This document shows positions 1 through 64,000 of a DNA stretch of 64,000 nucleotides, one piece after another. The stretch lies in NCBI GenBank assembly GCA_951406725.2, contig OX597815.1, forward strand, positions 47,182,001 to 47,246,000. Direction: 5' to 3'. The notes under the pieces were generated by a model. It was not told where the DNA came from. It did not search any database and saw only the letters and a program-made list of their open reading frames with translations. The position numbers and the translations under genes are program-made. The number at the start of each line of letters is the position of its first letter. Within the stretch, counting starts at the first letter, position 1. Origin of the DNA: Octopus vulgaris (lineage: Eukaryota).

Positions 1-236
1 GGTTTTCACGCTATCTACCTGACAATTTCTTGTTAAGTGTTCCTTATTAAGTAGTTGTCCTTAATTGCTAAATTTTTATTCCGAAAAAACTTTTCCTCTC
101 CCGAAATGCAATTCGTAAAAGTATGCCATTTACAGGATGTAATATATGTAAACTCACCCATGTGCTTCGTTGATGTTGATCAGTTAGCTGATCGACTTAA
201 GCGGGGCAGGGTCGTTTGTTTATGTATGATACATTC

Positions 237-284
237 AGGCCTGCTGATGAGTACGTAAGTATGAAATCACTGTGATACAGGTCT
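237..284 (+). ncRNA. Type I hammerhead ribozyme motif, canonical core
   Basis: Stem I AGGCCUG/CAGGUCU, CUGAUGA, stem II GUAC-GUAA-GUAU, GAAA, stem III UCAC-U-GUGA, UA. Predicted cut after A277 (AUA triplet). Confidence 0.85.
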
Positions 285-715
285 ATATTTTTAAATGTCT
301 TACTTTGAAAAATTGCACTCGGTGGGATTAGTAATATTTTTGGTAGAAATGACTAATTGTCCCTCTTAGCGTGTGGCATGTATGTATAATGCCCGCTGGC
401 ATGTATGTATAATGCCCTCTATATATAAATTAATATGTTCAATAAGAAATAATTATTTTCGAAATTTATTCTCCTATGAGGTTTTCACGCTATCTACCTG
501 ACAATTTCTTGTTAAGTTTTCCTTATTAAGTAGTTGTCCTTAATTGCTAAATTTTTATTCCGAAAAAACTTTTCCTCTCCCGAAATGCAATTCGTAAAAG
601 TATGCCATTTACAGGATGTAATATATGTAAACTCACCCATGTGCTTCGTTGATGTTGATCAGTTAGCTGATCGACTTAAGCGGGGCAGGGTCGTTTGTTT
701 ATGTATGATACATTC

Positions 716-763
716 AGGCCTGCTGATGAGTACGTAAGTATGAAATCACTGTGATACAGGTCT
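716..763 (+). ncRNA. Type I hammerhead ribozyme motif, second tandem copy
   Basis: Identical to 237-284. Confidence 0.85.
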
Positions 764-924
764 ATATTTTTAAATGTCTTACTTTGAAAAATTGCACTCG
801 GTGGGATTAGTAATATTTTTGGTAGAAATGACTAATTGTCCCTCTTAGCGTGTGGCATGTATGTCACATGTATGTCATCATAAATCCGAAAAAGAAGCAC
901 TCTCGAAGTTATAGAGCTGTAGGG

Positions 925-1157
925 TATAGAGATAAAGACAGATATGGCCGGTTTATGGGGTTATCCGGAGTTTCACGTTTTTAAAGCACTTAGGTTTACA
1001 ACGTTTCTACATACCCTAAATCAGTTGGACTATGACCTCCCTGGCTAGGGAGGTCATAGGCCAACGGGTTTATGGTCTGAAAAAATGCTGTAAAGCTTTA
1101 AGAACGTGAAAACCCGGGTAACTCCATAAACCGGCCATATCTATCTTTATATATATC
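925..1157. mobile_element. Fold-back / MITE-like palindromic element
   Basis: ATAAAGACAGATATGGCCGGTTTATGG is mirrored by CCATAAACCGGCCATATCTATCTTTAT. The centre is CTATGACCTCCCTGGCTAGGGAGGTCATAG. Confidence 0.75.
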
Positions 1158-1804
1158 TATATATACATATGGATATAGCAGCTTATACATATTTAGTCTT
1201 AGTTCTGGGTTAACATACTTAATGTAATGAAATAACATTATCTTTTAATCAATTAAAGCTACATCCGTAACGAGAAAAAATTCTTTTACATTACTAGTAA
1301 TTTTTGTCAAGAAGTACAAAGGAGAGAACTTCAACGTTTTAAATTAAATGAAAATATAGACAGTTTTGGTTGATACAATAACAATTCTGAACATGTTTTG
1401 CGATTAATTAACCTTCTCAGCGAAGTATAATTTAACACATAAGCTTATAAGTCTCTGATTTCATGTCCTGATGAGGTCGTATTTGCTTTTCAGTCCTACG
1501 TGGTTGATACATTAAGTATGAATCAAATACTGGGATACGAAGGTGTACGGCCAAATAACGAATTTTATAGTTTGGTCTTACGATTGTAAGGACATAGGTT
1601 TAATTCTTGGATCACGTGGTATTTTGAGTCTCAAAACAACGTACACCATTTTATGCTGCTTCAGCCCACTGAGCTAAATGCGAGTACTAGCAGTAGCAGC
1701 AGCGACATGTCGGCTGGATACAGAGCAGCCCCCATTAGTTTACCTTCTTGCAATATTACGAAATTTGCCGTATGGAGCAGCCGCTTTGATATAGCCACAT
1801 TATA

Positions 1805-2020
1805 TCTTTTTCTACTCTAGGCACAAGGCTCGAAATTTTTGGGGAGGAGGCCAGTCGATTAGATCGACCCCACTACGCAATTGGTACTTAATTTATCGAC
1901 TCCGAAAGGATGAAAGGCAAAATTGACCTCGGCGGAATTTGAACTCAGAACGTAAAGACAAACGAAACAGCGCTAAGCATTTCACCCAGCGTGCTAACGT
2001 GTCTGCCAGATCGTCGCCTT
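1805..2020 (-). mobile_element. tRNA-derived SINE, family A (Nin-domain-like)
   Basis: Reverse complement of the GGCGGCGAGCTGGCAGAA...GAGTTCAAATTCCGCCGAGGTCGACTTTGCCTTTCATCCTTTCGG family seen many times in the window. Confidence 0.85.
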
Positions 2021-2388
2021 ACAGAATCCGCGAAATTCGATGTTCGATATGTAAATTCCAACGAAGCAGAGCTGCTCTGTAAATGTGAAAATTTCTTTCA
2101 AAATCTATGAAATATTTATGGAGCATAATATTTATAACTTGTAGCTGCTCTACCCAGTCGGTGGATTTACATGTATACCATTATTGGCGCATTTGGCTAA
2201 GTGTTGAAATGACTGTCTCGTCCAGATGATGCGCATTTTACAAATACTGTCGGTAAACGGTGTAGAAAAGAGAATATTTCCAGAAACTTTTAAAATTTCA
2301 ACATGCAACTCTTTTTGTTATACAAACTCCAACAATCAAGCTTTGCTTCTTCGTCGAATATCCGCTTCTTTCTTACAGGAAGGATTCA

Positions 2389-2445
<57 letters not shown>
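2389..2445. repeat. (TAA)n microsatellite
   Basis: Direct reading. Confidence 0.95.
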
Positions 2446-2850
2446 TTTGTGGGAGGGAACTAGTTGATTATATAGGCCCCAGTACTCAATTAATACCTAT
2501 TTAATTGATTCCCGAAAGGATGAAAGGCAAAATAAGCGTCGGCGGAATTTGAACTCAGAACGTAAAGCCGGCCGAAATGCCGCTAAGGATTTTGCCCGGC
2601 GTGCTAACGACTCTGTCATCTCGCTGCCTTAATAATCCTCCCTGCTATAAGCACAATGCCTGACATTTGTGGGAGAGGATAGTTGATTACATCGAACCCA
2701 GAACACAGCCGCTACTTATTTTATCGACCCGGAAAGAATAAAAGTTTAACTGGACCTCGGAAGAATTTGAACTCAGAACGTGAAAAAGGACGGAATGGCG
2801 TTAGGCATTTTGCCCGACGTGCTAACAATTCTTCCAGCTTGCTACCTTAA
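2446..2850 (-). mobile_element. Two tandem family A SINE copies
   Basis: Two consecutive copies containing GAATTTGAACTCAGAACGT and GTGCTAAC. Confidence 0.8.
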
Positions 2851-3493
2851 TAATGATATAAATAATGAAATATATGCATGTGCATGGCGGTGGTGTGGTA
2901 GACAGTCAACTCACATCGTGTACGGCTACATCATTGACACCGATAATATTTCTTAAAGACAAAAGGAACAAAGGTCACAACCTTTCGTCAACCAGAGAAT
3001 AGTGACTGTTACCGCATAGGCTACAACAACCATGATCTCTCGCGACAGAGAGAACCTACTGGAATTGTAGTATTTCATCGTCGAAAAGACAAAGTTGACT
3101 TTTGAAACGATCGTTGTCGATTTATAGTTCTAAGAAATTCTCGTGCGAGAAATTGATTTTAATGAATGAAGCGTGCACAGTATTTCCTTCCCTTTACAGT
3201 TAGAATATATTAATTCCCGGTAGGACAACTAGGAACTAAACGAGCTAAATGGTATTACATCAAATTATCATTTTATTAGAGACAGAGTACGGATAATTCA
3301 TTCTCGAATTAGACTCTAAGTTGGTTTATCCGGCTTCTCAAGAATTTCTATACCCCGGATGCACTTGCTTACATTAATGCAGGCAAGCGTACATGCGTAC
3401 ATATGTACATACATACGTAGATATGTACGAACAAACATACTTACGTCCATACATCCATGCATTTATACATGCCTATACAAATATATACATACT

Positions 3494-3496
<3 letters not shown>

Positions 3497-3548
<52 letters not shown>

Positions 3549-3685
3549 ATACATATATATATATAAATTTATATATATAAAAATTTTTGATGAGTAGAAC
3601 GTGGACGACGTATCATATTTCTGAGAGATACGTTACCTAACGGTGACTTTATATTAAGCAAGCAGAATACACGCACGCGCAGAGG

Positions 3686-3727
<42 letters not shown>

Positions 3728-3933
3728 AAAAGAGAGAGAGAGAGTGAGAGAGTGACATGGCACAGAAGGCTTTAATTAAGTATTATCCTAACATAATAAG
3801 ATTACCAATGAAGGCAATCATGCAATGTCAATATATGCATATATATATATATATATATATACATGTCTGTGTGTGTGTATATATATATATATACATACAC
3901 AAACACACACATACACACACACACACACGCACT

Positions 3934-3970
<37 letters not shown>

Positions 3971-3990
3971 CAACACACACACACATATAA
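3497..3990. repeat. Compound (TA)n/(GA)n/(CA)n microsatellite cluster
   Basis: Direct reading. Confidence 0.9.
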
Positions 3991-4111
3991 TGTATTTCCG
4001 TATGTATAGGTTTTATTGTATAATTTTAACCTGTCCCCAAAGCCACAAACTTTAATCAATCAATATATACAACCCGATATATCAATCTCTGTTGATGTCT
4101 TTGTTATTGCT

Positions 4112-4335
<224 letters not shown>

Positions 4336-4605
4336 AATCTTATTGTTATTATTGTTGTTGATATTGTTGTTTTAGATTTGTATTTATTTTACTTATATAT
4401 TTTTACTATTATCTTTTCTGTAATAATCTCTTCTCTTGGTTCCTTGCCATAGACTGGACTGAATAATGGAAATAAAAATTAAAGGCGAAAAATAAATTAT
4501 TAATATATATTGCAAAAGTACGCGTAAGGAATCAATATTCTTCAGTAACACGACTTCGGACATTATGAATTTTAGACAGAGAACTATCAATCCTAAAATT
4601 GAATA

Positions 4606-4663
<58 letters not shown>

Positions 4664-4849
4664 CTCTATCTCTCTCTTTCCCTCTCTCTCTCTCTCTCCC
4701 ACTTTTTCGTCATGCTATGAACGTATTAGCTCATGTATGAATGTATGCCCCTACGTCGTTTGCACGTACGTACATTTGTATGTATGCATGTATGGATGGG
4801 TAGGTGCATCCATATCTATGTAATTGCATTCGAGATGGATGCCTATATA

Positions 4850-6095
<1,246 letters not shown>

Positions 6096-6161
6096 ATTAC
6101 TCTACTTCTGGTATTCGAATACTATTTTATCCACCTTGTTTCTCATTTATGTGCTTATTTT

Positions 6162-6243
<82 letters not shown>

Positions 6244-6504
6244 AAAGTAATTCCATTCCACACGGGTAGAAATATAGGAAAAATAGAATTTGAAAATGTA
6301 CTGAGAATAGTAAAAATATTTTTTATTAATATATTTAAAGCTTTAACCGTTATCACAATTTACAAAGTTCAAATAGAAAGACGTTGTTTATGTCTTGCTT
6401 CTGACTAGTGTTTGAAACTTGCCCTATTTTTATCAGGAGTTCATGGCTCAAATTAGTATATGTTTTGAATAAGATTTGATTGGTAGAGGATAGTCACATG
6501 ACTG

Positions 6505-6775
6505 GTCTTAGAAACTTTTGTACGCTCCCCGCTACGTCCGTGTGTTAGTATCAAGTGACTATATTTGGCGTCGTAAGTTAAGGCTGACACGGTTGCATGA
6601 ACATGTCCAAATAATCAATATTCAGAATGTTTTCTCTCAAGTGTTTGTAAAGAATGAACACATAAGTTTATAACTTTTTGTACGTTTCCCGCTATGTTCG
6701 TGCGTTAGTGTCACGTGACAGTATTTTTGCGTCTAAAATGAAGGCTCACACATTTGAGTGAACATAATCAAGGAA
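6505..6775. repeat. Diverged direct duplication of about 100 bp, period about 160 bp
   Basis: AACTTTTGTACGCTCCCCGCTACG versus AACTTTTTGTACGTTTCCCGCTATG, with continuing similarity. Confidence 0.7.
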
Positions 6776-7449
6776 CTCCAAATTTAATCTGTCTAGTGGG
6801 AGAGTAGACAGGAGTCGTCTGTATGTAGTTCAGTGGCTAAAATTTAGGCTGTTAGCTGCGTAGCTTCCTCATGATAAGTGGCAGAATGAATTTTGTGCGT
6901 GAATAGTTATTTGTGTATGTTCTCTGTTAAAGTTTGTTAAGTCTTGATTTGTACTTTTATATGAAAGAATTTTCCTTGTTTATCTGTGCTTCATCTGTGG
7001 TATTCGCTAAACTTACGTAGAGTGAGAAGATCAGGAATTTGGGGGACTTATTTTTTTGCACATGCGCCTGTGTCCACTCAGTAGAATCTGTTTCGTACTG
7101 GCGTCTCGTATTTGTTGTCGGTGAATGGCCAGTTTCTTTTTTAGAGTAAGCTTTGACTGACCTATGTAATTTTCATTACATCCTTGACATTTGATAGCGA
7201 CTATTAAATTCCTTAAAGAACTTGTAAAGTGATTTTTTTAATGGTAAAAGTCTGTCCGGATTTGAATTTGTATGTTGCGTCTTCAAGATTGATGCAGCTT
7301 CCGCAGTTGGGGCGGCTATACATTTTGACTGTTGGTGTAAGAATTGTGGGAGCTAATTTAGCACTTGTGAGGAATTTTTTCGGTGACTTTCATTGTCTTT
7401 TACTTTTGATTATTTTGTTTACTTCGAATGCTTGTTTCATTCTTGGGTC

Positions 7450-7588
7450 TTGTACTTAATTTATCGACCCCGTACGAATGAAAGGCAAAGTCGACCTCGG
7501 CAGAATTTGAACTCAGAACGTAACGGCAGACGAAATACCGCTAAGCATTTCGCCCGGTGTGCTAACGGTTCTGCCAGCTCGCAGCCTT
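7450..7588 (-). mobile_element. Family A SINE, partial
   Basis: GTACTTAATTTATCGACCCC...GAATTTGAACTCAGAACG...CTGCCAGCTCGC. Confidence 0.85.
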
Positions 7589-7899
7589 ATATAAAGTTCT
7601 CCATAACTTCTATGTGTTCCGAGGTGCTTCTTCCTTGCCACTTCGTCTACATAGTTATAAGTCTTTAATTCAGACTGAATGCTTTATGCATTGGCGTTGG
7701 TGTTTGTCAGATCGATAATAAATCTTATGCAGATGGTAGCATTTAGTGAAAATCTCAGATCCAGAATTCAGAAGGATGGTGGAATCTTAGATTTTTAAAA
7801 AAAACCTGATTCTTTTGGCTATAGAAAGTCTGAGCTTCTTTGACCTATTAAAAATATATTCGAAATTTAACAAACGGACGTACAAAAATCATTTATTTG

Positions 7900-8736
7900 T
7901 ATACCGCAGTTTTGATTAATTCAATTTTTCAATCTTCCAGGGTAAACATTTTATATTTGCTCTCATAAACACCCTTCTGTTGTTGAAAAAATCATTTGTT
8001 TCCTGATGTATTTCTTTGGCAAGTTTTAATTTTCTTCAATGCAGAAGAGGACCGATCTTCAGAGGCAGTTATAGAAGGAATTGTCAAAATCGAATTGTAA
8101 TATTTGAAGTGATCTGTCACAAATCTAATAAGTTCATTGATGTAAATATAATGCATTAAATTACTCACACTTCGCTTTTGAAATTCTTCCATTGAATACG
8201 TATCATTTAATTCACTAAAAGAAATGTAAAAACAAAGAAAAAATTCCATAAGTAGTTTTTAATGAATTTAAAACTACTACTGGAAATATTTTGCAATCCT
8301 TCTTAGAGTATCACTATTGCTCTTATCTTAGAGAAGAATAACTGAATGCGTTGTGGAAATTGTGAACATCTCTGCGTGAGGAGACACAAGAATCCTCCAA
8401 AACTGCTACGCCATTAAGTAAAAAATATATAGTTTGAATCCTGTTAGATTCAATGTAGGATAAATCCTGCGCTGGCGATACCCAGGGAGAGGAACAGATA
8501 CTCAAAGCTCTTCTCCAGACAATTAAATTGTCTTTTCCTTAATGACATATCAGTTATGGAGAATTGTTGATTGAGTTCATCTTCTCTTGCCATTTGCAAT
8601 CAACTGCAATTTTCAAGAAACATTTATTTATTCTTCTCACGAAGTGCAGTGATTTAAAAGAAAAAAACATTAATTTATCTTGTATGATACTTGATATACT
8701 TTTATTTATGTTTCCGTCATACACACACGCACACAC
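7900..8736 (-). pseudogene. Decayed hAT transposase
   Basis: ORF 7992-8249 contains ILTIPSITASEDRSSSALKKIKT..RNT, matching the hAT dimerization motif. Upstream fragments resemble ..FHNAFSYSSLR and SIIQD..LHFVRR..CFL. Confidence 0.75.
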
Positions 8737-8901
8737 ACAGACACAGACACAGACACATACACACTACATACATACACACACTACATAATCGGCTGCAAAT
8801 TTGCAAAAATGACCAAAGCTGTAAGTTTCATACATCGCATTTATTACCACTCCCTACATATACATACATACACACTGTATATACACACACACCCATCCAC
8901 C

Positions 8902-8944
<43 letters not shown>

Positions 8945-9604
8945 ACACACACACACACACATGAACTCTCAGCATATATCCAAATCTAAAGAAGAGAGAA
9001 AATGAAACTCTCTGTTATTTGAAACTACTGAATTTTGGAATTCTTGGATTATAAAAGCATACAGAACTTATTTTATCCTTCACGAAACGGATACAGTTGA
9101 ACTCCATGTTATACTGAAACTAATCCGAAAGAAGAAATCTGCAGTCGACTTTATTGAGACTAAAGCATACAGCGTTAAATGAGGCCAGAAAATATTGTAA
9201 GACATTTTATTCTTTTACAACGCTCTACAGTCTCTGCAACACACCAGATCATTAATCTTTTGCAACTAGCAGAACGTTGCTGTATTTTGGGAGGTCATTT
9301 TACGAATAAAAACTCACGTACTGTTTGTATTTCACTTCTTTTTATTTGTAGTAATCAAGTATAATTCCTCAGGAGCCAGCTTTACGCTTCATCTCTCCAG
9401 GGTTGATAAAATAAGTACTTGTCAAGAACTAAGGTCTATTTTATTGACTAGCCCCTTTCATCAATATTGCTGTATCTTGTGCCAAAATTAGCAAGAAATA
9501 TTATATGTCAGATAGTTAACTAATTAACCAATTAACTAACTTCAATAGCCATTCAATCAACCAACCAACCAATCAATCAATTAATTAATCTATCAATCAA
9601 TCAG

Positions 9605-9636
<32 letters not shown>

Positions 9637-10174
9637 CCAATCAGTGAAGTGGTTTACCAAAGTCCTTTCGTCCAATACCATTCGCGACCTCATCTGTGAC
9701 ATAACCTTATTAGTCTAAGAATGAATTTTACTATATTTCAAAAAACAATACCCATACTACAACATGCGACATTTCAGTTTCATAGATGGTGGGGGTGGGA
9801 GCCGGTAAATCAATATCAGTCATATCCTTGTGATTTAATTCAATCACTCTCATTAGCCCGTCCCCTATCTCCGAATGCGGAAATATAACTAGAGATCAAT
9901 ATGAGCAAAATATTGCTTTCAAATTTAAAGACATTCTATTTCGTGAGCAAATTGTACGTTATATGTTCTAAATGCTATCAAGATGAAAATGGTATTGGTG
10001 ATGATGAGATAACAAGGGGTGGGTAATGGTGATGGCTATAATGATGATGATGATGATGATGATGAGGAGGAGGAGGAGGAGGACTGGGATCTTCATCGTG
10101 TAGTGATGGATGTTTTCGTAAGCGTAATGCACATGAAAACTTAGGGTAGTATAAAATTCGCTGATAATTTAATT

Positions 10175-10175
10175 C

Positions 10176-10229
<54 letters not shown>

Positions 10230-10230
10230 C

Positions 10231-10280
<50 letters not shown>

Positions 10281-10568
10281 AAGTAGTAGTAGTAGCTGGT
10301 GCTATTGTCGTGCTTTCAGTACCAAAAGTAATAGTAATAGTAGATGTTCTTGTTTTTACTGTTTCTGAAGCCCAGATCAATCCACACTGACAAGCAGAAC
10401 TGAGATAAACGCCGTTCCAGTCGTTACCCGCCTATCTTTTCAGACTACATCATACAATAGGCCATTTTTCTAAAATAAAAAAAAAAGCAATAGGTTGAGC
10501 GCTATTTCAGAAATATGTTTGGCTGATATTTCTAGCAGGTTGAGTGACCTTGTAGAGACTCAATCGCC

Positions 10569-10599
<31 letters not shown>

Positions 10600-10645
10600 T
10601 CGTTCGAGAATGTTACTGATATTACGTCAACAATAGTAGCGTTGT

Positions 10646-10739
<94 letters not shown>

Positions 10740-10870
10740 TTAATAGCAGCAGCAACTCATGTTGTATACACGTCCGTGGTGAGAGTAAACCTCTTTAAGA
10801 ATTGACTTCAACAGATCAACAGAACTTACAACGACGACGATGACGACGACGACGATGATGATGATGATGC

Positions 10871-10903
<33 letters not shown>

Positions 10904-10910
10904 CGACGAC
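10175..10910. repeat. (TAG)n, (CGTT)n, (CAG)n and (GAT)n microsatellites
   Basis: Direct reading. Confidence 0.9.
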
Positions 10911-13900
10911 GATGAAAAACGAAAATGAGACGAAGATGATGATTGAATTGTTCTCAGTGATACCGATTATGGCGATGCTGTTCTTGACGATTACGACGAC
11001 GATAGTGATAATGATGCTGATGAAGGTAGTTAACGATGGCAATAAAAATTACAACGATAACAGCTATAGTCAAGAAAGGGCTATGATGTTAATGCTGCTC
11101 TTTCTGCTAATGACGGCCATGATGATGATGATGAAGGCGACGACAAACCATGACCGAGACGATGATAATTAGAATGATATTGATGACTGCAACTGAAAAT
11201 ATCGTAAGGAATAAAGAAAGTATGTAAAAATAAATAGAAAGAAAGAAAAGAGAAAAAGAAAGACAGAAAGGAATAAAAAAAACCCTAACTCTTTATCCAC
11301 ACTGTCTATGCAATTTGGACAACCTGATTGGTTGTATTAGCATCATGAACATGCTAAATGAAGTCACTATGACAACAACTTCAGTCATCTTCGCAAGCTT
11401 CACCCATCACTTCCATCATCGGAGGTATATTTTATCTGTTTGGCTAATTTACATGAATGCCCGGTTGAACATAAGAGAGAAAGGAGCAAAATAACCAATA
11501 AATGAATAAAAAAATGAAAATAAGAAATTAAAAATAAAAAAAAAATAAAAAATCAGCAATAGCTTTCGTTTTTTAAAAATATTACCCAATATCTATTGCA
11601 ATCGGAAGTCTCAAATCTGCCTTTTCCTTCAGTAAATATTTGTCCATATAATTAATGTCTTTTCTTACACACACACACACAGATACACACACGCACACAT
11701 ATATTGATTTGGCTACACACAGACACACATAATGATGGACTTTCCCGTCGAAGACGACGTATGAGTATTTATTTTTTGCTAGATGACCTGCACAACTGAT
11801 TCATTTATAGCGATCAAATATATGTGCTGTACATTACTTCACTCCATCCATCAAATCGATTTTGCCTGTACAAAGGAACAAATGTACCTCACGTCAGATG
11901 TTGAAATGGTCGCAGAGCAACGTTAATGTAGTGTTTTTCTCTAGTACTACACAACCCTAACCCTAGCGATTATGAGTGCAACGCCCAAACCACTAGACCA
12001 CGCGCCTAGTGGTTTGAGTTATATATATAAATGTATGTATGTATATATATATATACACACACATATATACATATACATACATATACACATATATAAACAT
12101 ACATATATATAAATATATACATACATACACACACACATATATATATATGGATCAAAGAGTTTGATCCATACATGTAACTCAATAAATGCGTCGACTCTCC
12201 TTCTTTCGTCTGTCTGCTCTCACATATTTATTACAATGAAAAATGCGGACGTATGGAGGTTAATGATCTTAAGTTATTAAAACTGGAAAAGTACTGGACA
12301 AGTTATTACACCTGGAAAAGTACAGAACAAGCTTATTTATACTTAAAATATTGCAGCTATAGTTGTAATTTTAAAATATATTTAAAAACCAAAAATAATG
12401 AATTTTATTAGTTACTCTATTATTCAAAAATAACTAAAATAATAAATTTAAGATTAAATGTTAGCAAAATTTTTAAACATTTCAATAGCCCCATTAAAAA
12501 TGTTTCGATTACAAGTTTTTAAGGACTACTAACAGTTCTTTAGTATTCAATTGAAGTTCCTTTTTTGCTCCTCTTTTTGGCACACTATAATTTATTGATA
12601 AAGACACCGCAAGGTGATTCAAATTCGATTTCCCCCTTACTCTTCCCATTTGCACTTAACTTATTTTTACGTAACCTTGAATTTTGTTGAGAAATGATTG
12701 AGTGACAAGGCTTTCAAGAGATTGAGAGTGAGTAAATGTCGGCCTTAAGAAGATTATTCAACCATGGTAGTGGCTGATATATATATATATTTTTAAAATT
12801 AGGGAAAATCAATTCCAGTGCCACAGGAATGAGAATTCAAATTTAAAATATTAAATTGAATTACTCTCAATACTTAATTCATATCTATCAAAATAGTGTA
12901 ATAGTATTAGTGATAGAAACCCCCACAACTTCATCAACTGCAAACGGTATTAACTCAACCAAGCCATAAAATATTAAATATTATACTTATTATTTATATT
13001 CATAATCCCAAAATTTTCCATATTACGGACTACACGTGTTTCATGAGAGTACGTATGATATTGTTAAGACAAAGTCTCATTCAAAAACTCATTATGTTTA
13101 CGCACTCCCAATCGTCAGGTCTACTTTCCCCACATTTATAACTATAAATACTCCTTATATATCACTATGTTTGTCAAAATTAATAACGAGTATACAAGTA
13201 TAAATAAGTAAATAAATAAGTTCATGAACCTTATAAATTTAAGTCATAAAAATTTAAGGAGTAAAAACGGATATGAAATACGACTAAAAAATACGAATAA
13301 AAATACGAAAAAATTAAAGTAAAATAAAAAATAAAAATAGAATGTAAAAAGTAAAAATTTATATATATGTGTAAATGTGATTGTGTGTGAGCTTGCGTTT
13401 GTATGTGCGTGTATCTATGTACATACATACATAATACATACATACAAATATACATACATATATATATACATGAATGCTTGTTTGTATGTTATTGCTGTTG
13501 ATGCTTTTGTTGATTCTTTGTACGCTATTCCAGTTGATAGTATTGTAAGTAGTGCTTGAAGAAGAAATGATCATAAATATGATTCTAAAGACGGCGACGA
13601 TGTTGACGATGGTGATAATGATGACAACTGCAAGAAAAATGACTATGAACATGATCAGGATGAGTGTATTGATTCATTTATTGACAATTCAAGCAATATG
13701 TAGTAACTTTGATAAATTATATACAACTTGTGTGACTGGTCCTATTGGTGCTTTCGACATTTTGGAATAAGTTAAAAGAAATATTTTCTCGATAGCGGAA
13801 AAACAATATTACATTTGTATGGGCCAATATGGCTGATTGCCCATACTTCAATCTCCTTTTAATGGAAGCTAATATAGAAATGCTCAAAGTCGCTGAAAAT

Positions 13901-14974
13901 ATGTCAGAAAGGGTTTAAAATATAGAAGAAAAATGATTCAAAAATCTCACACATTGCCAAGTGGGCGAAATTATATTCTGTTGAAGAAGCGGTAAGATTA
14001 TTATAAATAAAAGAATAAATAAAAAAAAAAGAGAAAAGGGAAAAATAGATATAGTTCGATAATCAGAAATATGACAAGAGAATTATAGAAAAAGTAACGA
14101 TAGATGTATTCATCATAAGCAAAACTTCGAATTTTCGTTAAAATTGTTGCTGCAAGAAAATGGTGGACTCCACCTCTTTTCTTAACCAAATTGATAAAAA
14201 AAAATGAAAAAATAAAAAAAGACTAATAAAATACTTAAAATTTATTTTGGGTGATGGAAAAACCATCTTTATCTTGTACCATATACGTAAACCTTATTGT
14301 TCTTGCTGATATGGATTGTTTTTTAGCCACAGGTTAACTGTGTTCCAGTAGATCAAAGACATTCCAGTTATACTCAACCAATTTTTTCTTCCGTTTTCTT
14401 TTCTGACATTGTGTATGTAACACTACAGTATCCAATATATCCTTGTCTAAAACAGCATAATGTGAAATGAAGTAGCTTTGGCTGGTGCTTTTAGCGGATG
14501 AAGCAACGAATTAGAAGTTCCATCATTGGCATCCTAAATTTATCTTGCATAAATACGTTGATGCTAATATATTTAATACACAGAGTATTAAAAGCTATCT
14601 AGATGTACGTATGCACTCAGGAATAAAATAACACACTAGTTAGAATAACATCTAATCGATACAACTTTCCATATATTTGAAGTGCATTCTGACTTAGGCT
14701 ACAAGATAAAATCAAAATTTGAACGAATTAAAATGAAATGGTTCCGAATATAGAAACTAATGACAATAAAAAACATGAATTTAGGAACTTCGTATTTACA
14801 TAGCTATTTAAGATATTGGTTTCTTCTATGAAAAATTTTATCTCTTTCCATTTAGGACGCATTCAGACAAGATTAGAGAAGAATAAGTTGAATTTCTGAT
14901 AGCAATACACGCCGAATGATTGGGTAATTGGTATTGCAGTTGCTTTTAAGAACCTCTTTTTTTTATGGCTCTAC

Positions 14975-15295
14975 TGGCACTCCGTCGGTTGCGACGACGA
15001 ATGTTCCAGTTGATCCGATAAACAGAACAGCCTGCTCGTGAAATTTACGTGCAAGTGGCTGAGTACACCATTGACACGCGTACCCGGAACTTAGTTCTGA
15101 GTGAGAGTCAACGCGAGACAGGATGTGAGAAGGCTGGCCCTGTGAATTACTGGTACTACTCATTTTTGCCAGCTGAGTGGACTGGAGCACCGTGAAATAA
15201 AGTGTCTTGCTCAAGGACACAAGGGGCTGCTGGGAATCGAACTCAAGACCTTATGATAGTGAGCCGTATACCCTAACCACTAAGCTACACGCCAA
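14975..15295 (-). mobile_element. tRNA-derived SINE, family C
   Basis: The minus strand reads TAGCTTAGTGG (A box), GAGTTCGATTCC (B box), TGTGTCCTTGAGCAAGACAC. Relatives lie near 11800-12010, 15600-15800 and 32490-32720. Confidence 0.8.
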
Positions 15296-15899
15296 CATAT
15301 TTTTAATGGCTACATTAGCGAAGAAGGGTAGATGCCATGATTTATTCCAAGGTTTTCAAGGTTGGTGGAGAAAGAAGAGAAAATCTTATTTCTTAATAGA
15401 GCAGGACGTAAGATGAATGCGTCAAGATGTATTACCATAATTTCAAAGGTATAGACTGAATGAAGGAAAGCAAGGCAGCAGTGTAAAACAAAGTGATAGA
15501 TTATGAATTCATGTGTAAGAGACCAAGAATTCAAACGTGGAATTATTGACCTCCCTTTATGAAACGATTTTCAAGAACTGCTCGATATACCTATTTAGAC
15601 ATCACGTGGTCACGTGACCGACCAGGCTATCTCCGTTGGCTAGGCGAGCAGGCCAAAAAAATCTCCCTGATCAAAGATGAACTAGAGCAATGTGAAATAA
15701 ATTGTTTTGTTCAAGAACGCACTGCGCTACCCAGTCAGGGAATCGAACCCACGATCTAGCTATCTATCATGCAACAACCTAGCCACTAGGCCACGCACCT
15801 TCACCATTTAGATATGCAATATTTAGACATACGATATTAAATTGTCCTATCGTTATATTTTCTATAATCCTCTCGTCGTATTCGTGATTATCAAACTAT

Positions 15900-16065
15900 C
15901 TTTTATATTTAACTTGTTTCAGTCATTAGAATGTGGCCATGCTGGAGCAACGCCTTACAGAATTTTTGTCGAATGAATCAACTCCAGTACTTATTTTTTA
16001 AAAACCTGCTATATATTGTATCGGTTTCTTTTGCCGAACTGCTAAGTGATAGCAGTTCGGCAAAA
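15900..16065 (-). mobile_element. Family B SINE 3' fragment ending in a 16-bp fold-back
   Basis: ACTTGTTTCAGTCATT..GGCCATGCTGGAGCA. Hairpin at 16029-16065. Confidence 0.75.
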
Positions 16066-16113
16066 CCACATACTCACACTGAAGACTTTGCTTTGTCCTT
16101 TTTATATATTCGT

Positions 16114-16640
16114 TTAGACAGGTTCTTTCACTCCCATCATACATGCTATAGACTTCCATCTTTTACGAAACACACTTTGCGACAGGCATTTCCTCTCCAG
16201 CCTTATTTTCCGTTTCATGTGGAAAACGAAGTCAATTAGCTCGAGACTGGAGATGAACATGCTTGTTGCAATTCCTTTCACTCTCATCTTCCATACTATC
16301 TCTTTCGCAATATCAACTACCGAGAGAAAACAAGCTTGCTCCTCCCTATTCAGGGAGGTCGGTAGAATGATCTTAATTACAGATTCGCTCGACAGTTGTA
16401 CTCTTCTCGAATACGACAGCAGGTGTTCGACATAAGCCCAGAGCTCAGTCACCTTGGAGCATTGCACAATCGCGTGCAGGACAGTTTCACTGTCCTGCTC
16501 GCATCTTGCACAAACCGGCGAAGGCGCACACCTATGTCTAATGAGCTTATCTCGATCCGGTAAAGCTCCTCTGTAACATTGCCAGGCCAGAGACTTGTCG
16601 GCTACCTAAGGAACGCGAACACACATTTTCTGTCAGCACA
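16114..16640 (-). pseudogene. L1/Tx1-like LINE ORF2 C-terminal fragment (zf-RVT-type CCHC)
   Basis: The minus frame reads ALPVRDKLIRH..PVCARCEQDSETVLHAIVQCSKVTELW..IAKEIVWKMR. Confidence 0.8.
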
Positions 16641-16674
16641 ATTCTGTCAGCACGCCGCTTTACATAGGAAGTTA

Positions 16675-16985
16675 TAAATATTGATTTAAAATTCTGGCAC
16701 ACAGCCAGCAATTCCGGAGGAGTAGGTAAATCGGTTACATCAACCCCAGTGTTCAACTGTTACTTATTTTATTGACCCTCAAAGGATGAAAGACGAAGTC
16801 AACCTTGGCGGAACGCAAAGACGGACTAAATGTTGCTAAGCATTTTGCCCGGCGCGCTAATTATTCTACCAACTAGTCACCTTATATAAAGCTATAAATG
16901 TCAGTTCTAAATTTTGCACAAGGCCAGCACTTTCTGGTGGAGTGGGGGGTAGGCCAATTACATCGGCCCCATTGCTCAATTGAAA
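16675..16985 (-). mobile_element. Family A SINE plus a partial second copy
   Basis: AAGGATGAAAG..AAGTCAACCTTGGCGGAA..GCTAAGCATTTTGCCCGGCG. Confidence 0.75.
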
Positions 16986-17050
16986 AGCCGCTAAGTATTT
17001 AGATGTTTTTTCGTCGTTTTTGTTACTCGCGCTCTCTTTTTCTTTCTTTT

Positions 17051-17117
<67 letters not shown>

Positions 17118-17653
17118 AACGTCAAAATCGCCGCCTCAAATAAAAAGCTATGAATATTAGCACGTAAAATATTGGGTTAAAAATCCCTTTGGATTGAAAG
17201 AATTCGAAGGCCGCCTATGGGACGCGAAACCAAATCTTCTGTGAACATCACAGATGCACTACCATTATACATCTTTCGTCCAATGTGATATTTAATCAAT
17301 ATTCCACATGCTATTATTTATAATTTTATCTACTCCGAGTCCTATTGTTAAAACGATGCATTTCATATCTCAAGAAGTTTCTAGGTTGTTATGGTGTAAA
17401 CAAATGAATGTCCGTTTTGTCAACTAACATGTGTCTTGAAGTACATGGTGTGGGCTATAAATAAGACAACAATACTTTATTTTCATATACATGAACTCGA
17501 AATATAATCAACAATTATTTTTTTCTTTTTCCTGTTTATTTCCTTCTTTCAGTTTACCCTTTAGGTCTTTTTTAATGTCAATGAATTTGAATTCAGATTT
17601 ATTATAAACAACTCTAAATTTGCTTTCAAATATCCAATTTTAACGTAAGTTTT

Positions 17654-18040
17654 GAGTGGCTGAGTGGTAAGAAGCTTGCTTACCAACCACATGGTTCCGG
17701 ATTCAGTTCTACTGCGTGGCACATTGGGCAAGTGTCTTCCGCTATAGCCTCAGGCCGACCAAAGTGATTGTGAGCGAATTTGGTAGACGGAAACTGGAAG
17801 AAGCCCGTCGTATATATAGATGTATATTTGTGTGTCTCTGTGTTTGTCCCCCCCACCACCACCACCACCATCGCTTGACAACCGATGTTGGTGTGTTTAC
17901 GTCCCCGTAACTTAGCGGTTCGGCAAAGGAAACCGATAGAATAAATACTAGGTTTACAAAGAATAAGTCCTGGGGTTGATTTGTTCGACTGAAGGCGGTG
18001 CTCCACCATGGCTGCAGTCAAATGACTGAAATAAGGGTAA
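17654..18040 (+). mobile_element. tRNA-derived SINE, family B (internal TG/TA repeat)
   Basis: GAGTGGCTGAGTGGTAAGAAGCTTGCTTACCAACCACATGGTTCC...GGGCAAGTGTCTT...GCAGTCAAATGACTGAAA. Multiple copies occur in the window. Confidence 0.9.
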
Positions 18041-18799
18041 CACTAAAAGAAATAATACTAAATTTAGTATACATACACACATACGCACACACTCTCACAA
18101 ATCTCTACTCAGAGATAAAATCAGATGCATATTTTTCATCATACGAGTTTTCTTCAGTCTACGAGATAAATATCAGAATTATTAGTTATTTTCTTTAGAA
18201 AGCGCTTGACAGACGCTCTATTTATAATTTGTATAAACACAGCCTTTTGAGCGTTATACGCCTCTCACTTATTTGAAGATTATTAATATTTTTAATCATA
18301 TTTTATTTCTTGTTTTGAATTCGTTTTACTTACTTCTTCTCATTCATTAGAATACTATCGCTAAATAGAATTACTCATTTAGTACTTTAAGCGAAGAAAA
18401 TTTATAATTGTGTGAGAGTGAAACTTCGAAATATATAAATATTATTTTGACTTTGCAGTCCCTGTTATCTTTTATTCAGTGCATTTTATGTGTACTCAAG
18501 ATGATAAACACATACAATGAATGATTATAAATGCGTGCGCAACCCTGTCTTTGCTGAGGTTTATGTTTACGGTGCAAACAACAATGTTTTTGATGTTAGT
18601 GTTGCTAATAATAGGTGCTGGTTATTCGCTGTGCCGTAACTGAATTGGTGAATGAAATCTGTTTCTTCGCTAAATAAAGAAAAAACTGAACAACATCAGC
18701 AAATTTTTAACAGAAAGTTTTATAGTCGCACATAAAGACAATCTGCGTTGGCCATTTACAGTAAACGACAGTCATAATTACAGACTGAAAGAGGGAGAG

Positions 18800-18990
18800 A
18801 TACTACTCTGAGATTGCAGAAAGCTATTGGTACGGTGACATGCTGTTTGCCCAACGTGTCTGAAATCAACTGCACTCTCTTCGTGGTGACGCAGGTCCTG
18901 GGTCATCAGTTCTTGCCCATCTTCGTTGGCTGTCTGCCAAGTAAGAATGAAGACAAATGTCACTCAGTTGCCTCAACATTCTGCAAAGAG
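18800..18990 (+). pseudogene. Possible MULE (Mutator) transposase remnant
   Basis: Frameshifted translation YWYGD..NQLHSLRG..QFLPIFVGCLPSKNEDK resembles the MULE domain pattern W.xDGTF..QLYT.H..P..Y.LLP.K.E. Confidence 0.5.
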
Positions 18991-19354
18991 TTTAGTTACC
19001 AAAGTGGTCTTTTAGAGGGTACAAAAAGAAGATTCTAGAAGATTAAATCACGCTGGTTGGTTGTTTAATAGGCCAATCACATGAAACGTGAACCAGAAGT
19101 CACTGGTTTACTAAGTGTCCGGTGGTCTACTTTTAATTTATACATTAATTCAATACATTTTTACGCCTGTTGGAATATTAAACAATATCTAATTGTATCG
19201 TAATTAAGCACCTGTTGACTAAATGATGTAGTCTAAATATAAGGTAAAACACGTAAGAGTAGTGAATAAATGCATGAATTTATCCCCAGACATGTTGTTT
19301 CTGTATGCCACTGTATTCAGGCTATCGAAGGAAAAGCACAACAGAATATTATCT

Positions 19355-19850
19355 TTTATCTTTTACTTGTTACCGTCATTAAACTGCGGCCATGCAGGGG
19401 CATCTGCCTTGAAAAAATTTGGTCGGATATATCGACCCCAGCATTTATATTTTCAAAGCATGCTACTTTATTCTATTAGACTCTTTCGCCGAAACGCTAT
19501 TTTACAGGAAGGTCTAGCCGGGGGTGAGGAACAAATTCGGATACAAAGATAATAATCAAACACGCGTAAAAATGTATTGAATAGACGTATGAATTTATCT
19601 CCTCTCCCCGTATCTCTCTTCCTATGTGTGCGTGCGTGTGTGTGTGTGAGAGAGAAAATATATCCATACACACGCACGCACATACACACTCCCACACAAC
19701 CGGCTTCTTTCAGTTTCCGTTCACAAATCCACTCACAAGGCTTTTGTTAGCCTGGGGCTGTAGTAGAAGCCACTTGCCCAAGGTGTCTTGCAGTTGGACT
19801 GGATCCAAAACCATGTGGTTGTGGAGAAAGATTCTTACCACATACCCATT
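19355..19850 (-). mobile_element. Family B SINE, diverged
   Basis: CTTCTTTCAGTTTCCGT..AAATCCACTCACAAGGC..CACTTGCCCAAGGTG. Confidence 0.8.
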
Positions 19851-20026
19851 CTGTTTCTCTGAGCAGGGGTATCCTTCGAGCTATAAAAGAATATACGGAA
19901 TTCTAAACTTTGGTTGTATGTTATGCTGTGTATATTAGATAAGTGTGTGTGTTTGTTCTATGTAAAATAGAACATTAAAATGATTAAACATTAAATGAAA
20001 GAGCGCTCAATACATTCAAATAGGTT

Positions 20027-20743
20027 AAGGCGGCGAGCTGGCAGAAACGTTAGCACGCCAGGAGAAATGCTTAGTGTATTTCGTCAGCCGCTACGTTCTG
20101 AGTTCAAATTCCGCCGAGGTCGACTTTGCCTTTCATCCTTTCGGGGTCGATTAAATAAGTACCAGTTACGCACTGGGGTCGATATAATCGACTTAATCCA
20201 TTTGTCTGTCCTTGTTTGTCCCCTCTATATTTAGCCCCTTGTGGGCTATAAAGAAATAAGAATAGTTAATACGCCGGGTGAAATGCTTAGCCGCATTCGT
20301 CCGTCTACGTTCTGAGTTGAAATTTCGCTGAGGCCAACTTTCGAAGTCGATAAAATAAGTACCATTTGAGTACAGGGGTCGATGTAATGGACTTAATCCC
20401 TCTCCGAAATTGCTGGCCTTGTGCCAAAAGGTAAAATCAATATATTAATCAATATATATTTAAATAGTTTAGCACGCTGAGCGAAATGTAATCGACTTAC
20501 ATCCGCCCCCGAAATTGCTGGCCTTGTACTAAAATTTGAAATTACTATATTTAAATAGATTAAGGCGGTGAGCTGGCAGATTTATTAGCGCGTCTGGCGA
20601 AATGTTTAGCGATATTTCGTCTGTTTTTAAGTTTTGGATCGATAAAATAAGTATCAATTGAACTCTAAGTTTGATGTAATTGAGTCATCCACCTCCTTGA
20701 AATGGCTGGCCTTGTACCGAAATGTGAAATCAGTGTATTTAAA
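20027..20743 (+). mobile_element. Tandem array of four family A SINE copies or fragments
   Basis: Full copy at 20027-20240, then units ending GCTGGCCTTGT..AAA..ATATTTAAATAG. Confidence 0.85.
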
Positions 20744-21133
20744 TCTATATATATAAAAGTGAAGTTGTGTGAGTGTCTGTCTCCTACGATTTAGATTCCT
20801 AACTACTCCCACATTTTGGGGTGCAGTTTAACCAAATTCGGGTATCTTATAGTCGTGATTTATATCGAGCCCGTCTGGGTATTAGCACGCGTCTACGATG
20901 AGTCTACGATTTTAAAAATAATTTACCATCATTTTTTCCATTTTCATGCATATTTTTTAAAGGGAAGTAACTCTCTAAAAATGTCTACGATGAGTCAACG
21001 ATTTAAAAAAAAATTTACCATCATATTTTTTCCATTTTTTATGCATTGTTTTGCTATTTTTTGGCCATAACTCTAAAAATGCTGTATAGTTATTTCCCTT
21101 ACAAACCCGAGCAACGCCGGGCGATACTGCTAG
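20744..21133 (+). mobile_element. Non-autonomous Helitron
   Basis: 5' TC(TATAT), 3' CTAG, subterminal hairpin CCCGAGCAACGCCGGG, inserted between A and T with no TSD. An internal duplication is present. Confidence 0.85.
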
Positions 21134-21219
21134 TAGAATATAAAATTCATTTTTACAAAGATAAAAGATGATGTTGATGCAATTTTTTACGTAACGGTTT
21201 ATTTATGTAAATTGAGAGA

Positions 21220-21267
<48 letters not shown>

Positions 21268-22739
21268 AAGTAACAAAAACGACGAGAAAACATCTAAATA
21301 TGTATTATTGCTTGGCGCAAATGTAACATTCATGAAACCTCAAAAGCAATCCAATTAGCGTTGTATCTAAAACAAGTTTTTTCTACAATAGCCTCAGATT
21401 GATACAAGCATTGTGTGTAGAGCTGAATATATGCAAAATTCATCAACACCCGTCGGACTGACTACATCACTGATTCGGAGGTTTTGATCTAGTCACTCAC
21501 TGCGATGCTGACGTTGCTTAGGAACTACGTTAAGGAATACACGTGTCCTTTGGAATTCTCAGTCACATACGTGCCACCTTATTGAAAACGTAACACAGTC
21601 AAACTACTGAATACTCACGACAACAATCTACAGGAGATTCATTTACACCTGTTAAGATTGGCTACTGTTCTCTTATACATGAAGTTTCGCGCCGACCAAG
21701 CCTTTGGGCATTTATTAGGTGGCACTTTAAAAAAAGGATTTGTTCGTATCACTACGTGTAAATATAATCACTCTGTGTGTGTGTGTGTATGTGTGTGTGT
21801 GCTTTATATATAGATATAGATTGCGTATAGTATGTATGTATGTAAGCATGTATGTATGTATGTATGTATGTATGTATGTATGTATATATATATATATATA
21901 TATACAAACATACATACATACATATAAATATGTTTACACATACATATGTATAGATACATGTATGTATATATACATACACACACATATTTTTATATATATG
22001 CATATATATATATGTATATATATATATGTATTATATACCCCCCCACACACACATATATGTATGTAATTATGTCTGTGTCTTTGTATATATGTGCTTTGTT
22101 AATCTACATACATCCACACACATTTTCATATCTGCCTACCTCGTTACTTACAAACGTATCCAGTTACCTTACACATCCATAGCATAACGCTGTCCATGTA
22201 AGATAATTTGATCTGCAGTGATTTTATCAACGCTTTCATTCACTGAACTTTGACATAATGAAATCAACACTAATTTTGTTCTATTGGTGGTGATGTTAGC
22301 AAGGCTAGGGCAAGGCGAGCAGAGGTAGTGGAAAATATACTGCTGAATGTTTCAGTAAAAAAAAAAATAACTATAGCGACAGCGGGTATAGGAGAGGTAA
22401 GGGTAGTGTCAGCAGGGTGGAAGTTTAGATAACGGTATTGAATATGATGTTGTCGTAGGTGATGTTTCTCGCATGTGGATTCACCGGCATTGTTGTTGGT
22501 TTTTTGCTCGAAGTCAGTTCTGGTTGAGCAGACCTACGATTAATTGCATTCCATATGTGGCAATCCCGTCTTTTTTTTTGGTTTTGTTTGGTTTTTTGCA
22601 TATATGCTGGCAAAGGACGGTGCCACTATCTAACGTTTTCATTCTTTTTAAGACTGTAGGACGTGATTTGAAGAAGGTTCAACTGTTATTTGTAGCAAGT
22701 CGAGTTACTACAAAAGAAGCTACCATGTTGGTCAGAGGG

Positions 22740-23120
22740 GATAATACTGGTTGTGGTGGTAGTGGTGGTGGTGGTAGTTGTAGTGGCTGTAGCGGTATGG
22801 GATGGTAGTGATAATACTGGTAACGCTAGGTGACACAGTGGTGGTGATGGTGGTGGCGGTGGTTGTAGTGGTAGTTAGTGGTGGTGGTTGTGGTTGGTGT
22901 TAGTGGTGGCTGGGGTAGTGGTACGGATAATATTTGTTCCGGTAGTGGCAATGGTTTTGGCCGAGATACTGCTGGTGGTGGTGGAGGCAGCGGTAGCAGC
23001 ATAGTGTTTATTAGATAGCAGTGCAAGGAGATGGTGGTGGTGGCGGCGGCGGTTTTAGAGGGGATGAGGGGAAAGGATTCTGTAGTGACAGAGGCAAGGG
23101 TACTTACTAGTTGTAGTTGC
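22740..23120. repeat. Degenerate (GGT/GTA)n low-complexity region
   Basis: Direct reading. Confidence 0.8.
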
Positions 23121-23626
23121 ACGAACTAGTCATGGGAGTCATCTCGGAAGATTAGATAAGGCAAGACTCAACAGCAGAAACAGGATCATCGCTGTCGACA
23201 ACAACAAGAACAGAAAAAATGAAAATTGAGCCTCCAGAGAATTTAGGAACCTTTACATGGTCACTTGTTTGCTCAGAAATAACGGCCAACAATCCTGAAA
23301 CCATAACTCAGGAAAAAGGCACAATAAATAATGCAGTCCGAGGTAGTTTTATAGATTACAGGTTAGTCATGGTTGGAAACTTAGTCTTCTCGATCATCAT
23401 CATCATCATCAACAACAACGACAGAAGCATTAGGAAATGTATCAGATCTCTGTCAAATTATTCAACATGAGAGGTAAAAATACACCAGGAAGAACTCTTC
23501 AAAAACCTGTTCTCTCTTCTTGGTTGACCTAGTTTTCTGGTCCTTTGACCCTTCTGGCTGAATAATAACAGACTTATTCTTTCAGAATTCAAATTCCATT
23601 CAAATGGGAGAAATATTTTTGCATTC

Positions 23627-23850
23627 TAAGGCAGCGAACTGGCAGAATCGTAAGCAACGCCTGACGAAATGCTGCTAAGCATTTCGTCCGTCTTTACATT
23701 CTGAATTGAAATTTCGCCGAGGTCGACTTTGCCTTTCATCCTTTCGGGATTGATAAGAGAAGTAACAGTTGAGTACTGGGGTCGGTGTAACCGACTTACT
23801 CCCCATCCCCGAAATTGCTGGCCTTGTGCTAAAACTTCAAACCAATATTT
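23627..23850 (+). mobile_element. Family A SINE
   Basis: AAGGCAGCGAACTGGCAGAATCG...GAGGTCGACTTTGCCTTTCATCCTTTCGG. Confidence 0.88.
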
Positions 23851-23922
23851 TTGGATTCTGATCACAGATTGATCTTTCAGATTGTGAAAGCAAGTCAGAG
23901 TTTAAATTTAAGGGGTATCTTA

Positions 23923-23975
23923 AAACTCTGACGAAGATAGAATTGCTTTGACTTACTTAACTATCTGAAAAAGGT
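23923..23975 (+). ncRNA. Hammerhead relic: core and stem II intact, stem III lost
   Basis: CUGACGA, AGAUAG..CUAUCU, GAAA. There is no stem III or NUH site. Confidence 0.4.
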
Positions 23976-25289
23976 TATAATTAAGGGTTACCCAGCCTTC
24001 ATTCATAATAATAAAATCTGATAAGTACGATGTAATTATCACTGTTTCGGGTTGTAATGGTATCGTGATTATCTTCAGCATTTATCAAGTTAGTTATAGA
24101 TAATGGTTATCAAATTAGGGAAGAAGACCTGAAATTGGTGGGAGGGACTACAGGGACCCCTGTACTCATCTAGTACTATATTTTATCGATCCCAAAAGGA
24201 GGAGAGTTGATCTTTGAGTGATTAGAACTCATAACGCTACTAAATGCTATAATGTCTGGGTCCATCGATATTGTATTACTTTGTTCCATAAGCTGGATGC
24301 TTTTCTTCAAGGTTTCATTGATAAAGTTGATAAACATACACAGAAATCGAAGGACAAGAAACGCCAGTACGGAGAGACCCAATTTGGTAAAACACTGTCA
24401 TTGCGGAATTTGAAGTGACATGAAGCAATCGGGGGAGATTTTTCATCAGTTTATTGGGCAACACTTTGATACAAAGGGGCTGATTCGAGCTTCTTCGATA
24501 TTGCAGATTGACTCGGTGGCCACCGACGATTCTCGGTAGCAGAGGAAACAATCGCTATATTTCAAACATTTAATATTTGCCCTTATTGGAAACAATTGCT
24601 TATGGATGGTTAGCTTAATTAATTCATAAACACTAAACTTATGCATTTTTGTCTTGTACCAAAGAAAAATACAACCAGTATTTCACTCAGAGTATTCCTT
24701 GTAGCAGAAATAATACTCTGAGAAAGTATAAATAAATGGAATATTTTCCTTCAGGGTTTTAACAACAAAGCGGTATTGTGTAGTATATTAAATGTTTTCT
24801 TCAAATTAATAAATCAGATAATAAAAAATGTAATTAGCTGAAACTGAACTTTGAGACATTTGACAACATCAGCTACAAAATTTCGATTATTATACACGTG
24901 AATGCGGGGTGGCGGGAACATTCAGCTATAAACAAGATAGAATTAATTCAAACAACAAAATATAAATGTAAGTTTAATCTCTGGAAGGAATTTTAAAGAA
25001 ATGTGGTTGATAAAGGTATATTGCTAAATGTTTGTCTGTTTCTTATACAAAAACGTTTCTCTTGAGAGCAGTAACTCGTGTATTTGTTGATTTTAAATAA
25101 TGTATTTTGTGAAAGTAAAAATAAATATGATAAAAGAGAGAAAAAATTCTGACAGTAAGTTAGAAAATTTGAATGTTCCGAAACTGTATTCAATAAAAAA
25201 CAGATCAACAAGAAAAGTATGTATGTATGCATTTGTATATGTATGTATAAATGTATGTATCTTTGTAAGTTTGAGTGTATGTACTCATG

Positions 25290-25362
25290 CACACACACAC
25301 ACACACACACACTGTGTGTCTCAAACACACATGCATATATGTAACTAATAATATTAATGTAC

Positions 25363-25415
<53 letters not shown>

Positions 25416-25418
25416 GTT

Positions 25419-25483
<65 letters not shown>

Positions 25484-25568
25484 TAATGCGCATTCTTATT
25501 ACAAACCACACAATCTCACACATAAATTCTCTCTTTCACACTGCCTCCCTCTTTTTCCCGAATATCTA

Positions 25569-25612
<44 letters not shown>

Positions 25613-26274
25613 TGTGCATGCGTGCCTCTCTGTGTGTCTATGTGTGAGCTTATGTATGTGTGTCTGTGTGTGTGTGTATGCGTGTGTGTGCGTTTCTGAT
25701 ATTACAAATATTGTGATCTTGCATTTTTATTCCTATCAATATCTCTCAGCCCCCTCCTCCCTAATTTCCATCACTTACATCTATATACGAGCATATTCGT
25801 ATATTTCATATTTACATAGATCTAAAATAACGGTCTATGTATGGCTTTGTGCGTGTATAATTTACTTGCGTTTTCGTATGTTTGTGTGTGTTCGCGCACA
25901 CATTTGTGCGTGTGTGTGCGCGTGCGATTGGATAGAGTTTATCCATTTTTAATACACAGAATAGAATAAATCCGAAATTCAATTGCACCAAAAGGAAAAA
26001 AAATGTAAAGAGCTCAGATATCAAATTATGATAAAATTTAAAAAAAACACATACAAAAAAGCGTTTCTTATATACAGGTACGTACGTACACATTTACATG
26101 CATCTATTATGTATGTATGCATGTATGTACGTACGTATGTATGTATGTATGTATGTATGTATGTATGTATGTATATATGTATGTATGTCTATGTATTTGC
26201 GTATGTATGTATGTATGCATTTATGTACTATGTATACATGCATGTATACACACACACACACATATATATGTATA

Positions 26275-26337
<63 letters not shown>

Positions 26338-26750
26338 TCACTTTCATTTTCATACAAAGTAAATCAATGAAAAACTCATAAATTGCCAATAAAAAAAGAC
26401 AAACATAACCCACACACTTAGACATACACACACACACACACACATTCTTCATTCCTATATGCATACATACATGCATGTTAGCATATATGTTTACATACAT
26501 ACGTCCAAATTGTGGAAACATCCACCACCAAACACACACACCTATATAACTGTGATTACATACATATATACATATATATACATACACACGTGTGTGTGTG
26601 CGTGTATGTGTGTGAGTGTATGTATGTTTATGTGAGTAAATATATAATTATATACATACGTATGTATGTATGTATATATTTATGTATGTATGTATGTATG
26701 TATGTATGTATGTATGTATGTATGTATGTATGTATGCATGTATGTATGTA
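25290..26750. repeat. Microsatellite-rich block: (CA)n, (TA)n, (TAA)n, (TG)n, (TATG)n
   Basis: Direct reading. Confidence 0.9.
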
Positions 26751-28093
26751 GAAACCAATATGCACTGACGTACAGACAGATAATAATACACTCACACGAG
26801 CGGGCCACACTAACATGAAATATCTCATTGTAAAGACCTCTGTGTTCGGCGCCGTTCAAACTTATTCACTTTTCTCTTTGTGACTCCAAATTATTTGCAA
26901 GTCAATACATTTCAAACTTGAAGATTTTACAGAGAAAAATCTTAGTTTCCTTTTTATAGTTGCATTTGTTGTTGCTGACGATGATAATGGTGATGATGAT
27001 GATGACTCTATTGTTGCTGCTGCTGTTATTGATATTGTTGTCTTCGTTGTAAATATGGCCGCCGTGGTGGACTGATTGAAATGTGTTATTGTTTCTTTAA
27101 GATATTACAGTATCTATTACGAATAAACAATATCTATTCTGAACTATCCCTTTGTTGTTGTTATTGTTGTTGTTGCTTTTTTTTATCATCCCCTAGAACT
27201 TGAAGCAAGATACTTATAAAGAATATCGAATATGACTAATTCTAAAAGTTAGGTTCAATTCTTTGTGTAATGTGACATCCGAATCAAGCGATAAGTATAA
27301 AGTAAAACGTTATTACATAACTGGACTATTTGCTCTGTATTCTTTGACTAGTTTTTCTTTATGTCAGTTATTTTCGTTCTCGTATCTATTACACAACTAT
27401 GTCAGTTTTGATGATATTTGAAGCCAGTTTCTCACTCAAACACGAGTCAAACGATTCTACGATTAAAGACACCCCAGATATTTCCATTATACCATAATCT
27501 AAGAACATGAATTTCTTGTTCATTATTTGCTGATGTTCAGCTCTCGGTCATCTTTGGTAAAAGAGATTTATTATCAAACGCATTGTAACCATCCATTTAT
27601 TTTCAAATACTGAGGAGCGAATCAATTAATAATGCAAAACATTCTACATGCCTTTTTAATAAACATATTGTTGAAACCTCGCTTAAAAAGCTAAAGAAAC
27701 TGTCTGCTCCATAAGATTTAGGATATTACACAGGCTGTTTGAGCTATATCCGAGTTTGTATACAGTATAAATAACCAAAAACAATCCGAAAAAACCCGCC
27801 ATTTACATAGATGTGTAAAGAGTGAACATTTCTATATGCTACGTTGGATACATTGGTTGTTCATCTGGTATTTTGATTTTGTTCATTCGTTATAAATCTT
27901 GAATTATGCTTGCACTGAGGACTAAAATGTGCATTACTGCACTAATTATGAAATCACGGTGATATACAGCTAAATTCTGTTTTTAAATGGCTTGCTTCGA
28001 GAGTTGCATTCGGTACGATATGTTTATTTATTTTGGTAGTTTTGACTTTAAGAGTCCCCCCTGTCATGTGGAATTTATGTATAGTAATGCCCT

Positions 28094-28146
<53 letters not shown>

Positions 28147-28149
28147 CTT

Positions 28150-29235
28150 AGTGCAAGTTTTGAAGAGTACAGTTCGACTTTATTTATTCAAAGCTATTAT
28201 GGAAGTGACAAAGGTGCATATCTGGCATATTTTGCTTTATGAGTTCAATAAAGGCAACAACCCAACAGAAAGTTCGGGGAATATTAATGCAGTATATGGG
28301 GATCGGACAACAAGCGTAAGCCGGTGCCAACGGCAGTTCCAGGAATTCTCAGCCGGAAACTACAGCCTAGATGAAGAGCCTCGTCCTGAAAGATCTGTAG
28401 AACTCGACGAGAACGTCATATAAACCCTGGTGGAACAAAATCCCATTGTAACTGTTGAGGAACTAGCAGAGAAGCTTGGATTTGGTCATTCAACCATTCA
28501 TCGAGAGTTGCGAGCCATCGGAAAAGCCAGCAATTTGGGTCAATAGTTTCCTCAGAAACTTTCCGCGTCTAATCGCGCGCAGAGTGAACGAGTGCCCTTC
28601 TTTGCTGTCACATCTCACGAATGAACCTTTTTTGGACTGAACAGTGACTGGTCACGCGAAATGGGTTCTCTATAAAAACATCAAGCACCGAAGACTGTGA
28701 GTAGGGAAAGGAGAAACACCGGCACTCCAGGCTAAAGAAGGTTTTCACCGACGTAAGGTATTGTTATCTGTCCGGTGGGATATAAAAGGTTTAGTCCACT
28801 TTTAACTTTTAAACTCAAACCAAACAATAACAAAGGAGATCTACTGCGAGCAGCTTGAGCGGCTTAAATTAGTACTCGAAGAAAAGCGACCCTCATTTGT
28901 TTCAGGTCGAAAGGTATTCTTCCATCAGAATAATGCTCGGCCACGTACAGCGAGGATGACATTCCAAAGGCTGGAGCAGTTTGAATGAAAACCAATGCCC
29001 CACCCACCATATCCACCGGGCATTGCTCCATCTGATTATCATTTGGACAGAAAAATATGGATTCTGTAGACGAGGTCAGAACTGTACTGGAGGAGTATTT
29101 TTCGTCACGGACAAGTGAATTATGGAAGAAGGGCTTTGCAATTCTACAAGATAGATGAAGAAGGGTATATCTTAGATTAAAAAAGAACTTTGTTTATCTT
29201 AATTTTGAAAAATAAAAGAAGTATATAAAACGGCA
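28150..29235 (+). pseudogene. Decayed mariner transposon, near full-length transposase
   Basis: MEVTKVHIWHILLYEFNKG (HTH), VTGHAKWVLY, KVLLSVRWD, FFHQNNARP and PHPPYPPGIAPSDYHL, with stops and frameshifts. Confidence 0.92.
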
Positions 29236-29247
29236 ATATTGTTTTCA

Positions 29248-29649
29248 ATAATAGAAATATTAAAATTACTAAGTCTCTCTAAAGGAGATTACGGCAGCGT
29301 TACTGGATATTAATAGTTATCACCATACTAATATGGCAGTCTATAAATAAGACTAAAGCTGTCGCTGATTAGCTCCAAGAGGCCATCGCCTCTAGCTAGC
29401 TATATGATACACGAACCTGCGTCCATTACAACCTGTTCGAAGGTTGTAATGGACCTTCGAACAGGTTGTAATGGACGCAGGTTCGTGTGTCATATAGCTA
29501 GCTAGAGGCGATGGCCCCTTGGAGCTAATCAGCGACAGCTTTAGTCTTATTTATAGACTGCCATATTAGTATGACGATAACTAGTAATGTCCAGTAACGC
29601 TGCCGTAATCTCCTTTAGAGAGACTTAGTAATTTTAATATTTCTATTAT
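29248..29649. repeat. Near-perfect 402-bp palindrome, about 197-bp arms with an 8-nt spacer
   Basis: ATAATAGAAATATT...TTCGAAGGT | TGTAATGG | ACCTTCGAA...AATATTTCTATTAT, with few mismatches. Confidence 0.95.
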
Positions 29650-29670
29650 ATATATATATAATTGTGTTGT

Positions 29671-29760
29671 CAGTGACTTCGAAGTTTCATATCGCTAAGC
29701 CATCACGAGACTCTCCGATGAATGTTTAGCAGACCGAAGTTTCGAAATCACTGTGAACGA
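29671..29760 (+). ncRNA. Degenerate hammerhead relic within a small inverted repeat
   Basis: CCGAUGA...GAAAUCACUGUGA has the same stem III as 237-284. Stems I and II are poor. Confidence 0.35.
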
Positions 29761-30704
29761 TATTTTTGTGAAACAATAATAAACATGGACTCAACAAATA
29801 AATATTGAGTAATCTTTCTGTTTAATGTAAAATAGTTTTCATTATAACTCGACATAAAAACAAATGTCAATACGTGTGCCTGTGTGTTCTATATGCATAT
29901 GCACAGATATGTGTATACGTATATTTACACACATACGTACATACATACACACACGCACATACACACATATACAATAAAGAGAGAAAAGAAAAGAGAGATG
30001 AGGTGAATAGATAAACAAGCAATAATAGAAACTATGAACTTCTTAATATAAGATATTACATATAAGCCAGTTGAGTTAATTTGATACGGCAAGAATTCAA
30101 GAAACAGGGTGCTAAATATCAAAGAAAAGTGAACATCATAGCAGATTATATGAAAGCATTGATCTCTGTTAGTGAATACATCACTTGAATAACAAACAAT
30201 ATCATTAGAATTCTTCATATATCATAACATATTACATCAAATGATATATTATTCACCTCACATGCATTTACACTCGCGCATGCGCACACATGTTTTCTTG
30301 TATACAGCTTGATTGAACACTGCGTTTAATTTTCTAGAAGCACGCTCATATAATGTTTCATAGATAGTTGTATAGCGGAGATAGCTTCAATAGATGAAGA
30401 ATTTATCTTGTATGGTGTATAAGATAGCTTTCTTTGTCCTTGTTGTCCAAAGCCATGCAGCTGGCCATTCTGAGTTATTTTCTTTCGTTTATGTTTGTTA
30501 TATGTATGCATGTGTGCGTGCGTGTGTGTGTGTACATACATACTTACATAAACAGAGATATAGATTAAAGTATGAAGGAGAGGCAAACAAATTAGCAAGA
30601 CTTAACAAGGACATTTAATTCAATTTAGCTGTATAATGAAAGGCAGAGATAGCCCTCGATAGCTGTTTCTGGGATATCCCAGCTATTGAAACATCGTGCA
30701 AATC

Positions 30705-31188
<484 letters not shown>

Positions 31189-31556
31189 GTTAAACATATG
31201 TAACAGTGGAATAAAAATTCCTCGTCAATGATAATTGTTGTGGTTCATTCTGTCCAGATAGGGAGGAGAAATCCAAATAAGACCAGTTAGATCTAGTGAG
31301 AGTGGGTATTCATTAAGCAAATCTATGATCAGATATAATGGTTACATAGTAATTCATAGTGAAGAAAAATGGATGTTAGTTATTCCAAAGTTGCACAAAT
31401 GCCTTTTCATTAATTTGCAAATTTAAATTAAATGTCTTTATCAAGTCTTGCCAATTTGTTTGCCTCTCCTTTTTTTACGTTACCTATACCTACTGAATAG
31501 GGCAGTCACAAAGCTACAACTTCAGCTGACACTCACACCGGAGTTTTAGTGTTATA

Positions 31557-32192
31557 CGAGGGGCATTCAATAAGTAATGCCCCTGACCCACTTCCCATAG
31601 CAGTAGAGCAACGACACTTGGCACAGTTATTAGTCTTCTTTTACATAGGAACCACCCAGAGTTATACATTTCTCCCATCGTTTGATGCAGCTCTAGAGAC
31701 CGTTTTTGTAGAAGACCCCAGCTTGGTCCTCCAACCACGACCTGACTTCAGAAATCAAGGCTGCATCATCTGGGAAACGCTTTCCTTTCAAAAACAACTT
31801 CATGGCTGGGAAGAGGTGAAAATCTGAGGGTGCAAGGTCAGGAGAGTAGGAGTTTGGGAGAAGAGTTCATAGCCGCACGCCTGTGCTTCTGATCTGGCGA
31901 CCATCGAGTTGTGGACCGGAGCGTTGTCCTGCAGGAGGAGGATGCCTTTGCTGATCTTGCCCCGCCTCTTGATTTTGATAGCTTCTCTTAATTTCCTCAA
32001 AAGTGAAGCATAATAGGCTCCTGTAATTGTGGTACCTTTTTCCAGGAAATCTGTCATCTCTATTCCGTCCTCGTCCCAGAAGACTGTGAGCATGACCTTG
32101 CTATAGAGATATGAATAATTGCACATGCAACATTTCAGCAAGATCAAACAACAACAAGTGGGTCAGGGGCATTACTTACTGAACGTCCCTCG
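31557..32192 (-). mobile_element. Internally deleted mariner element with intact TIRs and TA TSD
   Basis: TA-CGAGGGGCATTCAATAAGTAATGCCCCTGACCCACTT...AAGTGGGTCAGGGGCATTACTTACTGAACGTCCCTCG-TA. It encodes KVMLTVFWD..LLQDNAPVH..PYSPDLAPSDF. Confidence 0.95.
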
Positions 32193-32270
32193 TACCTATT
32201 TGAGCACTTAGACTGTATACCTATTGGTTTCAGTCACCTTGACGAAAACTCATTGTATCGTTTACATAAC

Positions 32271-32273
<3 letters not shown>

Positions 32274-32306
<33 letters not shown>

Positions 32307-32462
32307 GAGGGAGAGAGGGAGAGAGAGAAGGAGAGAGATAGGAAGAGGGAGAGAAGGAGAGAGAGAAGGAGAGAGAGAGAGGAAGAGGGAGAGAGGGAGA
32401 GAGGGAGAGAGAGGTAGGGAGAGAGATAGGAAGAGGGAGAGAAGGAGAGAGAGAAAGAGAGT
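32274..32462. repeat. GA-rich polypurine repeat
   Basis: Direct reading. Confidence 0.9.
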
Positions 32463-33014
32463 GAGACAAGTATGTAGTGATTAGCGTAGCCTGGTAGTCT
32501 GAATGTTGCACTCATGGTCTCAAGATCGTCATTTTAATTTCAGCATCGGAGGCGTTATGTTCTTGAACAAAACACTTAATCTCACGCTGCTCCAGTTCAC
32601 TCAGCTGTAAATCAGTAAACCCGCGATAGACTGGCGTTCTTTTCAGGGAAAATATTATTTTGGTCACTTAATTTCCATGGAAACCAGATAACCAGGCCAA
32701 TGAACCCTAAGGCTCGATACAGTAATGTCCAAGTGTATGCGTTCCTCTGTGTGTGTGTGTGTATGTCTTTGAGGTATTCAGAGCTTATAGCTACATCTGT
32801 AACACGATTTTACACTATTAAGCATGAATTTGGATACACAAATCTTCAAGGAACTTTCGTCATAATTGTTGAAGAATTTCCTCCTGTGGTTCAACTCATG
32901 AAATGATCACACCTTCCCAACACTGGCTCTTCTCCACATCTACATCAACATTAGCTTAATATGTAACCCTATTATTTGCTGGCTTTGTTCCAAAACTTGA
33001 AATCAATATATGCG

Positions 33015-33180
33015 AGAGCGGCAATGTGGCAGAATTGTTAGCTAGCCGGGCAGAAAGTTCTTCCGAGTCGACTTTGCCTTGCATTCTTTCGGGTTCGATA
33101 CCGGTTTAGCACTGAGGTCGAAGTAATCGCTTTACTCCCTCCCCTGAAATTTCTGGTCTTGTGCCAAAATTAGAAACCAA
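33015..33180 (+). mobile_element. Family A SINE, internally deleted
   Basis: GAGTCGACTTTGCCTTGCATTCTTTCGGG..CTTGTGCCAAAATTAGAAAC. Confidence 0.7.
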
Positions 33181-33949
33181 TATTTCCCCTACTGCAACAA
33201 ACATTAGAAGGCTTAAAGTATTATCTATCAAATCCCTATCACTTTTGCTATCTGCAACAACAAAGGCTATCACATACAACCGATAATTTTATTCAATAAC
33301 ATACACAATACCACACAACGTACAAAAGCACGGAATCATATATACGGAGTGCCTTATAACGCCCACAGCATGCATGACAAATATACTAAATAATACGAAA
33401 CACTACAAGCGCCTTTGGACTATTCACAATTACTAAGTCTGACCGATAGGAGTTAAGCATCAACAACGGGGTAAAATCAATGCAAGAGATCTAAAATAGA
33501 TTTTACTAGCCCTTCCACCCAACAAGTGTTTATAAAGTACAAAGAATAGAAAACACTGAATTATGCACTGCATCGTGATAGATTGTAACATCACTGCTTA
33601 GCGCTCCCACACCGTAATTTGTTTACAGCGAGCCGCCGATTATAACTACTAACCGACGTACGATGGCTGGAATAGCATAAGAAAAGATCGGCTTTCTCAT
33701 CAGCTCGCAATGCCAGCGTCCGGCTTCTGTGGCTGCATAGGAGGTAACCACTCTGAAACGTTTGCATCTTACAGTCTGAATAGATTGCAAGCTGATTTAG
33801 GTGTATTTACACCATTCGTGTAGAGCGAGACATTTTCTCCATGACAAAACACAGTGAATATCTTGTTCACGAGTTCGAACGTGCCACTGGCATATTCGAA
33901 CTGGTAATGAAATCAGGTGCCATATCCCAATCTAATGATATTAATAATG

Positions 33950-34160
33950 CTGGCAATAGAAATAAGAACATTAGTAGAAGGTCGGCACTGAATAAAGTTT
34001 GTAACTTCAGAACCACCAAAACCTGTCCGCTTGCAGGATCATGTTTTTGATACAAAGTTGTGTATAAATGTATAGTGGAACGATAGATTTCAAAAGGAGG
34101 TATAGAGCCTATATGAATTCCTTTCCAAAACCTAAGTATAGGAATTCCACTACCTTAAGG
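33950..34160 (+). pseudogene. Penelope-like element zinc-linker / GIY-YIG fragment
   Basis: CNFRTTKTCPLAGSCF*YKVVYKC and FKRRYRAYMNSF..KYRNSTTL. Confidence 0.65.
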
Positions 34161-34550
34161 TGAATAAAAAGCAAATAAGTAACAAGAATGTATTAGTATA
34201 TTACGGCCTTTTCAAGCGGCTCCATTTAACCGCCCCATACAAGCATTACATCAATTTGAAATACACCGCCTTCCTCGGATGCATAAGACCATATCGGTTT
34301 TCAACACACAGGATACTCAATTATAGATTTTTAAACAAATCTTTTATCAAGACTAGCGAATAAAAGAATTACATGCTTGTTGCTATTATTGTAGCTGAAT
34401 GAACTGAGGAACAAAATACCCTAACTATAATTTGGAGCAGCATAAGAGAATAACAATGAGGTCAAGAGATGGTACTATAGCTACATTTATCTTTTGGAAG
34501 AGCTTTGCTCTAACCATTGGGCTATTGCACCTCCACACATACACACAAAC

Positions 34551-34585
<35 letters not shown>

Positions 34586-34771
34586 TACACACATATATAA
34601 AGAATTTATAATAACTATAAAATGTAATTACAAATAAATAAAAAATATATAAATACCATTTTGTATTATACTATTATTAACTGTAGCGAGAAGTTACAAC
34701 AACTTCGCAAAACATCGAATGGTACACCAGTGTATAACGACGGAAAATAGGTATACAAATAATATAATATA

Positions 34772-34988
34772 ATCTTTTCTACTCTAGGCACAAGGCCAGA
34801 ATTTTTTAAGGTGGGAGGCCAGTCGATTAGATCGACCCCTGTTCTCAACTGATACTTAATTTACCGACTCCGAAAGGGTAAAAGGCAAAGTCGACCCCCG
34901 GGGAATTTGAACTCAAAACATAAAGACAGACGAAATACAGGTAAACATTTCGTCTGGCGTGTTAACGTTTCTGCCAGATCACCGCCTT
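34772..34988 (-). mobile_element. Family A SINE
   Basis: Closely matches 1805-2020. Confidence 0.88.
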
Positions 34989-35149
34989 CATATAAGAATA
35001 CGAAAGAATAAATAGAATACACCAAAACATAAAATGAAGAAATATTTATATAAACCCAATGTAACTCAGTCTATCTCTATCCATCCATTAACTTCTCCTA
35101 CGAATTTTTTTTGTTTATTAACAGCTTTTTTAATCAACAATTATTTGTC

Positions 35150-35175
35150 TATATTTTATTATTATGATCATTATC

Positions 35176-35219
<44 letters not shown>

Positions 35220-35236
35220 TATTATTATTATCATTA

Positions 35237-35267
<31 letters not shown>

Positions 35268-35278
35268 TATTATTATCA

Positions 35279-35350
<72 letters not shown>

Positions 35351-35472
35351 GTATATAAAAGATTCACACGCTACATTTAGTGAATGAGTGACTCAATACC
35401 AAGAGTAGAGTCTAAAATTTAATGTGAAGTTAGTTAACAGGGACTTCATAATACATAAAACTTGCATACCTA

Positions 35473-35522
<50 letters not shown>

Positions 35523-35650
35523 TATATATACACATATATATACATACATTTATATATATATATATATACTTATATATATAGTATATATGTATATATATAC
35601 ATATACATATATATTATATATATGTATGTATATCTATGTCTAAATATATG

Positions 35651-35681
<31 letters not shown>

Positions 35682-35850
35682 GCATATATAAATATATACA
35701 TACGCACATATATATGTACGTATGTATGTATGTATGTACGTACGTACGTACGTATGTATGAATGTATGTATGTATATATGCATGTATGTATGTATGCATG
35801 TATGTATGCATGTATGTATGTATGTATGTATGTATGCGTGTATTTGTGTG
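35150..35850. repeat. (TTA/TCA)n, (TA)n and (TATG)n microsatellites
   Basis: Direct reading. Confidence 0.9.
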
Positions 35851-37081
35851 TGCGTGCACGTGGTACCGAACATTTCGAAGGCAGTAACTAAATTTCTTAA
35901 TCCTTTGAATTGAAACTTCTCCCAGACATTTCTCAACTCACCAAAATCCATTACTGTCAAGTCTTTCAAAGAAACTGGCCAACCATTTCAAATTTATCAC
36001 CCCAGTCTTTTGAATCAATTGATATGTTAGCCTTGTTTGTACAGTATATCGCTAAGATGTCAAAACTTTTCAGATTAATTTACTCACTAGTTCACAATTC
36101 TTATATAAAATCATTCACCAGGAACACTTACGGATTTTCACATCTAATCCTATGCATTCTCACATGTTATATAAGGAAAAGAAACGTTTTATAAGTCTAT
36201 ATAGTCCCAATCTTTCATCAAGACAGCTATCAGGCTCGTTGCAATCAAGCAAGTCATCAAATCAGCTTTCATCGTAACTAAGTACCAGATACACTATGGC
36301 TAATCAATAAGTTCTAGTGACCTACAATTAAACGGATTATTTAAGCCTTTACGTGATCATTCTGATTGCTAGAAATAGCTACCAAATCTCCTTAAACAAA
36401 ATTGCGAATAATAGGAATCGTACAATATCGCATTCTAAAACCTCGGAATGCGGTATAAGGAAATAAATGTACGAAGGTGTTGGACGCCATATTGAATTTA
36501 CGAACACTAAAAAATAGTATGATGCTACTTTACCGCACAATAGAATAATTCTATCGCATGTGAGATCCTGGATCGATTTTAAAGAGGAAAAACTTGGTTA
36601 ATGCATATTCACATAGTTCAATGCATCCTCACAGTGAACATAGGGAAAAGGAAACAGCGAGAATATGCTCAGTGCGAAAGAATTCGCAAATGAAAAGCCA
36701 TATGTCAGTTTGCTGTCTGTCTGTCTGTATGTGTATGCGCGCGCGTGTGTGTAAGAATTTAGAAACTTCAAGAGAACATGAAATAATGTTGTGGAACGTT
36801 GGATCTTGAACTACATAACCTATATAGCAGCGTAAAGAAGTAGGAGGCTGCCCATGGGACACGGGGACAATATATATAAAAACCCACACCCACTTACATA
36901 TACACACATACACACACACGCATATATACACACGTACATGTACACATGCATATATATATATATATATCACGTGATCACGTGACCGGCCAGACCATCAGAT
37001 GTTGTTACACATCGCTGGTCACAATGCGTTCGCATTGTTTTAGCCTTCGAATGACGCCACCCCGCTGGCTAAGCGAGCAGG

Positions 37082-37133
<52 letters not shown>

Positions 37134-37957
37134 CCTTCATGTTACCCCTGCCTATAACATTATCCCAATCAATTTTTAAATTTTAATTTACTTTTTAACT
37201 TTTCTTCCATAATCACACTTTCCTACCACTTTTCTCTATGCTTTCCGTTTTCATTTTTCAAAAATATTAACTTCCGAAACCCTCGCTCTTTTCAAATATT
37301 CGCTTCAAACATTCAAATTAACACCATTTAATTCTTTGTTTAGAAGAACAAATATCCAGTACCAGTTACATTATATATAACATTTTATTTGATGCACCTG
37401 TATTTGAATGAGGTTGTAATTCCGAGTTCCGCCAAGCTTGAGTGCGCTGAAACAATGAATTAGTCGTTGGTCCGTCGTTCTGTTGGATGGTCTCATAAGA
37501 AATAACCAACCTATTATTGAAGTGTGATTTAAACCAATCAACACATCCCGAAACTCAGAGATTTCGTGTGATTTGGATCCATTTATCCGTATGAAACTAC
37601 TTGTATGTATGTATGTATGTATGTATGTATGTATGTATGTATGTATGTATGTATGTATGTATGTATATGTATGTATGTATGTATGTATGTATTTATGTAT
37701 ATATATACATTACATACATATAAGAGTTGATGACCACTAAGTGTACATCGAATATGATAGATGTACACCCCTATATGGTCTGACCACTAAGAAAAGAATG
37801 TTCTCAATAAAATTCAGTAAACGCCAAAACGTAAGCGAGCAAGACATGTTCTCTTAACCGGCAGGCTTCAATGCAGTAAATTATTTTATGCAGAGTTATT
37901 TCCGGTTTTTGTATGTATGTATGTATGTATGTATGTATGTATGTATGTATGTATGTA

Positions 37958-37995
<38 letters not shown>

Positions 37996-38789
37996 TGTGT
38001 ATGTGTGTGTGTGTGTGCATGTATGTATATGTTGCTTATATCAATTTACGTATACACGTTAGCGAATCGCTAGATCACCCATTAATTTGGATGATGCAAA
38101 CATATATACTAATAGAGAAAGAAAAACGAAAAAAGCCGAGATCGAGCGGGCTTAACTGAAGAGACAATGGAAATTGCCGAAACTGACGTCAGTATTAAGA
38201 ATTCTCGATCGGCTTTTTCCGGACGATTCAGGTCCCTGTTAGTGTATATGTTTTCATTTATGTGCATTAACTACAATATTAGAGCATTTTAGCTCGTATT
38301 TCTAGCAATGTAGATTTCTTAATACCGTAGTCACATTTCGCGACTATTATAATTCTCCTTTTTGGTGGAACATTGCAGACTGGTGATTATATTAATTCGG
38401 AGATTAGTTAAGAATCTTTCTACAAGAATTTCTAGATTATCCGCTAATAAAATGTTCATATCACATGCAACTTATTGTAATGCTTCTTTAGCTAGGGCTG
38501 AGTATCGTGAAAAAAGTCAATATATATAATAAGCAGACATACACAACACTGGTAATTCCTCCAATAGTAATAAACCTTGTATGCCATCACAACGTCACGG
38601 TATGAGAACTCAATCAGATATAGAATATAAGCCAGGAAGAATTTGTCAAGACAATGAACCACCAACGAAAACTCAGAGACATACGTAGCATAATAATCCA
38701 ACTGCTTGTAACACTGTAAATTGTTCCAATCCTGTACAACACACTCGATCAAATAAGCCTAACAACAGATATAGGAATCAGAATGTTCT

Positions 38790-40085
38790 CTAGCTCAATC
38801 CAATTTTCGGTTCGCATGTTTCAATCAAGATCGCTGGAAAATTTTTTGCCGCTTTGGACAAATGTCTTCCTAAATCGAATCGATATGATGCTATTTTCAA
38901 TCGGCAGCTTATGCACCGGATAAACAATAGTAAAATGCAACCAAGTTTCAATAATCCACCTGCTGAATCCAGAGAACATACGCACCTAAATAGCAACAAA
39001 GATGTAAACCGCAATGAAAAGCACTAACTACAGTCAAATTGTAATAGTGTAAATGCTTATAATATAGCTAACACGATAACACATCGGAGAATGGAGTCGG
39101 AACTGCCATACATACAAGTAAATGCTCATGCAGAGAAAAATCAAATGCCCAATGATGAACCTGTGTATGAATACAAATCTTGTATATAAACGTACCGGGC
39201 ACACAAATGGAGGGCCGTATATTTACATTGGGCAGACAGCTGATTCATTTAAGAATCGTTATCGCAACCCTGTCGCCTACTTTTAGAGAATCAATAAGAG
39301 ACATTCAATATCTTAGGCCGATTTTGTATGGTGACTGAAGGAAGATAAAATTAAGTACAGCATAACTTGGTCCATAGTAAGGCACGTGAAACCATACAAT
39401 ATCATTTCCAGGAGATGCCGACTCTGGTCCGAGGAATCCCTGTCTATTCTGTGGACCAATGGGAAGATCATTAATATAATTTCTGAAAGACTCTCAAAAT
39501 GCCTACACGCATATAAATGTACTTTCGCACGATGCAGTGGGAATGAATTTGAGTAATTGTTAACATAATTTACTTTAAGGTAGGGATTAATTAAGTTTAG
39601 TTTTAATCTCTCTGTTCTTATAAGCACCAAGTAGCTATTTAACTCACTTTGTAATCGTGAGTGCACCAAACCATACGTGTGCACATGCTTACATTTTCGC
39701 GCATGTTTGTATGAACGAGTGTACGCGCGGCATGCAGCTTGCATTTGTTAACGGATATTTTAAATACTTTTCTCGCTGTATTGCGTGTTCGTTTCGTTTT
39801 TGCGTCTATGATTTTATGTTTGATCCTCTATGTAAATGAAGATATTTCCTTCGTTTTGCTGCTTTTCTTTGTACGAAAAGAGAAGACACATTGCGGAACT
39901 GTCATTCTAACAAGGTGCCTCTATTTATCACCCGATGGAACACATCTGCACCGCCGGATGCTCCTGAACCAGTTGTTAAGTGTCCCAGTAGTGAGGAATC
40001 GATGCTAGGTGTGTCGAAACAATTGTCGTGATTGATAAGAAATTCTCGTATACTCCATCTTCTGTCTTTAATTTATCACACAGAC
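38790..40085 (+). mobile_element. Penelope-like element 3' remnant: RT thumb, zinc linker, GIY-YIG endonuclease and pLTR
   Basis: NPIFGSHV..IAGKFFAALDKCLPK..IFNR, CSCR..CP, YIYIGQTADSFKNRY and ITWSIVRHVKPYNIISRRCRL. It ends with an HHR-like motif followed by (TATC)n/(TA)n. Confidence 0.82.
39927..40032 (+). ncRNA. Degenerate hammerhead at the PLE 3' end, with a long stem II
   Basis: Stem I AUCAC/GUGAU, core CCGAUGG (two deviations), stem II ACACAUCU..AGGUGUGU, GAAA, palindromic CAAUUG, GUC. Confidence 0.65.
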
Positions 40086-40087
40086 TT

Positions 40088-40286
<199 letters not shown>

Positions 40287-40399
40287 TATTGTGTCATGGG
40301 AGGTCCAGTAAGCCAAGACACAATAATACTAATTTCAACACACAAATTCACATCAAGAATCTTGCAAACTAGATGCAACACAAAGATGTACTTATATAT

Positions 40400-40539
40400 A
40401 TGGTTCCGAGTTCAGTCCCACTTCATGACACCCTGAGCAAATATCTTCTACTGTAGCCCCGGGCCGACCACAGCTTTGTGAGTGGATTTGGCTGACGGAA
40501 ACTAGAAGACCGTCGTATATACATACATACATACATATA

Positions 40540-40578
<39 letters not shown>

Positions 40579-40795
40579 GTGTGTGTGTGTGTATCTTTGT
40601 GCTTGTTCTCCACCACCACTTGACGACCGATGTTGGTGTGTTTATGTCCCCATTACTTAGTGGTTCGGCGAAAGAGACCGATAGAATATGTGCTCGACTT
40701 ACCAAAGAAAAAATGAAGTACTGGGGTCGATTGATTCGACTAAAAACTCTTCAAAGCAGTTCCCCAGCATACCCGCAGTTTAATGACTGAAAAAG
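40400..40795 (+). mobile_element. Family B SINE
   Basis: TGGTTCCGAGTTCAGTCCCAC..GTGAGTGGATTTGG..ACCGATGTTGGTGTGTTTA. Confidence 0.85.
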
Positions 40796-40910
40796 AAGAT
40801 GTATATATGTAAGTGGCAACTTTTGAGGGAGCCTAACGAGAAAGGACGAAAAAGTATTGAAGTTATATAAAAACATAGAACCGATGCACTAATAAATCAG
40901 AATGTGTGCG

Positions 40911-40963
<53 letters not shown>

Positions 40964-41801
40964 GTATGTATGTAGGCGTGTTTTTGTATGTTCGTGAGTC
41001 TATACCTTCGTGAATTAGCGTATTAACCCAATGTGTGCACATGTTAACTACATGAATGCGTAAGGTTTTCGAGGCAGAATGATCAGTTTGGGAAAAATGA
41101 TTGCCAAATAATTTGCTAATATCATGTTTTTGTTCTATCCACAAATTCGCTGTCGCCATTTTTCTGACTCTGTTTTCATAGAAATTTGCTGAAGTGGAAA
41201 AAAAGAAAGGAAGACTAAAAGAAAGGTGGTTCGGATTAGGGCAAAAGAGGCAACAGAAAATATGTTACCAGCATCCATAAGAGCAAGGACAACAGCAGTG
41301 ACAGTAGCTGCCACCACAAAAATGAAGGACACTAATAGCAAACGAACGAAGAGGCCCTCCGTATGCAGTCTCTGGACCTATTAAAAGTATCAGTCAAACA
41401 ACCTTGAAATTATATACCCTACGGTTAGAAAAGAAAGATGACATTGGATAATAATTGATATGTTATACCCGGGGAAAAGAAAGGATAGATAGATGATAGA
41501 TATGGCTGGAGCACATCTTTGATTAGGGCTGGAGAGTATCTTTGATTAAGTATTGTGGCTAAAAAAAAACACAGTAACAACAGCAACCACAATGAAACAC
41601 ACGCAAATATGATAATAAGAAATATAAAGCATATATATAATAATTTCAAGTGAATAAATACAGCATTAATAACAAAGTCTACATCACTAATAAATATGAT
41701 ATCCATAATACAAATTAACGAGGGAGACTCGATGTGGTTACCTGATATGCTAGAACTCCCCAATTCACAATTTACCGTCTTTAAAAATGGGTAAGAACAT
41801 A

Positions 41802-42365
41802 TAGGCGCAGGCGTAGCTGTGTGGTAAGAAGCTTGCTTTCCAATCACATGGTTCCAGGTTCAATCCCACTGCCTGGCATGGCATTTTGAGCAACTGTCTT
41901 CTACTGCAGCTTTGGGCCAACAAAAACCTTGTAAACGAATCTGGTGAAGGGAAACTGAAAGAAGCACTTCGTGTGTGTGTGTGTGTGTAGTTCAAATTTA
42001 CAGAAAACAAAGGACGAAGACAGGTGAGGGAACAACAAGCTAGTGTATTAGTTTAATGGTCAAGGAGAATGGAAAAACCTTTGACATTTCGAACCTACGC
42101 CTTTCGAGAGACGAGAGGGAAAAAATAAAGAAGGAAAAATCAGAGACAGAAAAATGTGTTGGGATTATGTGCCTTTACAACTTGACAACCGGTATTGGTA
42201 TGTTTACCTCCTCATAACTCAGGAGGTCGGTAAAAGAGACCGATACAAAAGTACCAAGCTTTAAAAGAAAAAGGATCAATTTCATTCTAGTGAAAATTCT
42301 TCTAGGCGGTGCCCCAGCATGGCTGTTGTCTGATGACTGAAACAAGTAAAAGATAAAAGATAAAA
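41802..42365 (+). mobile_element. Family B SINE containing an inserted minus-strand HHR-family relic (about 41990-42150)
   Basis: Head is GGCGCAGGCGTAGCTGTGTGGTAAG. The insert matches the reverse complement of 47820-47970. Confidence 0.8.
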
Positions 42366-42981
42366 AGTTTAGACTATGTAGTCTTAGATATAATCAGCAG
42401 ATAAACATGAATACATATTATGTATCAAAGAAGAATGTAGAAAATTGGTTGCACCGTGTCAATGAAAATATCGTACGATGCATTGCCAACAAAAAGAATG
42501 CATAACAGCAGCAGCAGCAGTAGTAGTAGTGGTGACGCATATGTCTAACAGACAGAGTTGATTGAAACGTCGTGTGAGTATGCACACTAATAAATTCAGT
42601 TAGTAATAGCATATTTAAAAATGTGAAACGTTAATATGTTAAGTGGAAATAGTTATATAATTTATCGGTGAGAAGAAAAGTATCAGAATGCGGGCATACT
42701 AGATCACTGCCTTAAAGAACCTTAGTCGAAGTCGAACGAATCAACCCTAGTACTTATTATTTTAAGCTTGATGCATATTCTATCAGTCACTTGTGCCACT
42801 ACATTACGGGAATGTAAACACATCAACACCAGACGTCTCACACAAAATCCATATGCACATCTTATATATATATATATAAAGTTAATCCAAACATGAAAAC
42901 ACTAAGAGAAAACACAACAACGCGAGGACGGGGAACAAGTATAGTGTTGTTGGACGCTCAGGAAAGGAAAGAAAGAAGGAG

Positions 42982-43018
42982 GATTTAACATTTCGAGCGG
43001 AGCTCTTCGTCAGAAACC
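42982..43018 (-). ncRNA. Minimal hammerhead motif in a short element (about 42880-43095) between (AT)n tracts
   Basis: The minus strand reads GGUUU CUGACGA A GAGC-UCC-GCUC GAAA UG UU AAAUC. Stem III AUGU is probably CpG-decayed ACGU. Confidence 0.7.
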
Positions 43019-43092
43019 TAAGAAAAGGAAAGATCCAAGGAAGGGAAGACGGAGGAAAAAAAAATTGCCAACGATACACACGCAGTCACATT

Positions 43093-43162
<70 letters not shown>

Positions 43163-43166
<4 letters not shown>

Positions 43167-43462
43167 TACGGAGATGTACTTGTTTAGCAAGTGACCTGAT
43201 CTGAGATTGTGTTCCGAAACAAAAACAAATTGCAGCGTGGAAGGTGTTTATAAACCATTTAAAATCACGCAAAAACCGTTAGATTCACTTCAACATTTAA
43301 ATCTAATTTGCCAATAGAGATGCAGCACGGAATTTTGTCAGTGATCAGATCACGGTCTCAAAGCAACGAAAATATTTCAGCAAATTAAATTTAAACGCTG
43401 AAGTGAATCTAACGGGTTTTTTATGTGTTTTTAAATGGCTTATAAATACCTTCCACGCTGCA

Positions 43463-43466
<4 letters not shown>
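43163..43466. mobile_element. Fold-back element, same family as 59636-59972
   Basis: Inverted repeat 43227-43466 with the shared leader CGGAGATGTACT, flanked by (AT)n. Confidence 0.88.
43334..43384 (+). ncRNA. Degenerate G3:C8 hammerhead-like motif
   Basis: UUUGUCA GUGAUCA G ... GAAA AUAU UU. Stems I and II are eroded. Confidence 0.5.
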
Positions 43467-43493
<27 letters not shown>

Positions 43494-44230
43494 CAACGGG
43501 CTTCTTTCAGTTTCCACCTGCCAAACCCACCCACAAAGCTTTGATAGGTTGGAGACTATAATAGAAGACAAAGTTACACGCAGTGGGATGGAACCCGCAA
43601 CCATGTTGAGCAGCAAAATACTCACCACAGAGCCACGCCTCATTTTTTGCAAACGAAGAAAAGGAACAACTACTTTTTTATATCATTTGCATTATGAGTT
43701 CATCAGCGAAGCCTAATATTAATTAAACTTGCCAAAGATGTGACGAAAGAAACATTAAGTGCGTTTGGGTACGTGATACTGTACTGTATGGTGAAAAAGA
43801 AAACCCAGAATTGTTTGGAATATAAATATTTTAGAGATGATATCAGCATAAAAACAATAGATAAGTAGTGTTAACATATCACATTCGTCACCGCATGATT
43901 ATTTCTTGTTAAAATTTTTAAGACTCCGTGCTTTATATGTTTATTATTACTAAAGGTATTGTTTGTCGTATGGAAGACGTCTCAGAATTATAATAATAAT
44001 CTGCGAAGATTGTCTGAGAGATATTGCAGTATCATAGTTAAAGCTCTAGACACAAATATGCTCCGCACGCAGACATATTTTGCACATAGTCTGTTGAACA
44101 AAACACAAGGAATAGAACTCAGTGCATACACAGACACACACTGACACACACACACACACACAAACACACGCACACAAACACACGCACAATGTGTGCATGC
44201 GTGTGTGTGTGTGTGTGCGTGTCTGTGTGT

Positions 44231-44790
44231 AGGCGCAGGCGTGGCTGTGTAGTAAGAAGCTTAATTGCCAACCAATTAATTCCAGATTCAGTGCTTCGCA
44301 CAATAGGCAATTGTCTTTTACTGTACTCTCGGACCGACCGAAGCCTTGTCAGTAGATTTGGATGATGGAAACTAAAAGAAGCCCTTCGTATATATATCCC
44401 TATATATATATGTAAGGGTATGTGGATGATTGTGCCTCGATCTGTCGATCACTACCGTTTGGCAACTTGTGTTGGTGTGTTTACATAAAAAGATATGATA
44501 AATACCAGGATTTTACAAATGTACTGGGGTTGGCTCATTCGACTATAAGCTCCTAAAGGCGGTGCACCAGAATGGTCTCTGTCTGCTGATTGAAACTAGT
44601 TAAAAAGATATATATATATCCCGTTCGTGGAGTCGCAATGGCCCAGCGGTTAGGGTAGCGGACTCTCGGTCATATGATCGTGGTATTGATTCCCAGACCG
44701 GGTTTTGTGGGTGTTTAAAACACTTAAAGCTTCACGGAGCTCCGACAGGGGGTGGCGGCGAACCCTGTTGTACTCTTTCTCCCCACTTGG
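44231..44790 (+). mobile_element. Family B SINE followed by a second tRNA-derived SINE (44628-44790, related to 62150-62420)
   Basis: Heads AGGCGCAGGCGTGGCTGTGTAGTAAG and TGGCCCAGCGGTTAGGGTAGCGGACT. Confidence 0.8.
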
Positions 44791-45136
44791 AACATACATT
44801 GCTTATGTTTCAGGGATGGTATTACACTCTTAAAATTTTTCACATAATGAGTAACGGTACCCCTGGGGGCAGAAAACATGCATTCCTGGGTTATGTGGAG
44901 AAGGGAGGTGAGTTTTTGCGAAATAACTATCAGAAATTGATTGTCTCCCTTACATCTATTGGTCATAAAAAATTGCTTTTTATATTAGCTTCACGTCTTT
45001 GAAAGATTTTAAAATATTTACTTCCGGTATTCTAGCGTCAGTGACGTCTATATCTCTCTATCACTCTCTCTCTCTCTGTATATATATATATATATCACTA
45101 TATCTATCTACCTCTCTGTATCTATCTGCCTCTATC

Positions 45137-45208
<72 letters not shown>

Positions 45209-45239
45209 GTCTATCTTATTTTTCTAACTAGCTAACTAT

Positions 45240-46310
45240 CTCTCTCCCCTCTCTCTATATCTCACTCACTATTGTTTTCACTTTCATTTTTCAGACACTA
45301 TTGTTTTCACTTTATGTTCAATTGCTATTGTTTTTAATATAAGTTTTCAATCGCTTTTTATAAACAACAACAAATTACTAACATAAAGAAGTTCACAATT
45401 ACTGATGAAAGTAATTTCATACATGATTTACTGACATAAGTAACTTCACAAGTTTCACTTCAATCCGTACACATCGTTAAATTTACCTACAAACTTCTTA
45501 TTTACTTTTGCAACGCTTTGTGTTTTTTGTTGTTGTTTTTTTTTTTTTTGTTGACGGAATTACTGATAAAAGTAAGTTCATAATTTACTGACAGAAATAA
45601 CTTCAAAAATTTCACTTACCCAGTTATTTTCATTGTTTACTATCCTCTGCACCCGTGTATTTCTGTATACGTATATAACAATACCTAGAAGGAAAGTGTC
45701 AAATTTGTCTACAATGTCAAGGTCAGCCAAAAAATGTCTCTCTCCTGGGAAAGAGAGACAGCTGCAGAAAGGGAAGCATACCAACTGTGCACTACAAAAG
45801 CCAAAGCATCACAAAGTGAAGAACAGAAGTGAAGAACGGCTGACAAGGAATAGGTATCTCCACTGCAGAACGAGGAGTAGTTGCAACAGCTCAGAGAAGC
45901 AACTTTTATGAAGTAGCTTTCAATTATGATCCAGCAGTTCATTATGCAGATGACACTAGAGTTCCGATTGGTGCAATGATAACTGAGTGCATATATTGTA
46001 AAGCAAGGAAGTGGCCTGGAGAGAGACTTGCACTTTGCAGCAGTGGTGGAAATGTTAAAATCGCTGCAATTCCCTAAACTTCAGAGTCATTGATGAAACT
46101 GTTGGCATCAACTGATCAAGATTCCAAGCACTTGCAAAACAAAATTAGACAATACAGCGCTGCACTACTGATGGCATCATTTGAAGCCACAAGAGATTTT
46201 ACTAAGCCAGGATTCATGCACACTTTCAAGATCCAAGGTCAGATTAATTATCGGATTGGCTCTCTACTGCTTCAGTCAAATGAATCACGAAAATGGTCCT
46301 TTCATTGTTT
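45240..46310 (+). pseudogene. Helitron 5' remnant (RepHel N-terminal region)
   Basis: AFNYDP..IGAM..CIYCKARKWPGE..C and SKHLQNKIRQYSAALLMASF..FMHTFKIQGQINYRIGSLL. Short internal repeats lie upstream. Confidence 0.85.
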
Positions 46311-46559
46311 ATAATTTCTACCTGATTTTTGGTTACGAAATAACGTACAGGAAACTTGTTTTTGAATTAAGTGCATTTATTTGATGTACATATATGAGTT
46401 GAAAACTTTCTTTTCACTTAATATCTATGTTCCATGCTGGGATGGATTGGAATGTTCTTACTGTAGAAAGCTGGTATCTCAGCCACTAGCAGTTCAGATC
46501 TACGTAATCTAGACGGCATTTTAAAATTTCATTATTTCCGTTAACCCTATATATATATG

Positions 46560-46605
<46 letters not shown>

Positions 46606-46608
<3 letters not shown>

Positions 46609-46770
46609 GCAGGAGTGGCTGGGTGGTAAGAAGCTTGCTTCCCAACCACATGGTTTCGAGTTCAGTCTCAGAGCGTTGCACCTTGGGCAGGTGTCTTCTA
46701 CGATATCCACGGACTGACAAAACCTTGTGAGTGGATCTGGTAGATGGAAACTGAAAGACGCCCGTCGTAT
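46606..46770 (+). mobile_element. Family B SINE 5' half
   Basis: CGCAGGAGTGGCTGGGTGGTAAGAAGCTTGCTTCCCAACCACATGG. Confidence 0.88.
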
Positions 46771-46773
46771 ATA

Positions 46774-46955
46774 TATTGGAACTTCCGACGCATGTCATTT
46801 TCAAATTTCTGGCAGAGTGAATTGCATCATGGTGTTGTTTTTATCACGGACGGTGCACAACTGACCCTAGTATACTGTATAGCAGCAAACTCAGAAACAA
46901 AGCGCACGTGCGAAATAAAAAATATAAAATGGCCACAATTTACCCATCGCCTCAT
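46774..46955 (-). mobile_element. Terminal fragment of a Tc1/mariner (maT-like) family
   Basis: Matches 49141-49325 and 61135-61323. Confidence 0.7.
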
Positions 46956-47050
46956 CTATACATACATATATATATACATACACATTTATATGTATATAAA
47001 TGTGTGTGTATATATGTGTTTGTGTGTTTGTGTGTGCGTATATAGATATA

Positions 47051-47478
47051 TAATTGTAATCTGAATAAACATTTTAGAACAACGCTTCAACTGTAATAAT
47101 ACTAGTAGAGGTGATATTGGATTTAAAAAGTGACGCTATCACTTTCAGCTGAATACCAACCGCGTTCGCTTGTCTGAATTAGTTCACTTTGAAATGTCGT
47201 TAGAGATGGACCCTTGCTGAGTGGAGATTTAATCACACCAAAAACTATTTTATCAAATAGTTTACTACAGCATATATAACAATGACCAACATATGCTCTT
47301 ACTGCAGCAACTGCACATTGCGCTGTATGCAATTATGCATCCTTGTCACTGCAATTTAAACGAGTGGCCTCTGTTGGTATTCAGTTGAAAGTGCTAAAGT
47401 TACTTTTTAGATCCAATATCACCTCTACTGGTACTACAGTTGAAGCGTTGTTTTAAAATGTTTATTCAGATTACAATT
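47051..47478. mobile_element. Fold-back / MITE-like element with arms of about 110 bp, in (AT)n context
   Basis: TAATTGTAATCTGAATAAACATTTTA..AGTAGAGGTGATATTGGAT..CTGAATACCAAC is mirrored at about 47372-47478. Confidence 0.85.
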
Positions 47479-47496
47479 AATTGTAGTACTCGTGAC

Positions 47497-47571
<75 letters not shown>

Positions 47572-47844
47572 CATATAAATATATATATGTATATAAATGT
47601 ATATATAAATATATATACATACACACAGACATATATACATATAAATATGGATATATATATATATATATATATATTTATTTATTTATTTATTTATACATAT
47701 ATTTATCTATCTATATATATATATTTATACACACACGCACATAACACACACACACATAACATACACACACATATATGTATATATATATTTTCTCTCTCTC
47801 CTTTTTTTCTCTCATTGTTTCTCTTCTTGTTTATTTCTGTGTCC

Positions 47845-47880
47845 CTTTCTGTAGAAGAGCGTAGGCTCGAAACGTAAAAG
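47845..47880 (+). ncRNA. Minimal hammerhead-like motif with an A6U deviation, in a short element (about 47820-47970)
   Basis: CUUU CUGUAGA A GAGC-GUAG-GCUC GAAA CG UA AAAG. It is related to 42982-43018. Confidence 0.6.
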
Positions 47881-47968
47881 ACATTTTTGTATTCCTGAGC
47901 GTTATACTAATACATCTGTTTGTTTTGTACATCACTTGTCTTCGTCTTTTGTTTTTTTCGTAAACTCT

Positions 47969-48038
<70 letters not shown>

Positions 48039-48045
48039 TATATAT

Positions 48046-48960
48046 GAAAATGTCAAGCTGCCATACAAACTGAAGGAGAGAATAATATGCCCAAAAGGAG
48101 GAAGCAGAGTAGATGTAAAAAATTACAGGCCTATCTCTCTGACTTCACACATCAGCAAATCCATAGAAAGAATAGTCAGAGGGAAACTAATTGCATTCTT
48201 TGAAGAAAAGGACTTGCTGAGTGATACCCAGCATGATTTTCGACCAGTTAGGAGCTGCCTACAGCACTATGACTGGGTATTGAAAAAGTTACTTGACAAC
48301 AGAAATGTGGACGTAATATACCTTGACTTTGCAATAGCTTTTGATAAAGTTGATCATGGTATGATATGCCACAAACCGCGCGATTTTTGCATAGCAGGAA
48401 AACGTGGAGAGTGGTTACATGACTTTGTGAAAGATAGAAGTCAGGCAGTGGTGGCCAATGGAGCCACCTCAAAGGAAACATAAATAGTGAGTGGTCTTCC
48501 ACAGGGCACTGTCTTAGGACCACTGCTTTTAACAGTGGCCCTCTCAGATATGCCTTCAGCTGCCCGGGTAGCCACCCTTTCTGGCTATGCAAACGATACG
48601 AAAGCCTCACAGAATATACAAAACCCTAGCGATGTTGCACACCTGTAGCAGGAGCTGGACGGAATTTACAGATAGGCTGAAGAGAATAATATGCAGTTTA
48701 ATGCTGGAAAATTCCAGGCTCCGCACTACCAGAGGCAAAAGTGAACGAAAAACTTGCAGGATACATGGGCCCAGGGGATGTTACAACTCCAGAACCTAAA
48801 TCAGTGCGTGACCTAGGTATCTACATGAGTGATGATACCTCTTTCCAAGTGCATATTGCCTAGATGGTGACAAAGTGTAGACGGCTGGCTGGCTGGATCC
48901 TGAGAACATTCAGAACCAGAGAGAAGGAAACCATGATGGTCCTCTTGAGGACATTCGGGT
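48046..48960 (+). pseudogene. CR1/L2-like LINE reverse transcriptase fragment
   Basis: KNYRPISLTSHISK, QHDFRP, VIYLDFAIAFDKVDH, SGLPQGTVLGPLL and YANDT, with stops. Confidence 0.92.
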
Positions 48961-49326
48961 GACTTTTATGTCCAATGAGTCAACGTTTTGCACGTGCATC
49001 CTGCAGGCATAACTTCGCGATCATTAGAGATCTCTCCAAACGCCATGATCTTGATTGGCTGTTTGATTTTTATCACTCTCGGTAAATATCCTCACATTGC
49101 ATTGTCCTCAGCTTAATACTCAAACTTTCTGAAATGTTCGTATTGGAACTTCCGACGCATGTCGTTTTCAAATTTCTGGCAGAGTGAATTGCGTCATGGT
49201 GTTATTATTCTCACAGACGGTGCCCAACTGACCCTAGTATACTGTGTTGTCGCAAACTCATAAACAATGCGAACGTGCGAAATAAATAAATATAAAACGT
49301 CTACAATTTACTCAGCGCATCCTGTA
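48961..49326 (-). mobile_element. Deleted Tc1/mariner (maT/DD37D-like) element
   Basis: The minus strand starts TACAGGATG and encodes KQPIKIMAFGEISND.EVMP. Confidence 0.65.
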
Positions 49327-49450
49327 TTCATACATACACACATACATACATACATACATACTTACATACATACATACATACATAGATACATACATGCATA
49401 CATACATGCATACATACATGCATGCATACATACATACATACATACATACA

Positions 49451-49486
<36 letters not shown>

Positions 49487-49494
49487 TCTATGTA

Positions 49495-49539
<45 letters not shown>

Positions 49540-49689
49540 CTAATGTAAGATAAAATTTTTTTCCCGAAAAAATTTTACCAATGGCCAGCATATCAAAAAA
49601 TACCTTTAAAGGTTAAATTTATAAATAATTTACAAAAATTAGGGCGAAAGAAACATTCTAATGCCATATACACACATATATATATATAC

Positions 49690-49746
<57 letters not shown>

Positions 49747-50175
49747 GTGGGTGAATGGCCTATTATGGTCGTTCCTTGATTGTGATATATATATATGTAT
49801 ATATACATATATATATGTATATAAACATATATATATATGTGTGTGTGTGTATGTATAAAGTCATAATGTATGGATTCAAGTAATCCGGCAGTATTCATAA
49901 AAAGACTCCTTAGTTTGTCATAGCATAAATCATATAGGGTGTATGGGAATATACATGCATACCTACATGCATACTTACATACATTTATGTATGTATCTAT
50001 ATATGTATATACATATGTGTGTATGTATGTATAAACATTTTAGCTACTGCCGACGGAAGCAGCGCTTGTAAAGAATATTCATTTGTACATCCGACTTAAT
50101 TTGGATGCGTTGCTTTGAACACGAAAAGCTTCGTTAACCGTCTTGAGAAATAATTTCGTATGGACGGATTTTCGA

Positions 50176-50264
<89 letters not shown>

Positions 50265-50344
50265 GTGTGTGCGTATGTGTGTATGTGTGTGTGTATGCAT
50301 TAATTGAAAAAAGCCTGCAACAATCCTATGTGAAGGAGAGAGAG

Positions 50345-50485
50345 AGAGAGCAGACAAAGAAGCCTGGGTTATAAAAAACATCAAGTCAAACCAAAAGGTC
50401 TTCTTTCATCATGCCAAAGGAACAACCTCAATATGCAGCAAAATAGGACTCCTCTTCCAGAAGGATGGCTCTCTTACCGAACTAA
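50345..50485 (+). pseudogene. Short CR1-like ORF2 fragment
   Basis: NIKSNQKVFFHHAK..SKIGLLFQKDGSLT. Confidence 0.55.
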
Positions 50486-51317
50486 TGAATCTAACAAGAG
50501 TTTGTGGTTCTTGTTTCTACCAACAGTAAACGAGTTATAAACTGAGTTGTGCTGATATCTGCCAACCGATAATAAATCATCGGAACTGCGAGAATCGAAA
50601 TGCTGACTTTCATATATAGTCTTAATACGTTCCGGGTGATTCGTACTTGAATATTCTAATCGTTGTTGTATTTGAATATTGGAGAAAATTTCTCCTGTGA
50701 TGAAATGTGTTCATATTGTGTTCATAACATGTTCAATTCATTAGAGTAAGAGAACTCTGGGACATTTTGTGCTTTGACTCATCAGGAGTATCTTTCTTTG
50801 ACGAGAGAGAAAAGGATATCGAAACACGAGGGAAACTAAAGTATACCAATGAATCGAATGTCCTATAAACACACATTCGTCTTAAGGAAATCATTCTTTT
50901 ATGATGAAATACGACAGCAATTTTGATACTCGCAGTCGACCGTGTAATTGCTAATTAATCATCTTATAAATGATAATTTGAAATAAAACTAGACTAGTAT
51001 GTGATTTGAACTTCATTACTTGTTTACATAGATATAATTGCTGTGTTTAGCCGATCGAGAATCCAGTATCAAAAATATGGATTTGATTAATTTTAATTAT
51101 TTCCCTAGTTTACAACTTTTCGTCTCATAAATTTTTAATATTTATTTCCATATTTATTTATGTAGATGCTATCAATTTTAAATGTAATTTCGGAAATAAT
51201 GCAAATATAAGCAACTTCATTTAGAATATTTTAGATGAATGTCCATTATCAACCACTATTAAAAATGCTTGTTTTGTATTAAATATGCTATCGATATTAT
51301 TTATTTCACGAATGCCG

Positions 51318-51496
51318 GGAGCTGGCAGAATAGTTAGTACAACGGACAAAGTACTTACGAGTATTTCGTCCATTTTTACGTTCTGTGTTCAAATTCCGCC
51401 AAGGTCGACTTAGCCTTTCGTTCTTCTGATTTCGATAAAATGACTAGACATCAAGAAATGGGGTTGATGAAATCAACTATTCCCTCCCCAACTAAA

Positions 51497-51555
<59 letters not shown>
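51318..51555 (+). mobile_element. Family A SINE with adjacent (TTA)n
   Basis: GAGCTGGCAGAATAGTTAG..GTTCAAATTCCGCCAAGGTCGAC. Confidence 0.8.
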
Positions 51556-51556
<1 letters not shown>

Positions 51557-52236
51557 TCTTCTTTCAGTTTTGTTTCCATTGCCTGCCAAGTGTCTTCCCC
51601 ACACCTAGGGCAATAAAACTTCGCTATATAGATTGGTAGGCCATTAAAATAAACACACTAGATTGTTCATTTATAAAGTCAATATATATCATAGAAAAAA
51701 AAGGAAAAAAGAAAGAAAATGGAAGAAATGAAAAATGAAAATAAAAAATATCAAAATATGAAATGAAAAAGAAAATGATGAAAAATGGGTGAGAGTGTGC
51801 TTGGTACGTGTGTTTGACAGACCGTAAATAAAAAGAAGAAAATGAAAAAAAGCGTCGACTGAAACTTGATAAATATCTGAATTGACCAGTTAAAAGCCCT
51901 TTATTTTGGAAAGGTTTTAAATTTTGTTAGTGTTACTTATGTACAGTTCTTTTTATGTGGATGACAAGCTCAAGTTTAAGAGAACTAGATGGACTTGGTT
52001 TTGTAAAAATCAAAATTTTCTGAAAATGATATTGTTAAATGCATTACAAAACTCAACAAACAATATATTTTACACAGAACTACTTGCGAAGTATATGTAT
52101 GCGCTATATTATGAAATGTAAAGAGATAAAGCTTTATACATGGTGCCATCCTCAAGCTGTCCCCATTTTATAGATGCAAACAGAGCAATTCTGAAATCTG
52201 AAATATTTCGGGTTCCAAAGAATTTCGAACTGAGTA

Positions 52237-52303
<67 letters not shown>

Positions 52304-52477
52304 ATGTATTTATATACATGAGGGTATGTATGTGTATGATCAGGTATGTGAAAATAATTGTATTGCTGTGTGTGACTGATATGTGAAAAATGTCAACATC
52401 TATCTAATTAGTGCTTTTCTCTCTCTCCACCCTATATACACGTATTCACGCGCACCCATGTATACATACATCACACA

Positions 52478-52543
<66 letters not shown>

Positions 52544-53187
52544 CATATATATATATACATGATACATACTTCCTCACATGCATAGATACACACATCCATA
52601 CAAATATATATACGTGTACATGCGTGTGTGTGTGTGTGTGCAAGTGTGTGTGTGTGTGTGTGATGTGATATTTTATAATCATTACAATTATGGGTTGCAC
52701 CTTCTCAAGTGACGGCACATAAAATTCAAAGAGAAGTAAAAAGGAAATCTCATACACACATAACACATAATAAAAACATACCAAAAAGCAAGGATTAAAA
52801 GTCAACAAGAATTTGAACTTGAGACATGTTCAAAAGAGGGGTGAGGGTGTGATAAAGAAATACAAACATTGATTCTTATTACTTTAGCAGATTTTTGTCT
52901 TTTCGAAGTAACTTTGTCAAACCCAAAACAAACACATGCCCGAATCACATTTGTTGTTTCGGAGTAAGTAGGATGCATTGCAAGCTGTTGTACTAATTTT
53001 TATTCAACTAAACTGATGAGTTAAGCGTTATAAAACGTGATGTGTGTACCAATAATAATAATAATAATACTGGGTCATGATATTTTGCCATCTTGTGTGA
53101 GTGTGCTTATGTCTAGTGAAATTCAGTGTATATAAACCCTCCTTAACTCTCACCAAGCGATATTCATGAAATAATGATTATAATAAT

Positions 53188-53430
53188 ACTTTCTACTACA
53201 GCCACAAGGCCTCAGAAAATTTTGCTGGTTTGTGTGTGTGTGTGTGGGGGGGTTCGGTCGGGAATCGATTACATCGACTCCAGTACTCAACAGGTACTTA
53301 TTTTATCGAACCCGAATAGATAAAAAACCAAAGTCAACCTCGGCGGAATTTGAACTCAGAACGTAAAGACGGACGAAATGCTGCGAAGCATTTTGCCCGG
53401 CACGGTAACGGCTCTTCCAGCTCGCCGCCA
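53188..53430 (-). mobile_element. Family A SINE
   Basis: CCTCGGCGGAATTTGAACTCAGAACGTAAAGACGGACGAAATG. Confidence 0.85.
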
Positions 53431-53437
53431 TAGTAAA

Positions 53438-53526
<89 letters not shown>

Positions 53527-53554
53527 CAACAATGATAATAACTTATTCGTTTAT

Positions 53555-54704
53555 TGTCCACACATGACAACCTAGGGAGAGAAATCCACGGGGAGCTATG
53601 TAGAAAGCTAGCATTTGAACATTCTCATAAATGGTATGAACATGAACCTAGTAAAGTACTAGAAAGTAAGAAATGTAAGATGTTGTGGGACTTCAACATT
53701 CAGACTGAGAGAGACATAGAAACAAACACAGAAAAAGCTAAGCGTATGAAAACCCGTGCTAAAACTGCTGCCTTAGTTAATCTTACTGATAAATGGCAAG
53801 AAAAACCCCTCAATGGCAAATACCCAAAGAGAGCTAGCAATAGTTGTTGATAAAGTCCTTACCCATCAGTGGTTAATGTTATATGGATTATAATCAGAGA
53901 CAGAAAGGTTTATCATAGCAGCCCAAGATCAAAGCCTACCTACAAGGAGCTACCAGGCCAATATATTAAAGAACATATTAAAGTAGCCCAACATGTCGTG
54001 TATGTCAACAACAAAATGAAACCATCGATCATGTCTCCATGGGCAGTCTTCTTGCGCCTACAGAGTATCTCAAGAGGCATGATAGAGCAGCACAGTATAT
54101 TCACTGAGTAATTAGCAAAAACTTGGACCTGCCCCATGATAAAAACTGATGGAAGCACAAACCACCTCTCGTGCTTGAAAACGACCACATCTTACTCGTC
54201 TGGAACTTCACCGTTCAAACTGACAGAAAGATAACTGCGTATAGCCCAGACACTATATGACTGTCCCAATCGACATAAATGTATCTGACAAGACCTACCA
54301 AAAAGCTGAGCACGTATAAAGACCTTGAAATAGAAATTTCTAAAATGTGGAACCTCAAGACTAAAACAATAACTGTTGTCATAGGTGCCCTAGCAATGAC
54401 AGCAAAAGGGGATGATTGCTACATAGCTCTGATACCAGGAAATACAAAAATGGCAGAATTTCAAAAAATAGTGCTCATGGGAACTGCCCATATCCTACGT
54501 ATAATACTTTCTATGTAATCCCAAATTTTAAAATAAACATAATTTTTTTGTTTTCTTAAACATTCTCTAGAACAATACTTTGTGAAAAACCAAATATATG
54601 GTACCCTAGGTATAACACCAACTTGAATTTCTAACCTGTTGTCTCTTGAGGTCTCTTGGTGAGACTTGGATTCAACTTGTACAAATACAAAGCAAAAGCC
54701 ATAG

Positions 54705-54799
<95 letters not shown>

Positions 54800-55003
54800 G
54801 CAATAATAATAAACCGGAATTGACATGAGAGCAGAGCAAGCCCCCCAAACCACTGCTCTGCTGAGGGCAGCTAGGATTTTGAGATTGGTACTTGGATTTT
54901 GCAGAAAGCGACCCTGAGATCCCTCTGACAACAGGCAGTTGTCCCCTCCCACAGAATCAACCAGAGCAAATAGGACTGAGCGCTCTGAGAACTAAAATAA
55001 TAA
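53555..55003 (+). mobile_element. Cluster of R4/Dong-like (RLE) LINE 3' fragments embedded in (TAA)n
   Basis: HDNLGREIH.ELC..KWYEHEP..LWDFNIQT, AAQDQSLPTR..CRVC..ETIDH..RHD and KYKDL-like TYKDLEIEISKMW..VVIGAL..QKIVLMGTAHILR. A (TAA)n tail lies at 54707-54811, followed by a third end TALLRAARILR. Confidence 0.85.
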
Positions 55004-55049
55004 TATATGAAATATTCACTAGAAGTTCATGAATATTCCTCAAATCTAT

Positions 55050-55262
55050 AATATTGGCTTCTGATTTTCGCACAAGGCCAACAATTTCGGGGCACGGGGT
55101 AAGTCAATTAAATTGACCCCCAGTGTTCCATTGGTACTTATTTTATCGACTCCGAAAGGATGAAAGGCAAAGTCGACCTCGGCAGAATTTGAAATCAGAA
55201 CGTAAATACGAACGAAAGCATTTTGCCCGGCGTTCTAAAGATTCTGCCAGTTCGCCGCCTTG
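55050..55262 (-). mobile_element. Family A SINE
   Basis: CCGAAAGGATGAAAGGCAAAGTCGACCTCGGC. Confidence 0.88.
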
Positions 55263-57141
55263 CTAAAATCTATAATATTGACTTCTCCTATATGTACAAG
55301 TTCATTAATTGTGAAGGGAATAGGATACTGTTCCTAGTACATGACTGATACTTATATTAGCGACTTCAAACGCATGAAAAGCGAACTCTACCAACATATT
55401 AATCAAATTCAGCTCGGTATGATTCCATCTAATATATTGCCAATGCTTATAATGTTAAACTGATCTAGTCGGTATACTTAGTTATAGCTGCATGGATTGT
55501 GCAGTTGTTATTTAAGTGTCTTCGTCATGAACACTGTGAGGTACGGGTGATAGGGTACAAACTTTTATTTTTTCGGTATATATGTCGACAGAGATTATCG
55601 CTTCAAACAGCTGGAAACTTGTTGCTGAAAAAATGATGAGGAGCATTCGTAGTCCGATGATTAAGTTACTGACCATGATATGCTTGACGTGAATTGGATT
55701 GATGTAGAGCGTTTACAGAGAAGAGAAATTCCAGAAAATCTTATACATATTTCACTGTAGTTAAAAAACCTGGAAGATGGTGTTTCATTATAACGTCAGA
55801 CAAAATGCTTTGTTGTATTTACTCCGGCTCATTACGTCCTGTGTTCAAATCCCACCGAGTTTAAATTTGCTTGTCATCTCTCCGGGGCCGATAAAATCCA
55901 GGGTGATGGATATTTTTACGTTCCGAATACATGAAGAATGGCAACAGGTAACGTGCTTTGCATTCTCCCACGAAGGTTCAATGGTAAGGAAGTTTTCAAT
56001 GGACATTCGACACCCACATGACCTAAAGAGCACAAAATGAATTGTAATGTTAACTAAAATAGTGTCTTACTCAGCTTCACGCATCATGATGTTAAGAAGA
56101 TGTTTCATATTTAAATTATTATTATGAAGAAAATCGAGCTCCAAATATTTGGGTGTCAAATCTTTGCAGTAAATGAATATTATACAAGCAGTATTTGATC
56201 TACAAAGGTTATATATCATTAAATTTTATCAAAACTAGGAACAGAAAAGTAAATGGTGTAGTCCTTTCAATGAGCTCGGTTTCTGCTTTTCTTTTCCGCC
56301 CAAGGTTCGCTTATTTGCTCCAATCAGCTATTGCGTGTCACACTTTGTGGGCTTCGTATTAAACCTTCTCCAGTTTTCTTCCAAGGCAAGTCACCTTCTA
56401 AAATTTTGTCTCCAACTACCATGCAAACATTGATGTATAAAGCTGTGGAGTGGAACATCAATCTCATCAGTCTGGAAACTCATACAGCGATAATGAGTGT
56501 AGAAACCATCCTACTGAATAAGTTATGAAAAAAGGTCATGGCAGGGTCCTTAAAAGCATAGCCTTCAGTGCTATGCGGTTTCATGAATAAAATATTAAGA
56601 GTTTTGCTTCAGTTATACCGGTGAACGAAGGAATTTGATAAGCAACGAGGTAAAAAAAAATCTTCTGCCGTTCCAACGAGTTTATGATGCTGATGTTGTA
56701 TTCTTTGGAAAAGAGTTTTCAGTTTAAATAACAAGACTGAGTTGTATTTACAATGAATCAGAGAATTCTGTATTCGTCTTCTTTATCTTGCAGATTATCT
56801 CTGAGCTGTGATCAAAAGTATTACAAACTTTATGTCGCTATCTCAGTTTAAATTTTAATGCGTCTAGTATTTGCCCCACGCATGCTTCTCCATTCCTTTC
56901 TCAAAGGGAAACATCTCATATCAACTTAATCTTCTGCAGTTTATTAAAAATAGCAAACGAGCTAACGAAAACATCTATATGGTTCGTGTATGTGACTAGC
57001 GAAATTAAATCATATACTAAATAATTTACTATAGTGAACTACTTGTGAATATTTGTGTATGTGTGTTTGTGCGTGCGTGTTTGCATTTATATGAGCTTGT
57101 ATATATACATACATACATACATGCATACATACATACATACA

Positions 57142-57233
<92 letters not shown>

Positions 57234-57446
57234 TTATGAGAGGTAATTGTGTCATTGAGACCCAAAGGTGTCAGGTAATGCTGAATAAGTGCTATAGATG
57301 GACCGCAGTTAAGTTCCAGGTTCGGTGATTATGCGAATAAGGGGTTCAACGTTGGTCTTATGCCAGCGTGTGTATATAAAAATTTTATTTCGTAATGAGA
57401 TAAAAAAAACCCAAGGAGGTGTAGATTTTAGAAATTTATAGATAGT

Positions 57447-57492
57447 TCTTACAGCTGTTTCCAGGATATTTATTATATCCGTTCATCGGAGA
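57447..57492 (-). ncRNA. Hammerhead-like motif with U4C core, in an (AT)n-flanked element (about 57232-57690)
   Basis: The minus strand reads UCU CCGAUGA AC GGAUAU-AAUAA-AUAUCC UG GAAA CAGCUG UA AGA. Confidence 0.65.
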
Positions 57493-58509
57493 CGGTGTGA
57501 AAGGATGGTTAAGAAATAGTTAATTTAGATAAGATATAAAATAGAGAGTAAAGTGGGGGAAATAAAAGAAAATAGATGTGGAATATGTAGGGATATTGCA
57601 TTTGTAGATCTATTTTTTTAGGCAGAATGGTATACATATAGGATTCCAACACCTGTCTTCGTCCTTTGTTTTTTTTTTGTGAATTCTCCTTATATATATA
57701 TATATATATATATATTTCGATATATTGAAGATGTGGATGCATTACATTCGAGGTTGAAAATGTTTAGCATATTTTCTTATGAATACTTTTGGGCTTAGTT
57801 TGGAAGAGTAACGTTTTTAAGTCCACACCCTAGGCTGGCTGATCTTTCAGAAATAACTCACAGATCTGCATTAAATATACTGTGATTGTCTTGAAACTGG
57901 AGACCATAAATTATGAAGGGTTAAAAACTGCACAGAAGTAAGTTTCCTCAATAAAACTTACTTGCTCTACTTTCATGTAAAGAAAAATAGTTACTTTGTT
58001 TTTCTTGATCTCAAGACACATTGCCGAAAAATAAAGTTAAAGAATAACACAGATTAGAAACACACTAAAGAACTGTAAAAGGAAAACAAAAACAACTCAA
58101 CACAGAGAAGAACATCTTTATTAGAGCTGATAGAAGCCGACGAAAATCACAATACCATACGTTACATAGTAATTATTGCAGTGAAAGAAAACAAAAAACC
58201 TTAAAGACTCATACATAATATAATATTTCCCAGTGTCTGTCTGAAGCAAACAAACACACCCACACAGACATAGAAAACGCCTTCTCCAACACACAGACAC
58301 GCATACATGCGTGTGAGTGTGCACACATGCGTTGGGGGTAACGTCTTTTATCTTTTATTTGTTTCCGTTACTGGACGGCAGGCATATTGAGGCATTGCCT
58401 TGAAAGGATTAGTCCAGTGGTTCTCAACCGGGTTCTAAATGGCCCTTGACCCTATGGTCCCCTTGGAGGAATCAAAAGTGTCCATAGTTTAACAAAAAAT
58501 GGTTGGAAA

Positions 58510-58820
58510 GGCGTGGCTCTGTGATGAGAAGCTTGCTTCCCAACCACATGGTTTCGGGTTCAGTTCTGCTGCATCGAACCTTGGGCAAATGTCTTCTCTT
58601 ATAGCTTCAGGCCGTGTGTGTGCTTGTGTGTATGTGTGTGAGAGTGTTTGTCCCTCGCCCATCATTTGACAACCGATGTTGCTGTGATCATGTTCCTGTA
58701 AATTAGCAGTTTGGCAAAAGCGACCGATAGAATAAGTAGTAGGCTTACAAAGAATGTCCCCTGGAGTCGATTTGTTCGACTAAAACCCTTCAAGGCAGTG
58801 ATCCAGCATGACCACCTGTG
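58510..58820 (+). mobile_element. Family B SINE
   Basis: GGCGTGGCTCTGTGATGAGAAGCTTGCTTCCCAACCACATGG. Confidence 0.82.
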
Positions 58821-59055
58821 GTTGATAAATATCAAGTGGTATATTCCGGTTGTGCACACAGAGAAAACCAGCCCTAAGAATATTTAGCGCAGAGAGACTG
58901 GTCTAAAGCAGGCGTTACGTTGATTGTAGGTTGTTGAAATACACCAGTGTGTCCGACGTGCCGTAAATCCCTACGATATATCAAAATCAAATGCATAATA
59001 ACAATTATCTATCGTCTGTTAATCTTCATTTGCACTCCTTAAAATTTTACCCCTC

Positions 59056-59114
<59 letters not shown>

Positions 59115-59532
59115 TTTTACTCTTTTACTCTTTTACTTGTTTCAGTCATTTGACTGCGGCCATGCTGGAGCACCGCATTTTAGTCGAGCAAATCGACCCC
59201 GGGACTTATTCTTTGTAAGCCCAGTACTTATTCTATCGGTCTCTTTTGCCGAACCGCTAAGTAACGGGGACGTAAACACACCAGCATGTCAAGCAATGCT
59301 AGGGGAACAAACACAGACACACAAACATATACACATACACACCCACACACATACATATATACAAACATACGACAGGCTTCTTTCAGTTTCCGTCTACCAA
59401 ATCCTCTCACAAGGGTTTGGTCGGCCCGAGGCTATAGCAGAAGACACTTGCCCAAGGTGCCACGCAGTGGGACTGAACCCGGAACCATGTGGTTGGTAAG
59501 CAAGCTACTTACCACACAGACACTCCTGCGCT
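59115..59532 (-). mobile_element. Family B SINE, full length
   Basis: Reverse complement of the 17654-18040 family, with a (TAAAAGAG) tail. Confidence 0.92.
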
Positions 59533-59616
<84 letters not shown>

Positions 59617-59775
59617 AAATATATATATATATAATCACGGAGATGTACTCGCATAGCAAGTAATTTGATCTGAGATCGTGTGCTGAAACGAAAACAATTG
59701 CAGCGTGGAAGGTGTTTATAAGCCATTTAAGAAACACACAAAAGCCGTTCGATTCACTTCAACATTTAAGTTTAA

Positions 59776-59825
59776 TTTGTCAAAATATTTTCGTCGCTAA
59801 AATCCGCGACCTGTTCACTGACAAA
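59776..59825 (-). ncRNA. Type I hammerhead motif with G3:C8 covariant core
   Basis: The minus strand reads UUUGUCA GUGAACA G GUCGC-GGAUUUUA-GCGAC GAAA AUAU UU UGACAAA. It has a 7-bp stem I, a 5-bp stem II and palindromic AAUAUU. Confidence 0.72.
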
Positions 59826-59847
59826 AATCCGTGATGCAGCACGGATT

Positions 59848-59890
59848 TTTGTCAGTGAACAGGTCGCGGAGACGAAAATATTTTGACAAA
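59848..59890 (+). ncRNA. Type I hammerhead motif with G3:C8 core and shortened stem II
   Basis: UUUGUCA GUGAACA G GUC-GCGGA-GAC GAAA AUAU UU UGACAAA. Confidence 0.65.
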
Positions 59891-60242
59891 TGAAACTTAA
59901 ATGTTGAAGTGAATCGAACGGCTTTTGTGTGTTTCTTAAATGACTTATAAACACCTTCCACGCTGCAATTGTATATATAATCATATCAAAGGGAAATGGA
60001 AATTAATTAAAATTTACATTTCCAGTGGTCTAACGTGTAAAAATTTAGTCCAAAAGACTATATATTAGTCATACGATATAGTATATATTTAAACACATGA
60101 GGAATCCACTTATAGGAATTCAACACGCTAGGAAGAACAGCTAGGATATATAACCACAAAAAATTAGGGATAAAATTCGACGGGAACGAAATGAAAACTA
60201 AAAACATTTTACCATCTAGTTTCCTGAACCAATTGGTTTCTG

Positions 60243-60305
<63 letters not shown>

Positions 60306-60386
60306 TCAGATGAATATGCCACTCAAGTTGAAGAACCAGAATTTAGTACGGTATTATCCATACAATTTGAAAATAAGGTGATTAAA

Positions 60387-60721
60387 ATCAAAATAAGTAA
60401 CAAGGATATCCAGAGGTAATGCAGTACGATCGTTTCAACAACTCCATTTAATTGAACAGTGCAATCATTACATTAATTTAAATGCAGAGCCATCCTCAGC
60501 TGCATAAAGACAGAATATAATTAAATTAAAACAGATAGACACATTAGTATAATTTTACCTAAAATCTCCAAGAAGGTAAGAAGATATTAGTCAAATTCTG
60601 TCTTTATGCGACTGAGAGTTATTCTGCATTTAAATTGATGTAATGATTGTACTGTTTAATTAAATGGAGCTGCTTGAAACCATCGCACTGCATTACCTTT
60701 GGATATCCTTGTTACTTATTT

Positions 60722-60725
<4 letters not shown>
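60387..60725. mobile_element. Fold-back element with arms of about 130 bp, each arm an HHR-like unit
   Basis: ATCAAAATAAGTAACAAGGATATCCA is mirrored by TGGATATCCTTGTTACTTATTTTGAT. It lies between (AT)n tracts. Confidence 0.88.
60419..60505 (-). ncRNA. Type I hammerhead motif, canonical core, long stem II
   Basis: The minus strand reads AUGCAG CUGAGGA UGGCUC..CAUUUAA..UUAAAUGGAGUUGUU GAAA CGAUCG UA CUGCAU. The base of stem II is imperfect. A decayed partner lies at 60606-60693 (+). Confidence 0.72.
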
Positions 60726-60759
<34 letters not shown>

Positions 60760-60869
60760 GTATACACGCACACACACACACACACGCATATATATATATG
60801 TATGTATACACACACATATATGTATGTATGTATTCTGTCAATAATAAAAATAATATTTTATAAGCTTAA

Positions 60870-61324
60870 AGCTTATAGCGATTACTTCTGCGGCATGGTG
60901 CGGAGTCCTGTTGTCAGAGATAGGGTCTTCCAGCAGCCACCCTCTTGACCCAAGACGTTCGATGTAGGCGTCCGTGTTAAATGTGAGGCCGTGCGGTAAG
61001 ACAAATGGAGGCATAACGTCGCCATCACAAGTGGTAACTCCAAAACGCCATGATGTTGACTGGATGTTTAATGTTTATCGCTCTCGGAATTGCGCTGTCC
61101 TCAGATTGATACCCTAAACACTCTGAAATGGTCGTACTGGAGATTCCGACGGGAATACTAAGCAGTATAGGATGTCGCTTCCAAATTCCTGGAAGAGTGA
61201 ATTGCGTCATAGTGTTGTTTTTCTCACAGACTATGCTGGTTAGTCGACAAAATTGAAAGCAAACAATGCCCATGCACGACATTAAGAATATAAAATGGCG
61301 CCAATTTTCCCATTGTACCCTGTA
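60870..61324 (-). mobile_element. Deleted Tc1/mariner (maT/DD37D-like) element
   Basis: The minus strand starts TACAGGGT and encodes IKHPVNIMAF..CDGDVMPPFVLPHGLTFNTDAYIE. Confidence 0.75.
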
Positions 61325-61429
61325 TATATCCATATATATGTGTGTGTATATGTGCGTGTGTATGTGTGTTCTTTTATACATATATATATATCAAAACATG
61401 TGTGTCTATATGTATACATATACATACAT

Positions 61430-61479
<50 letters not shown>

Positions 61480-61676
61480 GTATGTATACATAAATATATT
61501 TATTTATATATAAATATATATAGATAGATATATGTATATACATATGCATATATATATGTATGTATATAGGTATATGTATAGATATAGATATATATATACA
61601 TACATATATGTATATATATGTATATTCATACATATATACATATATATATATACACGCACGCACACATATACACACA

Positions 61677-61718
<42 letters not shown>

Positions 61719-61945
61719 AATATATATATATATTAAATTTAATTTGAGGATATATTAACCTAAAGGGATGGTTGCAACCAACGAAATACTGGTCCAATAC
61801 CCGGTATTTTGCGAGAACGAAATTCTCTGAAAACAATAGGTGTACGTAAAACGTATAATTTATATTCATTTAAAAGACGAAGAGGAAAGAAAATGGAGAT
61901 GAGGAAGTCACTAATTGTTTATTATTAACAAATCGGTCATCTTCT

Positions 61946-62035
61946 CTACTTACAGCTGTTTCACTTATTGCTCAATAATATAATTCTAAAATTGTACAAT
62001 AAATTTACATTTATGCGATAATTTCATTAGAGGTA
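61946..62035 (-). ncRNA. Hammerhead relic (G5A)
   Basis: The minus strand reads CUAAUGA...GAAA CAGCUG UA, the same stem III as 57447-57492. Confidence 0.35.
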
Positions 62036-62149
62036 AAACGATGCAGCTTTGGATTTTTTATATTGGGGTATCAATTTGTTAACAATAAATAATTATTAGC
62101 TTCCTTATCTCCATTCTTCTTTCTCTTCTTATATATATAGAGAGAGATA

Positions 62150-62420
62150 TGTGGAGGCACATGGCATAGTGATTAGAGCAGCGGATACGCGGTCGAAGGA
62201 TCGTGGTTTGAATCTCAGACCGGGCGATTTGTGTCTTTATAAGTGAAAGATCTAAGCTCCACGCGGCTCCAACAGAAGGTAATGGGGAACTTCTCTCTTT
62301 CGCCACGACTTACTCTCACTCTTTCCTCTTTCATCTAGCAGCTCACCCGAAATGGACCGGCGTTCCGTTCAGGTGGGGAACTTATACACCAATGAAACCG
62401 GGAAGCCAGCCCTTATGAGG
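62150..62420 (+). mobile_element. tRNA-derived SINE
   Basis: TGGCATAGTGATTAGAGCAGCGG..GGTTTGAATCTCAGACCGGG, related to 44628-44790. Confidence 0.75.
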
Positions 62421-62474
62421 AGGAACAAACAACAACATATAGATCTGTGGCTGTGTGGTAAGTAGCTTACTTAC

Positions 62475-64000
62475 TCAGAATGCAACACTAGTTGGTCTGG
62501 ACTGTTACAGTGAGCAGATGTGAGTTTCGGCTCCGCGAATAGAAAAAAAGAACAAAAAGAAAAATTGTCAATTATGGCTCGCTATAGTGAGCAAAATACT
62601 GGGTTCTCATCACCGTAACGGTGAATTGAGAATTATTTTTGAAAATTCTTCTTGTAAATTCTAGTGGGCGTATCTCGCCAGAAAAATAAGAATAAGCCAC
62701 TTGGATTACCTTTTGAATTACCTTTTTGGAGTATTATAGAAAGGATTCCCTGTCTGTGCTATTTGTGAGGTGTTTCTTTTACTTTTCCCTTCTATTTTTT
62801 CTTTCTTTCTAAGTTTTGGTTCATTCTTTTCATTACTTAAATTTCAGTTTCCTCCCCTCCTCTTTTATTATGTTTTATTTTTATTTGGCTTAATGTTTTG
62901 GCAGACTGTCTTTTGAACTACTTTTGAACTGTTTTTTGACATGGCAGAGAAGGAACTTAAAAAGAAAAACTCTGTCTTAGAGTGGGAAATTAACCCGCCT
63001 AAGCAATGGTTAAAAGATATGGAGGAGAAGACGATGGTACTTAGAACGTATTCTAAAGTTCTTAATTCCATCACCGTCTGCCCAAAACAAGTCATAAATA
63101 ATGAACTTAAAGAACATTTGTCCACTGTAAAATATATATCCCGTGGTGTCAAACATGCAACCGTATGGTTGCTGTTTGACAACAGGGAAAAGGCTCGCCA
63201 GTTTGCGAGTCAGCCTTTAGAAGGCAAGGAAATTCTGTTTCTCCCGTCATACTGTGGAAGAAAATTAATACGAGGCTGAGTATGTGGGCTCCCCCCCGGG
63301 CACCGAAGCGGATTGGATTGAAGATACCATACGACGGGGACTGGGGGATGGCGGGCCCAGGCTCTTAAATGTAAGAGTATTGCCGGCGGTCGATTAGGAA
63401 GGGTCAAAAGCGATTTTGACCCTGTGGACCCCATCGGCCGCAACAGAACTGGTTTTTCCAGACTTCTTGAAAATGGCTGGCTGAAGGTATCCGGTGATAC
63501 TTGAGGGACATCCCCCAAATTGTCACTCGTGCCTGCAGCCAGGCCACATTAAAAGGAACTGCCCTCAGGACCATGGTAAGGTCCTGGAACAGTCACTAGA
63601 TTCCACCTCCCCTACCCGGTCAAAGGGAGAGGTGGATGTGGTCGAGGAGGCTTCAGCCTCCTCAACTCAAAAAGGATTAAAAAGGAAGAAGGCGGGCAAC
63701 AATAGTTGCCCGCCGAAGGAACCTAAGGCTTCGGAAGGCGGGGGAGAGTCTCCGGACAAAGCGGAAGAGCTCCACTCTCCCGAAGCCAGGAAGAAAAGAA
63801 AAAAAAAGAAAGAAGAACGGGTTATCTCAGCGGGGAGATGATGAGCCGACTGCATGCCCCGAAGTTGTGCCACCCACGGTGGAAGAAACCACCCCCACCC
63901 TTAAAGATGATCAATTAATTATCTTTTCTACAAGGGCGGGGAGGTGGAAAAGATTGTAGAAGAACATAAAGAAACAGTAGATATGCCCTTCACACGGGAT
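62475..64000 (+). mobile_element. 5' part of an L1/Tx1-like LINE: 5' UTR and frameshifted ORF1 with a CCHC knuckle
   Basis: ORF 62941-63279 is followed by LEGHPPNCHSCLQPGHIKRNCP (CX2CX4HX4C) and a K/E-rich tail. It runs off the window. Confidence 0.75.

Follow-up and report, generated by a model that had tools for sequence, protein, structure and literature searches.

Opposite-strand pairs of hammerhead ribozymes have already been described in Penelope-like retroelements (PLEs), and in the accessible part of that survey all 56 motifs of its Fig. S3 carry either C3-G8 or U3-A8 (Cervera and De la Pena 2014, PMC4209133). According to the available text of a more recent study (Frangieh et al. 2024, PMC11167929), the tail is delimited by two start sites of reverse transcription, the RNA that serves as template is uncut, and the PLE hammerhead requires protein; an engineered C3G/G8C ribozyme is partly active. 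As far as the available portions of these sources go, natural covariation of the 3:8 pair has so far appeared in print as U3-A8, and G3:C8 as this engineered mutant.

The window considered here is a stretch of 64,000 nucleotides from Octopus vulgaris (contig OX597815.1, positions 47,182,001 to 47,246,000). It contains two copies of a hammerhead-bearing repeat, and both are head-to-head pseudo-LTR end-pieces of an autonomous, endonuclease-positive PLE with thousands of copies in the genome. With a probability of roughly three in four, the 5' leader in these end-pieces carries a minimal type I hammerhead whose core naturally has G3:C8 and which would cut slowly, only as a dimer or with the aid of protein, and in the parent RNA rather than in the fold-backs. 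The motif, its place between an ORF stop and the next ORF start, the reverse transcriptase (RT) plus GIY-YIG ORF, target duplications of 11-14 bp, and three different 3:8 states are the directly observed parts of this reading.

Two insertions in the window

The sequence-only reading of this DNA had described a complete type I hammerhead at 59776-59825 on the minus strand. Re-reading the letters confirms it: stem I has 7 bp and stem II 5 bp, and the core GUGAACA (59812-59818, with G3 at 59818 and C8 at 59813), GAAA, and AUAUUU are all in place. G3 and C8 are the sole core letters that depart from C3 U4 G5 A6 N7 G8 A9 / G12 A13 A14. The fold has a z-score of -3.40, equalled by 1 of 200 shuffled sequences, and pair probabilities of 0.67-1.0 are predicted for the stems within the native leader. 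Stem III is short and palindromic (a 10-nt self-complementary stretch, predicted duplex -3.8 kcal/mol), and the UUU site, with A15.1-U16.1, is of the NUH type; hammerhead geometry places the predicted cleavage between 59783 and 59782. An extra G, absent from the earlier description, lies between A9 and stem II (9/10.1).

This motif belongs to the long arm of the insertion (59638-59833, minus strand), which comprises the PLE 5' leader, the hammerhead, and the start of the ORF to the distal (“tail”) end, and which matches the pseudo-LTR of an ORF-bearing copy at 97%. The first 29 codons of the RT-endonuclease ORF occupy 59640-59726 (minus strand); their translation is the N-terminus of the ORF at loci L138 and L139, and at L138, L139, and L151 the sequence of the arm continues into the ORF. 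The short arm (59833-59972, plus strand) extends from 1 nt past the likely transcription start to about codon 11. Its hammerhead (59848-59890, plus strand) keeps the GUGAACA core, as had been noted, but a 7-nt deletion reduces stem II to 3 bp (z = -1.41). Identical 11-bp target-site duplications at 59627-59637, bordering a (TA)n tract, and at 59973-59983 flank the insertion.

The second insertion belongs to an older subfamily. Its long arm (43166-43314, minus strand) is 5'-truncated and has no hammerhead core, and its short arm (43317-43465, plus strand) begins with the G that precedes the likely start site and contains a decayed hammerhead at 43334-43386 (plus strand). The core does read GUGAUCA, but the difference is not confined to the free position 7, as had been supposed; G10.1 is lost, the stems are broken by mutation, and a z-score of +0.14 amounts to no fold. 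U7 is a private mutation, present in 1 of the 30 subfamily loci shown (A7 is the majority letter), and this decayed copy proves nothing about position 7. The span 43163-59972, previously taken as one dispersed fold-back family, contains two distinct insertions some 16 kb from each other, and both are PLE pseudo-LTR pieces rather than members of a free-standing fold-back family. Repeat searches of the window are dominated by microsatellites.

The parent element and its insertion products

In all 12 long-ORF loci, which were picked from 150 matches for their long open frames, the G3:C8 core lies 971-1034 nt past the stop of an ORF encoding RT and GIY-YIG domains. The core also lies just 5' of the start codon (L139, L151), which places the pseudo-LTR on both sides of the ORF. 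This ORF is single, with RT followed by a C-terminal GIY-YIG endonuclease; at L125 the frame has 999 codons and a YVDD motif. The endonuclease matches Pfam PF01541 (E 1.6e-5), and Atlas assigns the ORF to HTH_animal/RVT_1/GIY-YIG clusters at 0.96-0.97. No Pfam RT family matches the ORF at E <= 0.1; the RT call is made from motifs and Atlas, and a PDB sequence search with the ORF returned no match. A C-x3-C-x2-C in the translation corresponds to the CX2-5CxxC linker ahead of the endonuclease, as defined in the accessible part of PMC8557442. In some PLEs the 5' leader contains a spliceosomal intron; here, branch-point-like and acceptor-like sequences are found just upstream of the likely start, with no spliced junction among copies or contigs.

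Insertions of the element have a regular anatomy. A long and a short arm are paired in 40 of 41 fold-backs, each an inverted, 5'-truncated arrangement with a tail at one end only. In an unbiased sample of 100 arms, 56 begin within -6 to +10 of one site, and a G stands in front at 18 of the 21 non-templated ends of this cluster. For 11 of these 18 the cap-like G could instead have its source in the target duplication or in the arm of opposite orientation, and the site also resembles a 3' splice site. Flanking repeats of 8-14 bp occur at 41 of 86 long ends (11-14 bp at 28 of them; the shortest may be chance), targets are AT-rich or microsatellite DNA, and some fold-backs combine arms from different subfamilies. 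An apparent peak of 5' ends at the predicted cut site in L031-L060 was rejected, since those loci had been selected for likeness to the copy at 43163 and only 2 of 100 ends fall there in the unbiased sample.

These features suggest how the end-pieces may arise. A promoter in the pseudo-LTR would start a capped RNA 22-23 nt ahead of the core, and the RT-endonuclease protein would nick both strands of AT-rich DNA about 12 bp apart. Priming on uncut RNA would occur at two internal sites (near codon 10 and codon 30), followed by copying back to the cap; the product would be a short arm and a long arm in head-to-head arrangement. In source elements, G3:C8 may have been derived from C3:G8 and then kept by selection, and the dispersed copies would be passengers that decay. 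In a read-through transcript of the fold-back the core is predicted to be fully paired (P(unpaired) 0.0), which would bury it; the dispersed copies are thus probably not working ribozymes. A more elaborate version is rather doubtful. It holds that the G3:C8 hammerhead is active and that a dimeric RT-endonuclease carries two RNAs, one primed at each internal site, on opposite strands of the DNA, with both copied to the cap, while the palindromic stem III joins the RNAs and builds an active dimeric ribozyme in trans. If this were true, three of the four possible Watson-Crick pairs would be in use at 3:8 among the PLE families of one genome.

Covariation at 3:8 and rival explanations

The proposal of a multi-copy family with G3:C8 as its family state is borne out by 8,043 genomic pattern matches, versus 30 for the reversed control. 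Homologous sister families carry other pairs at the same place: C3:G8 in family B (5,770 matches, control 111), the protein of which is 55% identical over 815 aa, and U3:A8 in family C (4,980 matches, control 161). In an alignment of copies from seven groups, 3:8 is paired in 17 of 17 (GC 8, CG 7, UA 2), a perfect score that is partly built in because the copies were hand-picked by core pattern, and related copies are not independent. Within this alignment, both sides have changed in 2 of the 5 stem II pairs, and U4, G5, A6, G12, A13, A14, and A15.1 are invariant, which is partly set by the search patterns. Across the families, stems I and II have compensatory changes and G10.1:C11.1 is kept. 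The occurrence of C3:G8, U3:A8, and G3:C8 in homologous families indicates that 3:8 covaries in nature. Of the 22 letters that make up the core, stem II, and GAAA, 21 are retained in the majority sequence of the older family E (N7 alone differs), and one stem I pair is compensated, with less conservation in loop II (3 of 9 identical) and the spacer (37 of 49, about 76%). G3:C8 is present in 12 of 24 readable cores of this family, which was initially found by the G3:C8 pattern.

G3:C8 had been called fixed, which is accurate as a family state but not as an absolute: 216 older-type copies have G8, versus 5,200 with G3:C8 (about 4%). Among the matches listed, 98 of the first 100 G8 copies retain G3, giving an unpaired G3·G8. 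Copies with C8>G (216) outnumber those with C8>A and C8>U together (185), an excess by which some source elements would seem to have been mobile despite an unpaired core. The data do not support a single G3·G8 clade, nor an ancestral intermediate of this type: such copies occur with various loop II types and often have the change in a single arm, and family E is already mostly G3:C8. The youngest family B copies carry A9C (13 of 16), so a core can undergo drift within a successful family. The expectation that CUGANGA-based searches would miss the motif proved correct, and Rfam misses it as well: whether run on the entire window or on the element itself, it returned no hammerhead match over the core at E <= 10 and only repeat-driven miRNA-type noise. 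Standard searches therefore miss the motif, and standard descriptors undercount hammerheads.

A dead or irrelevant relic, in which G3:C8 became fixed by drift through unpaired G3·G8 and the fold was kept, if at all, for protein binding or RNA pairing, is unlikely, though several observations agree with it. The excess of G3·G8 copies extends over subfamilies and sometimes includes both arms, young family B elements have the A9C change, copy ends do not pile up at the predicted cut site, and in the available text of PMC11167929 mutants of the Poseidon PLE hammerhead have no effect on insertion in vitro. Against these stand the invariant core letters of the 17 aligned copies (subject to the search patterns), the retention by family E of every core letter but N7 at about 76% spacer identity, and three different Watson-Crick states at 3:8, each dominant in its own family. 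That the motif is a chance look-alike amplified by copy number is the most improbable reading of all. Rfam gives it no match and high copy number alone proves nothing, but in homologous families the core found at this position is canonical or already published, and the stems are compensated; positional homology with the C3:G8 families refutes it.

The idea behind the original description, that the fold-back is itself a mobile, non-autonomous unit (MITE-like or retrozyme-like) that replicates through its ribozyme, is very unlikely. Short fold-backs do prevail (for 61 of 99 arms, an inverted partner lies no more than 380 nt away), a few junctions recur identically, and the short arm forms a tandem array at L152. 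Yet junctions otherwise vary between copies, which largely refutes such a unit; target duplications also vary in length, and the ends are asymmetric, one long and one short. A fold-back DNA transposon or MITE, which would have terminal inverted repeats with ends and duplication length both fixed, was rejected on these grounds. A non-LTR retrozyme, consisting of head-to-tail units each with a hammerhead, was also discarded, as the window copies are head to head. Single arms insert with target duplications of their own, the arms belong to a PLE that has its own ORF, and the predicted pairing of the core in read-through RNA also counts against mobility by ribozyme. The reading of the copies as PLE end-pieces with a leader hammerhead is the one retained here.

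Comparison with described hammerheads and PLEs

No natural G3:C8 core was found in print, where engineered mutants alone were encountered; other papers on hammerhead variants could mention one. The Octopus core is likely a weak cutter in the RNA of the parent element. A G3:C8 family of about 8,000 matches, with C3:G8 and U3:A8 homologues in the same genome, offers a natural series in which to ask what level of cleavage a PLE requires. Testable predictions for how PLEs make inverted insertions follow from the strict pairing of a long with a short arm, from the cap-like 5' end, and from the mixed-subfamily arms.

In the accessible parts of the sources, the resemblances are extensive. With the metazoan PLE minimal hammerheads (PMC4209133) the motif shares type I topology, a palindromic stem III, an extra nucleotide at 9/10.1, G10.1:C11.1, the pseudo-LTR location, and close opposite-strand pairs; that set includes the U3-A8 variant of Cercyon from Schistosoma mansoni, whereas the Octopus core is G3:C8, and the extra nucleotide is G in Octopus but H in the published consensus. 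Poseidon PAc of Anolis (PMC11167929) likewise has its hammerhead at the junction of pseudo-LTR and ORF, a pair of 3' ends that fall within the beginning of the ORF, and AT-rich targets. In contrast to the engineered G3:C8 of PAc, that of Octopus is the natural state; the tail is about 60 nt rather than 30-40, and the ATG is found some 56 nt beyond the predicted cut site instead of inside stem II. Neptune and Nematis PLEs (Craig et al. 2021, PMC8557442), likened here by features, share the C-terminal GIY-YIG, the CX2-5CxxC linker, the inverted 5'-truncated copy, the tail at one end, and (TA)n targets. Natural 3:8 covariation itself is shared with the hammerheads of Perreault et al. (2011, PMC3088659), in the available text of which it takes the form of U3-A8, whereas in Octopus the G-C pair is flipped.

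The G3:C8 hammerhead and its parent element

At 59776-59825 the minus strand of the window carries a complete type I hammerhead: its 7-bp stem I is followed by the core GUGAACA and an extra G, then by a 5-bp stem II and GAAA, and last by a palindromic stem III running to UUU. Its predicted fold beats 199 of 200 shuffles and bears out the sequence-only reading, as does the absence of any Rfam match to the motif, which had been expected to escape CUGANGA-based searches. The opposite arm retains the core, as claimed, but a 7-nt deletion has shortened its stem II. The copy at 43334, formerly offered as support for a free position 7, does not serve that purpose: G10.1 is gone, the stems are broken, no fold is predicted, and its U7 occurs in one of 30 viewed loci of its subfamily, in which A7 is the majority letter.

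These motifs belong to family A (window copies at 59638-59972 and 43166-43465), of which a 31-nt piece has 852 exact matches in the genome searched (2.8 Gb, 227 contigs). Family A is not the free-standing fold-back family formerly proposed, because its longer copies continue upstream into about 1 kb of pseudo-LTR and then the end of an ORF with a GIY-YIG domain (PF01541, E 1.6e-5), a C-x3-C-x2-C linker, and a YVDD motif. A Pfam search of this ORF found no RT domain; the nearest Atlas clusters carry HTH_animal, RVT_1, and GIY-YIG. The G3:C8 core lies 971-1034 nt past the ORF stop in 12/12 long-ORF loci (our own pick among 150 hits). Downstream, the long arm leads into the 5' end of this ORF (loci L138, L139, and L151), and that of the window insertion encodes its first 29 codons. 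The target duplication flanking the window insertion is 11 bp; flanking repeats of 8-14 bp occur at 41 of the 86 long ends examined (11-14 bp at 28 of these 41). This anatomy is that of an endonuclease-positive Penelope-like element (PLE) with a Neptune/Nematis-type linker, as described for those clades in PMC8557442.

The window also includes other repeats. A plus-strand unit of 479 nt occurs in tandem at 1-864 (two copies, 99.7% identical, with cores at positions 244 and 723) and belongs to a different family, either retrozyme- or PLE-like; each unit has a canonical CUGAUGA type I hammerhead with a palindromic stem III, and 27943-28128 is a diverged relative of part of it. An inverted repeat at 29248-29649 (197-nt arms, 97% complementary, 8 nt between) matches none of the PLE families tested. 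Families C and B, both sister PLEs, have left short remnants of their ORF-start region at 36965-37019, 15601-15631, and 40333-40366.

Pairing at positions 3 and 8

Sister families have a homologous ORF start (35-45% identity; 55% over 815 aa for family B) and a hammerhead in the same place, with C3:G8 in family B and U3:A8 in family C; further C3:G8 groups occur besides family B. Across the genome, G3:C8 patterns give 8,043 matches against 30 for the control, as expected of the multi-copy family originally described, compared with 5,770 against 111 for C3:G8, 4,980 against 161 for U3:A8, and 678 against 209 for G3 with a non-C8 partner. The proposed covariation is also seen in 17/17 hand-picked copies from seven groups, which are paired at 3:8 in three states, although this is not an independent statistic because the copies are related and were retrieved by core patterns; both sides change in two of their five stem II pairs. 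A better test is family E, an older relative sampled through a downstream anchor, though it first came to notice by a G3:C8 pattern. Its majority sequence shares 21/22 core, stem II, and GAAA letters with family A, differing solely at N7, and its stem I has G-C in place of U-A; identity falls to 3/9 in loop II and 37/49 in the spacer to the ATG.

Contrary to the earlier claim, the core is not strictly fixed. When a single sequence context from the older subfamilies is counted, 5,200 matches are G3:C8, whereas 216 have G8 (G3 in 98 of the first 100 listed), 185 have A8 or U8 (20 A and 80 U by hand count in the first 100 listed), and 212 combine C8 with a letter other than G3 (13 C3 by hand count in the first 100 listed). 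Change from C8 to G is thus about six times as common as change to A, and it is also commoner than the C8 transition. G3·G8 copies (L281-L310) are found across subfamilies, in one arm or both, and in family E; source elements lacking the 3:8 pair have apparently moved in some cases. At the core positions, contigs from four public sequencing runs under four coded organism labels show no alternative letter at 3% or more.

In family B (L191:1328-1380, L231-L250), many copies have long open frames of up to 1312 codons. C replaces A9 in most young copies (13 of 16), and older ones keep A9.

Copy ends and fold-back formation

An anchor placed downstream of the motif has 7,762 matches; of the arms at the first 100, 56 start within -6 to +10 of a single site lying 22-23 nt ahead of G3. 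Another 22 start between that site and the predicted cut site, 12 past the cut site, and two within 4 nt of it; eight scored further upstream, about half being (TA)n alignment artefacts. In the 30 exact-start loci, one of them duplicated, the neighbouring base is templated in nine and, where non-templated, is G in 18/21. Reverse transcriptases copy the 5' cap as G, and a copied cap best accounts for the preceding G, although for 11 of these 18 the target duplication or else the inverted arm could have supplied the G. An alternative is a 3' splice site, which the sequence at this position resembles. On the cap reading, the RT would copy the RNA to its capped 5' end during fold-back formation.

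Long and short 3' ends are joined in 40/41 short fold-backs of an unbiased set and in 80/82 of a wider, partly overlapping one. Loop II differs between arms in four of 20 fold-backs with both loops readable, one possibly through decay. Loci L019, L332, and L350 combine arms of different subfamilies within a single 12-13 bp duplication, which suggests two RNA templates per insertion; later gene conversion is the alternative. The long/short pattern and mixed arms fit the in vitro work of PMC11167929, where a PLE protein, predicted to be a dimer, nicks and extends both DNA strands, begins copying at two internal sites, and takes uncut RNA as template.

Seven dispersed copies (L331, L366, L367, L370, L371, L375, and L395) share an identical fold-back junction; one fold-back may have been amplified in its own right or have ridden inside another mobile unit. 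Locus L152 (G000:C28, near 4,995,000) is a head-to-tail array of at least seven short arms, each G3:C8, with (TA)n between them.

Where the ribozyme could act, and known hammerheads

Stems I and II are both predicted in the native leader (pair probabilities 0.67-1.0), and the core is predicted to be fully paired in a fold-back read-through transcript of either strand. As its two arms have opposite strand orientation, a fold-back could form no dimer in cis. Any ribozyme function would belong to the parent RNA, acting as a tandem transcript with two motifs or as two RNAs paired through the palindrome (predicted duplex, -3.8 kcal/mol). Cleavage would take the cap off about 56 nt before the ATG. 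Minimal type I hammerheads are slow, dimers included, and the engineered G3:C8 mutants in print, including that of PMC11167929, have only partial activity.

A natural G3:C8 hammerhead was not found in the part of the relevant literature that was covered. The motif is genuine and natural, a variant PLE hammerhead whose surroundings are those of an ordinary PLE; comparative evidence supports it well, its exceptions are measurable, and its cleavage is putative. Hammerhead pairs on opposite strands of PLEs are already described in PMC4209133, where 56/56 PLE motifs of Fig. S3 are C3-G8 or U3-A8; the passages of PMC3088659 that were covered name only U3-A8 as a natural variant, in contrast to the G3:C8 core of family A.
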